DNA from: an uncultured Chloroflexia bacterium
GTDB taxonomy: Bacteria; Chloroflexota; UBA5177
NCBI GenBank assembly: GCA_963737125.1
Contig: CAVTRL010000003.1
Span: 132,204 to 196,203, forward strand
Direction of reading: 5' to 3'
DNA: 64,000 nucleotides
Shown: piece after piece, positions 1-64,000 of the stretch
Layout: each line of letters opens with the position of its first letter
Numbering within the stretch: the first letter of the stretch is position 1
Made by a program: the position numbers and the translations under genes
The notes under the pieces: model-generated
Database searches by the model: none
The model's input: only the letters and a program-made list of their open reading frames with translations
What the model was told of the DNA's origin: nothing

Positions 1-252
1 CGGGGCCTACGGATTGGGTGGCTCGCTCGCATCCGCCAAACCGAGCGTGTCGCACTCGAGCACCCACATACTGATCCAGCGAACGATTCGCGCGGAGCAC
101 CGGGTGCAGGTCTGGTCTCGATCTCGCGCCGCAGCACCGCGGTAGACGCCGGACGGTTGCAAGGAAGCCGACGCTCGCCTCGCACGGACCTTTCCGAAGG
201 CACGGGCGCCCGAAGACGCCCGCGGCGGACAGTTACCGGCTCCCGATTCCCC

Positions 253-2732
<2,480 letters not shown>

Positions 2733-2833
2733 CGTTCATCCTCCAAATAGGTAAAGCCCTCCATCCACTTGGGACGGAGGGCGCTCCGCGGTACCACCCA
2801 GATTGTCGAGCGAGGCAGATCACGTGGAAGAGT

Positions 2834-2910
<77 letters not shown>

Positions 2911-3108
2911 GCGTCGTCGACCGCTCGTCAACCGCTCATTGTAGCACCGTAACGGGTGCCGAGCGGGCGGTAACAGACATGCTTGCGAGCGAGTTCGCCT
3001 CGTTGCCGGCTTCACACCATCCCGGCTCGCTGCTGGTGCGGCTACTACTCTCGTTTACCGCCTATATAGATGGCCGGGCACTCGCGCGCCCGGCCCAATT
3101 GTACAGGT

Positions 3109-3445
<337 letters not shown>

Positions 3446-3456
<11 letters not shown>

Positions 3457-3794
3457 GAGAGCCGTTCTCCGATCTACACCGGTGACGATATCTTCGATCG
3501 CGATGCGCGTGATCGCACTGCCTATGTCCGGTCTTCTTGCGGTACCGAACCTTTGGCTTGTACTTGAAAACGATGATTTTCTTGGCCGCGGGTCTGCTTG
3601 ACCACTCGTCCGACGACCTTTGCACCGTCGACCAACGGCCGGCCCTGGCGAAGACCACTGTCATCAGACACGAGCAGGACTTCGGTCAACTCGACGGTCT
3701 CGCCTTCCTCATACGGAAGCTTCTCGACCTCGATGATCTGACCCGGCTCGACGCGGTGCTGCTTGCCGCCAGTTTGAATGACTGCGAAAGGCAT
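3446..3794 (-). CDS. rplU: 50S ribosomal protein L21 (apparent internal frameshift)
   Basis: N-terminal [26 protein letters not shown] is in one frame. The C-terminal [21 protein letters not shown] motif is in another frame (ORF 3446..3664). Conserved rplU-rpmA order. Confidence 0.8.
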
Positions 3795-3891
3795 CCGACG
3801 TTCCTTCTGCTGTAGTGCGTTGATGCGCACCAGAAATTAACGGCCCCAGGAGGCCGCTCGCTGCCAGTCTAGCAACCAGATCGGGAGTTCG

Positions 3892-4350
3892 TCAAGCCTG
3901 AGCGGCCTGGCGATCCGCGGCGCTTAGTCCTGGTTCAGAGGCATGGTAGGAGACGATTTGCCAGCGGGCTCCCTTGCGTTCAAGCACGGCGGTCATGCGC
4001 AGCTCTTCCACGCGCTTGTCTTCGCCGTGGGTGACTGTGCGGATTTCCGTGCCGGAGAGCCAGGCAACATCACCGACAGCGTGGCAGATCGAGTTCCGCA
4101 ATCTCGCATCGACCCGCACATCGCCCAACTGCTGGAAGCGCTCTTCCCAGTAGCCGCGGACCTTCTCCCATCCCTGCCTGATGGTTCCCGATCGGCCGGC
4201 AACAGCCGCGTACCGTTCGTGCGCCCAGATACTGTCAATCGCTTTCAGATTCTTGTTCGACACGGCTCGGTAGAAATTGGCAGCAGTATCCTTTACTTCG
4301 TCATTGACGCCGTACCGTGCACGGCCGATGGCAACACCTTTCGGTTCCAC
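3892..4350 (-). CDS. SnoaL/NTF2-like (DUF4440-type) protein
   Basis: 152-aa ORF with NTF2-fold-like composition (W/Y-rich, ...IRTVTHGEDKRVEELRMTAVLERKGARWQIVSYHAS). Confidence 0.5.
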   Translation of the reverse strand: MEPKGVAIGRARYGVNDEVKDTAANFYRAVSNKNLKAIDSIWAHERYAAVAGRSGTIRQGWEKVRGYWEERFQQLGDVRVDARLRNSICHAVGDVAWLSGTEIRTVTHGEDKRVEELRMTAVLERKGARWQIVSYHASEPGLSAADRQAAQA

Positions 4351-4526
4351 GTATACATCCTCTGGGAGCGATTTGGCAGGTGAATTCGAATGGGCCGGCC
4401 GAATGTGCGAGAAAAAGATTTCTCACAGAACAGAAAACATCTCAGGTTCACCATGACGTCATGGTGTCGCGGAGATGTCTCACAGTGTACCAGGTTTTCG
4501 GGCCGAAAACCGGCTCGGTACTCGAT

Positions 4527-5048
4527 TTACGCGCTTTCTTTGCGCCGCTGCGGACGAGAGCGGCCACGCCGATAATTATTGGGCCGACGCGTTGGAGCTT
4601 CGCGTTCGTCACCATCATCCGATCGAACCGACAACGTCGCCTTGTACAGAATTCGATGCGGACAGCGGACCGGACCGCGGCGCGATTCCTCCGCGATTTC
4701 GCGGCCCGAGCAGAGCATCATACCGGTTCGTTCGGATTCCTGCTCGCGAATCATGGCTGCGACGATTTTGTCAATTTCGTAGCCACCCTCATGGCAAGCA
4801 GGATTCGAGCAGGGAACCATTCCCTGCGTGAAGTTACCTCGTCGAAAGCCGATCTTCTTCAGATCACCCTGTTTGTCGTCTTCCGGTCCGCGACGCTCAT
4901 GCCATTCAATGAGGACATCGGAGAGCATTGGAAAGGCCGCCTTGAAGGTACTGACCCCGTTGTAAAACGCGTTCGGACGATACTTTTCACCCACTGTCGA
5001 ACCTCTCCCTGGCAGTACCTGCGCTTCATTGTACGATGCACTCTTCAT
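4527..5048 (-). CDS. Hypothetical Cys-containing protein (CSNPAC...CSGRE...RCPH); atypical lower GC3
   Basis: 173-aa ORF in a lower-GC patch. An ATG start lies upstream of RidA on the opposite strand. Coding status is uncertain. Confidence 0.35.
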   Translation of the reverse strand: MKSASYNEAQVLPGRGSTVGEKYRPNAFYNGVSTFKAAFPMLSDVLIEWHERRGPEDDKQGDLKKIGFRRGNFTQGMVPCSNPACHEGGYEIDKIVAAMIREQESERTGMMLCSGREIAEESRRGPVRCPHRILYKATLSVRSDDGDEREAPTRRPNNYRRGRSRPQRRKESA

Positions 5049-5078
5049 AATGAGCTCAAATGGCAGGAGGTCGACTCA

Positions 5079-5543
5079 ATGTCCTTCGAATCGAGAGCTC
5101 GGGACCTGGGGATCACCGTACCGGAACCGGCCAGACCGCTGGCGAGTTACGTGCCGGCGGTGCGGGCCGGTTCTTTCGTCTACACGTCCGGCCAGCTTCC
5201 CACGGTGAACGGTGAGCTGGAATGCCGCGGCATCGTCGGTGTCGACGTGAATGACGAACAGGCAAATCACGCGGCACGCACCGCGCTGATCAACGCCCTG
5301 GCGGCGGTGGGAACAGTAGCCTCGCTCGACGACGTTGTCCAGGTGGTGCGAGTGACCGGCTACGTGGCCAGCGCGCCTCACTTCACAGGTCAGCCGGGGG
5401 TCCTGAACGGCGCTTCAGACTTGCTACTGGAGCTGTTCGGTGACGCCGGCAAACACAGCCGCGCGGCCGTCGGAGTGGCATCGCTTCCGTTAGGTGCGCC
5501 GGTGGAGATTGACTTGATCGTGCAGCTACGAACGTCGGATTAG
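5079..5543 (+). CDS. RidA/YjgF (endoribonuclease L-PSP) family protein
   Basis: [41 protein letters not shown]... RidA signature. RBS GGCAGGAGG lies upstream of ATG 5079. The 5' part of the long ORF 4317..5543 is read-through. Confidence 0.8.
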
Positions 5544-5596
5544 TTCGGAACCCGGGAGTGATATGTGACTATCGATCACGGTAGCGTGGAGCATTC

Positions 5597-6362
5597 TTAG
5601 AGCGGGCGACGGAAGAAGTCCTCCAGCACCGGCGCCACGGCGGCCGGATCGATATCGTGGCCCTGGCCGGCGAGGGTATGGTATTCGGCTCGTGGTAATG
5701 CGTGTGCCAGCGAACGCGCCGCCTGCCGCATAACCTCGGGAGACTCCTCACCGTCTATAACGATTGTCGGGCACCCGGACGGAAGCGATCGTGTCGGCCG
5801 GCAATGCTTGCAGGATGGACGATTCATAGACGAGCGTCTGCGCCAGGTCTTCCAGTGCCGGCCGGAATGGGGCGTTGCGAAGCTGGGCGACGACGGCCGG
5901 TGGTATGCCGACTGCATCGGTTTGAAAGAGCTCGACGGCATCGCCCCGGCGGCCCTCCAGGACGAGCTCGGCGAGCTGCGGAGCAAGATCGCCGGCCCGC
6001 CCTCCGGTGGGCGGCGGCTCGTATAGCGCGAGCCGCGAGACAGGCAGGCCGTACGCCGCAGCCCGCAGTGCGAGGATGGCACCCGAGGAGTACCCGAAGA
6101 CAGAGGCCGACTCTCCGGCAAGCTCGATCAGTGCGCCGAGGTCTTCGATCTCGCGTTCCACGGCATACGGTACGGTATCGGTACTCTCGCCCCGCCCCCG
6201 GCGATCGTAGTTAAAGACGGTGAATTGTCGTTCGAGCGCCGCGGCGAGGGGTGCACCAGTCGCCCGGAGGTTGAATGCGCCAACCACCAGGATGACCGGA
6301 GGGCCGTCGCCGGACCGGTCGAAGGCGATACGCGTACCGTCTTTCGAGTGTACTGCCGGCAC
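5597..6362 (-). CDS. Alpha/beta hydrolase (frameshift near 6000-6120)
   Basis: N-terminal part (GTG start after AAGGAG RBS; ILVVGAFN..., GYSSGAILAL nucleophile elbow) lies in frame of ORF 5748..6500. C-terminal part (LAGQGHDIDPAAVAPVLEDFF) lies in frame of ORF 5597..6121. Confidence 0.7.
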
Positions 6363-6628
6363 GGTGTTCTCCTTTACTTTCTTCTCGGTAAGCGAAGCGA
6401 TTCCATAGAAACGCACTCGTGCGGATTGTAACGGGTTCAAGAAAGCCGCGGGAAGTCCGGCCCGCCACACCGACGGGCGGCACGGCTCATCTCTACGCAA
6501 TTGAATGCGCCGAACATGTGATAAAGGAGGGGGAAACTGGTCGTATCCGACAGCTCCCCCAATGACGGGCAGGGCGGAGTCAGTCGCGGATCTGTCCGTC
6601 GATTCACTCGTAGAGAAGGAGGAGAACC

Positions 6629-7063
6629 ATGATCAAACGGATGGACCACGTGGGCATCGTCGTCGATGATCTCGCGGCCGCGATTGAATTCTTCGTCGCG
6701 CTTGGACTCGAACCTCAGGGCAAGGGCCCGGTCGAGGGCCGGTGGGTGGATCGCGTTGTGGGGCTGGACGGCGTCCGAGCAGATGTCGCGTTCGTGCGGA
6801 CCGCGGATGGCCATGGACAACTAGAGCTGACGAAGTTCCACACGCCCGTGAGTCAGGATCACAACCGGAACGCGCCGGCGAACACACCGGGCATTCGCCA
6901 CGTTGCATTCGTCGTCGAAGACATCGACGCCGTGGTTGCCGGCGCGCGAGCCCGGGGCGTGGAACTCGTGGGCGATCTGGAACGTTACGAGGATATCTAC
7001 CGGCTCTGCCTGGTCCGCGGTCCCGAGGGGATCATCGTGGAGCTGGCAGAACAGATCAGCTGA
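6629..7063 (+). CDS. VOC/glyoxalase-bleomycin resistance family protein
   Basis: MIKRMDHVGIVVDDLAAAIEFFVALGLEP... duplicated βαβββ VOC pattern. Confidence 0.75.
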   Translation: MIKRMDHVGIVVDDLAAAIEFFVALGLEPQGKGPVEGRWVDRVVGLDGVRADVAFVRTADGHGQLELTKFHTPVSQDHNRNAPANTPGIRHVAFVVEDIDAVVAGARARGVELVGDLERYEDIYRLCLVRGPEGIIVELAEQIS

Positions 7064-7238
7064 CCGGCCTCCAACCGAAGAGAGCGATCCGGCTCGCGTT
7101 CCGCACACGGATCCTCGTGCGGAGGGTCGGTGTGCCACCCCGGAACGCACAGAGTCCGTGAATTTCGCCGGCAAATGGCGGCGTGGCAAGTCGAGATCGG
7201 TCGTTTCCGACAGCGGCCAAATGCCGAGCAGACCCGAG

Positions 7239-7754
7239 TCAGTCGCCGGTCTGTCCGTCGATGCGCTCGCGGAGGAGGTCGGCGTGACCGTTGTGCCGGG
7301 CGTACTCCTCGATCATGTGCACCATGATCCAACGCACGGAGACGGACCTTCCCCACTGGCGGTGTGTGACCACATCGTCGAGCGAGTGCGCGGCCACCAG
7401 GGTACGGGCGTCCTCGCATTCGTGTTGCCAGGTGGCGAACGCCTCGTCGGGGTCGGCGGTATCGACGTTGTCGAACTCGCCATCACGATCGGTCGAGGTA
7501 TAGAAGAGCGGAGGGGCGTTATCCGCCTCCAGCACTCGCTTGAACCAGCTTCGCTCGACGTCGGCCATGTGCCGGACAAGCCCGAGCAACGACAGCGAGG
7601 ACGGCTCAGCCGACCGTAGCCTGAGCTGGTCCGCGCTCAGACCGGCGCATTTCATGAGCAGAGTCGCCCGATGGTAATCGAGCCAGGAATCGAGCATCGT
7701 CCGCTCATCGGCGATGAGCGGCAACTCCGGACGGTCGTCAAAGGGTTCAGACAC
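7239..7754 (-). CDS. DinB_2/DUF664 family protein
   Basis: 171 aa, [21 protein letters not shown]...[21 protein letters not shown] is typical of DUF664. Confidence 0.65.
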
Positions 7755-7790
7755 GACCCAGTGTACAGATTGCAGGGGACGTCGCCGGCT

Positions 7791-8447
7791 CTAACTTACT
7801 TCCTTGAGCACGTAGCCCGCGCCGCGAATGGTATGGATGAGATCCGGCTCACCGAGGCGCATGCGCAGATTACGGATGAAGACCTGCACGACGTTCGAGT
7901 CGTAGCTGCTGCCCCAGACTCGCTCGTAGATCGTTTCGGCTCGATGCACTTCCCGTGGGTGTCGGAGGAAAAACTCGAGGAGGTCGTATTGTTTGGCGGT
8001 GAGCTCGACACGGTGGTCGCCGCGCCGGACCTCGTGCGAGCGGGTGTCCATCACGATATCGCCGAACCGGAGCTCCGGTTCCTCGACGGTCTGCTTGCGT
8101 CTGAGCAGCGCCCGGACACGAGCCAGCAATTCGTCGATCGAGAACGGCTTGACCATATAGTCGTCCGCCCCGCTATCGAGACCGGCAATCCGATCGGACA
8201 CGGTACCACGCGCCGTCAATACCAGAATCGGGACATCGTCGGCGGCCCGCAAACGCCGGCACACCTCGAGCCCATCGAGCCCCGGCAGCATGAGATCAAG
8301 TACGACCATGTCGGGTGGCGCGTCACGGGCCATGCGCAGTCCGGCCATCCCATCCGCCGCGACGGACACCTTATAGCCTTCGTACGTCAGACCGCGACGC
8401 AGCAGATCGCTGATCGCTTCGTCATCTTCGATGACCAGGACTTCCAT
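7791..8447 (-). CDS. OmpR-family response regulator (no adjacent kinase)
   Basis: Receiver domain (MVVLDLMLPGLDG, D-box) plus winged-helix C-terminal (LTAKQYDLLEFFLRHPREV...GAGYVL). Confidence 0.85.
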   Translation of the reverse strand: MEVLVIEDDEAISDLLRRGLTYEGYKVSVAADGMAGLRMARDAPPDMVVLDLMLPGLDGLEVCRRLRAADDVPILVLTARGTVSDRIAGLDSGADDYMVKPFSIDELLARVRALLRRKQTVEEPELRFGDIVMDTRSHEVRRGDHRVELTAKQYDLLEFFLRHPREVHRAETIYERVWGSSYDSNVVQVFIRNLRMRLGEPDLIHTIRGAGYVLKEVS

Positions 8448-8585
8448 GACCAGGACCCCTTCCAGCAGGCTCGTAATTGCGCAGATTGTAGCAGGTAGTC
8501 GATTCTAGTTGACACTGTTTATGGGCCACCCCGGCTGGTAAAATGAAGCCAGCGTACCATCCCGACGAGAGAGACGAGGCGCGCC

Positions 8586-9413
8586 GTGCCCGAATTGCCC
8601 GAGGTTGAAACGATGGTCCGCGACCTGCGGATGCGCGTGCCGGGGCGTACGATCGTGGACGTGGAGGCGAGCTTCGAGGGCGCGGTGGTGTGGCCTTCCT
8701 ACGCCGAGTTCCGGGATCGAGCGCGCGGCCGGCAGATAGTGGGACTGGGCCGCCGTGGCAAGTTCGCGAGCCTGGAACTCGAGTCGGGGGACGCGCTGAT
8801 CGTTCATCGCGGCATGACCGGAAGTCTGCTGTTGCGCCGGTCTCAGGATGAGATGGAGCCGTACGTGCGTTTGATACTTCGGCTGGATGATGGATCGGAG
8901 CTAAGGTTCACCGATCCTCGCAAGTTCGGCAAGTTGTACATCATGCATTCATCGGGCGACGAACGGCCGCTGCCGTGGACTCACATGGGCCCGGAACCAC
9001 TCAACGGCGCATTTTCGGCAAAGTCGTTCGCGGCGTCACTGGCCGGGCGCACCGGACTGATCAAGCCGCTGCTCCTCAACCAGCGACTGGTGGTCGGCCT
9101 GGGGAATATCTATGTGGATGAGGCGCTGCATCTGGCAAGGATTCATCCGGAGCGTCGGGCGAGCTCGCTCACTCCAGCGGAGATCCGGCGCCTGTACACC
9201 GCCATTCGGGAGGTTTTGAGCGCGGCGATCGAGGGCCGAGGGACCACATTCAACTCGTACATGGATATCGAGGGCCGGCCGGGTGAATACAAGAAGGAGC
9301 TCCGGGTCTTTGGACGTACTGGAGCGGCGTGTCCGCGCTGTGGAACCACGGTCGTGAAGTTCGTGGTGGGCGGGCGGGGAACGCATATCTGCCCGCGCTG
9401 TCAGAAAGTGTGA
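8586..9413 (+). CDS. mutM: Formamidopyrimidine-DNA glycosylase
   Basis: MPELPEVET N-terminus (catalytic Pro2/Glu3), H2TH region, and C-terminal zinc finger CPRCGTTVVKFVVGGRGTHICPRCQ. Confidence 0.9.
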   Translation: MPELPEVETMVRDLRMRVPGRTIVDVEASFEGAVVWPSYAEFRDRARGRQIVGLGRRGKFASLELESGDALIVHRGMTGSLLLRRSQDEMEPYVRLILRLDDGSELRFTDPRKFGKLYIMHSSGDERPLPWTHMGPEPLNGAFSAKSFAASLAGRTGLIKPLLLNQRLVVGLGNIYVDEALHLARIHPERRASSLTPAEIRRLYTAIREVLSAAIEGRGTTFNSYMDIEGRPGEYKKELRVFGRTGAACPRCGTTVVKFVVGGRGTHICPRCQKV

Positions 9414-9417
9414 GCGG

Positions 9418-11253
9418 ATGCCTATTCTGACGGTCGCAAACGTATCGCATTACTTCGGCGCGGCTCGCATTCTGGACGATGTCTCCTTCGCAATCGAGCG
9501 GGGTGACCACGTGGGGATGGTGGGAGCCAACGGCGCGGGCAAATCGACCCTGCTGCGCATCATCGCAGGTGAAATCGAGCCTGATGCCGGTAGCGTGGGC
9601 CGGTCACGGGGAATACGGGTTGCCTATCTTCCGCAGGAGCCGGAGTTCGACGACAGGCTTTCACTGCACGAGACCATGCTCGGGGTGTTCAGGGATGTCA
9701 TCGACGCTCAGGAGATGCTGCACCTGATCGAAGCCGAGATGGGCAGTGGCAGCGGCGATCCAGACGCGATGGAAGAATACAGCCGCCTACAGGCGCTGGT
9801 GGAGGCGGCGGGATATGACTATCCGCAGAGAATCGAGCGAGTCCTCTCGGGTCTGGGTCTACCCGCCGAGACCTGGGAGCTGCCGATCGGGCAACTGAGC
9901 GGTGGCCAGCGAACGCGAGCAAACCTCGGACGGACGCTGTTGCGGGAGGCCGATCTCCTGCTGCTCGACGAGCCCACGAACCACCTGGACATACCGGCGG
10001 TCGAATGGCTCCAGTCGTATCTGCACGACCTGCCACGGGCGTTTTTGATCGTCGCGCACGACCGGTACCTGCTCGACGGAGTAACACGGCGGACACTCGA
10101 GCTCTCGGGCGGGCACCTCACGTCGTACGACGCGCCTTACGGGCGCTACCTTGCACTCCGGGCAGAGCGCGCGGAGCGCCTGCGGTTGGAATACGAGGCC
10201 CAACAGGCGCACATCGCGAAGACCGAAGAGTTCATACGGCGCTACGGCGCCGGGCAGCGATATAAGGAGGCTCGGGGCCGTCAAAAGCAGCTCGACCGCC
10301 TGGAACGCGTGGAGCGACCGGAGGATGCGTCGGTCGTACAGCTCAACGTGAAAGGTGCGGCCCGCAGCGGCGAAGTCGTGCTCGACCTGCGTGACCTGGT
10401 GGTCGGATACGAGGGTGTGCCGCTGGTGGCTCTGCCGCGCGAGGTGACGCTACGGCGCGGGGAACATGTGGCACTGGTGGGAGCGAACGGCAGTGGGAAA
10501 ACGACGCTGCTGCGGACGCTCATGGGCAGCGTACCGCCAGTCGGAGGGACGTACCGATGGGGGACGCGGGTGTCGATCGGCTACTATTCACAGTCGGCGT
10601 ACGAGCTGGACGATCAGCGAACGGTGATCGACGAGATCCGGCTAACAGCGCCGATGGACGAGGAGCAAGCCCGCGGCTACCTCGGCCAGTTCCTTTTTTC
10701 GGGCGATGCCGTCTTCAAGCCGATCGGCGCTTTGAGCGGGGGGGAGCGCGGCCGGGTTGCCCTGGCAAAGCTGATCCTGGAAGAGCCGAACGTTCTGCTC
10801 CTTGATGAGCCGACCAATCATCTGGATATCGCCTCGCGTGAGGCTCTGCAAGCCGTGCTGGCGCCATTTCCCGGCACCATACTGTTCGTATCGCACGACC
10901 GCTATCTCATCGATAGCCTGGCCGCGCAGCTCTGGGTGGTGCAGGACGGTACCTTGCGGCGCTACGCGGGCACGTATTCCGAGTATGCGGCCGGTACCGC
11001 CGCCCCGCTGGACCGCGTGGAAATTGACAACGGCGCGCCGAGCGGCACACAGCGACTACCACCCGGCGAGCAAATGATCGAGCTACAAACTGAGGCGATA
11101 GCTCTTTCCGATCGGCTAGCCCAGACGGGTACGACCACGTCGGTGGAGGGCCTCGCCGAGTTGACCGAACGCTACGCCGGCCTTCTCCACCAGCTCCACG
11201 AGGTCGAGGACGAATGGCTCGCGGGCATCCACCGTCAACTGCACGCGTCTTAG
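9418..11253 (+). CDS. ABC-F family ATPase (two ABC domains; EttA/Uup/YheS-like)
   Basis: Two Walker A motifs (GANGAGKST, GANGSGKTT), two LSGG signatures, a C-terminal coiled coil, and no transmembrane domain. Confidence 0.9.
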   Translation: MPILTVANVSHYFGAARILDDVSFAIERGDHVGMVGANGAGKSTLLRIIAGEIEPDAGSVGRSRGIRVAYLPQEPEFDDRLSLHETMLGVFRDVIDAQEMLHLIEAEMGSGSGDPDAMEEYSRLQALVEAAGYDYPQRIERVLSGLGLPAETWELPIGQLSGGQRTRANLGRTLLREADLLLLDEPTNHLDIPAVEWLQSYLHDLPRAFLIVAHDRYLLDGVTRRTLELSGGHLTSYDAPYGRYLALRAERAERLRLEYEAQQAHIAKTEEFIRRYGAGQRYKEARGRQKQLDRLERVERPEDASVVQLNVKGAARSGEVVLDLRDLVVGYEGVPLVALPREVTLRRGEHVALVGANGSGKTTLLRTLMGSVPPVGGTYRWGTRVSIGYYSQSAYELDDQRTVIDEIRLTAPMDEEQARGYLGQFLFSGDAVFKPIGALSGGERGRVALAKLILEEPNVLLLDEPTNHLDIASREALQAVLAPFPGTILFVSHDRYLIDSLAAQLWVVQDGTLRRYAGTYSEYAAGTAAPLDRVEIDNGAPSGTQRLPPGEQMIELQTEAIALSDRLAQTGTTTSVEGLAELTERYAGLLHQLHEVEDEWLAGIHRQLHAS

Positions 11254-11861
11254 GCATTACCGGCCCCATAGCCGCGGGCAAGTCCACGGTAGGCGCCGAG
11301 CTGATCGCACTCGGGGCGCTGGTGCGTATCGACGCCGACGAGCTGACCCATGAGGCAATGCGACCGGGGACTGATACGACCCGGGCGATAGCGTCGGCAT
11401 TTGGAGAGGATGTGCTGGACGCCGGGGGTCGCGTCAACCGCCGCACGTTGGGGGAGATCGTGTTTGGTGACGGGGCGGCGCTGCGGCTGCTGGAGGCGAT
11501 CGTGCACCCGGCAGTAGAGGCCGCCGCTCAGCAGCGCGTAGAACGGTTCGCGGGTCGGGAAGGTGTAATCGTGCTAGACGCCGTCAAGCTGCTGGAGGGT
11601 CGACTGGCGGACCTGTGCGATCGGATCTGGGTGATCTCGTGCACAGTGGAAGAGCAAGAGCGACGTTTAGTTCAGGAGCGAGGGTTATCCCCGGCGGCGG
11701 CTCGGGCGCGCATCGACGCCGGTCCCGCATTCACGGATCCACGAATCGATGCGGTCATCGACAATTCCGGCTCCTGGGATTCAACGCGCGCTCGGGTGCA
11801 CGACCTATGGCAAGCGTTTGCCGGCTCCGCCTCACATCCCGGCAAAGACGGCACCACGTAA
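11214..11861 (+). CDS. coaE: Dephospho-CoA kinase
   Basis: VLGITGPIAAGKSTVGAEL P-loop and VIDADELTHEAM...IVHPAV motifs. The ATG start lies 40 nt inside the end of the ABC-F gene. Confidence 0.8.
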   Translation: MARGHPPSTARVLGITGPIAAGKSTVGAELIALGALVRIDADELTHEAMRPGTDTTRAIASAFGEDVLDAGGRVNRRTLGEIVFGDGAALRLLEAIVHPAVEAAAQQRVERFAGREGVIVLDAVKLLEGRLADLCDRIWVISCTVEEQERRLVQERGLSPAAARARIDAGPAFTDPRIDAVIDNSGSWDSTRARVHDLWQAFAGSASHPGKDGTT

Positions 11862-11896
11862 TTCTCCCCGGAATGGAGATCGATGGTCCGTCGATC

Positions 11897-12604
11897 TCAG
11901 TCGTGTGGGTGTATATCGTCGGGCGGAACGAGTCCCCGTTGTAGCGCAAGTCGCGTTGCCTCAACTCTCGACCCCGCCTGCATTTTATGTAAAATATGAC
12001 TGACATGGTGATCCACGGTTCGCTGACTGAGGTAGAGCCGAGCGGCAATATCGGCGTTACTGAGACCGCGTGCGACGAGCTGGAGTACCTGGACCTCGCG
12101 GGCGGTCAGTCCGAATGGTATATCGGCCGATTCCTCCCTCTCCAGATCACCGAAGTCCTCGCCGGAGTCCACGGGCCGCACAACGGCAGTGAGCCCCTCC
12201 ATGCGGACAACTTCCACCTCGCTACCGATCGGTATGACGATACCTGCTGGTTCGGGACGCGCGGTCCAGAACTGGCCGACTCCTACCCGAATCTGGCCGT
12301 TGAGTTGCGAGACCGATTCTTCGACGAGAGCGCGTTGTCCGACCGGGCCGATCGCCGGTGCATTGTTGGATGCCGACGCACGCGGCAGGAGATGGAGGAC
12401 GGCCGGACGGACCGCCAGGAGCAAGACGAGTGAGACCAGGCAGAAAAAGACGATCTGGACCGGTACCGGAGCGGCGAGCGAGACGGCGGCGGTGAGCAGT
12501 GCCGCAATGGAGAGAGAGGCAAGAAACAATCCTAACGATAGAAGCTCACCGACCAACGTTACGATGGCGACGATGAGCCACACCAACCAGAGGGTTTGCG
12601 GCAT
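11897..12604 (-). CDS. Membrane-anchored NfeD-like OB-fold domain fused to a C-terminal LuxR-type HTH
   Basis: Two N-terminal TM helices. NfeD β-barrel motif GQIRVGVGQFWTARPEPAG...EVEVVRMEGLTAVVRP. C-terminal LTAREVQVLQLVARGLSNADIAARLYLSQRTVDHHVSHILHKM (LuxR/GerE HTH). Confidence 0.75.
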   Translation of the reverse strand: MPQTLWLVWLIVAIVTLVGELLSLGLFLASLSIAALLTAAVSLAAPVPVQIVFFCLVSLVLLLAVRPAVLHLLPRASASNNAPAIGPVGQRALVEESVSQLNGQIRVGVGQFWTARPEPAGIVIPIGSEVEVVRMEGLTAVVRPVDSGEDFGDLEREESADIPFGLTAREVQVLQLVARGLSNADIAARLYLSQRTVDHHVSHILHKMQAGSRVEATRLALQRGLVPPDDIHPHD

Positions 12605-12874
12605 GCGGCGGGATGCTCCTGGGCCGGGCGGCCCACGGGATTCGAATAGGCAGGGTGCCTACGGCCAAAATGGGCACAAATACCGATGATTTAGGTGAGA
12701 AAAAGGCGTAGGTTGTGAGTGAGAGGTTGGAATGACAAGTCTCCGAGCTCTCAGAGGAGAGACCGATTCGAAGAACTGCTTCCCGAGAGATTTTACGTGG
12801 AATGATAGCCGTCAACGGTTGTGGAGAGGCAGATAGTCGCGGGCCGCGGTAAAGGCCAGACCGAGAGGTAAGCA

Positions 12875-13369
12875 ATGGGGACGTGGTGGGTATGGCTGGT
12901 AATAGCTCTACTCGCAGGAGTAGGGGAACTGATGACTACCGGTTTGTTCTTCGCGATCGTCGCGGCGGCAGCGGTGTTGATAGCGCTGGTGGCACTGGTG
13001 CTGCCGATAGCGGCCGTGCAGGTCGCGCTGTTCGCGGGCATATCGTTGGGCGGAGTCGTGTTTCTTCGGCCCGCTCTGATGGGTGTACTGAATCTGCAGA
13101 CGCTCGCGCACGGGTCGGGTGACACCGTGCAATCTCGGGTCGCCGGCAAGCGGGCCACGGTGACGCGCACGGTCGACCTGGCAGGAGGACAAATTCGAGT
13201 CGGTGACGGCGAGTTCTGGTCGGCGCGAGCGTACGATCCGGACGATCTGATTCCAGTCGGCGCATCGGCCGACATCGTCGTGGTTGATGGGCTAACCGCT
13301 CTGGTGACACCCGTGGTACCGTTGACACTTGAACACGATGCACAACTGACAACAGAGAAAGGGGCATGA
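12875..13369 (+). CDS. NfeD-like (short form) membrane protein
   Basis: N-terminal TM helices plus GGQIRVGDGEFWSARAYDPDDLIPVGASADIVVVDGLTALVTPV OB-fold. Sits immediately upstream of the SPFH gene. Confidence 0.8.
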   Translation: MGTWWVWLVIALLAGVGELMTTGLFFAIVAAAAVLIALVALVLPIAAVQVALFAGISLGGVVFLRPALMGVLNLQTLAHGSGDTVQSRVAGKRATVTRTVDLAGGQIRVGDGEFWSARAYDPDDLIPVGASADIVVVDGLTALVTPVVPLTLEHDAQLTTEKGA

Positions 13370-13372
13370 GAA

Positions 13373-14347
13373 ATGCTTGGTCTCGAAATCGTATTGGCGG
13401 TCCTCGTATTGTTTGTGCTGATCACCGGATTTAAATCAATCCGGGTGGTCCCGCAGGCACGCGTCATCGTCGTACAGCGGCTTGGCCGCTACCTGAAAAC
13501 CTCCGGAAGCGGACCGGTATTCGTGATCCCGTTCGTGGACAAAATCCTTCCGACGGTTGATTTGCGCGAGCAGGTCGTGCCGTTCCCACCACAGGCAGTG
13601 ATTACGTCAGACAACGTCGGAATCCAGGTAGCCACAGTCGTGTACTACCAGATCATCGACGCAAAGAACTCAACCTATCAGGTGGTGGATCTGGTTGCGG
13701 CCATGGAGCAGCTCACCATCACGACGCTTCGTAACGTCATCGGTGGGCTTACCCTCGACCGCGCACTTACCAGCCGGGAGGACATCAACTCCAACATGCG
13801 GGCCTCGCTGGACGAGGTAACGGAAGGTTGGGGCGTGCGCGTTAATCGTGTCGAGCTGAAAGACATCATCCCGCCACACGATGTCCAGCAGGCGATGGAA
13901 AAGCAGATGCAGGCGGAGCGCGAAAAGCGAGCGTCGATCCTACGGGCCGAAGGCATGAAGCAGTCGTCGATTCTGCAGGCGGAAGGGGAGAAGCAGTCCG
14001 CAATCCTCACGGCCGAAGGTCAACGACAGGCGAGCATCCTGCAAGCTGAAGGTGAAGCGCAAGCTCTGGTCACCATCCAGACCGCGCAGGCGCAGGCGGT
14101 ACACGTGGTGTTCGACGCGCTCAACGAGGCGCACGCCACGCCGGAAATCCTGAAGTACCTGTACATTCAGAGCCTACCGAAGATCGCCGAAGGCTCCGCC
14201 AACAAGCTGTTCATCGTGCCCTCCGAACTGCAAAGCATCGCAAGCATGGGCGCGACATTCTCGGCGGCGTCCGAAAACAACGGCAATGCCAACGGCGCGC
14301 CGATCGTGCCGCAGATCACCTCGGGCCGAACCGGCTCGACCAGCTAA
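13373..14347 (+). CDS. SPFH/band-7 (stomatin/prohibitin-like) protein
   Basis: N-terminal TM helix, SPFH core (VVPQARVIVVQRLGRY..., TSDNVGIQV), and a coiled-coil region with AEG/ILQAEG repeats. Confidence 0.9.
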   Translation: MLGLEIVLAVLVLFVLITGFKSIRVVPQARVIVVQRLGRYLKTSGSGPVFVIPFVDKILPTVDLREQVVPFPPQAVITSDNVGIQVATVVYYQIIDAKNSTYQVVDLVAAMEQLTITTLRNVIGGLTLDRALTSREDINSNMRASLDEVTEGWGVRVNRVELKDIIPPHDVQQAMEKQMQAEREKRASILRAEGMKQSSILQAEGEKQSAILTAEGQRQASILQAEGEAQALVTIQTAQAQAVHVVFDALNEAHATPEILKYLYIQSLPKIAEGSANKLFIVPSELQSIASMGATFSAASENNGNANGAPIVPQITSGRTGSTS

Positions 14348-14503
14348 CGCGTCCCCGGTACGGGAGGGCTGCTCGCCTGAGCGGCCCTCCCTTTCATACG
14401 CGGTACGAGCTCACACGGCCGGGCGGTATCGTAACCATTTACGCGAGATCTGAGAAGATTCCGACACGGCATCCGAACAGTGATGATGTCGTGCGATGTC
14501 TCG

Positions 14504-15766
14504 TCACCTCCCCATGTCCGGTACCAGCGAGTACCACACATGGCGGCGGGAACCAGCGATTTGGGCGGTACCGTTGAACCGATAGGCCGGGACGAGATAG
14601 AGGGTTCCCTCCTTCGCGGACGTGAGAATGGATACGATGTGCGTCCCGAGCAGGCTGCCAACGCCTCCAGACTTGTCTGACGGCGAGATGTCCTCCACCG
14701 CGAGTGGTGACGTCCCGCGTCGGACCTGGTCCCAGGCCTGTGTAACTGAGCGCGCCGCGAGTACGCCATGACGCGCGATTGGTGGCCAGACCCAAGCTTC
14801 GATGACGCTTCCATCCGGTGTGATCCACATCGTCGCCTCATTCGTCGCTGTCGGCCCCACGTGGGGCCACCCGAACTCAACTGCCCGAACCTTTGCCAAG
14901 TGGAAGACGGGGTGAAACGATCGGAGCGGCATGCGGTACGCGGGCCATCCGAGCTGCTCCAGCCATTGTCGGGCAATTGCTACCGCGCGCTGCTGGGTGA
15001 TGGGATGCCTCGCCAAGGGCAACACGTGATTGCGCCGGTCGTGATAGATTAACTCCCCGTTGCGAGTCGAGATGGCAAGACTGTGGAGTGCTCCGTGTGC
15101 CGGCACACCGCCGTCCTGTGCCACGAGCCAGGTCACGGCGTCCGCTTGCACGCGCCTGACTCTTGCGGAGATATGAAGCAACCGGCGACCACGAGTGATG
15201 ACGCCGGACGGGAGCGCCAGTCGGTAGGCCGCTTCGCTCGACGGCTCGTGGGGAAGAGCGCGAGCCAACAGTCGCAGATGACCGGCGTACGGTATGGCAG
15301 ACACCGGGTGTACAAGGCTGAGCGTGGCCGTGAGCCGGTGAACGGCGACTGGCACCGACGGAAGGTTGAAGAGCAGATCGGCTCGCTGAGGATAAGGAGC
15401 CGTGAATGAGTGCGTTGATGATCCGGTAGTGTGGTACGTCCTGAATAACAGAACCGCGATGAGTACGGCGGTAGCCAGGACGGATACGCCGATCCTCCTC
15501 GGAAACGAGATCGTCTCCGGTTTCTCGACGGGACGTGCACCCGGGCGACGCAATAACCGGGCACGGAGATTACGGGCAAAGGTTGGATGCGGAGCCAGCT
15601 CCTCGTCATCTACCAGGTGCGCTCGTAGCCGCATGGCAAAAACGGGATCCATTTCCGCTTCGAATCGCTCCTGCTGCACTATGAGCGGTCCAACCCTCGA
15701 TAGCTGCTGCTCGAGCTCGTCCTCGGAAAGCGGCACACGACGCAGATCACGGTCCATGTCAGACAT
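14504..15766 (-). CDS. Anti-sigma factor-like membrane protein (one TM helix, large extracytoplasmic domain)
   Basis: Start MSDMDRDLRRVPLSEDELEQ overlaps the stop of the upstream ECF sigma gene. Cytoplasmic N-terminus, TM helix IGVSVLATAVLIAVLLF, about 300-aa C-terminal domain. Confidence 0.6.
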   Translation of the reverse strand: MSDMDRDLRRVPLSEDELEQQLSRVGPLIVQQERFEAEMDPVFAMRLRAHLVDDEELAPHPTFARNLRARLLRRPGARPVEKPETISFPRRIGVSVLATAVLIAVLLFRTYHTTGSSTHSFTAPYPQRADLLFNLPSVPVAVHRLTATLSLVHPVSAIPYAGHLRLLARALPHEPSSEAAYRLALPSGVITRGRRLLHISARVRRVQADAVTWLVAQDGGVPAHGALHSLAISTRNGELIYHDRRNHVLPLARHPITQQRAVAIARQWLEQLGWPAYRMPLRSFHPVFHLAKVRAVEFGWPHVGPTATNEATMWITPDGSVIEAWVWPPIARHGVLAARSVTQAWDQVRRGTSPLAVEDISPSDKSGGVGSLLGTHIVSILTSAKEGTLYLVPAYRFNGTAQIAGSRRHVWYSLVPDMGR

Positions 15767-16322
15767 CCGCCGATGCCTCCTCCACGAGACGCGCCTGCAG
15801 GGTCGCAAGTGCCCGTCGTAGTAACTGTTTCACCGCACCCTCAGTTCTCCCCATGCGTGCTGCCACAGTTGCAAAGGGCTGATCCTCGTAGAACCGCAAT
15901 CGTACAACTTCCTGCTGATCTGGTGGGAGCGCCGTAACATGTCCTCTGAGCCAATATGTCTGCTCCCATTCATGCAACCAACTCGTCGTCCCGTCGAGAC
16001 TGAGCGAAGAGGCATGCAAGAAACCGCGGCTGGAGCGCCGACTTCGATCCTTAGCGGCGTTGGCCGCAATGCGGATCAGCCAGGCGGACAAGGGTAGCCC
16101 ACGGTAGTCGTATCGCCGGATCGCGCGCAGGGCCTGTTCAAAGGTCTGCGCGGTTAAGTCTTCGGCTTCTTCCCGGGTGCCACTTTGGAGGCGGCAGAAC
16201 GCATACACGCGGGGAAGATAGTGGTCATAAATCTCACCGAATGCCGCCCGGTCCGTGCGTGCGCGCTCGATAACGTCGGGAGAGATCTGCGCCCGTCGCT
16301 CCGCTCCCGCCTGGACCTCCAT
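15759..16322 (-). CDS. ECF (RpoE-type) sigma-70 family sigma factor
   Basis: Region 2 (YDHYLPRVYAFCRLQSGTREEAEDLTAQTFEQALRAI) and region 4 (LPPDQQEVVRLRFYEDQPFATVAARMGRTEGAVKQLLRRA) motifs. Confidence 0.85.
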   Translation of the reverse strand: MEVQAGAERRAQISPDVIERARTDRAAFGEIYDHYLPRVYAFCRLQSGTREEAEDLTAQTFEQALRAIRRYDYRGLPLSAWLIRIAANAAKDRSRRSSRGFLHASSLSLDGTTSWLHEWEQTYWLRGHVTALPPDQQEVVRLRFYEDQPFATVAARMGRTEGAVKQLLRRALATLQARLVEEASADV

Positions 16323-16447
16323 GGAGTGCTCCCTCGCCTGTGGGATGTCCGAACCGTTCTTTGCATTGTAGGCGCGCGTACCTTTTCCTGGCGGTGGTGC
16401 GTTTACCTTCTCTGGAATGACGTAACACGGACAGAAGAAGGAGATTC

Positions 16448-17245
16448 ATGGTTTTGTTAGCGGTCCATCAAGATATCGGGGATGCGGTGGTGACAGCATT
16501 CGCCTCCGCACTTGCCCTACTCCTCGGGGGCATCCCGAAAATCATCGCATTCCTGCTGATCCTCATCGTCGGCTGGATCATAGCCAGTATTGTGGCGAAG
16601 GTGATCACGACGGTGCTGCGCGCGGTGAAATTTAACGATATGGCGCAGCGATCAGGCATTGCCGGGTTTGTCAAGGATATGGGGGTTGATACCGATTCTT
16701 CCGGTGTAATCGCCGGAATCGTCAAGTGGTTCATCCGTTTGATTTTCCTTGTAGCGGCATTCGACGCATTGGGGCTTCCCGCCGTTTCGGCGGTCCTGCA
16801 GCAGTTCCTGCTTTGGATACCGAACCTGGTTGTGGCCCTGGTCATCCTTGTCATCGGCGGCTTGCTAGCCAAGGCACTGGCCGATATCGTGCGCGGTGCC
16901 ACGAGAGAAGCCCAGCTCGGCAATCCCGACCTCATGGCTACCATCGCGCGCATGGCCGTGATTGCGTTCGCAATCATCATCGCGGTCAACCAGATCGGCA
17001 TCGCTACCACGTTGGTCAACACCCTCTTCATGGGTGTCGTCGCCACGTTTGTCATTGCTTTTGGTCTCGCCTTTGGACTCGGCGGACGAGAGGTCGCAGC
17101 CCAGATCACACAGAACTGGTATGCGAAAAGCCAGGGCGCGGCACCGAAGCTGTCCCAAGCGGCAAGCGCCGCTGGAGATCAGGCGCAGGCCAAAAAAGAT
17201 CAGATGGCTCCAGGAGAGGAGTCAGCGAGTAGACCAGTCAGTTAG
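16448..17245 (+). CDS. Conserved-TM-helix repeat membrane protein
   Basis: Multiple hydrophobic helices with repeated G/A-rich TM pattern (IIAFLLILIVGWIIASIVAKVIT..., FIRLIFLVAAFDALG...). C-terminal charged tail. Confidence 0.6.
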   Translation: MVLLAVHQDIGDAVVTAFASALALLLGGIPKIIAFLLILIVGWIIASIVAKVITTVLRAVKFNDMAQRSGIAGFVKDMGVDTDSSGVIAGIVKWFIRLIFLVAAFDALGLPAVSAVLQQFLLWIPNLVVALVILVIGGLLAKALADIVRGATREAQLGNPDLMATIARMAVIAFAIIIAVNQIGIATTLVNTLFMGVVATFVIAFGLAFGLGGREVAAQITQNWYAKSQGAAPKLSQAASAAGDQAQAKKDQMAPGEESASRPVS

Positions 17246-17300
17246 CACCACTACGGGTTCAACAAACGCACACACGACTAGAAGTAAAGGAGAAAGCACA

Positions 17301-18128
17301 ATGAACAGCGGAACGACTGCACCGGATCAATTGTTTGGATCACAGGTCATGGATTCGGCCGGGGACGAGGTCGGCGACGTCGACGGCGTATGGGTGGACG
17401 ACGCCACGGACGAGCTTGAGTTCGTGAGCGTCAAACTGGGCTTCCTCGTGGGAAAGCCCCACATCATACCGCTGGCGAATGCTCAGGTCTCAGCCGACGG
17501 CATCACTGTCCCGTACAGCAAGGATCAGATCAAAGATGCCCCGAGCTTCGCGACAGACGATGAGATAAGTCCCGAGGACGAAGACGAGATCTATAGCTAT
17601 TACGGGATCGATCGTTCCACGTCCTCCAGCCCGAGCGGGCTTCCAACCGGCGAGGGTACAGACGCCGGAACGGACGTCACTTCGACCGACTACGCTACGT
17701 CAGGGCGACGAGATACCGGCCGCGACCTCAGCACCGATCGCGACCAGAGCGTGACTCTCCACGAGGAAGAATTGGCGGTCGGGAAGCGCAACGTTGAAGC
17801 GGGTCGGGTGCGTCTGAGGAAAGTGGTTCGTACCGAGCACCAGGAAGTGCCGGTGGAACTTCGCCGCGAAGAGGTCGAGATCGAACGGGTTCCTGCCACT
17901 GGTGACGACGCCGGCACCACGGCATTTCAGGAGCAGGAGATCGAAATCCCGGTCATGCGGGAAGAGGCCGTGGCCAACAAGGAAGTCCGCGCAACGGAGC
18001 AGGTGCGGCTCAATAAGACCGCACAGACCGAGACGGAAACAGTTGGTGGTGACGTTCGGTCTGAAGAGGTCGAGATTGATGACGACACTGACACGGACAT
18101 CCAGGATGCACCCGGCAACCGACGCTGA
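17301..18128 (+). CDS. PRC-barrel plus DUF2382 (YsnF-like) stress-response protein
   Basis: RBS AAGGAGAAAG precedes ATG 17301. N-terminal PRC-barrel (VMDSAGDEVGDVDGVWVDD). C-terminal DUF2382 motif pattern (EEELAVGKRNVEAGRVRLRKVVRTE...EEVEIERVP). Confidence 0.7.
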   Translation: MNSGTTAPDQLFGSQVMDSAGDEVGDVDGVWVDDATDELEFVSVKLGFLVGKPHIIPLANAQVSADGITVPYSKDQIKDAPSFATDDEISPEDEDEIYSYYGIDRSTSSSPSGLPTGEGTDAGTDVTSTDYATSGRRDTGRDLSTDRDQSVTLHEEELAVGKRNVEAGRVRLRKVVRTEHQEVPVELRREEVEIERVPATGDDAGTTAFQEQEIEIPVMREEAVANKEVRATEQVRLNKTAQTETETVGGDVRSEEVEIDDDTDTDIQDAPGNRR

Positions 18129-18244
18129 AGGCTGGGACGGTGCATAGACGCGTGGGGAGAGCTGGTCAGCTCTCTCCGCGCTCGTCTCGCTTCGCACGGG
18201 ACCGAACGAATCATGAAATCACGGATACGGAAGGGTTCTCGCTC

Positions 18245-18769
18245 ATGAAAACAAGAGTCATTGTTCTGCTTTTGCTCAGCGCCCTACTCCTCGGCGCACT
18301 CTCCCCAATGGCTGCCCGCCAGGCGAGTGCCGCGACCCTGCACAACCAGGTAGCAGCAGCCCCCACGCAGTTACATGCAGCGGCCTTCGACAAGACCAGG
18401 TTTGTACTTCATCTGGCAGTCGCAGCGTATTTAATTCACTACGTCTATAAGAAATACAAAACCGGCAAATTGGGACGTTTCCACATCATCACGGACATCA
18501 AGGCTGCCGCCGCCGCCCTCATTGCGTACCACGAACTCAATACCGCGTACGGCATCGCGAAGGGAAGTACTAGCAAGACATTGCAGGCGATCGTCGCTCC
18601 GATTGGCGCGTTAACGAGTACCGCAAGCGCGATGGCGAGCAAGCTGAAGCACGGCGATACCAGCGCGGTTTCGACGGCAAACAGCCAGGAGAGCACCCTT
18701 CAATCCCTGGCAGGAAAGAATGGGTTTTCTTACAAAGACGTTGCGCCGTCCGGATTCGCCGGATTCTAG
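18245..18769 (+). CDS. Secreted hypothetical protein (signal peptide; compositionally atypical)
   Basis: MKTRVIVLLLLSALLLGALSPMAARQASAA signal peptide. A/T-richer codons than neighbours. Followed by a strong hairpin. Confidence 0.55.
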   Translation: MKTRVIVLLLLSALLLGALSPMAARQASAATLHNQVAAAPTQLHAAAFDKTRFVLHLAVAAYLIHYVYKKYKTGKLGRFHIITDIKAAAAALIAYHELNTAYGIAKGSTSKTLQAIVAPIGALTSTASAMASKLKHGDTSAVSTANSQESTLQSLAGKNGFSYKDVAPSGFAGF

Positions 18770-18781
18770 GTAGGAACGTTC

Positions 18782-18810
18782 GAGGGGCCGGTTGTCTCCG
18801 GCCCCTCTTC
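18782..18810 (+). terminator. Stem-loop (GAGGGGCCGG-TTGTCT-CCGGCCCCTC) followed by TTC
   Basis: Perfect 10-bp stem directly after the 18769 stop. No long U tract. Confidence 0.45.
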
Positions 18811-19041
18811 AAGAGGAGGGGTACTGTAGCGGTGTGTTGGCAGTGGTCCGCTTGCCGGCGTCAATCGTACCTTTTGTGCCTTACCGACGTTCTTTTTGTA
18901 AAGGGACGTACGGCTCCCGGGTGAGCCGTTCACAGCGTCATGGGCGCGGCGGCGCTCCCACCCCACGTCGGTACCATTCCCCGGCACGTTTCGTCGACCG
19001 GTAGAAAGCGCAAGCCCGAGCAGAGGCCACGGAGGGTAACA

Positions 19042-19449
19042 ATGGCACACGAAGTACAGCAACAGAAGGACGACCGATCACTCGGCGAGCTGTTCTCTAC
19101 CCTGTCACAAGAGACCACCACGTTGGTCAAGCAGGAGGTAGCACTTGCCAAAACGGAGATCTCGCAGAAAGCAGCCGCGGTTGGAAAGGACATCGCCTTT
19201 CTCATCGCCGGGGCCGTCGTCGCCTACGCGGGGTTTCTCGCACTGATCGCCACCATCGTTCTTGCGCTCGGTCAGGCAGGTGTGACGTGGTGGCTGGCTG
19301 CGCTCGCAGCCGGCCTGGTTGTGGTTGCGATTGGAGGCATCCTGGCATGGGAAGGGCTGACCAACCTCAAACGCGAAAGCGTGGTGCCGCAGGAGACCGT
19401 GGCGACGTTGAAGGAGGACGCAGCATGGGCGAAAGAGCAGACGAAGTAG
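19042..19449 (+). CDS. Holin-X (phage holin family / PF07332-like) small membrane protein
   Basis: RBS GGAGGG. MAHEVQQQKDDRSLGELFSTLSQETTTLVKQEVALAKTEI amphipathic N-terminus plus two TM helices. Confidence 0.65.
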   Translation: MAHEVQQQKDDRSLGELFSTLSQETTTLVKQEVALAKTEISQKAAAVGKDIAFLIAGAVVAYAGFLALIATIVLALGQAGVTWWLAALAAGLVVVAIGGILAWEGLTNLKRESVVPQETVATLKEDAAWAKEQTK

Positions 19450-20672
19450 ATGGCACCGAACGGCTCGATGTGACGAGTCAGGAGGAGTCCCAGTCACCAG
19501 ACACGCCGGAAGCAGATGCAGATCTGACAAACGCTCGTGCCGAGATTGAAGAGACACGGACAGAGATGAGTGAGACCATCGACGCCATCCAGGAGAAGCT
19601 GAGCCCGGAGCATGTCAAAGAGCAGGCGAAAGAAAGTATCAGGCAGGCAACGGTGGGGCAGGTCACCGAGTTCTTGCAAGCCACCCGGCGCAGGGGTGCA
19701 GACACAGCGGGCGCGATGCCCGGGCTAGCTAAAACCACCGGTTCGAAGGCTGCATCCACCGCGCAGCAGAAACCCATTCTGCTCGCCGGGGCCGGCAGCG
19801 GGGTTGTGGGACTGGTGATTGCAGCGCGGATGGTTCGGGCTCGGCAACAGCGTCCTTCACCGACACCAGCACCCACACCTCCCGACAGTGGAACTGTCCT
19901 GGATCGGGTCCAGCGTGCGTTGAAGCAGGGGATGATAGAGGCGAACCGAATCGCTGCACAACGCACCGGTCGAGTGCCGGACAAGCCAATAGTGCCCACA
20001 CGCACGCGGTTCATGGGTCGAGCACTTGGCACCAACCGTTCCCAATCCGCGCCGGCCTCGGCGTCGGAGGGAGGGAACCGCATCATGAAGAAACTTGTCT
20101 TGACCGCAGTGCTGGCAGTTCCGGCCACCACACTGATTGCCAAGAAGATTCGCCAGAGCGCCGGAAAGGAGGAAGCAATGACTCGAAACGATCTCGTCCT
20201 GGCATGGCTCAACAACGCCTACAGCACTGAGAACGGGCTGGTCCAGACACTCCAAAGTCACGCCAAGGACGCGAAAGACTTCCCGCAGCTGCAGGCACGA
20301 ATCCAGCAGCACGTCGAAGAGACTCGACGCCACGCTAATCTCATCCAGGGATGCATTCAGCGCCTAGGGGGAAACACTTCCGGATTGAAGAGCGGCATGG
20401 GAACGCTCGTGGGCAAGGCGCAGGGTGTGGTCGCACGGCCGGCGCAGGATGCAGTCGTGAAGAACGCGTTGGCTGACTCGGCTGCCGAGCAACTTGAGAT
20501 CGCCTCGTATAAGGCGTTAGGTGCGGCGGCCCAGGATCTCGGCGACCAAGAAACACTCTCAATCTGCCGGCAGATTCTCGAGGAAGAGGAGGACATGGCA
20601 CGTTTCCTCGATCAAAATCTACCAACCGTCGTAGTCCAAACGATGAACATATGGCCGGTTGCGGCGTCGTAG
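19425..20672 (+). CDS. DUF3618-domain protein continuous with a YciE/DUF892 ferritin-like domain (possible fusion or lost stop; internal RBS+ATG at 20085)
   Basis: N-terminal ARAEIEETRTEMSETIDAIQEKLSPEHVKEQAKESIRQAT (DUF3618). C-terminal LAWLNNAYSTENGLVQTLQSHAKDAKDFPQLQARIQQHVEETRRHANLI...EQLEIASYKAL (YciE-like). No stop separates them. Confidence 0.6.
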   Translation: MGERADEVDGTERLDVTSQEESQSPDTPEADADLTNARAEIEETRTEMSETIDAIQEKLSPEHVKEQAKESIRQATVGQVTEFLQATRRRGADTAGAMPGLAKTTGSKAASTAQQKPILLAGAGSGVVGLVIAARMVRARQQRPSPTPAPTPPDSGTVLDRVQRALKQGMIEANRIAAQRTGRVPDKPIVPTRTRFMGRALGTNRSQSAPASASEGGNRIMKKLVLTAVLAVPATTLIAKKIRQSAGKEEAMTRNDLVLAWLNNAYSTENGLVQTLQSHAKDAKDFPQLQARIQQHVEETRRHANLIQGCIQRLGGNTSGLKSGMGTLVGKAQGVVARPAQDAVVKNALADSAAEQLEIASYKALGAAAQDLGDQETLSICRQILEEEEDMARFLDQNLPTVVVQTMNIWPVAAS

Positions 20673-20720
20673 TGCCGGAGATAGTAAAGCGACTCTCCCA
20701 CGTGCGGAAGGAGTACTGAC

Positions 20721-21320
20721 ATGGCAAGAGAGGTCAACACGCCGCGAACACTGCGGAGCGCGGACTCCGTTCGCAGCCAGCGTGAGCAACGGCTCATCGC
20801 CCGCTATGGCGGGTTTGACTGGGTCGCAACCTTCCTCGGGTTCGCGGTTGCAATCTTTTTCGGGGTGGTGTTGCTCGGCCTCGTCGGTGCGATTGTGGGA
20901 GCGGTTGGTTTCCAGTTGCATGCCCCGGTGCCCAAGATCGGTAGCTCGATAGCGGGCACGACCGAATCTCTCGGTATCGGAGCACTCATTGGGTCGCTCA
21001 TCGCAACCTTCATTGCCTACCTCATCGGCGGCTATACGGCTGGGCGACTGGCTCGCTTCGAGGGCAAAAAGAACGGGATTGGAGTGGTGCTCTGGACGAT
21101 CGTGGTCGGGATCATCCTGGGAATCCTCGGCGCCATTCTCGGCAATAAATTTGATGTTGCCAAGCAGCTACACCTCCACATCGATACCGGGACGCTCACG
21201 ACCGCCGGCCTGATCTCGCTTGTGGTGACCCTCGTCGTAATGCTACTTGCCGCCATCCTGGGCGGTTCGCTCGGTGAGCGGTACCACCGGAGAATCGATC
21301 GTGAGACAGGTGTACGCTGA
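20721..21320 (+). CDS. Hypothetical integral membrane protein (GxxxG-rich helices)
   Basis: 199 aa with four hydrophobic helices. Start follows the 20672 stop. Confidence 0.55.
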   Translation: MAREVNTPRTLRSADSVRSQREQRLIARYGGFDWVATFLGFAVAIFFGVVLLGLVGAIVGAVGFQLHAPVPKIGSSIAGTTESLGIGALIGSLIATFIAYLIGGYTAGRLARFEGKKNGIGVVLWTIVVGIILGILGAILGNKFDVAKQLHLHIDTGTLTTAGLISLVVTLVVMLLAAILGGSLGERYHRRIDRETGVR

Positions 21321-22006
21321 TGATCGAAGACTACGACGGCTCCGAAGTTCTCGATCGTGATGGCGCTCATATCGGGACGGTAGAGCGCAGCTATATTGAT
21401 GACCAGGGATCGGTGCAGTTCATCGAAGTGAAGATGGCGGGGCTGCGAGCCAGACATCGGCTCATCCCGGTCGACGACGCTGCACAGATGGACAGTGCTC
21501 TGAAAGTCCCGTTCGGTAAGGACATCGTCGAGGCGTCACCCAATGTCTCCTACCTGGGTGATACGGTCGAGGAGGAGACTCTCATCGAGATCCGAGCGTA
21601 TTACCAACGTCATGACCAGACCGCGGCTCCCGCTGCAGTCGAGCCGGCCGCGATTCCGACGGCCAAGTCGGAAACCACTGGTGACTCCGACTCCGGTTCT
21701 TCGGACCAAGACGGTGGAATCGGCGACAAGGTGAGAGGGGCTGCCGAGAAGATTCGCGAGAAACTGTCAGGCAGCAGTAGTTCTCGCGGGGATGAGAATG
21801 ACGCCGACGCAGGCACCAGTGGACGCGTGCGCGACCTGGGAGATGTGATCGAGGTGCCCATCGTGGAGGAGAAGCTGGTCAAGAAACCGGTTGTCACAGA
21901 GGTTCTGCGGATCCGCAAACGAGCCGTATCCGACCGGCAGACAGTCAGCGGTGATGTCCGCAAGGAAGACATCGAGATCGACGAGGAAGGCGATGTGCGG
22001 GCTTAG
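21320..22006 (+). CDS. PRC-barrel domain protein with DUF2382-like C-terminus
   Basis: MIEDYDGSEVLDRDGAHIGTVERSYIDDQGSVQFIEVKMAGL (PRC-barrel). Acidic linker. C-terminal VIEVPIVEEKLVKKPVVTEVLRIRKRAVSD...EDIEIDEEGDV. Confidence 0.65.
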   Translation: MIEDYDGSEVLDRDGAHIGTVERSYIDDQGSVQFIEVKMAGLRARHRLIPVDDAAQMDSALKVPFGKDIVEASPNVSYLGDTVEEETLIEIRAYYQRHDQTAAPAAVEPAAIPTAKSETTGDSDSGSSDQDGGIGDKVRGAAEKIREKLSGSSSSRGDENDADAGTSGRVRDLGDVIEVPIVEEKLVKKPVVTEVLRIRKRAVSDRQTVSGDVRKEDIEIDEEGDVRA

Positions 22007-22033
22007 ATCTGTACTTACGTGGGCGCCCAGATC

Positions 22034-23728
22034 TCAGTCCTCGTCGAGGTAGATCTGGTCTCGCGTGGTCCCGCTCTCCACGGCGCCGGCGTCACGCTTG
22101 CGGGCATCCCGCCGGTCGAAGTAGGTGCCCCACTCGTCGGCCGCCATCATACTGGTGCCGCCGTGACGAGTCGCGCGCAGACGGGTCTGACAGATTACCG
22201 GGGTGTTGAGAGAGCTACCCGCGATCACCACCTGGCCCTTAGACAGCGCGGGTAGCTCGTCGAGCAGGTCACGGCCCACGCTTTCCACCGCACTGGCGAT
22301 GCTGGCCTGATCGATCGGATTCACAATGCGCATGATGAAGTGCGTCATGCACTGGGAAAGCACATCGCCGTCCAGCTTGCCGGGCCGCTGGCTGATCAAT
22401 CCGACTCCCACCCCGAATTTACGGCCCTCGGATAAGACCTGTTTCAGGATGTTGGTACTGACCACGTCGGCGCTGGCCGGCGCGAAATGGTGCGCTTCCT
22501 CGAGCAGACAGAACACCGGATACGGCAGATAGCGCTCGTCGCCTTCGTGGCTGTTCCCCTTGGCGGTGTCCATACGGGCCTTGAGCACGCGTCGCAACAG
22601 GGTCGCGACGATGACCTGCTGGTCGCGTTGATCGATTTCGTTGAGCTGCAGTACCGTACACTGTCCGGGTTGGAACAGCTCGTTGAGATCGAGGTGCCGG
22701 TTGTCGTCGAAATTAGGAGAATTCTTGAGCTGCCGCTCGATGCGCCAGAGCAGACCCGCCACGCTGCTGCTGTAGTCGATATTGCGTTCGGCGTACTCCC
22801 GGTCGATATCGTTCACGGCATTGACCAGATCGTTCAAGGTCCACTTGCCGTCAACCGCGCTGCCGTCCTCGCGCTGGACCCGATTGAAGGCCTCGGTGAG
22901 GATCCACTCCATGCGCTCGCCGAGCGATGGAAGAAGGTACCGCAGGTCATCAAGTGTGAGATTCGAGATTCGCACTTTGACCTGTTGCGGCTTGAAGATG
23001 CGTACTTTCGGCCGGTAATCGCCCTCGCAAAACGCTTCGATGTTTTGCATGTCGGCCAGGGTGGAATATTCGCCATGCGGGTCCGCGATCAGCACGCAAC
23101 CCTTGTTGTACGGTTTCATCAATTCTTCGATGGCCACACCGGCCAGGTAGCTCTTTCCCGATCCCGTGCCCGCGATGATGGACAGATGCGTGCTGGTAAA
23201 TTCGTTCACGTCGAGCGCTACCGGCACTTCACCGGGTGCCCTGCTGAGCAGCGAGCCGACGTGCGCCGAGCCCCGCTCGCCGACTTTTCGGCGGCTCAGC
23301 ACTTCGCTCAGCATGTCGTTGGGCGCGAGATAGATCGAGTCCCCGCTGCGCGGCAGAATCCGTGGATTGACGAAGGCACTCAGCCCGGGATCGAAATGGC
23401 CCATCACGGTCACGGTTACCTCGAAGAGCTCATCTTCGTCGTCGAGATAGCCGACGGCGGCCGCTATTTCGGCCGGCGAGACGTCGGGCGACGCCATGAA
23501 CGAATCCGGGAAGAGCCGTACGGGCGCGCGCTGCACGATCCGGCCGAGTACGGGCCGCTGTCCCTCGACGCCATGCAACATGTAAAAGACAAATTCCCCG
23601 ACCTTGCAGGTGCCATCCTCGTCCGGGCTAATAAAGAGGAACTGATGCGCGTGAATACCTGGTCCCTTGGCAGTGCCGATCTTCGCGTAGCTCACGGCTA
23701 GCCTGCCGGAACAACGCGTGATTTCCAC
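22034..23728 (-). CDS. HerA/FtsK-superfamily (DUF87) P-loop ATPase with N-terminal HAS-barrel
   Basis: HAS-barrel-like N-terminus. Walker A IIAGTGSGKSYLAGVAIEEL. Walker B VFCLLEEAHHFAP. C-terminal ISQRPGKLDGDVLSQCMTHFIMRIVNPIDQ region typical of HerA. Confidence 0.8.
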   Translation of the reverse strand: MEITRCSGRLAVSYAKIGTAKGPGIHAHQFLFISPDEDGTCKVGEFVFYMLHGVEGQRPVLGRIVQRAPVRLFPDSFMASPDVSPAEIAAAVGYLDDEDELFEVTVTVMGHFDPGLSAFVNPRILPRSGDSIYLAPNDMLSEVLSRRKVGERGSAHVGSLLSRAPGEVPVALDVNEFTSTHLSIIAGTGSGKSYLAGVAIEELMKPYNKGCVLIADPHGEYSTLADMQNIEAFCEGDYRPKVRIFKPQQVKVRISNLTLDDLRYLLPSLGERMEWILTEAFNRVQREDGSAVDGKWTLNDLVNAVNDIDREYAERNIDYSSSVAGLLWRIERQLKNSPNFDDNRHLDLNELFQPGQCTVLQLNEIDQRDQQVIVATLLRRVLKARMDTAKGNSHEGDERYLPYPVFCLLEEAHHFAPASADVVSTNILKQVLSEGRKFGVGVGLISQRPGKLDGDVLSQCMTHFIMRIVNPIDQASIASAVESVGRDLLDELPALSKGQVVIAGSSLNTPVICQTRLRATRHGGTSMMAADEWGTYFDRRDARKRDAGAVESGTTRDQIYLDED

Positions 23729-24327
23729 GCCAGATTATTTTTGAGCACGGCAATCACTCGTTTGCCTTCCGGGAACGCGGGCTCGAGCCCTTCGAGAATA
23801 GTGAGCAGAAGATTCGCCATCATGGGATCGTTTCGAGACATCAGGGCCGGCAAGTAGCCCATGAAGAAGCGGCCTTTGCCGTCCCGATGGAACTCTTCGG
23901 CGGCGCCAGGCTCCATCACCTCGACAACATTGCCGATCTGACCGGAGATGGCCGGTACCGCGTGATGCGCTCCGGAGGCGTCGAGCCAGCCGAGGATCAG
24001 GATGTCGACGAGCACGCCCTTCTCATTCAAATAGTCGGGGGAGAATACCGCGAGCTCGGCGTCGCTGGAGAGACGGGGACCAAAGTTTCCGTACTCCGGG
24101 TTGAGCAGGAGGGTATCGCGAACCACTCCGACCAGCGTCACGCTAGAGTTGAGCACTGGCGTCACGGTGACGAACGTGCCGAACGAGTACTGCTGCGGAG
24201 CGGGCACGCGCGCGGTCTCCAGCTTCCCGTACACCCTACAGAGATACGAGATATGCGAATTCGATTTAACGATAGTACCGATAAGCACGTGCTTCCTCGC
24301 GGTAGGGGGTCGCGCGAAGTGTATCAC
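23698..24327 (-). CDS. Hypothetical 209-aa protein translationally coupled to the HerA-like ATPase
   Basis: Stop overlaps or abuts the HerA start (GTG 23728 or GTG 2 nt after the stop). I see no recognisable NurA, SIR2 or nuclease motif. Confidence 0.55.
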   Translation of the reverse strand: MIHFARPPTARKHVLIGTIVKSNSHISYLCRVYGKLETARVPAPQQYSFGTFVTVTPVLNSSVTLVGVVRDTLLLNPEYGNFGPRLSSDAELAVFSPDYLNEKGVLVDILILGWLDASGAHHAVPAISGQIGNVVEVMEPGAAEEFHRDGKGRFFMGYLPALMSRNDPMMANLLLTILEGLEPAFPEGKRVIAVLKNNLAWKSRVVPAG

Positions 24328-24477
24328 ACGCCCGGACGCCGCGATTGGGCGTTCTTGCTACCCTCCAGCGGCGCTGGCTATAGTGGCTTGTGTGCACGAT
24401 GTCCGGGCCACAGCATCAACGTGGTGCTCATTCCATCACCTCCTTTGAGGGTGTCCTTGACTTCACGACTGGCCGAC

Positions 24478-24963
24478 ATGACACGTGTGGACCGCGTCAG
24501 GCGCAATCACGCGCTGGAACACGCCACGATCAGCATCATTACCGAGCGACATCCCAAGGTCTTCCTATCGGGGCGGTCCAATCGAAAGGGCTTTTACGTC
24601 TTCGGGGAGATCGAGACTCGCGAGCTTGGATCGGCTATCAGCGAAGCGCTGCGACGGCTGAAGGCGGGTGAAGCGGAGCTGGCAATTCATCCGCGCTGCG
24701 GCACCAATCTGGCCGTTGCCGGGATCTTGTCCGGTGTAGCGGCGGCCCTGGCGGCGCAGCTTCGTCCTCGACAGAACCGGTTCAGCTATGCTGTGCTGGC
24801 ATCGATCGGCGCGCTCATGGTGGCGCCCGGGGTGGGAACCGAAGTGCAGCGACACTGGACCACGCTGGCCGATATCTCGAATCTCAGCGTAACCCGCGTG
24901 GTACGACGCCGTTTTCCGCTGGTTCGCACGAGCAGTCACTGGGTAGAAACGCACTCGACCTAA
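24478..24963 (+). CDS. Conserved hypothetical protein (HALEH...IHPRCGT motifs)
   Basis: 161-aa ORF divergent from the HerA pair. Possible metal-binding HxxEH and HPxCGT motifs. C-terminal hydrophobic segments. Confidence 0.5.
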   Translation: MTRVDRVRRNHALEHATISIITERHPKVFLSGRSNRKGFYVFGEIETRELGSAISEALRRLKAGEAELAIHPRCGTNLAVAGILSGVAAALAAQLRPRQNRFSYAVLASIGALMVAPGVGTEVQRHWTTLADISNLSVTRVVRRRFPLVRTSSHWVETHST

Positions 24964-25045
24964 CCTAGCGACGTTTGCACCGGTCCTTGCCACGACGGGG
25001 GGTGAGGGCTGCACCTGTCTACATTTTACTGGAGCTGAGGGAGGA

Positions 25046-27159
<2,114 letters not shown>

Positions 27160-27502
27160 CTGGTCCATCAGGCATGTGAAGAGGGCGTCCCCACGTGGGC
27201 GCCCTCTTCCATTTCAACCCGGGTAATCCTGCGAATCACGTATTGGCCACTGCCAGGTTCGCCCCGACAGTAGGGCTCTCCAAAGTCACATAGGTCCGGG
27301 GGATCAGTTTGACATGGGACCGATTATCATCGAGATCGGCCGGGGTGCGCGAACCAACATGGCCTCCCGCCCCAGTTCGTCGGAAAAGGTGCCTGACGCG
27401 GATGCAGCTGTTCCGCGGCCTGGAGTTGGTGGACGAATTGTTTGACAGTCGACCTCCGGCGAGATAAATTTTAGTCATTCAAGAAAATTTGGGCGAGTAA
27501 GA

Positions 27503-28363
27503 ATGGCTGCAAACGAACTTCCGGAACTCTACAGCCTCGAAACCATCGAGCAGATGCGGGCGATCGCCGACCAATTGCGGCAACGCGTTATGCGCGAGCT
27601 GCTGGAGGAACCCCGTACGGTGACGCAGGTGGCGGAGGCGCTAGGGCTCGCGCCGGCAAAGGTTCACTACCACGTGCGAGAACTGGAGCGGGTCGGTTTG
27701 GTAAAGCTTGTATTTACGCGGGAGAAGGGCGGAATTCTGGAGAAGTACTTCCAGCCGGTGGCCCGAAACCTGTTCGTGGACGACGATCTGCTGCTACAGA
27801 CACCCCCCGAGGAGTATATCGATCTGGCCAACCGGATACTAGGCGACGTGCGCACGAATTTCGTCAATGCTCTCTCTCGTACGGTGGAGCATCCAGACGA
27901 GCACGACTTCGTGACTCTGCGGATCGGCCACCTGTGGATCACGCCCGATGAGTTCACCCGACTCAAGCAGGATCTTGCAGCGCTCGAGCAACGCTATCAA
28001 CAGCGCCGCGGACTCGATGAGGAGCGAGAGGTCAGCATGGTGGTCGTCACGAACGAACCCGGCCCGGTGCGGGATGACGCACCACCGGAAAAGGTGCCGT
28101 CACCGCAGGTCCATGCGTCCCGCCTACAGGGCGATCCCGCCCAACCACATAGGACGTGGGCCGTCGGCGCTTTCAACTGGAGCGCCGCCGACCTGCAAAC
28201 GTCACTGCAGCGAGGTGAAACACTGGACATCACGATCATCGGGGTCTGCACCTTCGACGCGGACGTGAGTGCCGAACTAGCGGATCGTGCGATTTCCCGT
28301 TTCAACGTTCTGGGCAAACTCATCGCATCGCCCGAAGTACGCGAGGTGCTCACGAGCAGGTAG
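27503..28363 (+). CDS. ArsR-type HTH transcriptional regulator with C-terminal extension
   Basis: RTVTQVAEALGLAPAKVHYHVRELERVGLV winged HTH, followed by an about 180-aa domain of unknown function. Lies upstream of an MFS transporter. Confidence 0.65.
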   Translation: MAANELPELYSLETIEQMRAIADQLRQRVMRELLEEPRTVTQVAEALGLAPAKVHYHVRELERVGLVKLVFTREKGGILEKYFQPVARNLFVDDDLLLQTPPEEYIDLANRILGDVRTNFVNALSRTVEHPDEHDFVTLRIGHLWITPDEFTRLKQDLAALEQRYQQRRGLDEEREVSMVVVTNEPGPVRDDAPPEKVPSPQVHASRLQGDPAQPHRTWAVGAFNWSAADLQTSLQRGETLDITIIGVCTFDADVSAELADRAISRFNVLGKLIASPEVREVLTSR

Positions 28364-28458
28364 AACCCATTGAGCACGTCGTAAACAGGCGCGTGGTCCC
28401 GCTACCAACGTCACCACGCACCCAGAGCCCACCGCACGTCAAAGAACGGAGGATTCGA

Positions 28459-29838
28459 GTGGATACTACCACGCAGCCCAAACTTTCCCCTACCGCACGG
28501 CCATTCCCATTGATCAATCGCAATTTTGGACTGCTGTGGACCGGCCAGGCGGTCTCTAATGTCGGCGACCTGGTGTTCGACACCACGTTGCTCCTATGGA
28601 TTGCCACACGATTGGCGGCCGGTATGTCTTGGGCGCCACTGGCGGTAAGTGGTGTGCTGCTGTCTGTCCTGATTCCCACCATCGTTGCTGGCCCGTGGGC
28701 AGGCGTGTTTGTGGATCGGTGGGACAAGCGACGGACGATGATCGTGATGGATGTATTGCGGACCGCGCTAATCGTGTTGTTGCTGCCTCTGACTGGGCTC
28801 GTTCCCATCTCTGGATTGCATCCTTTGATCGGCTGGCAGCTGGCCTGTATCTATGCGGTCGTCGTGCTAACGACCGTATGTTCCCTCTTTTTTCGGCCTG
28901 CGCGTGTGGCACTCATCGGCGACGTCGTGGCACCTGAAGAACGGTCCCGTGCGAGCGGACTCGGTCAGACGACTCAGCATCTAGCCACGCTGCTCGGTCC
29001 TCCGGTTGCCGGACCGCTCTATTTCACGCTTGGTGCGCGCTGGGCTTTGCTGGCGGATGCGGCGTCGTTCGCCGCCTCCTGTGTGCTCATTAGATTGGTC
29101 AACGCTCCCTCCTCGGCGCGAAGTGTGCCGATGGGCGAACGGGGACACGCCTTCCGTGAAGTGCGCGAGGGGCTCCGTTTCTTCAGTCAAAGTCGCGTGC
29201 TCGTGACGATAACCCTTTCTGCCGCCATTATCATGTTCGGAGCAGGCTCGCTCGATGCCCTTGACGTATTCTTTGTAACCCTCACCCTGCACGCCTCTGC
29301 CGCATGGTACGGCCTGATTTCGGCTTCCATGGGTGCGGGAGCTCTGCTGGGTGCAATTGGGGTAAGCATATTCGCGAAGAAGCTGAACATGGCGCATGTG
29401 TTCTGGGTCTCCATGCTGCTCTGTGGTCTCCTGATTGTGCTGTACTCTCGGATGACCGCCTTCGTGCCGGCAATTGTCGTGCTCTTCGCCGCAGGCATTC
29501 CAATGGCAGCTCTCAACGTGTCGGTGATGCCGCTAATGCTGCAGGTGACGCCGCGCGAGCTGATTGGTCGTGTGTCGGGCGTGTTGCAGCCTGCAGTCAG
29601 TGTCGCAAGTGTCGGAGGAATCGGCATTGCCGGCTTTTTAGCGGGCACGGTACTGCACGGCTTCCGCGCGCGCGTCCTGGGTATGACGTTCGGCCCGACG
29701 GACACCATTTTCATGGCCGCCGGGTTCTTGGGACTGGTGGCCGGGGTGTACGCGATGTATGGGCTGCGGGGTGTCTCGACGCTCAAGTTGGTAGAGGTGG
29801 GCGGTACCGGGCACGAGTCTGTGGAGGTGCCTGCATAG
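28459..29838 (+). CDS. MFS transporter
   Basis: GTG start after an AACGGAGGA RBS. Twelve predicted TM helices. MFS-type motif DRWDKRRTM. Confidence 0.8.
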   Translation: MDTTTQPKLSPTARPFPLINRNFGLLWTGQAVSNVGDLVFDTTLLLWIATRLAAGMSWAPLAVSGVLLSVLIPTIVAGPWAGVFVDRWDKRRTMIVMDVLRTALIVLLLPLTGLVPISGLHPLIGWQLACIYAVVVLTTVCSLFFRPARVALIGDVVAPEERSRASGLGQTTQHLATLLGPPVAGPLYFTLGARWALLADAASFAASCVLIRLVNAPSSARSVPMGERGHAFREVREGLRFFSQSRVLVTITLSAAIIMFGAGSLDALDVFFVTLTLHASAAWYGLISASMGAGALLGAIGVSIFAKKLNMAHVFWVSMLLCGLLIVLYSRMTAFVPAIVVLFAAGIPMAALNVSVMPLMLQVTPRELIGRVSGVLQPAVSVASVGGIGIAGFLAGTVLHGFRARVLGMTFGPTDTIFMAAGFLGLVAGVYAMYGLRGVSTLKLVEVGGTGHESVEVPA

Positions 29839-30034
29839 TGCACGACCACCGTTTGGTCGAGATACTGCGACGTGCGGCACGCCATCCCTCGGCGACACAG
29901 TCATTCATGCCGCTGAGCGGCGCCACGCCCTCGGATAACTCAGGGACTCAGCGGTGAGGGCGTTCGACCGTGTTCGGATGTTCTCACTGCTCGACTCGTT
30001 CGAGTGAACGCGTGAGGGTATCGCGAACCGAGGC

Positions 30035-30472
30035 TCAGTCTCTCGGACCACCGGTGTAGCTCATCCGCACCCAGCGGTCGATGAAGTAGAACGCGTTGAT
30101 GAGCAAGACGGTTGCCATGACGACGATTCCCTTGTCGCCTGCCACATCGCCCGAGATCGCGTCGAGCGGGATGGCGAGAGCAAGCGTTCCAGCCATCACC
30201 TTCATCGGACTCTCACCGCTAACCATGCGCTTCGGTTTGACGATCTTCCGGCTTCCACTCTGCTGAGCCACGCGGGCATCGATCCGACCCTCGATCCGGG
30301 TTAGGAAGGCCTCGAGCACCTGATCTTCCAGGGGTCTGGCCCCAGTTCCCAGTGCGTATTGACCGCAGCCCTGAGATCCATCACGACCTCCTGATCGGCG
30401 ATTGAACCTGGACCGCGTCTTTTCGCCGGCATGAGCGTCTCCATTTCCAGTTGGATTGGACGCATTGTGCAC
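30035..30472 (-). CDS. DUF1232 (YkvA-like) domain protein; exact start unclear
   Basis: KRMVSGESPMKVMAGTLALAIPLDAISGDVAGDKGIVVMATVLL resembles the DUF1232 core (IPDFIPVLGYLDD). Confidence 0.45.
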   Translation of the reverse strand: MHNASNPTGNGDAHAGEKTRSRFNRRSGGRDGSQGCGQYALGTGARPLEDQVLEAFLTRIEGRIDARVAQQSGSRKIVKPKRMVSGESPMKVMAGTLALAIPLDAISGDVAGDKGIVVMATVLLINAFYFIDRWVRMSYTGGPRD

Positions 30473-30794
30473 CCGTAGCCGCCAAGATTCCGATGGTGGC
30501 TCTCAATGTGTCGGTCGTGACGCTTTCCTTCAAGCTGATTCCCAGCTACCCGGTCCATCGTCGCGATGCTCGACGTGTTCAGACCGACATCGAACCGGTT
30601 CAGGGCTCGACCACGACCCGGCGAAACACGTCGTCACGACGCCAACCGGTCTCCTTCCGGTTGGTTTGGGACAACCGAATGCCTATCATGGTCCTCAATT
30701 GGCGAGACGGCAAAAGAGTCGGTTTTCTGGCGCGATAACGCCAAAACGTGACGCTTACGAGAATTGTATTTGATGCGTCGTTCTGCTATTATTA

Positions 30795-30806
30795 GAACAG
30801 ATGTTC
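30795..30806 (+). promoter_or_regulatory. Candidate LexA (SOS) box, GAACagatGTTC
   Basis: Perfect GAAC-N4-GTTC palindrome in a low-GC promoter region, 32 nt upstream of ATG 30838. Confidence 0.45.
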
Positions 30807-30837
30807 AACAAGGGTAGCGACGAGGAAGGACAGGGAA

Positions 30838-31446
30838 ATGAAGAAAGAGTACATCATCGAGCGACTGGGCAAGCAGTTCGTTTTGTACGAAGGCCTGCTG
30901 GACGAAGCGCATCAGCAGGGGCTATGCCGTATCTCCACCACGCTCATTCAGGTGCCCCATCCTGATAACGGCAACAGCGCCATCGTCGCCGCCGAGGTGG
31001 AAACCTCCAAGGGCTCATTCAGCGGTATTGGCGACGCGTGTCCGAGCAACGTCGGACGTCCGATTGTGCCGCACATCGTTCGCATGGCGGAGACGAGGGC
31101 GAAGGCACGGGCTTTGCGGGATGCGGTCAACATCGGCGTTACCGCGGTGGAAGAACTGGGTGACCTGGACGAGCAGCCGGTTGAGGCATCGCGCCGAGGA
31201 GCCTTCGACGTACCGGCCGTAGCAGAATCCACCGGCCAATATCGCACCGATGTGCCGAAGGCGTCGCCGTACAAGCCGGCCAGCGCGAATCAGCTGGCCA
31301 CGGTGGCGAAGTTATCGCGGTTGCTGGGACGTCCGGAGGAATTGACCGAAAACATGACGTCGGCCGATGCCTCGGATCGCATCACCGAGCTTTCGCGTGA
31401 ATACAACGAGCGAAAGGGCAGTATCGCGGTACAGCGTTCCGCCTAG
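30838..31446 (+). CDS. Hypothetical protein, possibly SOS-regulated; possible Erf/Rad52-like annealing-protein fold (tentative)
   Basis: 202 aa. Conserved-looking N-terminal core (IVAAEVETSKGSFSGIGDACPSNV...IVRMAETRAKARALRDAVNIG) plus an acidic, disordered C-terminal half. Confidence 0.55.
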   Translation: MKKEYIIERLGKQFVLYEGLLDEAHQQGLCRISTTLIQVPHPDNGNSAIVAAEVETSKGSFSGIGDACPSNVGRPIVPHIVRMAETRAKARALRDAVNIGVTAVEELGDLDEQPVEASRRGAFDVPAVAESTGQYRTDVPKASPYKPASANQLATVAKLSRLLGRPEELTENMTSADASDRITELSREYNERKGSIAVQRSA

Positions 31447-31462
31447 CTCGAAAAGTACCGGG

Positions 31463-31499
31463 CCGGTTCCACCGCAATGCGGTGGAACCGGCTTTTTTT
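31463..31499 (+). terminator. Rho-independent terminator
   Basis: CCGGTTCCACCGC-AAT-GCGGTGGAACCGG followed by CTTTTTTTA. Confidence 0.85.
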
Positions 31500-31605
31500 A
31501 TTTACCACCTGTTTAACGCGAGGTAAGTAGCGGTTAAGAACTCACTGATAGAGTTTGGCTTACAGAGAACTATCGCGTATCGCGCAAACCGTATCGGAGA
31601 GCTGA

Positions 31606-32961
31606 ATGACCGATTCACAGACGAAAAGCCGCACTGCCGGCAAAGCCACGGAGAGCTTCCAACAGGCGCTCATCGATGTGGCGCATCTCATGCGCCGGGC
31701 CGGCTTTGGGGCACCGGCCGCCGACATCCTGGCAGCCGCGCGGCGGGGGCGCGAGGAGACAGCTCAGATGCTGGTGGCGTACGACCAGGTACCCGAGACG
31801 CCTCCTCCACCCCCGGCTTCCATCAACGATCCGAAGTCACGTCAATCGGACGATCTTGGCGCCTGGTGGCTCGATCGCATGATCACCACGGCGCGGCCAC
31901 TTCAGGAAAAAATGACGCTCTTCTGGCACGGTCATTTCGCCACCGCGATATCGAAGGTCGCGCGGCCCTATCTGATGTACGTGCAGAACGAGACGCTTCG
32001 CACCAACGCGCTCGGCCGGTTCGACGACATATTGACGGCGGTGTACAAAGACCCGGCGATGCTGATCTGGCTCGACGGCGAGCGCAACATCAAGGGCGCG
32101 CCGAACGAAAACTGGGGTCGCGAGGTGATGGAGCTCTTTACGCTGGGGCGTGGGAACTACACGGAGGACGATGTACACGCGAACTCCCGGGCGTTTACCG
32201 GCTGGCGTGTCGGCTCCGACGGGCAGGCGGTCTTCGTGCCACGTCTCTTCGACTCCGGAACCAAAACACTGTTGGGACAAACCGGCAACTGGACGAGCGA
32301 CGACGCCGTGCGCATTCTCTCGTCACACCCCGCGACGGGACCCTTCCTGGCAACGAAGCTCTGGAAATTCTTCGCGACCGACACGCCGCCGCAGAAAGCG
32401 ATCGATACTCTTGCCCAGGCCTATGAGGAGAGCGATCACAGCATCCGCGCGGTCATGACGAAGCTGCTCACGATGCCCGAGTTCTACAGCGAGAAAACGC
32501 GAACCGGACATTTCAAGAGCCCGGTTGAATTTGTCGTGGCGGCGATTCGACAGTTGGGAATTCAACAGGTCGACACATCAACCTTTCCACGCTTTCTCAC
32601 CTTGCTGGGTCAGGAGCTATTCAACCCGCCAAACGTTGGAGGGTGGCCCGGGGGCGCGAACTGGATCAGCGCGGGGAGCATGCTCTCTCGATTCAACTTT
32701 GCGTCACACCTGACCGGCGACGCGCCCGGCTCAGTCGGGATCGTGGACGGCGGTGCACTGCTGGCGGCGAGCGATGTGGATACGACCCAGGAGCTGATGG
32801 AAAGCGTGGCCGACGTTCTGGGTCTGCAGCTCAGCGCGCAGACCAGTGCAGCCTTCATGAATTATCTCGGGAGGGGCTCCATCGATTCGATCGACCCGGA
32901 TGTCAAGGTACGAGGACTGGTACACCTTGCTCTGGCCTCTCCGGAATACCAGCTGTCATGA
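31606..32961 (+). CDS. DUF1800 family protein
   Basis: FWHGHFATAISKV, LIWLDGERN and NENWGREVMELFTLG motifs are characteristic of DUF1800. Confidence 0.75.
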   Translation: MTDSQTKSRTAGKATESFQQALIDVAHLMRRAGFGAPAADILAAARRGREETAQMLVAYDQVPETPPPPPASINDPKSRQSDDLGAWWLDRMITTARPLQEKMTLFWHGHFATAISKVARPYLMYVQNETLRTNALGRFDDILTAVYKDPAMLIWLDGERNIKGAPNENWGREVMELFTLGRGNYTEDDVHANSRAFTGWRVGSDGQAVFVPRLFDSGTKTLLGQTGNWTSDDAVRILSSHPATGPFLATKLWKFFATDTPPQKAIDTLAQAYEESDHSIRAVMTKLLTMPEFYSEKTRTGHFKSPVEFVVAAIRQLGIQQVDTSTFPRFLTLLGQELFNPPNVGGWPGGANWISAGSMLSRFNFASHLTGDAPGSVGIVDGGALLAASDVDTTQELMESVADVLGLQLSAQTSAAFMNYLGRGSIDSIDPDVKVRGLVHLALASPEYQLS

Positions 32962-32974
32962 ACCAGGGGGTAAC

Positions 32975-34271
32975 GATGGATGACACAACGGCGGCAGCGC
33001 GGTGCTGTGACGAATATGGCGACTATCAGCGACGATTAGCGGCGTACCGCACCGATCGACGCGGCTTTCTCAAGACCACAATCGGGGCCATGGCGGCGGT
33101 ACCGTTCGCTCCGCATATGCTGCTCAATGCCAAGCTTGCGGCGCGCGCTTCCGGGACCACCGATTCAGGCCCGATTCTGGTGGTCATTCAGCTGGCCGGT
33201 GGAAACGACGGTTTGAACTGCATCGTGCCGTACAGCAGCGATCTGTACTACCACGATCGGCCGAACATCGCGGTTCCGGCGAAAAGCGTGCTGCCGATCG
33301 ATCAAAACGTGGGCTTCAACCCAAATCTGGCGGGAATGAAGGCGCTGTACGACCGAGGAAATGTCGCGGTGGTGCAGGGGGTTGGGTACGACAATCCGAG
33401 TCTGTCGCACTTCCAGGGCACGAGTATCTGGGAAACCGCCGATGTCACCGGAACGTCCACCACGGGTTGGCTCGGACGGTATCTCGATGCCGAGCTTGCC
33501 GGGAACGGCAACCCGCTCACCGCCATCAGCCTGGGCGCGTTGACGCCACAGACCCTGATCTCGACGCGCGCGCCCGTCACCACGGTTGAGAGCGTTGCGT
33601 CGTTCCGCTTTCAGGTCAGCCGGCAGGAGCCGAATGAGCTCATTGCCGCCTACAGTCGAATGTACCCGCAATCGCAGCTTGCTGCGCCGGATGGCATTCG
33701 GATGATACGGGCCGCGGGCGCGGACGCACAGAAGGGCGCGCACGATCTGGCGACGGTGGCGACCAATTACAAGTCGACCGTGACGTACCCACAGAATCCG
33801 CTCGCCCGGGAGCTGCAATTGGTCGCGCAGATCATTTCCGCCAACCTTGGGACCCGTATCTTTCACGTCACCCTCGGTGGCTTCGACGATCACGTGGCGG
33901 AAGTGTACACGCATGCAACCCTCATGAAGTACCTGGGCGACAGCTTGAATGCGTTCTATGCCGATCTCACGGCCCAGGGAAAGGCGGATGACGTGGTGAG
34001 CATGACGTTCAGCGAGTTCGGGCGGCGCGTCACCGAGAACGCCGGACGGGGGACGGATCACGGAACCGCGGCGCCGATGTTTGTAGTGGGAGGCAAGGTC
34101 AAAGGTGGGTTGTACGGCGACGATCCAATCCTCGGGAAGCTGGACAGTAACGGCGACCTGGTCTACGGCGTCGATTTCCGATCCGTGTACGGCACCGTGA
34201 TAGACGGGTGGATGAACGGCACGTCGAGCGACATCCTGGGCGGATCGTACGAACGGCTTCCATTTCTGTAA
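32975..34271 (+). CDS. DUF1501 family protein with Tat signal (sulfatase-like fold)
   Basis: Twin-arginine RRGFLKTTIGAMAAVPFA. VIQLAGGNDGLN and GGFDDH/GTDHG motifs typical of DUF1501. Always found paired with DUF1800. Confidence 0.75.
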
Positions 34272-34435
34272 AGGTCATGGCAGCGAAACGGGCGTAGTGA
34301 TGCCAGGCACGTCATGTGACCGCGCGATGACGCGGCTGTGGCGAGGAGCCCCAATCCACCGGGAGACGGAACTGACACCAGGACGGGTCTAGGCGTCTTC
34401 CGCACCGACCTCAAGGGCGGGACGGGCGCGGAGCA

Positions 34436-34824
34436 TCAAGCGACCCACGAGTTCTCTCGAGGCTTGAATGGCGACACGCCGGGCGCGCCGCGCGGCAACT
34501 CAGCGCCTGCCAGTCCGGTTTTCCCGCGATGGAGATCGGCGCCCTGTGCACCAGGTGAGTGCGCCAGGTGAGCTTGCGATCCCGACGTAGGACCGGCGCG
34601 CCGCCCCCTGGGAAGAGGATAGACGAACCGGCCGATGGTTGCCGAGGTCCAGCCAACAAGCCAGCCGAGGAAAAAATGAGTGTGCAGCGGGCGTGGCTCT
34701 CCGACTCTCCGGCGAGAACCAGCGCCCACACAACGATCCAGGGGACGAAGCAACCGATGCTGTACGCCGCGTACGAGTTCACGCGGCCTCGTCGATGGAA
34801 CGGGTGATCATTTGACGATTCCAT
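34436..34824 (-). CDS. Small 2-TM membrane protein (probable frameshift at a T6 run)
   Basis: RBS GAGGAG 7 nt before ATG (minus strand). MESSNDHPFHRRGRVNSYAAYSIGCFVPWIVVWALVLAG, then a second helix FFLGWLVGWTSATIGRFVY in an adjacent frame. Confidence 0.3.
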
Positions 34825-34867
34825 AGATTTCTCCTCGCTGGTCAAAATACGTACTTGCCACGCCGGC

Positions 34868-34900
34868 ATTAATGTGATATCTATTAGATATCACATTAAT
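34868..34900. promoter_or_regulatory. 33-bp perfect palindrome ATTAATGTGATATCTA-T-TAGATATCACATTAAT (candidate operator)
   Basis: Perfect inverted repeat, AT-rich in a 65% GC genome. It lies 24 nt upstream of the SPFH gene start, in a divergent promoter region. Confidence 0.6.
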
Positions 34901-34923
34901 ATCTATTAACCCAGGAGGCGATC

Positions 34924-35838
34924 ATGAACCAGCAGGATGAACTTGAAGTCGTGGCGAACGAGCCGGTCGGTCACGGCGGGGTACGGGTGGACATCAGGCA
35001 GCGGCCGGTGCCAATGGTAACCGGCTGGGTTGGAGTAGCACTACTTGTGGTCTGCGCCGCCGCAACCTACCTGGCGATACAGCGAGCGGCCGGTGGCTGG
35101 ACGGCGATCCCGATCGTCGCCTTCGTCGTAGTGCTGAGCACGATCGTTATCGTGCCTCCGGGGCAGAGCCAGGTCGTGCAGTTCTTCGGTTCCTACGTCG
35201 GTACCGTTCGACGCCCGGGATTCTGGTCGGTTCTGCCGCTAACCATACGCCGCGGAGTGAGCATACGGGTGCGGAACTTCGAGACAAACCGGCTGAAGGT
35301 CAACGATGCCGATGGCAATCCAGTCGAGATCGCCGCGATCGTCGTCTGGCAGGTCGCCGACTCAGCAAAGGCAGTGTTCGCAGTTGACGACTACAACGAC
35401 TTCATCACGGTACAGGCCGAGTCGGCGCTGCGGCACGTAGCCAACGGTCACCCATATGAAGATACCCAGGGATCGGGAACGTCGCTGCGCGGCTCAACCG
35501 ATGTAGTCGCGGCGCAACTGGCCGCGGAGGTGGCCCAGAGGGTGGTGGTCGCGGGCATCGAGGTCGTGGAAGTACGGATCAGCCATCTGGCCTATGCCAC
35601 TGAGATCGCCCAGGCCATGCTCCGTCGCCAGCAGGCAAACGCTGTGGTCGCCGCCCGATCGCGGATCGTCGAGGGCGCGGTCGGAATGGTGGAGATGGCA
35701 CTGAAACGGCTTTCGGAGCACGGCGTGGTGGAGCTCGACGAGGAACGTACGGCCGCGATGGTGAGCAACCTGATGGTGGTGCTCTGTGGCGATCAGTCGG
35801 CAACACCGGTCGTTAATACCGGCACGCTCTATTCGTGA
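34924..35838 (+). CDS. SPFH/band-7 domain membrane protein
   Basis: Two N-terminal TM helices and an SPFH core ([25 protein letters not shown]..., [10 protein letters not shown]). RBS GGAGG. Confidence 0.8.
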
Positions 35839-36056
35839 CCCGGGAACGGAAGCCGGTCCTCCTCCGTATGGACCCAGCGGTGCACGACGCACTGGCCCGC
35901 TGGGCCACGGACGAGTTCCGCAGTCTCAATGCCCAGATCGAGCTGCTCTTACGACGCTCGCTGGAGGATGCCGGCCGAATGCCGAAGGAGGTCAAACCAC
36001 TGCCTCGCCGGGGGCGGCCTAGGACGGACGAGCGTGAGCCGGTAGAAGCGGAGTGA
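35835..36056 (+). CDS. Arc/MetJ-type ribbon-helix-helix DNA-binding protein
   Basis: GTG start overlaps the SPFH stop (GTGA). PVLLRMDPAVHDALARWATDEFRSLNAQIELLLRRSLEDAG fits a β-α-α RHH. Basic C-terminal tail. Confidence 0.65.
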   Translation: MTRERKPVLLRMDPAVHDALARWATDEFRSLNAQIELLLRRSLEDAGRMPKEVKPLPRRGRPRTDEREPVEAE

Positions 36057-36102
36057 CCCGACTGAGCGGTAACCGAGGTAGCGACCAACGATTGGATGCG
36101 AT

Positions 36103-37446
36103 ATGAACGACATCAAGACCTTTGCAAAGCGGTGGAAAACCGCGAAGCGGCAGAGACCCGGAGGCAGAACGAGGACACCGCGGGGTGCTGTCGCGTTGAT
36201 GGCGATGCTGCTATCCGCTGCGGTCACCGCGTGCGGCTCATCCACGCCTCAGGTGGTGGCAGCCATCTCGGTCCACTCCGCCACTATCTCCGCTCCCGTC
36301 CAGACTGTGAAGACCAGGCTTGGCACCGTCGAGTACCGTGTCGTCGGCTCAGGACCGCCTTTGGTCATGATCCTTGGATATACCGCAACCCTGGAGATCT
36401 GGGATCCACGCTTCGTGGACGCGCTGGCGAAACATTACCGAGTGGTGCTCTTCAATAACGCGGGCATAGGTCGAACTCAGGCGCTCCACGGTCCTCTGAC
36501 GATCGATGCCATGGCCAATCAGACCAGCGCTCTCATTACTGCCCTGCACCTCAACCGGCCGAATGTCCTGGGGTGGTCGATGGGTGGCTTGATCGCGCAG
36601 GCTCTCGCCGTCCAACACCCGGCACAGGTTCGTCACCTGGTGCTGTGTGCCACCTATCCTGGTACCGGCCCGCTCGTACAACCTTCCCAGAAAGCTCTGC
36701 AAGCACCCTCGAGCCTATTTCCAACGGATCAGGGACTGGCCTATGAGGCGTACGGTCTCGAGACCTCTCTTTACCGGTCCAGGACCTCTGCCCCTGCGAA
36801 TGTCTCCACGGCCCAGTCAGACGCGATTCAGGTATGGTGGAACGGGCAGGATCCCGCCGGCCGTAAGACCGCGGCGATTTCAGCCCCGACGCTCATCGCC
36901 GACGGAACCGTCGATGGGAACGTGCCAATCGCCGACGACTATGCCCTCGCCAGGCTCATGCCGAAGGCGCAACTCGTGCTCTACCCGGATGCCGGACACT
37001 TTTTCCTGTTTCAGGAAGGGACAACCTTCACCTCCCGCATTCAATCGTTTCTTTCTGGAGCTCCCGGGCCTATGAGCACGGCCCAGATGCGGACGCGGCT
37101 GGCGGCGGATGAAACCCGGCTTGGCATCGCAAACGCGACCTGGGAACGCACGCTCAAGGCCCTGCCCGCCAAGTCCCATTTCAAGCAGGCCGTCCAGATG
37201 GACCAGGCCCTGTATAACTCGTTCGCCGCGTTCGACGCGGAGATTCTGCGATTCGGCGCGACCGGCACAATCGGCGCGGCGGTTTCAAGGCTGGCGGACG
37301 CCGATGTGACACGCGGCAACGCCGTCATCGCCTTTGCCGATCAATCTAAGTCGTATGTCACTGCCTGGAAGGCAACGAAGGCGCACGACGATGAGATGGT
37401 CCAGCAGGCTTCGATGGCGCTGCACCAGGCTCTGGGCATTCGGTAA
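36103..37446 (+). CDS. Lipoprotein alpha/beta hydrolase with C-terminal extension
   Basis: Signal peptide plus lipobox (AAVTACGSS). GWSMGG nucleophile elbow. DAGHFF near the catalytic His. Confidence 0.75.
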   Translation: MNDIKTFAKRWKTAKRQRPGGRTRTPRGAVALMAMLLSAAVTACGSSTPQVVAAISVHSATISAPVQTVKTRLGTVEYRVVGSGPPLVMILGYTATLEIWDPRFVDALAKHYRVVLFNNAGIGRTQALHGPLTIDAMANQTSALITALHLNRPNVLGWSMGGLIAQALAVQHPAQVRHLVLCATYPGTGPLVQPSQKALQAPSSLFPTDQGLAYEAYGLETSLYRSRTSAPANVSTAQSDAIQVWWNGQDPAGRKTAAISAPTLIADGTVDGNVPIADDYALARLMPKAQLVLYPDAGHFFLFQEGTTFTSRIQSFLSGAPGPMSTAQMRTRLAADETRLGIANATWERTLKALPAKSHFKQAVQMDQALYNSFAAFDAEILRFGATGTIGAAVSRLADADVTRGNAVIAFADQSKSYVTAWKATKAHDDEMVQQASMALHQALGIR

Positions 37447-37721
37447 ATCGAATGAGGTCGAGTGCGAGGCCAGAGTGTACTGCATTCAAGCGGCCGGGCA
37501 TCAGATAGCTTTGAAGAACGCTGCCAGGTAGCTTTGAAAATGCCCCCGGAGAGCCGTTGTGAAACAGGGCGTGCCGATAGTCTACATTCGTCGGCACGCC
37601 TGCCACAGTATGGCCGGCACGCTGTTCACGCGGAGTCTTCCTCGACCGGTTACGATTGGGCCAGATGCGCCTGGCACGGGTACACCTGAGGCGCCGCCCA
37701 TTCGTCAGTCGGATGTGAGCC

Positions 37722-38468
37722 TTGCGGTCATTTCTCTCGGACATGCGTGCCACGATCATGCCGGAACCACGCGGCAAATATGGACCGCTGCCGCTTCTGA
37801 TGGTGGCGATGACTGTCGTCACCGGGCTCGTCGATGCCTTCAGCTATCTGGTGCTCGGCCACGTGTTCGTCGCGAACATGACAGGAAACGTCGTGTTCCT
37901 GGGATTCGCCCTGGCCGGTGCACCGGGCCTCTCGATTACTGCATCGCTGGCCGCGCTGTTAGCCTTCGCGTTCGGGGCACTGATTGGCGGACGTCTGGGA
38001 GCGCGGCTCAGTCACCATCGAGGCAGGCTTTTAACCTCCAGCGCCACCGTGCAAGCCGTGTTACTCGCCGGATCGGCGGTTCTGGCCGCACTGAGCCCCA
38101 GCTCCGTGCCAAACGGGTACAAGTATTCATTGATTGTCGCGCTGGCCGTGGCGATGGGAGTTCAGAATGCGGCGTCCCGCAAGCTCGCGATACCCGACCT
38201 GACGACGACCGTTCTCACCCTCACGATTACCGGCATAGCAGCGGATAGCACCCTTGCCGGGGGAAAAGGATCGTTAGCCGGGCGCCGCCTGGTCGCGGTT
38301 GCTGCGATGTTGCTCGGGGCCTTTATCGGCGCGGCATTCGTCGTCCATCACCACACCGTGTTTCCTCTTGCCATCGCCGCTGTGGTCATCGGCGTGATAG
38401 CGGCGACGACGGCAGTGCTCGGCAGGAATGACCCTACCTGGGTGCATATCGAGCCGGCGGGGAAATAG
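37722..38468 (+). CDS. DUF1275 (YoaK-like) membrane protein
   Basis: LPLLMVAMTVVTGLVDAFSYLVLGHVFVANMTGNVVFLGFALAG is a typical DUF1275 N-terminus. Six TM helices. Alternative start at M37758. Confidence 0.7.
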   Translation: MRSFLSDMRATIMPEPRGKYGPLPLLMVAMTVVTGLVDAFSYLVLGHVFVANMTGNVVFLGFALAGAPGLSITASLAALLAFAFGALIGGRLGARLSHHRGRLLTSSATVQAVLLAGSAVLAALSPSSVPNGYKYSLIVALAVAMGVQNAASRKLAIPDLTTTVLTLTITGIAADSTLAGGKGSLAGRRLVAVAAMLLGAFIGAAFVVHHHTVFPLAIAAVVIGVIAATTAVLGRNDPTWVHIEPAGK

Positions 38469-38563
38469 CCGCCGGCCGGCGTCGGAGAATCTTCAGATAG
38501 GAGCAACGCGCGAACGGCCGGCACGAGGATCGGTGGCCGACGGTCACGTACCCGCGTGAGTTC

Positions 38564-38878
38564 TTACCAGAAGCCAAGCTCGAGCTTGGCATCCTCACTC
38601 ATCATCGCGGGGGTCCACGGCGGCTTCCAGACGAGGTTGACCTCGACGTCCTGGATACCTGGCACCGGTTCGAGCGCCTCCTTAACCGCGGCGTCGATAT
38701 ACTCGCTGAGCGGGCACATCGGCGTGGTCAAAGTCATGGTGATCGTGGCCTTCTGCTCCTCGATGCCGATTTCGTAGACCATGCCGAGATCCACGATGTT
38801 GACCCCGATCTCGGGATCGATGACTTCCCGCAGTGCTTCGCGCACCATTTCATCTACCGGCATTATGTCCGTCGTCAT
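38564..38878 (-). CDS. sufT: SufT/DUF59-type Fe-S assembly factor
   Basis: VREALREVIDPEIGVNIVDLGMVYEI...TLTTPMCPL motif. Last gene of the suf operon. Confidence 0.8.
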   Translation of the reverse strand: MTTDIMPVDEMVREALREVIDPEIGVNIVDLGMVYEIGIEEQKATITMTLTTPMCPLSEYIDAAVKEALEPVPGIQDVEVNLVWKPPWTPAMMSEDAKLELGFW

Positions 38879-38897
38879 GTCGTTCTCTCCTCTTGAC

Positions 38898-39224
38898 CTA
38901 CGACCCGCCGTTCCATTCGACGAAGAGCTTCCCATTTTCAAGCTTGACAGGATAGGAAGCCACCCCAACGATAGCGGGAAGACTGAGCACTTCACCCGTG
39001 GTCACATCAAATTGCGCACCGTGTAATGGACACTCGATCACTTCCCCCCAGAGGTCGCCTTCCGATAACGATGCCTCCTCGTGCGAGCAGGTGTCGGCGG
39101 TGGCATAGAAGCGGCCGTCGACGTTCCAGAGCGCGACCGGCACATCGTCAATCTCGACCCGTTTTGCCGTCCCCGGTGAAATTTCCAGCGCGTCGCACAC
39201 CTCGAGCCAGTTCCCAATCGCCAT
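38898..39224 (-). CDS. Rieske [2Fe-2S] ferredoxin-like protein within suf operon
   Basis: CSHEEASL...CPLHGAQF Rieske CxH...CxxH motifs. Confidence 0.8.
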   Translation of the reverse strand: MAIGNWLEVCDALEISPGTAKRVEIDDVPVALWNVDGRFYATADTCSHEEASLSEGDLWGEVIECPLHGAQFDVTTGEVLSLPAIVGVASYPVKLENGKLFVEWNGGS

Positions 39225-39230
39225 GGCGAG

Positions 39231-40550
39231 CTACCCGAGATCCATCTTTCGCGCGATGAGTCCACGCAGCTCGTCACGGATACTGTGCACCGGCTCGCGT
39301 TGCAACACGTCCTCGAAAAATCCTTCCACGATGATACGGGTTGCCTGGTCTTTGGGAAGGCCGCGGGACATGAGATAAAACAGCATGTCGGCGTCAACCT
39401 TGCCAACCGTGGCGCCGTGTGTGCATCGCACCTCGTTCGCCTCAATTTCCAGGTTAGGACTGGGATAGGCGGCGGCATGGTCGCTCAGCAAGATATTTCG
39501 ATTAGCCTGGTAGGCGTCCGTGCCGTGCGCGCCCTTCACCACGCGAATGCGACCGGAAAAGGTGGATTTCGCCTCGTCGGTCAGCGCGCCCTTGTAGAGC
39601 AGATCGCTCGTCGTATTCGGCGCGATATGATCCTGAACGGTGTGGTAATCGGTGTGCTGGGTTCCGTAGCCCCACAAAATACCGAGCATCTGCGTGCTGG
39701 CGCCGGCGCCGCGCAACGCGGCTTCGATGTTCGCTTTGGTGGTGCCGTTACCCATCCCGATTACCAGCCAGTTGAGCGTGGCGTCTCGATCTACCAGAGC
39801 GCGTTGCGCGCTGATGTCGTACACATCGCCCATCCACTCCTGAAGCGAGACGTAGGTGAGCTGTGCTCCCGGCCCAACGAATATCTCGACCACGCCGGCG
39901 TTGAGGGCCTGGCCGTCGAGAGGCGATGACGCGTACTCTTCGATAAAGCTGACACGTGCGCCCTCTTCGACCACGATGAGCGTGTGCGTGAAGAGCGCGG
40001 CCAACGGTGTGGTGAGCGTGTAGAGAGCGCGCAGCGGCAAGGCCACATCGGCGTGCTTGGGCACGTACAGGAACGTTCCGCCGCTCCACAACGCGCCATT
40101 GAGCGCCGAGAATTTGCCGTAATCCATTGGTATCGCTTCGGTCATGAAATACTGTTGAACGAGCTCGGGATGCTGGACCAGGGCGGTATCGAGATCGGTG
40201 TAGATTACTCCCTGAGCGGCAACAGCATCGCCGATCATGCTTTGAGCGGTCACGGAATTTCGGTGAGTTATCAGACCGCCTTGCGTATCGCCGAGACGTA
40301 GCGGCGATGCCACCGTGTCGCTACCGGCGTCAGTAAACGGCAGCAACGCCTCGAGCTTTAATTTGCCAATGTCGGTCCGACGCCAGCCTTCGTCCTGTCT
40401 CCCCGGCATCGGCAAGGAATTGAACACGTTCCAGCCGGCCATTCGCCGGTCCAGCATCCAGGAAGGCTCGTTCTTCGACGCCGAGATTTGCTCGACCGCG
40501 TCGAGCGTCAAGCCCGGACCAAGTGCAGCCACTGTCATAGAATCTCCCAA
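39231..40550 (-). CDS. sufD: Fe-S cluster assembly protein SufD
   Basis: Homology pattern to SufB/D C-terminal β-helix (NTSDLLYKGALTDEAKSTFSGRIRV...). Position between sufB and the Rieske gene. Confidence 0.85.
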   Translation of the reverse strand: MGDSMTVAALGPGLTLDAVEQISASKNEPSWMLDRRMAGWNVFNSLPMPGRQDEGWRRTDIGKLKLEALLPFTDAGSDTVASPLRLGDTQGGLITHRNSVTAQSMIGDAVAAQGVIYTDLDTALVQHPELVQQYFMTEAIPMDYGKFSALNGALWSGGTFLYVPKHADVALPLRALYTLTTPLAALFTHTLIVVEEGARVSFIEEYASSPLDGQALNAGVVEIFVGPGAQLTYVSLQEWMGDVYDISAQRALVDRDATLNWLVIGMGNGTTKANIEAALRGAGASTQMLGILWGYGTQHTDYHTVQDHIAPNTTSDLLYKGALTDEAKSTFSGRIRVVKGAHGTDAYQANRNILLSDHAAAYPSPNLEIEANEVRCTHGATVGKVDADMLFYLMSRGLPKDQATRIIVEGFFEDVLQREPVHSIRDELRGLIARKMDLG

Positions 40551-40643
40551 TCGTTCTTCATTGCACGGGCAGGGACGCGACGTATCGCGTCCCTGCCGGT
40601 AGGGGCGATGCGGATCACCGCGTCGCTCGAGTGAATCAGCGAG

Positions 40644-42053
40644 TTACCCGACGGATCCCTCCATCTCGAGCTCGATCAGGCGATTCAGCTCAATGGCGTA
40701 CTCCATCGGGAGCTCCTTGGCAATCGGCTCGATGAAACCGCGCACGATCATCGCGCGCGCTTCGACCTCTCCGATACCACGGCTCATGAGGTAGAAGAGC
40801 TGCTCTTCGCCGATCTTGCTGACGGTCGCCTCATGTGTCACGGCGACATCCTGCTCTTCGATTTCCATGTAGGGATACGTGTCGGAGCGGGACGCGTCAT
40901 CCAGCAGCAGCGCATCGCAGTTCACGTGGGATTTGCTGCCGGTCATGCCGGGATAGATTTTCACCAGGCCGCGATACGAGGTGCGGCCCGACCCCTTGCT
41001 GATGGACTTCGACGATATGGTACCGGTGGTGTTGGGGGCCGCGTGCACGATTTTGCCGCCCGCATCCTGATGCTGGCCATCGCCGGCGAAGGCCACCGAG
41101 AGGATTTCGCCTTTGGCACCCGGCTCGAGCAGGAAGCAGCTGGGATATTTCATGGTGAGCTTGCTTCCCAGGTTGCCGTCGACCCATTCCATCGTGCCGT
41201 CGGCATACACTGACGTCCGCTTGGTCACGAGGTTGTACACGTTCTTCGACCAGTTCTGGATGGTCGTGTAGCGAACACGCGCGCCGCGCTTGACAATGAT
41301 CTCGACCACGGCGCTGTGCAACGAGTCGCTGCTGTAGGTCGGCGCGGTGCATCCTTCGACGTAATGCACGTAGCTACCCGGCTCGGCGATGATGAGCGTC
41401 CGCTCGAACTGGCCGGCGTTTTCGGCGTTGATCCGGAAATATGCCTGCAGCGGAATCTCGACGTGCACGCCTTCCGGCACGTAGACAAAGCTGCCGCCAC
41501 TCCAGACGGCGCTGTTGAGCGCCGCGAGCTTGTTGTCGGCGGGAGGAATAACCGTCCCAAAGTACTGCTGCACGATTTCAGGGTTTTCGCGCAGGCCGCT
41601 GTCCATATCCTTGAAGATGACGCCCTGCGCCTCCAGGTCCTCGCGGAGGCTGTGGTATACCACTTCCGACTCGTACTGAGCGCCCACGCCGGCCAGGAAC
41701 TTTCGTTCCGCTTCCGGAATGCCAAGACGATCGAAGGTAGTTTTAATGTCCTTCGGAACATCTTCCCAGGTGCGTCCCTGATTTTCCATCGGCTTGATGT
41801 AGTAAAAAATGTTCTGGAAATCGATCTCGTTCAGGTTACCGCCCCACTGCGGCAGCGGCTTCTTTTCAAACGTGCGATACGCGCGCAATCGGAAATCAAG
41901 CATCCACTGCGGCTCGTTTTTCATGCGCGAGATTTCTTCCACGGTTGCGCGGTCGAGACCGCGCTTCGATTTGAACGCGTAGTCCTCGGGCATGTTGAAC
42001 CCGAATTTGTAGTCCCCGAGCTCGTCGAGGCGAGCCTGCTGATCCAGTGCCAT
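40644..42053 (-). CDS. sufB: Fe-S cluster assembly protein SufB
   Basis: Highly conserved SufB motifs ([71 protein letters not shown]). Confidence 0.95.
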
Positions 42054-42085
42054 GTGATCTCCTCCGCTATACTGCGCGACTTCGG

Positions 42086-42859
42086 TCAGACATTCGTCGT
42101 AACCGGTTCTTTCTCGATCAGATATTCGTCGTAACCGGTCTTTTCGAGCTCAAGCGCCAGCTCGGAGCCCCCTTCGCGAACGATCCGGCCCTTGACCAGA
42201 ACGTGCACGGAATCCGGTTTGATGTAATTCAGGAGCCTCTGATAGTGCGTGATGAGCAGCACTCCCATATCGGGACCGAGGAGCGCGTTAACGCCGTCGG
42301 CGACTATACGCAGGGCGTCGATATCGAGCCCGGAGTCGGTCTCATCCAGCACGGCATATTTCGGCCGGAGCATCGCCATCTGCAGTATTTCGGCGCGCTT
42401 CTTTTCACCACCCGAGAAGCCTTCATTCACGTAGCGGGCCGCAAATTCGTCGTTCATCTTCAGAATCGCCATCTGCTCGCGGAGCTTCTGCCGGAATTCA
42501 CGCGGCGGCATCGGCTTTTCGTTGACGGCATTTACCGCCGTTCGCAGGAAATTCGCCATGGTCACGCCAGGGATGGAGTGCGGGTACTGAAAGGCGAGAA
42601 ACAATCCGACTTTGGCTCGTTCGTTGGTGGGTAAGTCCACGACATTCTGACCGTTGACCAGAATGGAGCCTTCCGTCACTTCATAGTTGGGATGCCCCAT
42701 GAGGGTGTAGGCCAGCGTGCTCTTGCCCGATCCGTTCGGGCCCATGACGGCGTGGACCTTGCCCGGCTCGATTCTGAGAGTGAGGCCTTTCAATATCTCC
42801 GTGTCTTCAACTTTTACGTGCAGGTTATCGATAACCAGCTCATTCGAGGCGTCTGTCAT
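42086..42859 (-). CDS. sufC: Fe-S cluster assembly ATPase SufC
   Basis: Walker [10 protein letters not shown], signature FSGGEKKR, Walker [16 protein letters not shown]. Confidence 0.95.
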
Positions 42860-43362
42860 AGGCGTGGTGCATTCCTTCCTTCTGATCCGGACCGAGTGAC
42901 CGGTTGCAAATAGATCGTGTCTTTGTCATGGAGTTGCCGCGAGTCGCCGTCGCGTGGAACCAGATCCGCCAGCGTCAGCGAGTCCAAGGCCTGGGCCACA
43001 CTGTCCCGCACCCTCTCCCACACGAGGTTCGCGCCGCAGATCGGGTGGCGTTCGCAGGGCTGAACGGTTTCGCCTTCGGTGGCGCAGATCATGGGTGAGA
43101 TCGGCCCCTCGAGGATTCGCATGACTTCTCCCACCGAGATGTCCACCGGACGTCGAGACAGCTCGTAGCCCCCGTGGGACCCATGCCGGCTTAGGACGAG
43201 CTGCGCCTTCCGCAAGCGCCCCACCAATTGCTCGAGATACGCCAGCGGCAGGGATTCATCTCTCGCGATGTCCGACAGCGAGCGCGCGCCTTCGCCGTAA
43301 TGCCGTGCCAGGTCCATCATCATGCGAAGTCCGTACTCACCGCGGGTAGAAAACCGAATCAC
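42856..43362 (-). CDS. Rrf2-family transcriptional regulator (IscR/SufR-like, 3-Cys cluster ligands)
   Basis: [43 protein letters not shown] (C-x8-C-x5-C). Overlaps the sufC start. Confidence 0.85.
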
Positions 43363-43429
43363 TGTGCCACCATATCCGAGTAAATCTGTCGGACTTATTA
43401 TACTTCTTCCGCAGCCGGTATGATCGGCC
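43363..43429. promoter_or_regulatory. AT-rich divergent promoter with putative Rrf2 operator
   Basis: GAGTAAATCTGTCGGACTTATTATACTT lies between the Rrf2 start and the divergent 43430 gene. Confidence 0.3.
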
Positions 43430-44404
43430 ATGCCTGCCGGTTCCAATTTTCTCTCTCAGCCGCGTACCGGGCCGTCCGGTGGAGACCGGTATCGCGCACA
43501 GCGTGCCGAGCTGCGTGCTCGCCTGGCGGCGGAGCGAGCAGGTCTGGTCTGCTCGCTGCTGGGGATCGAGGGCCCGCTTCTGGAGTCACAACCGGTGGTG
43601 GGTGAGATGACGAGCACCGTGATGCTGGAGCGTATCGCCAGCCAGGAGGAGGCGGTGATCGCCTTCATGGGCGCGCCGATTGTCGAGTCCTCTCCGGGGA
43701 ATCGTCCTCCGACCGGTACGTTCGAACGATCGTTGGCGCGCTTCATCGACGCCCGCCGTCACTTGCTCGACGCACTGGCGATGGTGGAGAGCCAGGATCT
43801 TTTCGGCTCGTCCCACGCCATCGACGGCGCACCACAATTGCTGGCGCGAGTGACGCAGTGCTTCTGGAACGATGCGTCCCTGGCCTTGCGGGTCGATGCG
43901 TGGACGCAGAGGGATGGCCTGGGTGCCGGCGTCGGACCGCCAGAGCTGTTGCGGGTGGCCGCTCGTGCCGCTCGCAAAGAGCTACTGACGACGATTGCGC
44001 TCGTCCCCGCCGAGGCAAGGGAGCTTCCCATATTTGAGGGAGGGCGCACACTGCCGGAGTTACTGTGGACGATCATCGAGCTGCAGCAAACGTTTCTCAG
44101 TGCCCTGGCAAGAGCGGGGTTGACCGGGATCGCGGCGCCGGGAGGCGATTTCGCCACGGCAGACAGAGCGGTTGGCGACGCCTGGCAGAGCGCCTGGACG
44201 GAACTACATTCGATCAACACACTCGTGCTCCGTGCCCTGCACGGGCTAGGCACCACCGACTTCGAGCATCCGTTGCCGGCTGGTGACGCGCCGGCCTACT
44301 CGACGTACCTGTGGGCAAGAGGATGCCTGCTGCACGACCGCGTGCACGCCGCCGCGATCCGGGCGGATCTCCAGCTCGACTGGCCCGAGAGATTACTCCG
44401 TTAA
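43430..44404 (+). CDS. Hypothetical protein (DinB/MDMPI-like helical bundle?)
   Basis: 324-aa ORF with high coding GC3. No motif recognised with confidence. Confidence 0.45.
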   Translation: MPAGSNFLSQPRTGPSGGDRYRAQRAELRARLAAERAGLVCSLLGIEGPLLESQPVVGEMTSTVMLERIASQEEAVIAFMGAPIVESSPGNRPPTGTFERSLARFIDARRHLLDALAMVESQDLFGSSHAIDGAPQLLARVTQCFWNDASLALRVDAWTQRDGLGAGVGPPELLRVAARAARKELLTTIALVPAEARELPIFEGGRTLPELLWTIIELQQTFLSALARAGLTGIAAPGGDFATADRAVGDAWQSAWTELHSINTLVLRALHGLGTTDFEHPLPAGDAPAYSTYLWARGCLLHDRVHAAAIRADLQLDWPERLLR

Positions 44405-45573
44405 GCGCCGGCCGAGGGAATGGTGACCGTGACGGACAAGCCGCCGTCGTTTCGGGGACTGGCGGTGACGGCGCCGCCATGGATGGCGGCGATGGACGCG
44501 ACGATCGCCAGGCCGAGTCCGAAGCCGTCATGCGAGGTGCGGCCACTGAGCCGCTGAAACGGTTGCAACATGCGGTCTGCATCCGCCGGGCTGATGGCCG
44601 GCCCGGTATTGGACACGGTTAGCTGACTGCTTCCCGCCGAGGCGCGAGTGCTGATCCAGATGTCGCCGGCGGCGACATTGTACCGGACTGCATTGTCGAC
44701 CAGGTTCGCGATAAGGCGTTCGGCCAGCACCGGATCGCCCGATATGACGGCGGGGTCGAGGGTGGGATGCACCCGCCGGTCGCCCAGTCCGGAGGCGTCG
44801 AGGACGTCTTCCGCGACTGTGGCCAGGTCGACCTCCTCGTGGACGGTGAGGCCGCGCTCGTTGCGAGCAAGGATGAGCAGCGCGCTGACGAGGTGCTCGG
44901 CATGGTCCACGGCGGTACGTATGTCGGCCGCCATGCCGCGCAGGTCGTCGGACGTGCTTTGGGGGTCGCCCAGCACGACGTCGACCGTCGTGCGCATAGC
45001 GGCAAGCGGAGTGCGCAACTCATGGGAGGCGTTGGCGATGAACCGCTGCTGGCCCTCGAACGCGGCCTGGAGCCGGCACAGCATCGCGTCGAATGTCTCG
45101 GCCAGTTCGTGGAGCTCGTCGTGGGGGCCGCGCAGCGCAACCCGCGCCGACAGGTTGTGTTCCGACGCGGCGCGGGCGGCCGCGGTGATCCGGTGCACCG
45201 GACGCAGCGCCCGTCCGGCGAAGATCCAGCCGAGGATCGCGGCGAGGGCGATGACCACGGCAAGCGTGATCAGTGAGTACTGCAGCAAGTGCGAGAGAGT
45301 GAGGTCTCGCTGGTGTTGTGCACCCAGCTGCTCGAGGGCCACGTTGCACTTGGCAAAGATAGCCGTGTTTGGATGAGCGAATAGTCGTTCGGATCGGCAC
45401 CGCGCCACGAAGCCGGCCAGCCGAGAGGAGGAAGGATGGCCGCCCTGCTCCGATGTCCCCAGCTGAGCGACCAGGAGGTAGCTGACCGCGACCACGATCG
45501 CCCCGCACACCGCGAACAGGCCGGTGTAGAGGAGGGTGAGCCGGGCGCGGACGGTCAGCCGCGGGCGGCTCAC
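44401..45573 (-). CDS. Sensor histidine kinase (HAMP-HisKA-HATPase)
   Basis: Two TM helices. H-box ANASHELRTPLAAM. N/G boxes LIANLVDNAVRYN, GFGLGLAIVASIAAIHGG. GTG start overlaps the RR stop (GTGA). Confidence 0.85.
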   Translation of the reverse strand: MSRPRLTVRARLTLLYTGLFAVCGAIVVAVSYLLVAQLGTSEQGGHPSSSRLAGFVARCRSERLFAHPNTAIFAKCNVALEQLGAQHQRDLTLSHLLQYSLITLAVVIALAAILGWIFAGRALRPVHRITAAARAASEHNLSARVALRGPHDELHELAETFDAMLCRLQAAFEGQQRFIANASHELRTPLAAMRTTVDVVLGDPQSTSDDLRGMAADIRTAVDHAEHLVSALLILARNERGLTVHEEVDLATVAEDVLDASGLGDRRVHPTLDPAVISGDPVLAERLIANLVDNAVRYNVAAGDIWISTRASAGSSQLTVSNTGPAISPADADRMLQPFQRLSGRTSHDGFGLGLAIVASIAAIHGGAVTASPRNDGGLSVTVTIPSAGA

Positions 45574-46214
45574 ATCCGGTATCCCTTGCCCACCACGGTG
45601 TCGATCAGGGGCGGGTCGCCGAGCTTGCGCCGTAGCCGGGTCATCGTCACCGAGACGATATTGCTGAACGGGTCGGCGTTGGCGTCCCACACGTGCATGA
45701 GCAGTTCCTCTGCACTTACCAGGGCGCCGTCGGCCGCCAGCAGCATCTCCAGGATCCCGAATTCCTTGCGGGTAAGCGACAGTGAGCGGCCGCCGCGGCT
45801 GGCACGGTGCCGAGCGCGATCCACGGACAGGTCCCCGCGCCGCATGACCGGCGGGGCGGACGGCTGCCGGCGGGACAGCGCCCGCACGCGGGCGACGAGC
45901 TCAGCGAACACGAACGGCTTGCCCAGGTAGTCGTCAGCACCCAGCTCCAGTCCGTCAATTCGGTTCTCGACATCGGCGGCGGCAGTGAGCATCAGAATTC
46001 GAGGGCCGGAGCCCGCGACTGCCCGGCACACCCGGTCACCGTGCACGATCGGCAGGTCGCGGTCGAGCACCATCACGTCATAGTCTGTCTGGGCCACGGC
46101 GTCGAGCGCCGCCGCGCCGTCGTAGACGGTGTCCACAGCCATTCCGACTTGACGCAACCCCTGAGCGATCCGGTCGGCGACCGTTCCATGGTCCTCAACC
46201 ACCAGTACCCGCAT
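45570..46214 (-). CDS. OmpR-family response regulator
   Basis: MRVLVVEDHGTVADRIAQGL receiver domain (DVMVLDRDLP). Winged-helix C-terminus. Confidence 0.85.
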   Translation of the reverse strand: MRVLVVEDHGTVADRIAQGLRQVGMAVDTVYDGAAALDAVAQTDYDVMVLDRDLPIVHGDRVCRAVAGSGPRILMLTAAADVENRIDGLELGADDYLGKPFVFAELVARVRALSRRQPSAPPVMRRGDLSVDRARHRASRGGRSLSLTRKEFGILEMLLAADGALVSAEELLMHVWDANADPFSNIVSVTMTRLRRKLGDPPLIDTVVGKGYRM

Positions 46215-46347
46215 CCCATCAGTATGCGCCCGGGGACATGACATCCGTCCAACATCGCATGTAGCGCTGGTGTCACATGCCCGGGCGTAGAGTTACAGGT
46301 GTGAAGCCAATCCCCGCGTAGGAGAACGGTGATGGATCAGGGGGATC

Positions 46348-47695
46348 GTGATGTCCACCGGCGCTAGCCGCGATGTGGCCGTGCCGGCGGGTGGCACTGA
46401 CAGGGCCTGGGTGGGCATGGGACGCGGGGTCCGCCTGGTGTGGGTGGAAGCGGCACTTGCGGTGGTCGCGTTTGCGGCACTGTGCGTCGTGGTCTTTTCA
46501 GTCCCGGGACCACGGATAGCCGTTGAGCCCGATGACGGCGCCTACCACTACTCGATCGTGGCGATCACGATGGGGGATTTCCTGACCCTGTCAAACGCAC
46601 AGATCAATGCCCTGGACGCAACCATGGGGCCGTCGGGAAGCCGGGTGCCCAATCAATGGGTCAAGTTGCCCAATGGGCGGTATTTCAGCGAGAAGAACCC
46701 CGGCTATCCCTACCTGGCGGCGCCGTTCGAGGCGCTTGGCATTATCCGGTGGGCGCCGCTCTTCTTCGGTGCCCTGGCTTGCCTTGGGCTGTTCATCGGT
46801 GCTCGGCGCTGGCTCGGGCGGTTCGGTGGCACTGCCGCGGTGGGCTTGTACTGCTCCTCCGGAGCGGCAATGATCTTCGCCTGGCGCATCTACATCCCGA
46901 CGTTTACCGACGCCTCGCTGATCGCGGCAGGATCCGGGATCGTGCTGTGGGCGGTACTCGCCAACGAGGCCGGCTCCAGCCGGCGCACCTGGGCCGGTCT
47001 CGCCGGGTTTGTAGCGCTCGAGCTCGCCACGTTCGTCCGCTACACCAACATCGTGATCCTCGGCTGTGCCATCGTGGCGGTGCTGGTAGCGTGGTGGCGG
47101 GAGGGCGTTGCGGCTACCCGTGCGAACGCTGTGCTGGTGGCTCGGCTCGGTGGCCGTCTTCGGCGCCGGCGTGGCTCTCTTCGATGACGTGGTCTACGGC
47201 GGTCCGTTCACCACCGGGTATGCGCCGGGTGAGATCACATTCAGCCTCGACGCGATCGGGCCGAATCTGCGGATCATGCCCCCGCATCTGCTGGAGGCCA
47301 TGCCGATGCTGGTGTTGGCGTTGTTAGCGTTGGTGTGCATCATCGTTCGCCGGCTGGTGCTGCGTCGGAGCGGCAGCCAGGCGGGTGCCGCGGCCGGGCG
47401 GGATCTGTGGGTCGGGCTTGCCCTGGCCGCGTCGTGGTTCGCTATCTGGGGCCTGTACGCCGCATATACCTGGACGGCCGACGAATCCACCGACGCCTCC
47501 ACCATGCTCACCCTGACGGTCATCAGGTTCTACATTCCGGCGCTCGGCGCGATCTCGCTGCTCGGCGCCTGGCTGGTAACCAGGGTTCCCGGCCGAGCCT
47601 GGCTGACCGGCCTGATCGCAGCCGCCGTGATCGTAGGGTTGTTCGTCCAGGGCGTGTCGTCGTTCCACGCCATGTGGGCATGGGCAGTATCGTAG
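46348..47695 (+). CDS. Glycosyltransferase family 39 (PMT/ArnT-like) membrane protein; frameshift near 47110-47185
   Basis: NGRYFSEKNPGYPYLAAPFEALG is typical of GT39. Polytopic membrane protein continued in ORF 47108..47695. Confidence 0.6.
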
Positions 47696-47885
47696 CCTCT
47701 CGCTCCACGCCTCTACCGGGCGGGCCGACCCCGCTGGTGAGGGAATGCGGGAATCCAAGCAGTGCATGCCGTTGTCATCGCGATGTGCGGCCTGGGCGCG
47801 TCGACCTTCCACGCGATGGTGTTGAGGGGCCGGCGACTCCGGGTAAGGCCGCACCACCCGCTTTCTTGACTTCCTGGCCGGCGTT

Positions 47886-50788
<2,903 letters not shown>

Positions 50789-50861
50789 TGTAGCTCCTTA
50801 CGACCGGACGGATGGCGTTGAAGTGGTGGGTGAGCCGGCGATGAAACTTTCCGAGGCACGG

Positions 50862-51197
50862 TCAACGGCGGCAACGACCATGCTGACAGCGTGGGCTTTG
50901 CGTGGAGGCACGCCTCCCAGCGCGGCATTCGAGGGTCGGCTCATCCAGTAGAGGCTGGAACTCCAGCGATCGGCCGCGTAGCAGTTCGGTGGCCAGACTC
51001 GCCGCGGCGAGCGCTGGGACGCAGCCCTCACCCTGCCAGCGCGCCTCCTCAATGATGCCGTCGCGAATTCGCAGGCTGAGGCGGATGCGATCGCCACAAA
51101 TGGGATTCGCCTCTTCCGCGACGGCGTCCGGCGCCTCCAGGTCGCCGACATTGCGCGGCTGCTGAAAGTGATCCAGCACGATATCCGAATAGGCCAT
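50862..51197 (-). CDS. NifU/IscU-like Fe-S scaffold N-terminal domain (C-terminus atypical, possibly frameshifted)
   Basis: YSDIVLDHFQQPRNVGDLEAPDAVAEEANPICGDRIRLSLRI...GEGCVPALAAASLATELL IscU-like Cys motifs. Confidence 0.7.
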   Translation of the reverse strand: MAYSDIVLDHFQQPRNVGDLEAPDAVAEEANPICGDRIRLSLRIRDGIIEEARWQGEGCVPALAAASLATELLRGRSLEFQPLLDEPTLECRAGRRASTQSPRCQHGRCRR

Positions 51198-52360
51198 TAC
51201 GCGGGTATAGCCGCCGGTGCGATGCCGCGCAGTCGCTGGACGATGCCGGACAGCGCCTCGACCACCCGTTCGATTTCCTCGGCGGAGGTTTCACGGCCAA
51301 GCGTCAAACGAAGCGTGCCCTGCGCCACACGCGAGGACAGTCCGAGTGCGAGCAGAACGTGCGTCGGCTCCTGGGAGCCCGAGGCGCAGGCGGACCCACT
51401 GGAGGCCATGATGCCGGCGAAGTCAAGTGCCACCAACAGTGATTCACCGTGGACGCCCTCGACATTGATATTGAGATTGTTGGGCAGCCGATGATCAAGG
51501 CTCCCGTTCACACTGATGCCCTCGATCCGAGTTTGCAGCGACTGCAGAAGTAGGTCGCGCAGTGCGGCGATTCTCGCGTTCGAGGACTCACGCTCTCGTA
51601 CACTGCACTCGAGTGCGCGGGCCAGTCCGACGATACCGGCGACGTTCTCCGTGCCGGAGCGCCGGTTCCTTTCCTGTCCACCACCTGCAATGAGCGGCCA
51701 CCAGGGCGTGCCGCCGCGCACATACAAAACGCCGACGCCCTTGGGACCGTAAAACTTATGGGCCGAAATACTGAGCAGGTCGACCGGAACGGATGATAGA
51801 TCGATCGGCAGCGTGCCGGCCGCCTGAACCGCATCGACATGCAGCGGGATGCCACGCTCCGCCGTCAATGCGGCAATTGAGGCAATCGGCTGGATGGTTC
51901 CGATTTCGTTGTTGGCCCACATCACGGATACCAGGACGGTGTCGGACCGAAGGGCGGCCTCGACGGCAGCCGGATCCACGACTCCATCCCGCCCCACGGG
52001 GACCACGGTCGACTCGAATCCGAAGCGCTCCACCAGTTCCTCGACCGGGTGAAGAACCGCGTGGTGCTCGATGGAGGTCGTGACGATGTGTCGTCCCCGT
52101 TCGCGGGACGCGAAGGCAACGCCCTTGATCGCGGCGTTATCACTTTCGGTGCCGCCGCTGGTGAAGATGATATCCCGCGGTCGCGCACCGAGGGTCGACG
52201 CCACGGTATCCCTCGCACCATCCAGCGCGGAGCGAGCGAACTGAGCCTGCCGGTAGACGGAAGAAGGATTCGCAAAGTTATCGACCAGAAACGGGCGCAT
52301 GGCGTCGAATGCCTCGGATCGAAGCGGAGTCGTCGCGGCGTGGTCGAGGTAAATGCTCAT
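51197..52360 (-). CDS. Cysteine desulfurase (IscS/NifS class I)
   Basis: MSIYLDHAATTPL, TSGGTESDN, SISAHKFYGPKGVGVLYV and SSGSACASG motifs. Confidence 0.9.
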   Translation of the reverse strand: MSIYLDHAATTPLRSEAFDAMRPFLVDNFANPSSVYRQAQFARSALDGARDTVASTLGARPRDIIFTSGGTESDNAAIKGVAFASRERGRHIVTTSIEHHAVLHPVEELVERFGFESTVVPVGRDGVVDPAAVEAALRSDTVLVSVMWANNEIGTIQPIASIAALTAERGIPLHVDAVQAAGTLPIDLSSVPVDLLSISAHKFYGPKGVGVLYVRGGTPWWPLIAGGGQERNRRSGTENVAGIVGLARALECSVRERESSNARIAALRDLLLQSLQTRIEGISVNGSLDHRLPNNLNINVEGVHGESLLVALDFAGIMASSGSACASGSQEPTHVLLALGLSSRVAQGTLRLTLGRETSAEEIERVVEALSGIVQRLRGIAPAAIPA

Positions 52361-52581
52361 GCCTTCTTTCCTTCCCTACGGTGTTGCCGTATTCTAGCTA
52401 TCGCGCGGGTCGCGATGAGAGACGAGGGACGCGCGTTCGGACGGCAGGGATGCGGGCGTGCGGGTGTGCGGCGCGATACGATAGCGCAGGCGGATGTTAC
52501 CCCACGTGCGCGGGAATACGCCGCGCGTGTTCGATGCGAATTGTACCGGAGTAAGGAGCGCCCAATGCCGTCGGCGACAGT

Positions 52582-53796
52582 GTGACCCACGGTAAATTGG
52601 CCGTGGGTCAGGCGGGCGGCGCCACGGCCGTGATCAACGCCAGCCTGGTGGCTGTAATCCGCGAAGCGACTGCGAACGGTGTCCAGGCGATCTGGGGAAT
52701 GCGCCGAGGCGCCGAGGGTGCCCTGCAGGGAGAATTCGTCGACCTGGGGCGACTCTCGCCGCGCGAGCTGGGGGACCTGGGTGAGACCCCGGGCGCCGCG
52801 CTCGGTTCATCACGGTACAAGGCAAGCGATGAAGACGTGCACCGACTCGTGGAGTTTTGTCGGGTCCACGACATCCGCTACTTCCTGTATATCGGAGGCA
52901 ACGATTCGGCGGACACCGTCCATCGGATCGCGCTGTGTGCCCGCCAAGAACAGTACGACCTGGCCGCGGTGGCCATACCGAAGACCATCGACAACGACCT
53001 TCCGGTGACCGATCACTGTCCCGGTTACGGTAGTATCGCCCGGTACGTGGCCGTGGCCACCATGGACTCGGCGAAGGACACTGAATCGATGCCGACCATG
53101 TATCCCGTCAAAATAATCGAGGTTATGGGGCGTGACGCGGGGTGGGTCGCGGCGGCGGCAGCGCTGGGAAAGCGCGAGCCGCACGACGCGCCGCACCTGA
53201 TCTATATCCCGGAGCGCCTCCTGGCGCGAGACCGGCTGCTAATGGATATCCAGCGGACATACGACGAGATCGGGCATGTGGTCGCGGTGGTGAGCGAGAC
53301 AGTGCGCGACGAGAACGGGCGGTCGTTCGCCGACCCATCGCTGAGCGGCGACGTCGACGCGTTTGGACATCCCTTGCTGCGGGGCACCGCCAGTACCATG
53401 TGCCGGCTCATTGGCGATGAGCTCGGCTTACGGGCACGGTACGACAAGCCCGGCAGCCTGCAACGGATGTCGTCCCTCTATGCTTCGCCGGTCGATCGGC
53501 AGGAGGCGGAGGAAGTGGGCCGGGCCGCGGTTCGTCTGGCAACGAGCGGCGAATCGGACCGGATGGTGACGATCGTGCGGGACAGCGACTCACCATACCG
53601 CTCGCACACCGATTCGGTCCCACTCGCCGAGGTTGCAAATCGGCAGCGGCTGCTACCCGTCGATTTTCTCAACGAAACGTCGTCCGACGTAACGCCTGCC
53701 TTCCGCCGCTATGTGCACCCGCTGTTGGGTCCGGAGCCTCTGCCGCGTTACACACGCCTGCACCTCGAGCCAATCGACATTCGCTCGGAGGGGTGA
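52582..53796 (+). CDS. pfkA: 6-phosphofructokinase (PfkA family)
   Basis: KLAVGQAGGATAVINASL, IGGNDS and PKTIDNDL (actual sequence IPKTIDNDLPVTDHCPGYGS) motifs. Confidence 0.85.
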   Translation: MTHGKLAVGQAGGATAVINASLVAVIREATANGVQAIWGMRRGAEGALQGEFVDLGRLSPRELGDLGETPGAALGSSRYKASDEDVHRLVEFCRVHDIRYFLYIGGNDSADTVHRIALCARQEQYDLAAVAIPKTIDNDLPVTDHCPGYGSIARYVAVATMDSAKDTESMPTMYPVKIIEVMGRDAGWVAAAAALGKREPHDAPHLIYIPERLLARDRLLMDIQRTYDEIGHVVAVVSETVRDENGRSFADPSLSGDVDAFGHPLLRGTASTMCRLIGDELGLRARYDKPGSLQRMSSLYASPVDRQEAEEVGRAAVRLATSGESDRMVTIVRDSDSPYRSHTDSVPLAEVANRQRLLPVDFLNETSSDVTPAFRRYVHPLLGPEPLPRYTRLHLEPIDIRSEG

Positions 53797-53845
53797 AGTC
53801 AGTTGCCTACGGGAACAGCTACGGTGCCCACTGGTCGACGCGCCT

Positions 53846-54274
53846 TTACCCGCGAGGCGGCTCCACAGGCACCGCCGCGACGACCACGGTGGGATCGGAG
53901 AGTGGTCCGGCAGCAACCGTGAGATCGAGATCGGATTGCGCCGTCAGCAGCGGTGCCGGGCGTTTGGAGCCGGGAGCAGAGTGTCGCGCGCGAACATCGC
54001 GGCGTATGGCCGAGGCCGTTGCCTGGGCCCGAGACACCGTACCGGCTCCCAGGATAAACGGTTTGCCGACGATATCGGTACCACTTCTGACATATTTAGT
54101 GCCGAGAGTCAAAAGACCGTTGGCCTTGCCGAACGCCCATTCAGTCTTGCCGAGTACCCAGTGCAAGCCGAAGGCCAATCCGCCGGCAACGGCCAGAAAT
54201 AGCATGAGCACGACCAGAAGCTCCACCAAGAGGAGTACCGCCGCGGCCTGGGCCAGGTGGTGCAAGACAGTCAC
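53846..54274 (-). CDS. DUF948-like small membrane-anchored protein
   Basis: N-terminal TM helix plus helical domain. Tandem with the following gene. Confidence 0.45.
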   Translation of the reverse strand: MTVLHHLAQAAAVLLLVELLVVLMLFLAVAGGLAFGLHWVLGKTEWAFGKANGLLTLGTKYVRSGTDIVGKPFILGAGTVSRAQATASAIRRDVRARHSAPGSKRPAPLLTAQSDLDLTVAAGPLSDPTVVVAAVPVEPPRG

Positions 54275-54276
54275 GA

Positions 54277-54684
54277 CTACCCCCGACGCTTATACAACGG
54301 CTGGGTGAGAGACTTCACCGTGGCGCGCGTCGCGCTCACGAATGCGGAGGCTTGCGCGACCGGGGCCACAACTGATTTGTTGACGAACCGGGCCGTTCCC
54401 TGCACCTCGGACATCGTCTGTTGCGCTGTTCCGACCAATGTCTTGACTTCGCCGCGCACCTCTTTCACCAGACCGACAACTTGCAGCGCGGCATAGCCAA
54501 GCAGGGCGAAAGCGGACATCGAAACAAGCAGCGCAAGAATCACGAAGATGTCGACGATTGCCTGGCCATCGATAAAACAGAGGACGATGACTGCAATGAC
54601 CAGAATGATCCCGAAAACGGCGCCGCCGACCACTTTGCCTTTAATGAGAAGCCTCCGAGCGCAGCAATGGAGCAATTGTATCAT
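54277..54684 (-). CDS. DUF948 (YtxG-like) membrane protein
   Basis: Start MIQLLH at 54684. Hydrophobic helix plus coiled-coil. VKEVRGEVKTLVGTAQQTMSEVQGTARFV is typical of DUF948. Confidence 0.55.
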   Translation of the reverse strand: MIQLLHCCARRLLIKGKVVGGAVFGIILVIAVIVLCFIDGQAIVDIFVILALLVSMSAFALLGYAALQVVGLVKEVRGEVKTLVGTAQQTMSEVQGTARFVNKSVVAPVAQASAFVSATRATVKSLTQPLYKRRG

Positions 54685-54775
54685 GGTGTCCAGGGCATAC
54701 TGTCGAAGCGTTCGGCACCGGTCCCGGTTACCGGCGAACCAAACCGTCATCCGAACACTGCATGCATCGGACGTT

Positions 54776-55808
54776 ATGGAAGCGATCACTGTATCAGGCG
54801 GTAATCGATCCGCCTGGAATTCTTTTGTTGCCTCATCGCCCACGGGCCACGTGCTCCAGTCATGGGAATGGGGCGAGCTGAAAGAGAAAACCGGCTGGGA
54901 AACGGTGCGGCTCGCTCTCGTACGCAACGGCTCCATTGCCGGGGCGGCGCAAATACTCGTGCGATCGCTGCCCTACGGAGCGGGGAAGCTAGCGTACGTG
55001 CCTCGCGGCCCAGCGATCGACTTCGATGACCGGGCGCTGTTGACCGCAATGATGAACGGGCTTCGAGAGGTCGCCGCGCGCCGGCAGGTGGTCTCACTGA
55101 AAATTGAGCCGGATGTCCTCGAGGACGGCGCGATGGCCCGCAGCCTCGCCACATTCGGTTTGTCCAGTGCCCCACCGGTTCAAATGCGATCGAGTATCTG
55201 GGTGGACCTGGCCCCCACGGAGGCTGAGATTCTGGCTCGTCAGAAACAAAAGACGCGTTACAACATCCGGCTTGCGGAAAAGAAAGGCGTACGCGTTACC
55301 ACCCACGGCAGCGAGGCGAGTCGACGAGTGGTACGAGATGTATGCAGTGACGTCACGGCGGGACGGTTTCACCATACACAGCCTGGAGTACTATCGCGAG
55401 GTACTGCGCTGCCTGGAGCCGGCCGGTATGGCCACGCTGTTGCTGGCCCATCACGACGGCGACCTGCTTGCAGGAATTCTGGTCTTCGCATTCGGACACA
55501 AGGCGCAATACATGTACGGGGCGTCCAGTAACGTCAAGCGGAATCTGATGGCCCCGTACCTCGTGCAATGGGAAGGAATGCGCTGGGCAAAGGGGCGAGG
55601 AGCGACCCTGTACGACCTCTGGGGCATACCCGACAGGCTTGAAGAAGGTGAAGACCTGTGGGGCGTGTACCGGCACAAGAGGGGCTATGGAGGCACCATC
55701 GTTCGCTACGCGGGTGCATTCGACCTGGTACGGTCGCCCATGCGTCACTATGCCCTCGAGAAGATCGCGCGCCCGCTGTTCAAGAAGGTGACGCGGCTTG
55801 GGTTATAA
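54776..55808 (+). CDS. FemAB-family peptidyltransferase (lipid II peptide-bridge formation); frameshift near 55310-55330
   Basis: FemX-like N-terminus (WNSFVASSPTGHVLQSWEWGELK). C-terminal half is in ORF 55104..55808 (YMYGASSNVKRNLMAPYLVQWEGMRWAKGRGATLYDLWGI). Confidence 0.75.
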
Positions 55809-55832
55809 CGTGCGCTCGGCGCCCGGCTGCGC

Positions 55833-57320
55833 GTGATGCGGCTCGCGTCTCTATTGGCGGCACTCCCCGATGTGCGACCCACGACTGTACCCGACGTAGA
55901 GATTACCGCTGTGGCGTACGACTCACGGCTCGCCGGCGCGGGATCGATGTTCGTCGCGGTGCCGAGCGTGGGGAAGACTGGTTCCAGCGGTGGTTTTCAG
56001 TTCATCGGTGAGGCGGTCGCGCGCGGCGCAGTCGCCGTGGTCACCGAAAGCCCAGAGCCCATACCGAACGTCGTGAAGATTCAGGTCAGTGACGCACGCG
56101 CCGCTCTGGCCGACCTGGCTTGCACGTTTTACGATCACCCATCGCAGCGAATGAACGTGTTCGCAATCACCGGAACCGACGGCAAGACGACGACGAGTTA
56201 CCTGCTCGACGGCATTTTCGCTGCAGCAGGGTACGAAACCGGGTTAATCGGCACGATCGAGACGAAGATCGGCACAACGCGTGTCCCGAACGATGACCGG
56301 GTGACCACGCCGGAGTCATTGGACCTCCAGCGGCTCCTACGGTCGATGGTCGACGCGGGAGTACGTACCGTCTCGATGGAAGCCTCGAGCCACGCGCTCG
56401 CCCTACAGCGGCTACGTGGAACGCGTTTCGCGGCGGCGGCCCTGACGAATATAACCGGCGATCATGTGGAATTTCACGGATCGTGGAGCGCGTACGAGGC
56501 TGCCAAGTTCAGTCTATTTACCTCGGTAGCGGCCGACGCTCCCGCGATTCTGAATAAAGATGACGCCAGCTTCCCACGTCTCGCGGCCGCTACCGGAAAT
56601 CGAGTTATTTCCTACAGCCGGCGGGGCACTGCCGACATCACGGCCCGCGGTCTCGTCGCCGCGAAATCGGGGTTGGGTTTCCGGCTCGGTATCGACGGCG
56701 TGGAATTTCCGGTGGAGCTCCGGATGCCAGGAGCGTTCAATGTGTCAAACGCGCTGGCGGCGGCGGGCCTGGCCTGGAGCGCGGGCCTGGCGGGGGCCGA
56801 GATAGCACACGGTCTATCTCAGGCGTCACTGCCTCCCGGACGGATGGAACGGATCGAGTGCGGTCAGCCGTTTGACATTATCGTGGACTACGGGCACACC
56901 GTGAACGCATTTCGGTCGGTGCTGTCGTCGCTTCGAGCCGAACAATCCGGCTCCTCGCGGCTTATTGCCGTGTTCGGTGCAGCCGGAGGGCGTGACCGGG
57001 GTAAACGTCCGATATTCGGTTCTATTGCACGGCAATTTACCGACTTCTTCATCATCACCAACGAAGATCCGTGCGGCGAGGACCTGAACTCTATCATCGC
57101 GGACGTCGCTTCAGGGGTGCCGGCACAAGACGAGGGGACGCGCTTTCAGCGGGACCCGGACCGACGCCGGGCGATAAGAACCGCTCTGGAGACGGCACGA
57201 CCCGGAGACACAGTTGTCATACTGGGCAAAGGGCACGAGCGCAGCATCGTCATGGGCGGAGCCAAATATCCATGGAGTGACGTCGCGGTTGTACGAGACG
57301 TCCTGGAAGGTCGAACGTGA
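55833..57320 (+). CDS. murE: UDP-N-acetylmuramoyl-L-alanyl-D-glutamate--2,6-diaminopimelate ligase
   Basis: ITGTDGKTTTSYLL P-loop, DNRVTTPESLDLQRLLRSM, and MurE C-terminal motifs. Confidence 0.9.
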   Translation: MMRLASLLAALPDVRPTTVPDVEITAVAYDSRLAGAGSMFVAVPSVGKTGSSGGFQFIGEAVARGAVAVVTESPEPIPNVVKIQVSDARAALADLACTFYDHPSQRMNVFAITGTDGKTTTSYLLDGIFAAAGYETGLIGTIETKIGTTRVPNDDRVTTPESLDLQRLLRSMVDAGVRTVSMEASSHALALQRLRGTRFAAAALTNITGDHVEFHGSWSAYEAAKFSLFTSVAADAPAILNKDDASFPRLAAATGNRVISYSRRGTADITARGLVAAKSGLGFRLGIDGVEFPVELRMPGAFNVSNALAAAGLAWSAGLAGAEIAHGLSQASLPPGRMERIECGQPFDIIVDYGHTVNAFRSVLSSLRAEQSGSSRLIAVFGAAGGRDRGKRPIFGSIARQFTDFFIITNEDPCGEDLNSIIADVASGVPAQDEGTRFQRDPDRRRAIRTALETARPGDTVVILGKGHERSIVMGGAKYPWSDVAVVRDVLEGRT

Positions 57321-58222
57321 ACGCGACGCTCATCCTCAATCCGGGCGCGGGCCGGGCGGCAGGACCGGATCATCTGACCGGCGCGCTGCACGTGCTCGAA
57401 AGTCACGGTTGGCAGGTCGATGTCCAGCGGAGTCGTTCGCCGGGCGATGTGACGGCGATCGCTCGGGACGCCGTGCGGAAGCGGGCCAACGCGGTGGTCG
57501 TGGCAGGCGGAGACGGCACGATAAACGCTGCCGTGCAGGCTCTGGCGGGCACTGACACGGCCCTGGGGTATTTGCCGTACGGGACGGTAAACGTGTGGGC
57601 GCGTGAGGTAGGCATCCCCCTCACGGCGCGCGCCGCGGCACGGTCTCTGGTGACGGGCACTACCGTCACGCTTGACCTGGGACGGGCCGATGACCGGTTC
57701 TTTCTTCTGATGGCCGGAATCGGTTTCGATGCGGCGGTGTTGCAGCGCAGCGTCGCCGTCGAGCGATACAAACGACGATTAGGAGTGATTCCCTACGCCG
57801 CCATGGGGTTTGCCACGGCTGCCTCGTATCGAGGGATCGACGTGGAACTGCGGTTCGATGGGCTGATTCGGCGTGTCCAGGCGATCATGGTGGTGGTCGG
57901 GAATACCCGCCTCTACGGAGGACGATTTCGTTTCACTCCCGACGCAGTTGCCAACGACGGCCAATTGGACGTGTGTATCGTGAAGGGCCACGGCTTCATG
58001 TCTCTCGTTCGGCAGACCGTCCCGCTGGTAATAGAAGGATCGGTTGCGCACTGCGACGTGGAATTCCTGCGCGTACGTGAGCTCACCGTCCAGGGCGACG
58101 GGCGTGTCCCGGTACAGTTAGACGGGGAGCTGGCAGGAAGCACACCTACCCGCTTTACCGTTGCCGGCAAGACTCTGCGAGCTATCGTGCCGTCGGATTT
58201 CAGCACTGAATTACTGGCCTGA
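57317..58222 (+). CDS. Diacylglycerol/lipid kinase family protein (YegS/DagK)
   Basis: VVAGGDGTINAAVQAL and GIGFDAAV motifs. GTG start overlaps the murE stop. Confidence 0.85.
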   Translation: MNATLILNPGAGRAAGPDHLTGALHVLESHGWQVDVQRSRSPGDVTAIARDAVRKRANAVVVAGGDGTINAAVQALAGTDTALGYLPYGTVNVWAREVGIPLTARAAARSLVTGTTVTLDLGRADDRFFLLMAGIGFDAAVLQRSVAVERYKRRLGVIPYAAMGFATAASYRGIDVELRFDGLIRRVQAIMVVVGNTRLYGGRFRFTPDAVANDGQLDVCIVKGHGFMSLVRQTVPLVIEGSVAHCDVEFLRVRELTVQGDGRVPVQLDGELAGSTPTRFTVAGKTLRAIVPSDFSTELLA

Positions 58223-58236
58223 CCAGGAGAGTCGGA

Positions 58237-59790
58237 ATGAACCATGCACACACTGGAGTCACGGTCGTCGGTCTCGGCCCTGGCTCCTGGGAGTCGCTCA
58301 CGATCGAGGCGGCGCGAGTTTTGCAGACCGCGGCGACCATCTACGTGCGAACCACGACACATCCCAGCTTTGACGAGATACGGTCAGAGATTCCCGGCGT
58401 CCAGATCGAGTCGTTCGACGCCCTCTACGAGGAACGTTCCAGTTTCGACGACGTATATGAAGGTATTGTTGACGCGCTGCTGGAGCGCGCGCGAACGAGC
58501 GGTGGGGTGATCTACGCGGTACCGGGCAGCCCGACCGTCGGGGAACGATCGGTGCGGCTGCTGTTGGACCGATGCACAGCGTTGGCGATCCCGGTGCGAG
58601 TCGTGCAGGGCATGAGTCACATCGAGCCGGTGCTCACGTCGGTGGGTGTGACGGACGCGGCGTGGATCGACGTGCTCGATGCCTCGGAGATCGCGCTACT
58701 GAGCCGTGAGAACGCGCTTGGCGAAGTGGACGGGTTACCCACGCGTCTGCCGTGGCGAGCGCCATCGCCCACCGCTCCGGCCATCATCTCACGGCTTTAC
58801 AGTCGAGAGCTGGCTACCGGGGTTAAATTGTGGCTGGGGAAATTCTATCCAGACGATCACCGGGTGACACTCGTGCGGCTTTCCGGCGATCCAGGCATGA
58901 CGTCACGCGACATTGCCCTGTTCGAGCTTGACCGGCTGGCGGACATCGACGCGAGTACAGTCGCGTATATCCCGCCGCTGACCGAGACCGACAATGTGCG
59001 CACCTTCGCGGGTCTCATGCAGCTAACCCGGACGCTGCGGGCCCCGGGTGGCTGTCCGTGGGACCGAGAGCAGACGCATAGTTCGTTGAAGCCGCACTTG
59101 CTGGAAGAAGCGTATGAGGTACTCGACGCGCTGGACGGCGGGAACCCCGACTTGATCGCCGAAGAGCTTGGAGACCTTCTCTTTCAGGTCACAATCCACA
59201 GCCAGGTCGCGGCGGAGTCAGGCGAGTTCACGATCGAGGACGTTATTGAAGGCATCATGCGCAAGCTCATCGGCCGCCATCCGCATGTGTTTGGGAGCAT
59301 GGAACTACACAATTCGCAAGATGTCCGGCACGCCTGGGAGTCGTTCAAGCAACGGGAAAAGCCCAAGCGCGCATCGGTTCTGGAAGAGATCCCTCGTGGT
59401 CTGCCGGCGCTGCCACAGTCGAACCTGATTCAAAAGCGGGCCGCGAGCGTGGGATTCGAGTGGCCCAACGTCGAAGAGGTCATTGCCAAGGTCGAAGAAG
59501 AGATTCGAGAGCTGCGCGTTGAAATCGAGGATCAGACGTCCAGGGACGCCATGCGAGAGGAATTCGGCGATATCTTGTTTGCTTTGGTGAGCGTGGCTCG
59601 TCATTTGAGGCTCGATCCTGAGGAGGCACTGCGCCTGGCGAACCGCAAATTCGCGACCCGTTTTCAACAGGTCGAAGCGCGGGTTAAGGCAGCCAATACC
59701 GTGCTGCGGGACCTCACACCGGATGAGCTCGATCGCTACTGGAACGAGGCGAAAGCAACAGCACCTGCGATGGAACCCATCGAACGGTAG
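58237..59790 (+). CDS. Tetrapyrrole-methylase domain plus MazG nucleoside triphosphate pyrophosphohydrolase (YabN-like)
   Basis: N-terminal TP-methylase fold (VTVVGLGPGSWESLT). Two MazG EExxE/DxxFQ-type repeats (EEAYEVLDAL...GDLLFQV; EEIRELRVE...GDILFALV). Confidence 0.85.
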   Translation: MNHAHTGVTVVGLGPGSWESLTIEAARVLQTAATIYVRTTTHPSFDEIRSEIPGVQIESFDALYEERSSFDDVYEGIVDALLERARTSGGVIYAVPGSPTVGERSVRLLLDRCTALAIPVRVVQGMSHIEPVLTSVGVTDAAWIDVLDASEIALLSRENALGEVDGLPTRLPWRAPSPTAPAIISRLYSRELATGVKLWLGKFYPDDHRVTLVRLSGDPGMTSRDIALFELDRLADIDASTVAYIPPLTETDNVRTFAGLMQLTRTLRAPGGCPWDREQTHSSLKPHLLEEAYEVLDALDGGNPDLIAEELGDLLFQVTIHSQVAAESGEFTIEDVIEGIMRKLIGRHPHVFGSMELHNSQDVRHAWESFKQREKPKRASVLEEIPRGLPALPQSNLIQKRAASVGFEWPNVEEVIAKVEEEIRELRVEIEDQTSRDAMREEFGDILFALVSVARHLRLDPEEALRLANRKFATRFQQVEARVKAANTVLRDLTPDELDRYWNEAKATAPAMEPIER

Positions 59791-59976
59791 CGAATGGGGA
59801 ACCGGGTGAATCGCCCGATACGGCGGCAAAGCGTGCCGTCAAGCAGGCTGCGTCCCGAGGGGTGCCCCGACGTGTCCGGCTGGGGAGCCGCAGGCCGCGC
59901 GGCATGTTGTACCATTTAGCAGCCAAAAGGCGTCCCGTGTACCTGGTTTGGACATGGGTTGCAAGGGAGACGAACC

Positions 59977-61506
59977 ATGGGAACCACAGTGACCGTCATT
60001 GTGGCGGTCGTAGCGGCCCTGGTTGGTGGTGTCGTCGCGTATTTCTACGCGCGAGGACAGGTCACGAACCGAGCGGAAGCTACGCAGGCAGATGCCGACC
60101 GCCTCATGACAGAAGCGCAGGCGCAGCATAAGGAAATCATCCTCGAGGCGAAGGATGAGGCGCACAAGATCCGCGGGGATGCGGAGCAGGATGCACGGGA
60201 GCGGCGGAGCGAGGTACAACGCCAGGAACGCCGTATCCAGCAAAAGGAAGAGAACCTCGATCAGCGTCTGGATCGACTTGAGAAGCGCGAACGCGCGCTC
60301 AACACACGGGAAGACGAGATCGAGCAACATCGTGCCAAGATTGACGAATTGATCGAAGAGCAACGTCATGAGCTGGAACGAGTATCGGGCATGACCCGTG
60401 ACGAGGCGGTCGACGTGTTCATGCGAAACGTCGAGGTCGAGGTGCGAGATCAGGCGAACCAGATGGTTCGGCAGATCGAGGCTCAGGCGAAAGAGGAAGC
60501 AGACGACCGCGCCCGGCGCATCATTACCACCACGATTCAGCGATGGGCTTCGGACCAGGTGTCGGAGTCGTCGGTATCGGTCGTACCTCTGCCGGGCGAA
60601 GAAATGAAGGGCCGGATTATCGGACGCGAGGGCCGGAACATCAGGGCGCTGGAAATGGCGACGGGAGTCGACCTCATCATCGACGATACGCCGGAAGCGG
60701 TTATCCTGTCGGGATTCGATCCGGTACGGCGAGAGATCGCCCGTCAGGCGCTGAACAAGCTGATACAAGACGGCCGGATCCATCCGGCGCGCATCGAGGA
60801 GATGGTCGAGAAAGCTCGATCGGAAGTAGAAACGATCATCAAAGAGGAGGGCGAACGCGCTGCGTTCGAGGCCGGTGTTCCGGGGTTAAACCCGGATTTG
60901 TTGAAGGCGGTTGGGCGGTTGCACTTCCGGTTCAGCATGGGTCAAAACGTGCTCAAGCACTCGGTGGAGACGGCCCATCTGGCGGCGATCATGGCCTCGG
61001 AATTGGGCGCAGACGTGAACGTCGCTCGGCGCGGTGGTTTGCTACACGACATCGGCAAAGGCGTCTCGCACGAAGTCGAAGGCCCGCACGCGTTGATCGG
61101 AGCCGATATCGCCAAGCGACTCGGTCAGCCGCCCAAAGTGGTCCACGCCATTGCGGCGCACCACTTCGAGGAAGAGCCCCAAACGGTGGAAGCATTTCTG
61201 GTACAGGCGGCGGATGCTATCTCGGGTGCGCGGCCCGGCGCCAGGCGCGACACTCTGGAGAGCTATGTGAAACGCCTGGAGGCCCTGGAAAACATCGCCA
61301 ACTCGTTCGAGGGTGTCGACAAGAGCTTCGCAATTCAGGCGGGCCGCGAGGTTCGCATCGTGGTAAAACCGGAGGATGTGGACGATCTGGCGGCGGCGCG
61401 CATGGCGCGGGAAATCGTGAGCAAAATCGAGGAGACTCTGGAGTACCCCGGCCAGATCAAGGTCATGGTGATCCGCGAGAAGCGGGTTGTGGACTACGCC
61501 AAGTAG
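59977..61506 (+). CDS. rny: Ribonuclease Y
   Basis: N-terminal TM helix, coiled coil, KH domain ([25 protein letters not shown]), HD domain ([13 protein letters not shown]...LLHDIGK). Confidence 0.9.
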
Positions 61507-62282
61507 TGCGGATACTCTTCATCGGTGATATTTACGGGAAGCCGGGCCGCAAAGCGGTCCGGCATTTCCTTCCCAGGCTGAGGGCCAGCCATGCGCCGGA
61601 CGTCGTGATCGCCAATGGCGAAAACATGGCGGGCGGAGCAGGCATCACCCGCGACACGGCACGTGAGATGTTCGACCTGGGTGTCGACGCGCTCACGACC
61701 GGGAACCATGTATGGGATCAGCGCGAAGCGCTCGAATACCTTGATCAGGAGCCGCGCATCGTACGGCCGTTGAACTGGCCGCCCGGTACACCGGGTCATG
61801 GGTGGGTCGACGTGGGAGTCGAGGGCGATACGCTCACGGTAGTAAACGTGCAGGGCCGCGTATTCATGCGATCGCTTGACGACCCGTTCCGAGGCATGGA
61901 CGCGGTACTTGCGGAGCTGGAGGGCCGGGACAAGATCTTCGTCGATGTCCATGCCGAAGCGACCGGCGAAAAGCAGGCGCTGGGGTTCTATCTGGATGGT
62001 CGGGTGAGCGCACTGGTGGGCACGCACACTCACGTCCCCACGGCGGATGCTCGCGTGCTTCCCAAGGGAACGGCATTCATCACGGACGTCGGCATGGTTG
62101 GTCCCCGTGATTCGGTCATCGGCAGCGATCCGACCGCGATAATCGAACGGTACCTGACACAAATGTATCGCCGGTTAGAAATGGGACGGGGGCCGGTGAT
62201 GTTCAATGCTGTTGTGATTGACCTCGATGTCTCGGGTAAAGCGACCTCAATCGACTTGGTCCAAGACTTGCTCACGAGTTAA
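61506..62282 (+). CDS. ymdB: YmdB-family metallophosphoesterase (2',3'-cyclic-nucleotide phosphodiesterase, TIGR00282)
   Basis: [18 protein letters not shown]...GNHVWD...GTHTHVPTADARV. GTG overlaps the rny stop. Conserved rny-ymdB pair. Confidence 0.85.
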   Translation: MRILFIGDIYGKPGRKAVRHFLPRLRASHAPDVVIANGENMAGGAGITRDTAREMFDLGVDALTTGNHVWDQREALEYLDQEPRIVRPLNWPPGTPGHGWVDVGVEGDTLTVVNVQGRVFMRSLDDPFRGMDAVLAELEGRDKIFVDVHAEATGEKQALGFYLDGRVSALVGTHTHVPTADARVLPKGTAFITDVGMVGPRDSVIGSDPTAIIERYLTQMYRRLEMGRGPVMFNAVVIDLDVSGKATSIDLVQDLLTS

Positions 62283-62389
62283 AAGAGCGCCGAGCCGGTG
62301 GTAATTTCCACACACATTTCTAAGGGGCCCGGAGTCTGGTGAATGATAGAATAAGGCCCTACAGGCAATGAATCGAGGTCCAGTACATC

Positions 62390-62896
62390 ATGATGATTCC
62401 AGTAGTCGTCGAGAGCGTACGTATGAACTTGACGAACGGTCAGCGTGTCGTGATTCTCAAAGACGACAAGCTCGATCGGTACCTTTTGATCTGGGTGGGC
62501 CAAAACGAATCGCAAGCGATTGCACTCGAGCTCCAGAATGAAAAAGCTCCGCGTCCGATGACAGCGGATCTGCTCAAGTCGATCGTGGATGAGCTCGGGG
62601 CCCGTGTGGTCGAAGTGCGCGTGACCGATTTAACCGACGACGTCTACTACGCGCGTATTGGATTGCTTACCGCGCAGAACGACCGTCTCGACATTGATTC
62701 GCGTCCGAGTGACGCCATCGCGCTGGCCGTGCGAGCGGAAGCGCCCATATTTGTCGACGATTCGATCCTCGAGAATTCGTCTATTCGACTGCCGGCCGAG
62801 CAAGATGATCGCCTCGAAGTGTACCGCGACTTCGTCAATGGACTGTTTGAACGCGGCCACGACGTCGAAGAAGGCGAGCGACGGCCCGACGCCTGA
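62390..62896 (+). CDS. Bifunctional nuclease (BFN/DUF151) family protein
   Basis: RYLLIWVGQNESQAIALELQ...PRPMTADLL...DSRPSDAIALAVRAEAPIFV is the DUF151 signature. Confidence 0.75.
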   Translation: MMIPVVVESVRMNLTNGQRVVILKDDKLDRYLLIWVGQNESQAIALELQNEKAPRPMTADLLKSIVDELGARVVEVRVTDLTDDVYYARIGLLTAQNDRLDIDSRPSDAIALAVRAEAPIFVDDSILENSSIRLPAEQDDRLEVYRDFVNGLFERGHDVEEGERRPDA

Positions 62897-62897
62897 T

Positions 62898-63239
62898 ATG
62901 GCCGAGTTTCCCGCGGGACAGGAACAGAAGCTCAAGCAGCTAATCAGCACGTATCGTTGTCATGTCTGCCGGCGAAGCTTTCAGCGCGACCATGTGCGGC
63001 TCGCCGCTCGACATGAACAGCTCTGGATCGTCAGCGTGCGATGTACGCTGTGCCGAAACCAGCAGGTGTTCTGGATCGCGTTGAAGGACGAAGTAGGGGA
63101 AAGCGTATTGCGGGATGTAGCCCGCAGCGATGAACCGTCTCCTCCCGAAGAAGAGCCGTTGACGTTGGATGACGTGCTCGACATGCACGAGTTCCTAGAA
63201 TCGTTTAACGGTGACTTTCAGCGTCTCTTCTTGACCTAG
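62898..63239 (+). CDS. Hypothetical C4 zinc-ribbon protein
   Basis: CHVCRR...CTLCRN motifs. 113 aa. Convergently overlaps the obg 3' end. Confidence 0.5.
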
Positions 63240-64000
63240 CCCGGCTCCGACCTTTCTCCCCGTCGGTTTCGTAGCTCGAGTCCCACTGCAATTCGACGGA
63301 GCCGATGCGGACTTTACTGCCCTCTCGGGCGCCGGCCCTTTCGAGTGCGGCAATCACGCCCATCTGTTTCAGCCGCCTCTGCAGGCGATACAGGGCCTCG
63401 TCGGAGCCGGTATCGGTCATGACGGCGAGGCGTTCCACTTCTTCACCACTGACGTGGAAGGTCTTTCGGCGCCGTTCCACCTCGAAGTAATCGCGCGGCG
63501 GCTTGATCACGATCCGTTCGACTTTCTCGGGTTCGTCCTCGGTTCGCCGACCGGCTTGCCCCTCTTCGGTAAGGAATTGCGCGAGACGATACTTCAGCTC
63601 CTCGACTCCGCTGCGAGTGAGCGCCGAAATCGCGAAAGATTCGTAGCCCAGAGCGGCGAACGCCGCGCGCAATTGCGTCCAGCGCTCCTGTGCTTCGGGT
63701 AGGTCGAGTTTGTTCACCGCGACAAACTGCGGCTTGTCCAGCAGAGAGGCATCGTACTGCTCGAGCTCGCTGTTCACTTGATTGAAGGCTTCAATCGGAT
63801 CGCGCCCACTACCATCGATCACGTGCACCAGGACTACCGTCCGCTCGATGTGACGCAGAAACTCATGACCAAGGCCCACGCCTTCATGAGCGCCCTCGAT
63901 CAAGCCCGGAATATCGGCCGCGACGAAATCGAAGTCACCGGCATCCACCACTCCAAGGTTGGGAGAAAGCGTCGTAAACGGGTAATCGGCGATTTTTGGG
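63205..64000 (-). CDS. obg: GTPase Obg/CgtA (C-terminal part; N-terminus lies beyond the window edge)
   Basis: [57 protein letters not shown]4 motif, and C-terminal OCT/TGS domain. Confidence 0.9.

Follow-up and report, generated by a model that had tools for sequence, protein, structure and literature searches.

The window, by which we mean the whole stretch of 64,000 nucleotides that was analyzed, carries on its reverse strand (11897..12604) a gene for a protein of 235 aa in which an NfeD module is fused to a GerE domain. According to its ORF, its Pfam domains, its family and its AlphaFold2 (AF2) model, the product is a predicted membrane-anchored LuxR-type regulator. A Shine-Dalgarno-like AGGAG can be read directly in the sequence 11 nt 5' of the ATG of the fusion gene (12616..12620, reverse strand). 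On the forward strand, an nfeD gene (12875..13369) encodes a canonical short NfeD of 164 aa (Pfam NfeD, 37.6 bits), a paralogue of the N-terminal module of the fusion, and is followed by the gene of a QmcA-type SPFH/stomatin protein of 324 aa (13373..14347, forward strand; Band_7, 138.8 bits), which gives a full-length match to E. coli QmcA (residues 7-295, E = 1.1e-60). The gap from nfeD to the SPFH gene is 3 nt, and both are therefore assigned to the same operon. The fusion gene, on the opposite strand, adjoins this operon but is not co-transcribed with it, the canonical paralogue being the one that sits in the SPFH operon. The ORF coordinates confirm the divergent arrangement described in an earlier note on this DNA, with a shared intergenic region of 270 bp (12605-12874), and the arrangement is kept in 12 of the 13 informative loci. 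An OmpR-type response regulator is also conserved a few genes from the fusion.

The earlier note had read an NfeD domain and a LuxR-type HTH in a single ORF, and the Pfam search places both above their cut-offs: NfeD (PF01957) at residues 88-144 with 43.1 bits (cut-off, 29.1) and GerE (PF00196) at residues 166-220 with 69.5 bits (cut-off, 23.5). The AF2 model (mean pLDDT of 84) comprises three transmembrane (TM) helices, an OB barrel of five strands and an HTH of four helices, with low inter-domain confidence (pTM of 0.44). Only two TM helices had been proposed before, whereas AF2 and hydropathy give three (2-19, 25-41 and 47-72); they occupy residues 1-72 (12389..12604, reverse strand), where E20 and R66 are invariant in the alignment. 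An N-out/C-in topology is predicted for this segment, in agreement with the positive-inside counts in the fusion family, where K and R amount to 3.3 per sequence on average after TM3 and to about 0 in the other loops. The extracytoplasmic loops of the protein have at most about 8 residues, and an extracytoplasmic domain is absent. Residues 88-145 (12170..12343, reverse strand) correspond to the NfeD OB-fold β-barrel, as indicated by Pfam, Foldseek and identity with the paralogue, and contain the motif GQIRVGxGEFWSAR, common to the adjoining canonical NfeD. Both proteins are 42% identical across the TM and OB regions, and their OB domains share 27 of 58 residues. A variable, low-confidence linker follows (residues 146-164; 12113..12169, reverse strand), delimited by pLDDT (<50 at residues 149-157), by the alignment and by its length, which is 10-33 aa across the family. 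Finally, residues 165-222 (11939..12112, reverse strand) form a NarL/GerE-type four-helix HTH, recognized by Pfam, by the structure match and by sequence matches in the PDB.

In Foldseek comparisons, residues 1-146 of the fusion superpose on full-length YbbJ of the QmcA-YbbJ complex (PDB code: 8z5g), which is the best structural match, with 146 columns. This SPFH-NfeD cage of E. coli was reportedly described by Tan et al. in 2024. The OB domain superposes on those of 3cp0 and 3wwv with an rmsd of 1.0-1.1 Å, and the HTH on the DNA-binding domains of NarL, LiaR, DegU and GerE at 0.6-1.2 Å, with 31-48% identity. As modelled, the N-terminal module is a complete YbbJ-like short NfeD, with three TM helices and an OB barrel. 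The NfeD OB domain has been reported to be cytoplasmic, to bind flotillin directly and to self-dimerize (PMC11222466). Together with the K and R counts and the YbbJ superposition, this location of the OB domain favors the earlier proposal of a membrane-anchored LuxR-type factor, whose HTH would be cytoplasmic. Domain searches of the N-terminal part returned NfeD only, a receiver or a ligand-binding domain being absent. As read from its domains, the fusion protein is an architectural variant of the LuxR/GerE family, and not a response regulator or a quorum-sensing receptor.

In a census of NCBI, JGI, ENA and Logan assemblies, clustering at 90% identity left about 62 clusters with the in-frame NfeD::GerE architecture, whose proteins are 45-63% identical to that of the window. 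The fusion is thereby retained across genomes and independent assemblies; such a census had been proposed in the earlier note. All named sources are uncultured Chloroflexota. In the family alignment both halves are conserved, the OB barrel as much as the HTH, and the linker alone varies. The recognition helix RTVDHHVSHIL, which starts at nt 12022 within the HTH of the fusion gene (reverse strand) according to the alignment, is nearly invariant in the family. No paper on an NfeD::HTH fusion was found in the literature, where matches to membrane-anchored LuxR proteins were incidental; this agrees with the view that it is not a described regulator class, and databases already auto-annotate both domains.

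The shared intergenic region contains a candidate operator of four heptamers (12646-12687), arranged as two 18-bp palindromes with the consensus ATsGGyA-N4-TrCCyAT and conserved across fusion loci, the two copies lying 7-10 bp apart. It is present in all the fusion loci examined (13/13), and comparative footprinting limits the conservation to the heptamers and a -10 box. We take these heptamers to resemble NarL-type TACYYMT half-sites. From comparative evidence, the fusion-proximal palindrome (h4-h3, ATAGGCA-ggg-TGCCTAC, 12646..12662), located 41 nt from the fusion ATG in the window and -2 to 76 nt from the start codon across loci, would be an autoregulatory site. The fusion-distal palindrome (h3'-h1', ATGGGCA-caaa-TACCGAT, 12670..12687) would be, on the same type of evidence, a class II activator site for an nfeD-directed promoter. 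At 12670 the match has zero mismatches, 0.26 chance matches being expected at two mismatches or fewer.

Also, the footprint includes a -10-like hexamer, TAGGTT (12709..12714, forward strand), which lies 21 nt from the distal palindrome and within a conserved GGCGTAnnGTGAG box. Each of the 16 loci compared has a TAnnnT hexamer 21-22 nt after the distal palindrome, on the nfeD strand (the background rate is 0.0078 per locus); three of these loci are Dehalococcoidia PAS-LuxR genes with an identical recognition helix. This spacing therefore places the center of the palindrome at about -42.5/-43.5, and about -42.5 is the classical position of a LuxR class II activator, or lux box. The transcription start site is predicted near 12721, or 7 nt past the TAnnnT box in the loci compared, and nfeD would be preceded by about 154 nt of 5'UTR in the window. 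A strict sigma-70 consensus scan gave no promoter in the 12605-12874 region, a result that is compatible with an activator-dependent promoter lacking a -35 element and is not positive evidence for it. Across loci, the 5'UTRs from the candidate regulated promoter range from about 26 to >200 nt, and in several loci a second promoter-like element nearer nfeD was noticed by eye. Considering this spread and these additional elements, the control of the SPFH gene may be partial.

The proximal palindrome was also considered as a mirror-image class II site acting on the fusion gene. This reading does not hold generally, since the TAnnnT offsets on that side scatter between 7 and 35 nt or the hexamer is absent. 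As these -10-like hexamers appear at scattered offsets, autorepression is weakly grounded. Moreover, the palindrome was considered as an RNA hairpin or terminator. This was rejected as well, because its arms vary independently and without compensatory changes, as would be expected of a protein site rather than of an RNA stem. Rfam reports two tRNAs and nothing else in the window, and the terminator scan stayed at chance level.

In the comparison of loci with and without the fusion, the candidate operator was absent from 8 fusion-less nfeD-SPFH loci. A metagenome scan with the operator only, using a strict pattern that may miss distant regulon members, gave 9 chance-like matches in coding sequences and 2 true sites, each of them beside a fusion gene. 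In the window, the site at 12670 is the only one combining the palindrome, the 21-22 nt spacing and TAnnnT, extra regulon sites were not found, and the fusion is the only protein with the recognition helix. The recognition-helix peptide matched no further locus in the three GTDB genomes that carry the fusion. The three Dehalococcoidia PAS-LuxR loci were found only through the identical peptide and carry the same palindrome at a 21-nt spacing; their protein is otherwise unrelated to the fusion, the recognition helix being all that they have in common. In Dehalococcoidia, a putative small RNA is proposed downstream of positions 3236-3253 of locus L028. The 18-bp palindromes, which are candidate binding sites, co-occur with the fusion gene and with the recognition helix. 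Locus L004 has undergone a rearrangement that moved nfeD-SPFH elsewhere; both NfeD-fusion genes there have kept the operator, and the relocated pair still has one palindrome about 100 nt upstream of it. Because the operator occurs strictly with fusion loci and the promoter geometry is conserved, a regulatory link from the fusion to nfeD-SPFH is supported by comparative evidence. The earlier suggestion that the regulator feeds back on the operon gains comparative support likewise, since the conserved operator lies in the shared region and its geometry would aim the promoter at nfeD-SPFH.

Based on these observations, the fusion protein would act as a membrane-anchored one-component transcription factor. 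Its NfeD module, through the linker of 10-33 residues, would keep the HTH at the cytoplasmic surface of the membrane, and HTH dimers would bind both 18-bp palindromes in the region common to the divergent nfeD-SPFH operon. Most likely, nfeD-SPFH would be activated from the distal palindrome as a class II site. The proximal palindrome adjoins or overlaps the promoter and start region of the fusion gene itself and would most likely serve autoregulation, probably repression. The NfeD module itself would be the input. It would compete with canonical NfeD, or replace it, in the QmcA-type SPFH assembly, and the competence of the HTH for DNA binding would depend on the assembly state of SPFH and NfeD, which would close a homeostatic loop. 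We infer in this way the binding of the fusion HTH to the candidate operator, the direction of the regulation and any coupling to SPFH. The transcriptional part, grounded in the comparison of loci, is quite likely. The whole explanation, which joins a one-component factor, operator binding, nfeD-SPFH activation and an SPFH-coupled input, is rather probable. The sensing of SPFH status is a tentative proposal and leans toward the doubtful, the one argument for it being that the fusion keeps a complete NfeD module.

This last step can be weighed against two sibling architectures, an NfeD::adenylate/guanylate cyclase (P0031) and an NfeD::XRE-HTH (P0233 family), which have the same N-terminal TM and OB module with another output, and for which no description was found in the literature. 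P0031 also has the candidate operator and -10 box of the fusion loci. Given these siblings, NfeD looks like a reusable input module. It might read the occupancy or assembly of SPFH cages, or the membrane state that these cages organize, and pass it to LuxR, XRE or cyclase outputs, a generalization that we regard as speculative and somewhat unlikely. The NfeD::XRE family is not beside an SPFH gene in the one context seen, which weakens SPFH adjacency as something intrinsic to NfeD-input regulators, and the cyclase sibling is paired with an NfeD-130aa-PadR operon where an SPFH gene is absent. Both contexts are hints that what the NfeD module senses may be other than its neighboring SPFH protein.

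The same contexts favor a different reading of the module, as a mere anchor and dimerization device, or as a sensor of the bilayer or of isoprenoid lipids through TM helices with the invariant E20. In this case, the activity would be independent of SPFH, and adjacency to nfeD-SPFH would reflect an origin by local duplication and the choice of target. The 42% identity of the NfeD part with its neighbor is consistent with duplication in situ, and the NfeD of S. aureus reaches lipid microdomains through its TM region and self-dimerizes through its OB domain (PMC11222466). However, the OB barrel retains the family-wide partner-binding motif GQIRVGxGEFWSAR and is conserved as the HTH is, and the divergent linkage to nfeD-SPFH persists across fusion proteins that are only 45-63% identical to that of the window. 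Taken jointly, the anchor or lipid-sensor reading and its account of the adjacency are unlikely.

The disordered linker of variable length could also be the site where a membrane protease, for example of the FtsH or HtpX quality-control type, to which QmcA has a genetic link, releases the HTH in soluble form, with the SPFH/NfeD assembly gating the cleavage. Lethal protease mutations were described as being rescued by QmcA with the help of YbbJ (PMC12086679), and the long forms of NfeD include a protease whose substrate is their SPFH partner (PMC13086221). Nonetheless, the alignment has no conserved cleavage motif in the linker, a protease gene conserved at the locus was not found, Pfam detects no protease domain in the fusion, and a bare GerE domain of 70 residues would be left without the dimerizing context that the OB domain may give. 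Release by proteolysis is thus improbable. It is very improbable that another regulator binds the operator, the fusion HTH acting elsewhere or as a structural DNA tether and the palindromes being part of the promoter architecture of the locus. The conserved OmpR-type response regulator would be the candidate, but OmpR-type factors use direct repeats and not 18-bp palindromes. Moreover, the strict co-occurrence of the operator with the fusion, its recurrence with the same spacing beside a PAS-LuxR protein with nothing in common but the recognition helix, and the lack of further recognition-helix matches in the three fusion-bearing GTDB genomes argue against it. Finally, an assembly or frameshift artefact joining an NfeD gene to a LuxR gene is refuted by the census and practically excluded, the same in-frame architecture aligning continuously in the 62 or so clusters from independent assemblies and sources.

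Compared with YbbJ, the fusion superposes over residues 1-146, its neighboring SPFH protein is QmcA-like and nfeD lies immediately upstream of the SPFH gene. YbbJ, however, ends after the OB barrel, whereas the fusion continues into the linker and the DNA-binding domain, and its gene is not part of the nfeD-SPFH operon but lies on the other strand, next to the gene of a second, canonical NfeD. With NarL/FixJ, LiaR and GerE it has in common the four-helix HTH and a putative target consisting of an 18-bp inverted repeat with NarL-like heptamers at about -42.5. It differs from them in having no receiver, autoinducer-binding or other soluble N-terminal domain, the input being a membrane-embedded NfeD module. 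ToxR, CadC, TcpP and BcrR combine a membrane anchor and a cytoplasmic DNA-binding domain on one polypeptide and often control adjacent genes; for such membrane-integrated one-component regulators, the DNA target must be met at the membrane. In ToxR and CadC, an OmpR-type winged helix at the N-terminus is combined with one TM helix and a sensor domain in the periplasm, whereas the fusion has a C-terminal LuxR-type HTH, three TM helices and no extracytoplasmic domain, its cytoplasmic OB domain being the likely input. The resemblance to the ToxR/CadC kind would be a functional analogy and not membership. A precedent for a LuxR-family protein controlling the transcription of an SPFH-NfeD operon is SdiA of Salmonella and Enterobacter, which controls srgKJ, orthologous to qmcA-ybbJ (PMC12086679; see also PMC11619404). 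SdiA is soluble, responds to AHL and acts in trans, whereas in the fusion the LuxR domain is covalently joined to an NfeD paralogue. What is new in the present analysis is, at the level of sequence comparison, the conserved four-heptamer operator with its -10 geometry at fusion loci.

Structures of SPFH-NfeD systems now exist (QmcA-YbbJ, HflK/C and FloA-NfeD), and their phenotypes are weak. To our knowledge, no signal is known for bacterial SPFH-NfeD pairs, which is a long-standing question. An NfeD paralogue with a transcription-factor domain and a candidate operator aimed at the SPFH gene would offer a ready-made genetic read-out, and reporter output against SPFH/NfeD dosage, membrane stress and lipid composition would directly test the sensing of NfeD-SPFH assembly. 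Moreover, NfeD would be a new input domain in the repertoire of LuxR and XRE one-component regulators, and a recognition code can be predicted in which the helix RTVDHHVSHIL pairs with ATsGGyA-N4-TrCCyAT at -42.5, common to the Dehalococcoidia PAS-LuxR regulators. If NfeD is indeed a reusable input that reads SPFH cages or the membrane state they organize, one-component signaling coupled to SPFH would have its founding example in NfeD::GerE, whose operator would activate a qmcA-like operon.

The three genes were recovered at exactly the positions of the earlier note: a 235-aa ORF for the NfeD::GerE fusion (11897-12604, reverse strand) and, across a divergent intergenic region of 270 bp, the 164-aa canonical NfeD (12875-13369, forward strand; Pfam NfeD) and a 324-aa SPFH protein (13373-14347, forward strand; Pfam Band_7). 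Pfam also upholds the two domains claimed for the fusion, NfeD (PF01957, residues 88-144, 43.1 bits) and GerE (PF00196, residues 166-220, 69.5 bits), all domain scores for the three ORFs exceeding the curated cut-offs; NCBIfam reports on the 235-aa protein only a NarL/FixJ-type HTH similarity in its C-terminal part. Fusion and canonical NfeD are paralogues, 42% identical overall, counting 31/67 identities for the TM region and 27/58 for the OB barrel. The AlphaFold2 model, obtained from an alignment of 27 family sequences (mean pLDDT 84), replaces the two TM helices first proposed by three hydrophobic helices (2-19, 25-41, and 47-72); next comes a five-stranded OB barrel (91-144), connected by a disordered linker (about 146-164) to an HTH of four helices (168-222), inter-domain confidence being low (pTM 0.44). 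As a whole, the model finds its best PDB match in YbbJ from the cryo-EM structure of the E. coli SPFH-NfeD complex QmcA-YbbJ (PDB code: 8z5g; 146 columns aligned); on its own, the OB barrel lies about 1 Å from 3cp0 and 3wwv in the PDB structure search, and the HTH 0.6-1.2 Å from NarL, LiaR, DegU, VraR, and GerE, with 31-48% identity. Since the SPFH protein is, in addition, a full-length QmcA homologue (E = 1.1e-60), the neighboring operon corresponds to a QmcA-YbbJ-type pair, a complex that, in the account of Tan et al. 2024 given in PMC13086221, assembles 26 heterodimers into a cytoplasmic cage.

In the fusion family, the 27 residues past TM3 contain on average 3.3 K+R per sequence, and the N-terminus and the two loops between helices about 0. 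The positive-inside rule thus predicts a cytoplasmic position for the OB barrel and for the HTH, the domain whose side of the membrane the earlier note had left to topology prediction. The SPFH protein carries a K/R cluster just past its single N-terminal helix. The predicted topology of the fusion agrees with experiments in which the NfeD OB domain faces the cytoplasm, dimerises, and directly contacts the flotillin coiled coil via β3-β4 (PMC11222466).

Clusters combining PF01957 and PF00196 number about 30 by single-sequence search and about 62 (at 90% identity) by profile search, being 45-63% identical to the window protein, with a sharp score drop past the last member. Their alignment is unbroken, with both domains conserved, a linker of 10 to 33 residues, and an essentially invariant recognition helix, S-x-R-T-V-(D/H)-H-H-V-S-H-I. 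A frameshift or assembly artefact joining two genes is ruled out by this continuity in about 62 clusters from NCBI, JGI, ENA, and Logan assemblies; with GerE assigned by Pfam, neither this artefact nor the absence of a LuxR HTH, the two outcomes that the earlier note had named against its own reading, is borne out. The clade is small, uncultured, and limited to Chloroflexota, every functional step being inferred: the full-length fusion occurs in only 3 of 185,579 GTDB species representatives, all three Chloroflexota MAGs, and the family shrinks to about four entries among 1.84 billion 50%-identity representatives. Existing names are automatic, either [quoted passage not shown] or a JGI double COG name. 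Between the window and the related locus L035, identity is 87% for SPFH, 68% for the canonical NfeD, 61% for the NfeD part of the fusion, and 71% for its HTH, so that SPFH is by far the best conserved of these proteins, the regulator and NfeDs around it evolving more rapidly.

The gene order of the window, Fpg - ABC-F - CoaE - [NfeD::GerE] <-> nfeD - SPFH, is repeated in the related loci L001, L005, L006, L008, L009, L010, L011, L032, L033, L035, and L045, and on one JGI contig examined for gene order only; L004 is rearranged and L034 ends at a contig edge. In L002 and L003, an additional ORF (L002 5454-5957, forward strand, 167 aa), whose product combines a double zinc ribbon (DZR, scoring below cut-off) with a hydrophobic TM tail, sits between the operator and the fusion gene, 43 nt from the latter, which makes co-transcription with the fusion probable; both loci have the composite operator in two tandem copies (L002 5197-5241 and 5315-5359). 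Only in L011 is nfeD separated from the predicted regulated promoter by a 53-aa ORF (3712-3873, reverse strand), which has one hydrophobic helix and GGAGG ahead of its start. The window genes downstream of SPFH (14504-18128) have an envelope/stress flavor: a 434-aa protein with no Pfam match, possibly an anti-sigma factor (14504-15808, reverse strand), overlapped by an ECF-type sigma factor (15759-16322, reverse strand), a protein with mechanosensitive-channel TM repeats (16448-17245, forward strand), and a PRC-barrel/DUF2382 protein (16962-18128, forward strand). This set is not kept in related loci, where baeRF_family10, DUF87, and DUF8166 are found instead. At the gathering threshold, Rfam matched nothing in the 64-kb window beyond two tRNA genes (2838-2910 and 3112-3184, reverse strand).

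Every fusion locus with upstream DNA carries a composite site, ATCGGTA-N4-TGCCCAT-(7-10 nt, T-rich)-ATGGGCA-N3-4-TGCCTAT, whose four related heptamers form two 18-bp inverted repeats (12646-12687 in the intergenic region of the window). In 14 aligned intergenic regions, near-invariant columns are limited to the four heptamers and a CAC-N2-TACGCC box, the rest having diverged. An RNA stem is rejected, because the palindrome arms vary independently and with no compensatory pattern, as for a protein site. Scanning the window with the operator 18-mer gave one zero-mismatch match and, with up to two mismatches, three matches in all versus 0.26 expected by chance, the two weaker ones lacking promoter architecture. 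The composite site is absent from 8/8 nfeD-SPFH loci that have no fusion gene (SPFH 64-81% identical). When 241 million metagenome records were scanned with the operator alone, 11 loci matched; just two of them have the four heptamers and the box, both adjoining a fusion gene and nfeD-SPFH, and the other nine are chance-like matches inside coding sequence. The gap between the palindromes is variable (7-10 bp), which argues against one cooperative tetramer site and for two separately used sites, each predicted to bind a dimer.

On the nfeD strand, the conserved box of this alignment reads GGCG-TAnnnT-GAG. TAnnnT occurs exactly once in the 45 nt downstream of the distal palindrome (12670-12687), at an offset of 21 or 22, in 16/16 loci, the background for either of two fixed offsets being 0.0078 in this window. 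If the hexamer is set at -12 to -7, the palindrome centers at -42.5 or -43.5, which is where the lux box and other class II activator sites of the LuxR type are centered. A strict consensus scan of the intergenic region found no promoter, as a good -35 is absent. Three of the 16 loci (L028-L030) are not NfeD loci; they are Dehalococcoidia genes for PAS-PAS-LuxR proteins, included solely via an identical recognition-helix peptide (RTVDHHVSHIL). About 12 nt past the PAS-PAS-LuxR stop codon they have the same 18-bp palindrome as the fusion loci, then TATnnT 21 nt away and a conserved region that folds into a long hairpin and belongs to no Rfam family (L028 3236-3480; L029 4220-4465; L030 about 1434-1700). 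This region of about 200 nt, with some compensatory pairs and convergent with purU, may encode an activator-dependent small RNA. That helix, palindrome, and spacing recur together in an unrelated protein of another class provides the best evidence available that the fusion HTH would recognize the palindrome and activate from about -42.5.

On the fusion side, -10-like hexamers are scattered (7-35 nt) or absent, and in several loci no more than 25 nt separate the start codon from the last heptamer, so that the proximal palindrome (12646-12662) would overlap the core promoter or leader of the regulator itself; this hints at autoregulation, probably negative. By eye, a second conserved element, CTGACTGTAGCAC, precedes the nfeD start codon by 25-45 nt in several loci (L002 about 5050-5075; L004 6376-6392; just upstream of nfeD in L008, L009, and L010). 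Its nfeD-strand reading, GTGCTACAGTCAG, resembles an extended -10, TGnTAnnnT, and may be a constitutive promoter besides the regulated distal one; in the window, it is represented only by a weaker GATAGT (12832-12837).

These comparisons support a membrane-anchored LuxR-type factor predicted to bind as dimers to two palindromes, activating the nfeD-SPFH-directed promoter and acting on its own. The membrane-tethered factor feeding back on the operon, as first proposed, thus gains comparative support for its anchored LuxR-type nature and its nfeD-directed promoter geometry, and for its input we can offer hypotheses. At its N-terminus, the fusion has an entire NfeD of the YbbJ type, which keeps the OB signature of the family in common with the canonical paralogue. 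In the simplest idea, this module would enter, or compete for, the QmcA-type assembly, and DNA binding would then depend on SPFH/NfeD stoichiometry or assembly; incorporation could silence the HTH, giving homeostatic negative feedback, or promote its dimerisation, giving positive feedback.

Sibling architectures bear on this input. In L004, P0031 (1773-2807, forward strand) is an NfeD::cyclase paralogue (NfeD, 40 bits; Guanylate_cyc, 24.6 bits versus a 21.9 cut-off), with an adenylate/guanylate cyclase in place of the HTH. Full operators precede both this gene (1694-1737, the same four heptamers and -10 box) and the NfeD::GerE gene, and the relocated nfeD-SPFH has kept one single palindrome about 100 nt upstream. 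P0031 and the fusion gene are separated by a Usp gene. The P0031-side box is directed at a divergent operon, NfeD (160 aa)-130 aa-PadR (1150-1632, 755-1147, and 2-730, reverse strand), from which an SPFH gene is absent. An independent NfeD::XRE-HTH family comprises about 22 metagenomic clusters (HTH_31/HTH_3; P0233 and P0350-P0372), and in the one context examined (JGI 3300047160 contig) the gene is divergent from a GGDEF gene and does not adjoin SPFH. NfeD thus looks like a reusable input module, and the signal sensed may be a membrane property or NfeD self-assembly instead of the neighboring SPFH protein.

The fusion has the domains and folds of both NfeD and GerE/NarL-type HTHs; it stands outside the SPFH operon typical of NfeDs and lacks the N-terminal receiver or ligand-binding domain of NarL-type proteins. 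It would work like ToxR/CadC-type membrane one-component regulators, although it is not a member: its DNA-binding fold differs from theirs, its orientation is reversed, and a periplasmic domain is missing. For a LuxR-family protein in control of an SPFH-NfeD operon, a precedent acting in trans is SdiA with srgKJ, the qmcA-ybbJ orthologues (PMC12086679). The full-text literature search found no NfeD-HTH fusion, databases merely auto-labeling both domains, in line with the earlier view that this is not a described regulator class. What we rate as new is a one-component regulator of the LuxR type that is anchored in the membrane and has NfeD as its presumed input domain; its operator, target promoter, and recognition code are predicted. 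The fusion could bring the question of what SPFH-NfeD systems sense within reach of a reporter assay.

Follow-up and report, generated by a model that had tools for sequence, protein, structure and literature searches.

The 64-kb window (the whole stretch of DNA analysed) contains a two-gene operon, DUF8166-herA, that is probably a reduced version of the archaeal-type Mre11-Rad50-NurA-HerA cluster, the DUF8166 product being a putative accessory component, structural in role, of the HerA-NurA machine. Archaeal-type DNA end resection has HerA-NurA as its principal model, which published structures and biochemical work present as a machine of two proteins. Our gene-context data indicate that a large, cross-domain branch of HerA-NurA systems includes a third protein whose translation is coupled. 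Because DUF8166 combines a predicted HerA-barrel-like fold with a position that, in other bacteria and archaea, is flanked by nurA and herA, it looks like an extra end-processing subunit and not like a new defence system. The best reading is that it belongs to end-resection machinery of the NurA-HerA type as an accessory subunit not described before, a testable role for a Pfam DUF, the reading as a defence system being weak.

An earlier note on this DNA had assigned a HerA-type ATPase to the downstream gene, and profile searches bear this out. The protein matches Pfam PF01935 (DUF87) over profile positions 2-220 of 220 (E 3.6e-37; 129 bits, above the gathering score of 23.2 bits) and NCBIfam helicase_HerA (E 1.3e-60), and both Walker motifs are intact (Table 1), indicating from its sequence that it is an intact FtsK/HerA-family ATPase. 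Its scores lie far below the cut-offs of the NCBIfam DSB-repair HerA equivalogs (205.5 versus 970 bits for NF040819, and 148 versus 800 for NF040937), so it is assigned to the HerA family but not to the equivalog group of curated archaeal HerA proteins. Among solved chains, the best matches were 9x1l (T. kodakarensis HerA; E 1.4e-47) and 4d2i (S. solfataricus HerA; E 4.2e-34), placing it, by sequence similarity, nearest to the Thermococcus and Sulfolobus HerA proteins that pair with NurA. The Pfam and NCBIfam matches begin only at around residues 90-150 of the 553. HerA orthologues are 71-89% identical across nine related Chloroflexota genomes. The dN/dS values of herA are 0.06-0.14 at saturated dS, indicating purifying selection.

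Translational coupling of the two genes, also claimed previously, is supported. The herA open reading frame as listed spans 22034..23728 on the minus strand, and an alternative GTG, at 23728, would make herA overlap the partner gene, as the note had said; in alignments, however, the GTG at 23695 corresponds to residue 1 of HerA orthologues, leaving a 2-nt spacer after the partner stop codon, a sign that DUF8166 and HerA are translationally coupled. Equivalent gaps measure 2-6 nt in orthologues from the nine related genomes, and on haloarchaeal plasmids the two genes overlap by 1-4 nt. The partner had been described as a protein of 209 aa, starting at 24327. We correct this to a most likely length of 196 aa, since a Shine-Dalgarno-like site precedes the internal GTG and nearly all of 120 close homologues among the matches listed are 195-198 aa long. 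Like herA, the gene is under purifying selection (dN/dS 0.08-0.25, dS saturated).

Table 1. Features of the DUF8166-herA operon (coordinates refer to the window).
Feature	Position	Strand	Description
herA, hexameric translocase ATPase family	22034..23695	minus	553 aa, GTG start; Pfam, NCBIfam and PDB matches
HerA Walker B region FCLLEEAHH, aa 395-403	22487..22513	minus	read from sequence; FCLLEE = aa 395-400
HerA Walker A (P-loop) AGTGSGKS, aa 175-182	23150..23173	minus	read from sequence
HerA putative N-terminal barrel region KVGEFVFY ... FEVTVTVMGHF, aa 31-101	23393..23605	minus	sub-significant co-linear alignment with DUF8166
Junction TAG-CC-GTG	23696..23700	minus	partner TAG at 23698-23700; 2-nt spacer to herA GTG
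DUF8166 (PF26500) gene	23698..24288	minus	196 aa, GTG start; predicted HAS-barrel (~aa 1-125) and C-terminal helical module (aa 127-195); no P-loop
Most conserved DUF8166 stretch, aa 63-89 (NPEYGNFGPRLS ... FSPDYLNE)	24022..24102	minus	insertion loop and helix in barrel; 139 sequences
Shine-Dalgarno-like GAGGAAG	24292..24298	minus	3 nt 5' of DUF8166 GTG at 24288; read from sequence

The partner had been considered unrecognisable, a view we revise. A 99%-identical annotated protein carries PF26500, as do all 120 + 120 homologues among the matches listed, and UniRef names members of the family 'DUF8166 domain-containing protein'; the family is, for its part, a DUF only. It comprises 868 proteins at E<=1e-3 in a 90%-identity collection and, at the level of 50%-identity clusters, 309 representatives, from taxa that include Chloroflexota, Acidobacteriota, Nitrospinota, Caenarcaniphilales, Halobacteria, Nanohaloarchaea, Helarchaeota and Thermoplasmata, and its members are acidic (family median pI 5.4). 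The partner had no match in the Pfam (in a release without the PF26500 model), NCBIfam, PADLOC or PHROGs libraries, and PDB searches with the single sequence or a 139-sequence profile returned nothing significant; a match to RNase HII (E 0.24) was noise. We found no paper naming DUF8166 or PF26500, and an early mention in Iyer 2004 or Constantinesco 2004 is possible. Longer 'fusion' proteins in the family proved to be loop insertions, wrong starts or frameshift chimeras with HerA, and gave no functional hint.

The same searches agree with the earlier conclusion that the partner is none of the familiar companions of HerA. For NurA, there was no PF09376 or NCBIfam match at E<=1, a NurA profile was silent, and the predicted barrel plus helices is not RNase-H-like; for SIR2 and DUF4297 (Cap4 nuclease), there was no PADLOC or Pfam match, and the structural matches are to HerA chains and not to the effectors. 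The note had named a diverged NurA, another annotated family or a lack of synteny as findings against its proposal. The partner does belong to an annotated family, which tells against the proposal only weakly, the family being a DUF; synteny is present, and the protein is not NurA.

An AF2 model built on an alignment of 139 diverse sequences reached a pLDDT of 92.7 (45 with an alignment of 23 close homologues), and the best 50 Foldseek matches were all HerA, the top ones being the HerA chains of SIR2-HerA and DUF4297-HerA entries. The model superposes on the N-terminal barrel of HerA and on that of F1-type ATPases, so that the predicted fold reproduces the HAS-barrel of the HerA N-terminus as a free-standing unit, to which a helical hairpin but no ATPase domain is attached. 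No known nuclease fold appeared among the structural matches, and a fold search of BFVD gave nothing significant. In sequence comparisons, residues 18-132 of DUF8166 aligned co-linearly with residues 8-131 of HerA below significance (hhalign E 0.014, probability 3%), and the DUF8166 profile matched HerA N-termini in register at non-significant values (i-E >= 0.7). In HerA and the F1/V1/FliI-type ATPases, the HAS-barrel forms an N-terminal 'crown' on the same chain as a RecA-like ATPase, whereas that of DUF8166 is predicted to be free-standing and to carry its own helical tail of ~70 aa. The region of the most conserved stretch contains the near-invariant residues L61, P64, G70, R72, P84, D85 and E89 (139 diverse sequences); here, pLDDT falls to 69-80 (residues 61-90), as compared with 93-98 in almost every other block, the C-terminal tail excepted. 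Residues 63-89 are a candidate partner-binding surface.

Across Bacteria and Archaea, DUF8166 sits before herA, after nurA, or between both, often with mre11 and rad50 ahead. The herA gene lies directly downstream in 62/76 informative loci (those with room), and nurA directly upstream in 19/68. The order mre11-rad50-nurA-DUF8166-herA occurs in Anaerolineae chromosomes, many metagenome contigs and three of the four DUF8166-carrying haloarchaeal megaplasmids, where the annotation reads metallophosphoesterase, SMC ATPase, NurA, 'hypothetical' (DUF8166) and ATP-binding/DUF87 protein. In metagenome loci, Pfam matches confirmed that the genes ahead of nurA encode Mre11-like and Rad50 (zinc hook) proteins. 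Look-ups seeded with NurA gave Rad50-NurA-DUF8166-DUF87 in 5/5 cases, with a Metallophos (Mre11-like) gene before Rad50 in all four that had enough upstream sequence, three of which show a housekeeping context beside RecG; a phmmer search of NurA against the PDB gave no match. Gene context follows DUF8166 subclades, and nurA-DUF8166 occurs with no herA next to it in Blastocatellia, Nitrospinota and a third genome assembly. The pair had been proposed as a self-contained new system; elsewhere, however, these same two genes form the tail of mre11-rad50-nurA-DUF8166-herA clusters.

Around the window locus, the convergent and divergent neighbours reported before are present: a convergent PRC/DUF2382 stress-type gene (21320-22006) on one side, and a divergent DUF6391 gene (24478-24963) followed by an H+-pyrophosphatase on the other. 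A scan of genome contigs with a narrow alignment gave close Chloroflexota relatives only. The DUF8166-herA pair is syntenic in 9/9 related Chloroflexota genomes, and in seven related genomes it keeps its chromosomal place beside the H+-pyrophosphatase. We found no NurA in the 64-kb window (tblastn, and a profile built from 27 NurAs) or beside the pair in the nine related genomes, and neither Mre11 nor Rad50 in the same places. In the soil Chloroflexota clade of the window, DUF8166-herA thus stands alone at the locus, lacking the nurA linkage that marks a HerA-NurA system, and in this lineage the connection to NurA would be provided solely by the homology of the pair.

DUF8166 most likely acts by protein-protein contacts, since it is acidic and without a recognised catalytic domain. 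From its fold and gene order, it probably docks on the barrel face of HerA, either as a barrel ring stacked on the HAS-barrel face of the hexamer or bound to individual HerA barrels. There, it would organise or gate two steps, the docking of the NurA dimer and the passage of a DNA end into the channel of HerA. In the Chloroflexota lineage of the window, the genes for NurA and Mre11/Rad50 may lie at other genomic loci, or the pair may use another nuclease. In its predicted fold, DUF8166 is a free-standing copy of the presumed partner-binding surface of HerA, making the protein an experimental handle on partner recruitment to the HAS-barrel face, which is also used by SIR2 and DUF4297 effectors.

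Among solved chains, those of the HerA-NurA systems with Mre11-Rad50 (4D2I, 9X1L, 7F6D) come nearest to the window HerA, and the likeness extends to the mre11-rad50-nurA-...-herA clusters of its relatives, the Walker A/B motifs and the putative N-terminal barrel pattern. DUF8166-bearing clusters differ in the conserved gene added between nurA and herA, and the window pair further differs in having no linked NurA, Mre11 or Rad50 and in the distance of its HerA from the equivalog cut-off. We know of no characterised HerA-NurA system with a DUF8166-type gene. Since the solved complexes of D. radiodurans (7f6d) and T. kodakarensis (9x1l) assemble without a DUF8166-type subunit, as presumably does that of S. 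solfataricus, such a subunit is not generally required. The paper on the D. radiodurans HerA-NurA mentions no such extra gene. If DUF8166 is a subunit, reconstitutions without it of systems that carry it may be incomplete.

A possible alternative, though a doubtful one, is that DUF8166 acts as a regulator or decoy. Mimicking the HerA barrel as a free protein, it would compete with the HAS face of HerA for the NurA dimer or cap the HerA pore, and so keep the nuclease-translocase switched off until released by a DNA end or a signal. The predicted HerA-barrel fold fits this equally well. The docking site of NurA on HerA is the HAS-barrel face; linkage to nurA only is expected if DUF8166 binds NurA as the HerA barrel does, and the nurA-DUF8166 pairs without an adjacent herA indicate that DUF8166 can be tied to NurA alone. 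Nevertheless, the arrangement in one operon with tight junctions suggests a stoichiometric subunit over an inhibitor, and fold and gene order fit activation and inhibition alike.

The earlier note had left open a defence module or a DNA-processing complex. Our results favour DNA processing and make it unlikely that DUF8166-HerA is an anti-phage module like SIR2-HerA or DUF4297-HerA, with DUF8166 as sensor or effector on a HerA platform. This idea draws on the resemblance of a small gene upstream of herA to known HerA defence pairs, and on the match of the window HerA to PADLOC HerA models (E 1.9e-40). In SIR2-HerA (Nezha; 8J4U, 8SUB) and DUF4297-HerA (8ZIQ, 9C1M, 8XAV), the partner gene likewise adjoins herA, and the HerA hexamer is a platform that holds the partner on its barrel face. 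DUF8166 differs in resembling the HerA chain itself, and has no NADase, Cap4-type nuclease or other effector-like domain and no PADLOC or PHROGs match; a repair-type NCBIfam HerA model outscores the anti-phage models on the window HerA (205 versus 79-87 bits); and searches of 2.9 million viral contigs and of BFVD yielded no relative. The window locus has a housekeeping context and not that of a defence island, its position beside the H+-pyrophosphatase is fixed in the seven related genomes, and at other loci the neighbours are housekeeping genes, with Mre11, Rad50 and NurA as constant companions.

Other loci do bring DUF8166 close to defence genes. One subclade carries, in-operon between nurA and DUF8166, complete Gabija (GajA 9.7e-239, GajB 1.1e-216), Lamassu (LmuA/C/B) and OLD-family genes, and the haloarchaeal megaplasmid copies adjoin PLD, DEAD-box and UvrD genes, all of which speak for a defence role. 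We flag the nurA/DUF8166 junction as a recurrent insertion site of defence systems within a repair-type operon. A bolder and improbable proposal is that DUF8166 is a detachable docking ring on HerA that defines a distinct Mre11-Rad50-NurA-HerA class in Bacteria and Archaea with interchangeable nucleases, the repair cluster doubling as an anti-phage DNA-degradation platform. The candidate nuclease would be NurA for the majority of clades and a type I phosphodiesterase for some others, with the Gabija, Lamassu and OLD modules at the nurA/DUF8166 junction as further candidates.

It is very improbable that DUF8166 is itself catalytic, as a nuclease or other hydrolase working with HerA where nurA is not adjacent. 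Two-gene loci without any nuclease within tens of kb would fit such an activity, as would the invariant or near-invariant polar residues H12, R72, D85, E89, H134 and Y145 (139 sequences), which could mark a small-molecule or catalytic site instead of a binding surface. Against it stand the predicted ATPase-crown-type beta-barrel plus helices, the absence of a known nuclease fold among its matches, and its acidic character. Moreover, NurA co-occurs with DUF8166 in many lineages, indicating that in these DUF8166 is not a substitute for NurA.

Finally, GC-rich DNA holds many spurious open reading frames on both strands and the predicted fold equals the HerA N-terminal domain, yet the view that the upstream gene is a chance frame or the dead remnant of a duplicated herA 5' end is effectively refuted by the conservation data, namely a constant length of ~195 aa across hundreds of clusters and two domains of life and the low dN/dS, together with its own ribosome-binding site and a confidently predicted fold with a family-specific C-terminal module.

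The earlier note had described a HerA-type ATPase translationally coupled to an unrecognisable 209-aa partner, and two co-directional minus-strand genes are indeed present at the positions it named. However, the partner is better read as a 196-aa product, because nearly all of its close homologues, among the matches listed, measure 195–198 aa and a ribosome-binding site precedes its GTG start. The GTG of herA lies 2 nt past the upstream stop codon and matches residue 1 of HerA orthologues. Both genes are under purifying selection (dN/dS = 0.08–0.25 for the partner and 0.06–0.14 for HerA). The downstream product is, as proposed, a bona fide HerA-family ATPase, belonging to the NurA-type HerA group: it covers the whole Pfam DUF87/HerA central domain profile (E 3.6e-37), matches NCBIfam helicase_HerA (E 1.3e-60, with a score far below the equivalog cut-off) and the solved HerA chains of T. 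kodakarensis (9x1l, E 1.4e-47) and S. solfataricus (4d2i, E 4.2e-34), and retains intact Walker A (AGTGSGKS, aa 175–182) and Walker B (FCLLEE, aa 395–400) motifs.

The partner yielded no match in NCBIfam, PADLOC, PHROGs or a Pfam copy lacking the recent PF26500 model, nor by sequence in the PDB. Nevertheless, it does belong to a recognised family, as precomputed Pfam annotation assigns PF26500 (DUF8166) to every listed match among its 868 relatives (E ≤ 1e-3) in the protein collection. Searching 1.84 billion cluster representatives with a profile returned 309 clusters (50% identity), nearly all made up of stand-alone proteins of about 195 aa; longer "fusion" proteins proved to be loop insertions or frameshift chimeras. 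Members occur in Chloroflexota (including Anaerolineales and Caldilineaceae), Acidobacteriota, Nitrospinota and Caenarcaniphilales, and, among archaea, in Haloferax, Halobellus, Haloarcula, Nanohaloarchaea, Helarchaeota and Thermoplasmata.

Coordinates of features in the window and in loci around DUF8166 relatives (L numbers; each locus with its own coordinates)
Feature	Sequence	Position	Strand	Details
Stress-type cluster	window	18940–22006	+	convergent on herA
herA	window	22034–23695	−	GTG start at 23695
DUF8166 gene	window	23698–24288	−	TAG stop 23698–23700; GTG start at 24288, after GAGGAAG
Divergent intergenic region	window	24289–24477		189 bp, DUF8166 to DUF6391 gene
H+-translocating pyrophosphatase gene	window	25130–27159	+	two overlapping ORFs
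First ORF	window	25130–26830	+	Pfam H_PPase positions 16–529
Second ORF	window	26812–27159	+	Pfam H_PPase positions 542–645
nurA-DUF8166 pair	L011	4745–6594
nurA-DUF8166 pair	L012	3577–5324
nurA-DUF8166 pair	L014	4825–6576
PF01663 gene	L023	559–2112		locus ends within gene
PF01663 gene	L024	2364–3608		between DUF8166 and herA
PF01663 gene	L025	6420–7865		between DUF8166 and herA
PF01663 gene	L032	1657–2922		between DUF8166 and herA
Orphan DUF8166 gene	L037	2265–2903
Orphan DUF8166 gene	L038	5965–6603
Gabija insert	L078	1849–5907		GajA E 9.7e-239; GajB E 1.1e-216
Lamassu insert	L081	2303–5952		LmuA with Cap4 nuclease domain; LmuC; LmuB E 3e-80
OLD/AriA-like insert	L086	3886–5769		ATPase-TOPRIM nuclease
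OLD/AriA-like insert	L090	213–2258		ATPase-TOPRIM nuclease

Comparison of gene contexts showed that the two window genes make up the herA end of a widespread Mre11-Rad50-NurA-HerA cluster variant, which has an extra conserved gene encoding a stand-alone HAS-barrel protein. In all nine related Chloroflexota genome loci HerA comes 2–6 nt after DUF8166; seven of these loci also have an H+-pyrophosphatase gene nearby, indicating vertical inheritance at one conserved chromosomal site. A metagenome scan, annotated with purpose-built HMMs, contributed 80 further loci. Among loci with enough flanking sequence, HerA lies immediately 3′ of DUF8166 in 62 of 76 and 0.6–2.8 kb downstream in five more, and NurA lies immediately 5′ in 19 of 68 and 2–4 kb upstream in another four; many metagenome loci have the order nurA-DUF8166-herA. 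Context varies with DUF8166 subclade, with DUF8166-herA alone in two (that of the window and one other), the triple in four and nurA-DUF8166 in two. DUF8166 directly follows NurA, with no adjacent herA, in Blastocatellia, Nitrospinota and assembly GCA_900175145.1; these three pairs (L011, L012 and L014) had no herA within 2.6–6 kb downstream, which shows that DUF8166 can be associated with NurA by itself.

Genes for an Mre11-type metallophosphoesterase and Rad50 (SMC_N plus zinc hook) occur 5′ of nurA, with phmmer finding Mre11 in eight loci and Rad50 in 15. An independent look-up starting from NurA (five loci, Anaerolineae and Chloroflexota) recovered Rad50-NurA-DUF8166-DUF87 in all five and a Mre11-like Metallophos gene before Rad50 in the four with enough upstream sequence, three of which adjoin RecG, coaD and DegV. 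Annotated haloarchaeal megaplasmids show the order metallophosphoesterase, SMC ATPase, NurA, "hypothetical protein" (DUF8166) and ATP-binding/DUF87, the last two overlapping by 1–4 nt. No NurA, Mre11 or Rad50 gene was detected within the 64 kb of the window. According to a review, H. volcanii lacks HerA and NurA, whereas some Haloferax and other haloarchaea possess the full cluster with DUF8166 (WP_154269889.1 in Haloferax). The complete megaplasmid clusters (L095–L097; NZ_CP119991.1, CP002989.1 and NZ_CP084885.1) are flanked by phospholipase D, DEAD/DEAH helicase and UvrD/REP helicase genes.

An AF2 model built from 139 diverse sequences reached pLDDT 92.7 and pTM 0.87, as compared with pLDDT 45 from an alignment of 23 close sequences. 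It predicts a beta-barrel (about aa 1–125), holding a conserved loop-and-helix insertion, and then a helical module (aa 127–195). All of the top 50 Foldseek matches were HerA, matched over the N-terminal HAS-barrel; inspection of the DUF8166 sequence revealed no P-loop. Profile-profile and HMM comparisons with the neighbouring HerA N-terminus aligned DUF8166 18–132 co-linearly with HerA 8–131, but not significantly, so that we claim identity of predicted fold and not sequence homology.

We infer that DUF8166 is an accessory subunit, because it adjoins NurA, HerA or both (the orphans L037 and L038 aside, with neither gene found within 2.3–6 kb on each side), is co-translated, and combines the fold of the partner-docking HerA face with the lack of a recognisable catalytic domain. 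The barrel face of HerA is the surface where partners dock; DUF8166 would most likely bind the barrel ring, either stacking on it as a ring or attaching to individual subunits, and organise NurA docking and DNA-end entry. The family is acidic (median pI 5.4), which favours contacts with proteins rather than direct binding to DNA. The clearest candidate for an interface is the highly conserved insertion at aa 63–89, where the model has lower confidence. The main rival to an accessory subunit is a decoy or gate, and the data cannot separate the two. A catalytic or ligand site, which the nearly invariant H12, R72, D85, E89, H134 and Y145 could mark, has a small probability.

The earlier note had also suggested a defence module, but at this locus the findings speak against one: DUF8166 carries no effector domain, viral collections yielded no relative, the repair-type model gives the window HerA a higher score than the anti-phage HerA models do, and the pair keeps a stable chromosomal position among housekeeping neighbours. 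What leaves some room for a defence role is that, in one subclade, the interval separating nurA from DUF8166-herA is occupied precisely by complete Gabija, Lamassu or OLD-family genes, which are in-operon, closely packed and in the same orientation; haloarchaeal copies, moreover, sit on megaplasmids. Three different systems in one slot suggest a hotspot for integration, or else that the repair-type cluster and defence are functionally linked. Membership of SIR2-HerA or DUF4297-HerA was rejected, since the partner lacks the required domain.

The HerA-NurA complexes characterised from Sulfolobus, Thermococcus and Deinococcus consist of two components, unlike the cluster with its extra conserved gene. 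The structural paper on D. radiodurans HerA-NurA mentions no third gene, and we found no mention of DUF8166 or PF26500 in the literature searched, a scope outside which two early comparative-genomics papers fall. The HerA-NurA machine itself is known; what we rate as new is its undescribed, conserved and structurally suggestive extra component.

In a subgroup without adjacent nurA, DUF8166 is followed by a type I phosphodiesterase/nucleotide pyrophosphatase gene (PF01663, E 1e-22 to 1e-29), which may supply an alternative hydrolase partner. The window neighbours are as previously described, with a convergent PRC/DUF2382 gene on one side and, on the other, a divergent DUF6391 gene followed by the H+-pyrophosphatase; the divergent intergenic region presumably holds both promoters. 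The co-directional stress-type cluster comprises Holin-X (PF07332), a long ORF with DUF3618 and DUF892/ferritin-like domains that is probably two genes, a 199-aa membrane protein without family, and the PRC-barrel/DUF2382 protein, with a dehydrin-like acidic linker. The overlapping pyrophosphatase ORFs point to a frameshift near 26812–26830, which would stem from a mistake in sequencing or assembly or else mark the gene as a pseudogene.

Follow-up and report, generated by a model that had tools for sequence, protein, structure and literature searches.

A palindrome conserved with an SPFH membrane-protein gene and an Arc-like ribbon–helix–helix gene across bacterial phyla: a predicted operator

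The DNA of an uncultured Chloroflexia bacterium analysed here, a stretch of 64,000 nucleotides referred to below as the window, contains a perfect AT-rich palindrome just upstream of a gene for an SPFH membrane protein, which is followed by a gene for a small protein resembling the ribbon–helix–helix (RHH) repressors. The locus raises the question of what the palindrome does and whether it forms a functional unit with the two genes. Bacterial SPFH proteins, the relatives of stomatin, flotillin and HflK/C, form large membrane cages. To our knowledge, what they do in the cell is mostly unclear, and NfeD is the one partner that is widely recognised. The elements of the locus are the following.

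34855–34860, forward strand: −35-like hexamer TTGCCA, a putative promoter element (sequence; conserved block)
34868–34900, no strand assigned: perfect 16+1+16 palindrome (sequence, inverted-repeat search)
34874–34894, no strand assigned: predicted conserved operator core GTGATATC-TATTA-GATATCAC (base frequencies and information content over 74 protein-anchored loci)
34875–34883, forward strand: extended −10-like element TGaTATCTA within the left palindrome arm, putative (sequence; 17-nt spacer from the −35-like hexamer)
34898–34903, no strand assigned: third hexamer, AATATC, 11 bp past the second sub-site of the core (sequence)
34913–34918, forward strand: Shine–Dalgarno sequence AGGAGG of the SPFH gene, 5 nt 5′ of the ATG (sequence)
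34924–35838, forward strand: gene for an SPFH/Band 7 membrane protein of 304 aa (Pfam PF01145, Band_7, E = 2.5e-25)
35835–36056, forward strand: gene for a 73-aa Arc-like RHH protein, GTG start (profile evidence)
36003–36023, forward strand: PRRGRPR, residues P57–R63, an AT-hook-like motif in the C-terminal tail of the 73-aa protein (conservation)

The palindrome reads ATTAATGTGATATCTA-T-TAGATATCACATTAAT and is the longest perfect inverted repeat of the window; a preliminary description of this DNA had given the same letters at the same coordinates. Some of its other figures need correction. The GC content is 18% for the palindrome and 61.7% for the window (about 25%, in a genome of 65%, had been stated), and 23 nt, not 24, lie between the palindrome and the ATG of the SPFH gene; the distance from the palindrome end to the Shine–Dalgarno sequence is 12 nt. 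The overlap of the 73-aa gene with the end of the SPFH gene was described correctly, the GTG start and the TGA stop sharing the letters GTGA. The divergent small membrane-protein gene placed on the other side of the palindrome is apparently a mechanical ORF (34411–34824, minus strand): it is absent from the protein collection and unconserved in related loci, and for most of its length the GC content by codon position is atypical.

The 304-aa protein scores 90 bits with PF01145, for which the gathering cut-off is 23.6, and is a member of the SPFH family by this measure. Its translation has two N-terminal hydrophobic segments (approximately residues 31–52 and 60–77), which come after an Arg-rich stretch and before the SPFH domain, and this arrangement suggests that the domain is probably cytoplasmic. 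The nearest solved structure is that of E. coli QmcA (8z5g, E = 3e-4). More than 565 relatives are present in species genomes, the best 80 being 57–82% identical. The locus had been called the second SPFH system in the window, and the first one is indeed real: it is a pair of NfeD (12875–13369) and SPFH (13373–14347) genes. The partner-binding domain of that NfeD is fused to a LuxR-type DNA-binding domain, a hint that the connection to a dedicated transcription factor may be a recurrent feature of SPFH assemblies.

The palindrome and the two genes are inherited together. Eighty genomes were gathered via the SPFH protein alone, representing Chloroflexota, three classes of Actinomycetota and Dormibacterota; in 77 of them a gene for an RHH protein of about 70 aa lies directly 3′ of the SPFH gene, mostly with a 4-nt NTGA overlap. 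The two genes overlap by 4 nt at 53 of the 80 loci and are 3 nt apart at 13 (66 of 80 together), and translational coupling of the pair, as judged from these junctions, is conserved. The motif AAA(A/T)GTGATATC-N5-GATATCAC(T/A)TTT is located upstream in 78 of 83 loci, with the exact N5 spacing in 74. The two loci that truly lack the small gene (L047 and L083) also lack the motif. The association suspected in the preliminary description is, therefore, borne out, with SPFH gene, RHH gene and palindrome together in 77–78 of about 80 genomes. Flanking genes differ between loci, while the three elements stay together, and the same trio was also found in Deinococcus (Deinococcota), Parabacteroides (Bacteroidota), the alphaproteobacterium Qipengyuania and Nonomuraea. 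Cassettes with this predicted operator are spread over at least six bacterial phyla, and their carriers include the culturable Deinococcus and Terrabacter and the gut commensal Parabacteroides distasonis. An operator nearly unchanged across phyla is unusual; it suggests that the two genes travel with their promoter and operator as a single cassette.

The motif is also specific to this position. In the window, neither the palindrome nor its half-site has a second match at up to three mismatches, and 100 shuffles of the window gave zero matches to the whole palindrome. A scan of metagenomes with the motif only yielded 80 loci: 66 are followed by an SPFH gene, three more have an SPFH start cut by the contig end and the remaining 11 are on unrelated contigs of 25–58% GC. 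All 69 high-GC occurrences thus adjoin an SPFH gene. Related loci with a total length of approximately 526 kb contain 78 motif matches, of which 73 are at most 320 bp upstream of the SPFH gene; four others represent this operator too, separated from SPFH by an additional small gene, and the last, at L045, matches weakly (13/16) and lies about 2.6 kb 3′ of the SPFH start. It is extremely improbable, then, that a dispersed repeat of the REP or MITE kind, present here by chance, accounts for the palindrome. Its AT-rich, palindromic sequence in a GC-rich genome would suit such an element, as would the few low-GC metagenome contigs that carry phased GATATCAC repeats without SPFH. However, it is single-copy in 64 kb even at three mismatches per half-site, and its occurrences in the related loci and the high-GC metagenomes are tied to SPFH; the dispersal named in the preliminary description as the outcome contrary to its reading was not seen.

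The predicted operator core contains two GATATC sub-sites (34876–34881 and 34887–34892) with a centre-to-centre distance of 11 bp, the hexamer itself being two-fold symmetric. Motif positions T2, G3, T5, A6, T7 and C8 are 95–100% conserved in the 74 loci. The third hexamer is specific to this window and possibly provides an extra sub-site; its position scores at least 5/6 in just two of about 70 loci, one of them being this window. In the 74 aligned loci, a cTTGc block is prominent at a constant distance from the motif, and an exact TTG is found at offset −19 or −18 in 31 loci. The spacing of TGaTATCTA to this −35-like box suggests its role as a −10 element. A consensus promoter scanner made no call at the site, where the −10 element ends in A and is without the final T. 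The motif keeps a fixed distance from the −35-like TTG, whereas it may be anywhere between 13 and 55 nt from the start codon, with one outlier of 182 nt; this pattern is in keeping with an action on transcription and not on translation.

The same comparisons bear on the possibility that the palindrome acts as RNA, forming a 16-bp hairpin in the 5′ leader that would serve as an attenuator, a processing site or a mask of the ribosome-binding site. The repeat of this window is perfect, could fold stably and ends close to the Shine–Dalgarno sequence. In the 74 loci, however, 77 differences between the core arms are broken against three that are compensated, and perfect symmetry is limited to 15 sites; uncompensated arm differences of this kind indicate a protein-binding site in DNA and not an RNA hairpin. 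With the putative −10 element in the left arm, the transcript would contain the right arm alone, and the variable distance to the start codon, with a fixed one to the −35-like box, also disfavours a leader structure. An Rfam search gave no match, and a terminator scan detected nothing at the site, no terminator-like T-run following the palindrome. A function as RNA is, thus, very unlikely.

The 73-aa protein belongs to a large family, with more than 2368 homologues and 1316 clusters at 50% identity (E ≤ 1e-3), which no Pfam or NCBIfam model covers. In a Pfam scan of 98 diverse members, the five most-matched families were all RHH families, namely RHH_5 (72 members), HicB (50), FitA-like (46), ParD_like (40) and Arc (18); BrnA was also among the families matched. 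The protein of the window itself does not reach any Pfam cut-off (HicB, E = 0.012; Arc, E = 0.052; RHH_5, E = 0.097). In Deinococcus, nine of ten orthologues score 26.3–29.5 bits with RHH_5 and pass its gathering cut-off of 26. A comparison of the family profile with P22 Arc using hhalign gave a probability of 82% and E = 1e-5 over 44 columns, the alignment of Arc 9–52 to residues 7–50 spanning the entire domain. Residues R29, S30 and N32 are invariant in the family alignments and make up a putative R-S-x-N helix-cap motif; the usual glycine of the G-x-S/T/N turn is absent, its position being occupied by Phe or Leu.

RHH proteins are obligate intertwined dimers, which bind DNA via a two-stranded β-sheet put into the major groove. 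AlphaFold2 monomer models of the 73-aa protein, obtained with alignments of 40 and 94 sequences (pLDDT 78–79), have one continuous helix at residues 14–46 in place of a helix–turn–helix, and no strand. A Foldseek search of the PDB with the monomer model found no RHH structure, and family-profile sequence searches of the PDB gave marginal matches to Arc only (E = 0.18–0.54). The assignment to Arc-type RHH proteins made in the preliminary description accordingly stands in part: family profiles support it, while the monomer models are without the RHH fold. At the profile level, the protein is Arc-like RHH. Two sets of candidates were rejected in these searches: PDB entry 9pio, labelled ‘Arc family’, is Arc serving as a ClpXP substrate, and apparent tandem-RHH proteins in the representative set are chimeric or mis-assembled.

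The C-terminal tail carries a further DNA-binding candidate. The pattern P-[RK]-R-G-R-P is kept in at least 80% of the 80 orthologues, and R59, G60 and R61 are invariant in one family alignment; the Pfam AT_hook model, which is very short, was matched in four of 98 members at E ≤ 0.1. On the DNA side, the AAA and TTT flanking the motif carry 1.1–1.7 bits. The PRRGRP tail would probably add minor-groove contacts to these A/T tracts beside the core. The correspondence between tail and flanks is not strict. The RGRP motif is missing from the Deinococcus and Parabacteroides (Bacteroidota) clades, and the six Deinococcus loci, whose proteins lack it, nevertheless keep a fairly A-rich left flank of the site; one A/T flank is absent in several Actinomycetes that have RGRP. 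A literature search found no paper on an AT-hook appended to an RHH domain in bacteria. The union of RHH domain and AT-hook tail would, if confirmed, be new among the modes of DNA recognition in bacteria.

Taken together, the palindrome is, with a probability of roughly 0.7, the operator of a self-contained, negatively autoregulated two-gene SPFH–RHH operon that is repressed by two RHH dimers. According to this model, a sigma-70-type promoter consisting of the TTGCCA and TGaTATCTA elements and their 17-nt spacer would drive the SPFH gene and the coupled 73-aa gene. Two dimers would occupy GATATC-centred sub-sites, (G)TGATATC(A/T), and would be on the same face of the helix, since the sub-site centres are 11 bp apart, as in the Arc tetramer–operator complex. 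The operators of Arc, Mnt and CopG are an established precedent for paired sub-sites and for a dimer of dimers. The bound dimers would cover the −10 box and the predicted transcription start, excluding RNA polymerase. Because the 4-nt overlap would fix the proportion of repressor to SPFH protein, the repressor concentration would report the output of the operon, and autorepression would hold the level of the cage-forming SPFH protein constant. The RHH protein is the only cassette product with a DNA-binding domain; that it binds the site, and that this binding represses, is what we infer from the sequences, and the dimer stoichiometry, the promoter assignment and the role of the AT-hook are proposed in the same way. 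A more elaborate version is doubtful: the repressor might be captured or released, via its conserved tail, by the cytoplasmic face of the SPFH cage, with transcription reading the assembly or load state of the scaffold, in a manner comparable to the PspA–PspF partner switch. If true, the cassette would be a portable membrane-state sensor.

Two other readings of the gene pair have to be weighed against an autoregulated operon. The pair might be a toxin–antitoxin-like or abortive-infection module, in which SPFH would be a membrane-damaging effector and the RHH protein would act as antitoxin via its C-terminal tail and as autorepressor; this reading agrees with the preferred one on operator binding and differs from it on function. 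Some orthologues are, indeed, annotated as ‘HicB family antitoxin’ or ‘type II toxin-antitoxin system antitoxin’, and family members match Pfam HicB, FitA-like, ParD_like and BrnA, but these names derive from the shared RHH fold and not from tests. The effector-first order and translational coupling are like those of hicAB and higBA, in which the effector gene also comes first, and the patchy occurrence among phyla, with flanks that vary, suggests that the cassette is transferred horizontally. However, the SPFH protein, 57–82% identical across phyla, is conserved well above what is typical of toxins; the pair occurs as a single chromosomal copy, and its position beside an HtrA-like protease gene is syntenically stable in Deinococcus. 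PADLOC gave no match for either protein, phage matches are limited to two weak ones, and the six matches in the plasmid database are all on large non-mobilizable replicons. A module of this type is, therefore, unlikely.

It is similarly improbable that the palindrome is bound by a regulator encoded elsewhere, the RHH protein being otherwise employed, for example, as an SPFH partner replacing NfeD. The monomer models, which did not confirm the RHH fold, leave room for such a regulator, as does the fact that operator binding by the RHH protein is so far predicted, and A/T flanks together with a promoter overlap would suit many regulators. Nevertheless, the site and the gene pair are co-inherited over at least six phyla with changing neighbours, so another regulator would need to travel along, and no other DNA-binding gene is conserved near the cassette in the compared loci. 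The loss of the site at both loci without the RHH gene points in the same direction, and the family profiles agree on an Arc-like RHH protein.

Literature searches found nothing on an SPFH–RHH pair or on the GTGATATC operator motif. The pairing of an SPFH subfamily with an Arc-like regulator, under an operator that can be recognised, would constitute a second widespread conserved SPFH partnership, and its culturable carriers give an experimental handle on SPFH overexpression and on the inducing signal.

Among known systems, the SPFH–NfeD operons (stomatin/QmcA-YbbJ and YqfA-YqeZ) are similar in the tight coupling of an SPFH gene to one small conserved partner. The partner here is, however, of a DNA-binding RHH type with no match to NfeD, and it is encoded downstream, whereas NfeD is upstream. 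Conserved operons have been described only for SPFH1, 2 and 5, subfamilies 6–12 being without documented members (Hinderhofer et al. 2009, PMC2636767). The type II RHH antitoxins (the HicB C-terminal domain, FitA, ParD and CopG-like proteins) share weak to moderate profile matches with the 73-aa family, and they share the coupling of the RHH gene to a partner and a presumed repression via a palindromic operator. In contrast to them, the partner here is SPFH only, not of a known toxin family, very highly conserved and without a PADLOC match, and, a short basic, proline-rich tail apart, nothing in the RHH protein is recognisable as a toxin-binding domain.

That tail invites comparison with AT-hook binders, such as eukaryotic HMGA, bacterial CarD and the RGR motif of Lsr2 and H-NS: it has the R-G-R-P core with basic and proline flanks, and the target has A/T tracts beside the core. 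It differs in being a single copy appended to an RHH domain of a sequence-specific type and in its absence from the Deinococcus and Bacteroidota clades. The DNA-binding part is comparable to P22 Arc and Mnt. The 73-aa gene differs from these in being chromosomal and not of a phage, in having an SPFH membrane protein as its partner, in the tail of about 25 residues with PRRGRP in most clades and in the replacement of the turn glycine by Phe or Leu. It resembles them in its small size, with about 50 residues of predicted β–α–α arrangement and a putative R-S-x-N helix cap, and in a predicted operator of about 21 bp that overlaps the promoter and has its two sub-sites a helical turn from each other; by this precedent, autoregulation is the expected outcome for the 73-aa protein.

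A perfect palindrome at 34868-34900 of the window is probably the operator of a negatively autoregulated operon encoding an SPFH protein and a ribbon-helix-helix (RHH) protein; this reading, in which binding and repression are predicted from sequence, is given a probability of about 0.7. The palindrome is the longest perfect inverted repeat of the window, and its GC content is 18% vs 61.7% for the window, figures that slightly correct the 25% and 65% of the preliminary description. With up to three mismatches allowed, no second copy of the full palindrome or of its half-site was found in the 64 kb, and the full palindrome was unmatched in shuffled window sequence. The observation itself is confirmed, including the SPFH assignment and the stop/start overlap of the two genes.

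Elements of the SPFH–RHH locus
34855-34860: TTGCCA, predicted -35-like element, 17 nt before TATCTA
34868-34900: perfect palindrome, ATTAATGTGATATCTA-T-TAGATATCACATTAAT
34878-34883: TATCTA, predicted extended -10-like element inside the left arm, with TG ahead at 34875-34876
34898-34903: AATATC hexamer
34913-34918: AGGAGG, upstream of the SPFH start codon
34924: ATG start of the 304-aa SPFH/Band 7 protein (Pfam E 2.5e-25)
35835-36056: gene of the 73-aa protein, its GTG start overlapped by the TGA stop of the SPFH gene

A divergent small membrane-protein gene, also proposed upstream, found no support: the open reading frame (34411-34869, minus strand) has no entry in the protein collection and no equivalent in related loci, and its codon-position composition is atypical across most of its length. 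It encodes a single hydrophobic segment. A further hydrophobic stretch occurs in a different reading frame past a T6 run (about 34672-34677), so the gene may be frameshifted or spurious.

A search with the SPFH protein over one genome per species returned more than 565 relatives, of which the best 80 (57-82% identity), selected independently of the DNA motif, were examined as loci. They belong to Chloroflexota, Actinomycetota (Acidimicrobiia, Thermoleophilia, Actinomycetes) and Dormibacterota. In 77 of the 80, the gene next after SPFH encodes a homologue of the 73-aa protein. The two genes overlap by 4 nt in 53 loci and are separated by 3 nt in 13, and the flanking genes vary. The motif GTGATATC-N(4-5)-GATATCAC (at least 12 of 16 positions) lies upstream in 78 of 83 loci, 74 of them with exact N5 spacing; pair and palindrome co-occur in relatives, a point that the preliminary description had left to be checked. 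The aligned consensus, AAA(A/T)GTGATATC(A/T)nTT(A/T)GATATCAC(T/A)TTT, has an information content of 1.2-2.0 bits at most core positions. The small gene is truly missing in two loci (L047 and Sinomonas L083), and the motif is missing in both.

Five loci from Solirubrobacterales have an additional small gene for a protein with two transmembrane segments (L016 2424-2753, L036 2635-2925, also L033, L037 and L058) between motif and SPFH gene, giving a three-gene operon; the motif therefore heads the operon there too. Locus L007 (JAJPIP010000022.1) carries the label 'Proteobacteria bacterium'; the identities of its SPFH and RHH matches equal those of the Chloroflexota locus L002/L003, and roughly 115 nt around the operator are letter-for-letter identical, which suggests a mis-binned contig or one organism under two labels.

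Metagenome contigs scanned for AAAGTGATATC-N5-GATATCACTTT yielded 110 stretches, 80 of which were examined as loci. An SPFH gene follows the motif in 66 of the 80 and, in three more, its start is truncated by the contig end; the other 11 are contigs of unrelated organisms with 25-58% GC. Away from the SPFH operon, about 526 kb of related loci contain one weak motif match only. These results tie the motif to SPFH and, with the single copy in 64 kb, make a dispersed repeat, which had been named as a refutation, extremely improbable. Phased GATATCAC(TTT) runs at 11 bp also occur with no SPFH gene nearby (L117 538-600, L132 283-350, L159 360-415, L135 642 and 1323), on contigs of 45-58% GC; possible explanations are repeat elements or operator sites of unrelated regulators of the RHH type.

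It is very unlikely that the palindrome is an RNA hairpin: over 74 sites, core-arm differences are uncompensated in 77 cases and compensated in 3, with 18 more of G-T type. Only 15 of the 74 sites are perfectly symmetric, and Rfam has no match here. Sequence is conserved in each arm and differences are left uncompensated, as is expected of a site bound by protein. Relative to a conserved cTTGc block, the position of the motif is constant (31 loci have an exact TTG at offset -19 or -18), and its spacing to the start codon is 13-55 nt (median 25). TTGCCA and TG/TATCTA form a predicted promoter, its -10 within the left arm; a consensus promoter scan does not report it, the last base of the -10 being A.

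The small-protein family comprises more than 2368 matches (1316 clusters at 50% identity) and has no NCBIfam model. Its proposed Arc-type RHH nature is supported by family-level profiles, the window sequence alone falling under Pfam thresholds. Among 98 diverse members, Pfam reports RHH_5 in 72, HicB in 50, FitA-like RHH in 46, ParD_like in 40 and Arc in 18, and of 10 Deinococcus orthologues tested, 9 score at or above the RHH_5 gathering cut-off. Against P22 Arc, the family profile aligns over the entire domain (82% probability, E 1e-5), with P/Q7, L9 and invariant R11 opposite the DNA-contacting strand positions Q9, N11 and R13. Counter to the RHH assignment, two AlphaFold2 models, both of the monomer, show an unbroken helix (residues 14-46), with which Foldseek found nothing; the RHH fold itself forms only in an intertwined dimer. 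The C-terminus unexpectedly carries P-[RK]-R-G-R-P, conserved in 80% or more of the orthologues; among close relatives, R59, G60 and R61 are invariant. The motif matches the AT-hook core, and a few members reach the Pfam AT_hook model. Conserved AAA and TTT flank the operator core. This motif is missing from the Deinococcus and Parabacteroides proteins; no accompanying flank change is demonstrable in the Deinococcus comparison.

In a plasmid/chromid collection, the pair occurs in four organisms: Qipengyuania citrea (Alphaproteobacteria), Parabacteroides distasonis (Bacteroidota), Deinococcus (two strains) and Nonomuraea. Their SPFH-upstream DNA carries two [G/A]ATATC hexamers 11 bp apart, for example TAATATCAAAT-TAATATCAAAT in Parabacteroides. 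Five more Deinococcus chromosomes have the pair, each with a 10-bp palindrome resembling GTGATATCAC ahead of SPFH and a degenerate second site. In four of the five, an HtrA-like protease gene (Trypsin_2 + PDZ; L200-L203, about 300-1400) lies directly upstream, which may point to membrane/envelope protein quality control. The small proteins in the collection are annotated 'Arc family DNA-binding protein', 'HicB family antitoxin' or 'hypothetical protein'. Such antitoxin-type names and the gene order would suit a toxin-antitoxin-like module; this is unlikely in view of very high SPFH conservation, stable chromosomal synteny and the lack of a PADLOC match. Another regulator occupying the palindrome is about equally doubtful.

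The window's other SPFH system, also noted earlier, is canonical. A GC-rich repeat, possibly a further operator or the hairpin of a terminator, lies 16 nt past the end of ORF 30838-31446, ahead of ORF 31606-32961.

Other features of the window
11897-12604, minus strand: 235-aa protein joining an NfeD membrane/partner-binding domain (PF01957, E 4.9e-11) to a LuxR/GerE DNA-binding domain (PF00196, E 1.8e-19)
12875-13369 and 13373-14347: NfeD + SPFH operon, divergent from the 235-aa gene
31462-31492: perfect 15+1+15 inverted repeat, GCCGGTTCCACCGCA-n-TGCGGTGGAACCGGC

With this NfeD–LuxR fusion gene divergent from it, the NfeD + SPFH system, too, seems to be linked to a transcription factor of its own.

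For the SPFH–RHH operon, the interpretation in the preliminary description is supported by every available computational test, with minor corrections. GATATC is two-fold symmetric, and its copies, centred at 34878.5 and 34889.5, are 11 bp apart and thus on the same helix face. The AATATC hexamer, exactly 11 bp past the second, makes three phased sub-sites in the window; that position scores at least 5/6 in only 2 of about 70 loci, window included. Arc dimers bind cooperatively on a 21-bp operator, and the GATATC pair has the geometry expected for two cooperatively binding RHH dimers. Two such dimers, one per sub-site, would overlie both the -10 box and the predicted start (about 34890), with negative autoregulation as the simplest outcome; because it is translationally coupled to SPFH, the repressor would hold the level of this cage-forming membrane protein steady.

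An RHH autorepressor with a palindromic operator is a classical regulatory principle. Its pairing with an SPFH subfamily, the conservation of the operator across phyla and the AT-hook tail on an RHH protein appear to be undescribed: no paper in the searchable literature links SPFH to ribbon-helix-helix, pairs the two annotation names or treats a bacterial RHH protein with an AT-hook. An uncharacterised, widespread SPFH subfamily thereby becomes accessible to simple genetics. Among solved SPFH structures, E. coli QmcA comes closest (E 3e-4). The prokaryotic reference survey reports conserved operons only with NfeD, for SPFH1, 2 and 5, and leaves subfamilies 6-12 without documented members (PMC2636767); a 2026 Pseudomonas survey gives NfeD as the only partner (PMC13086221). 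Unlike in SPFH–NfeD operons, the conserved partner here is an RHH-type protein.
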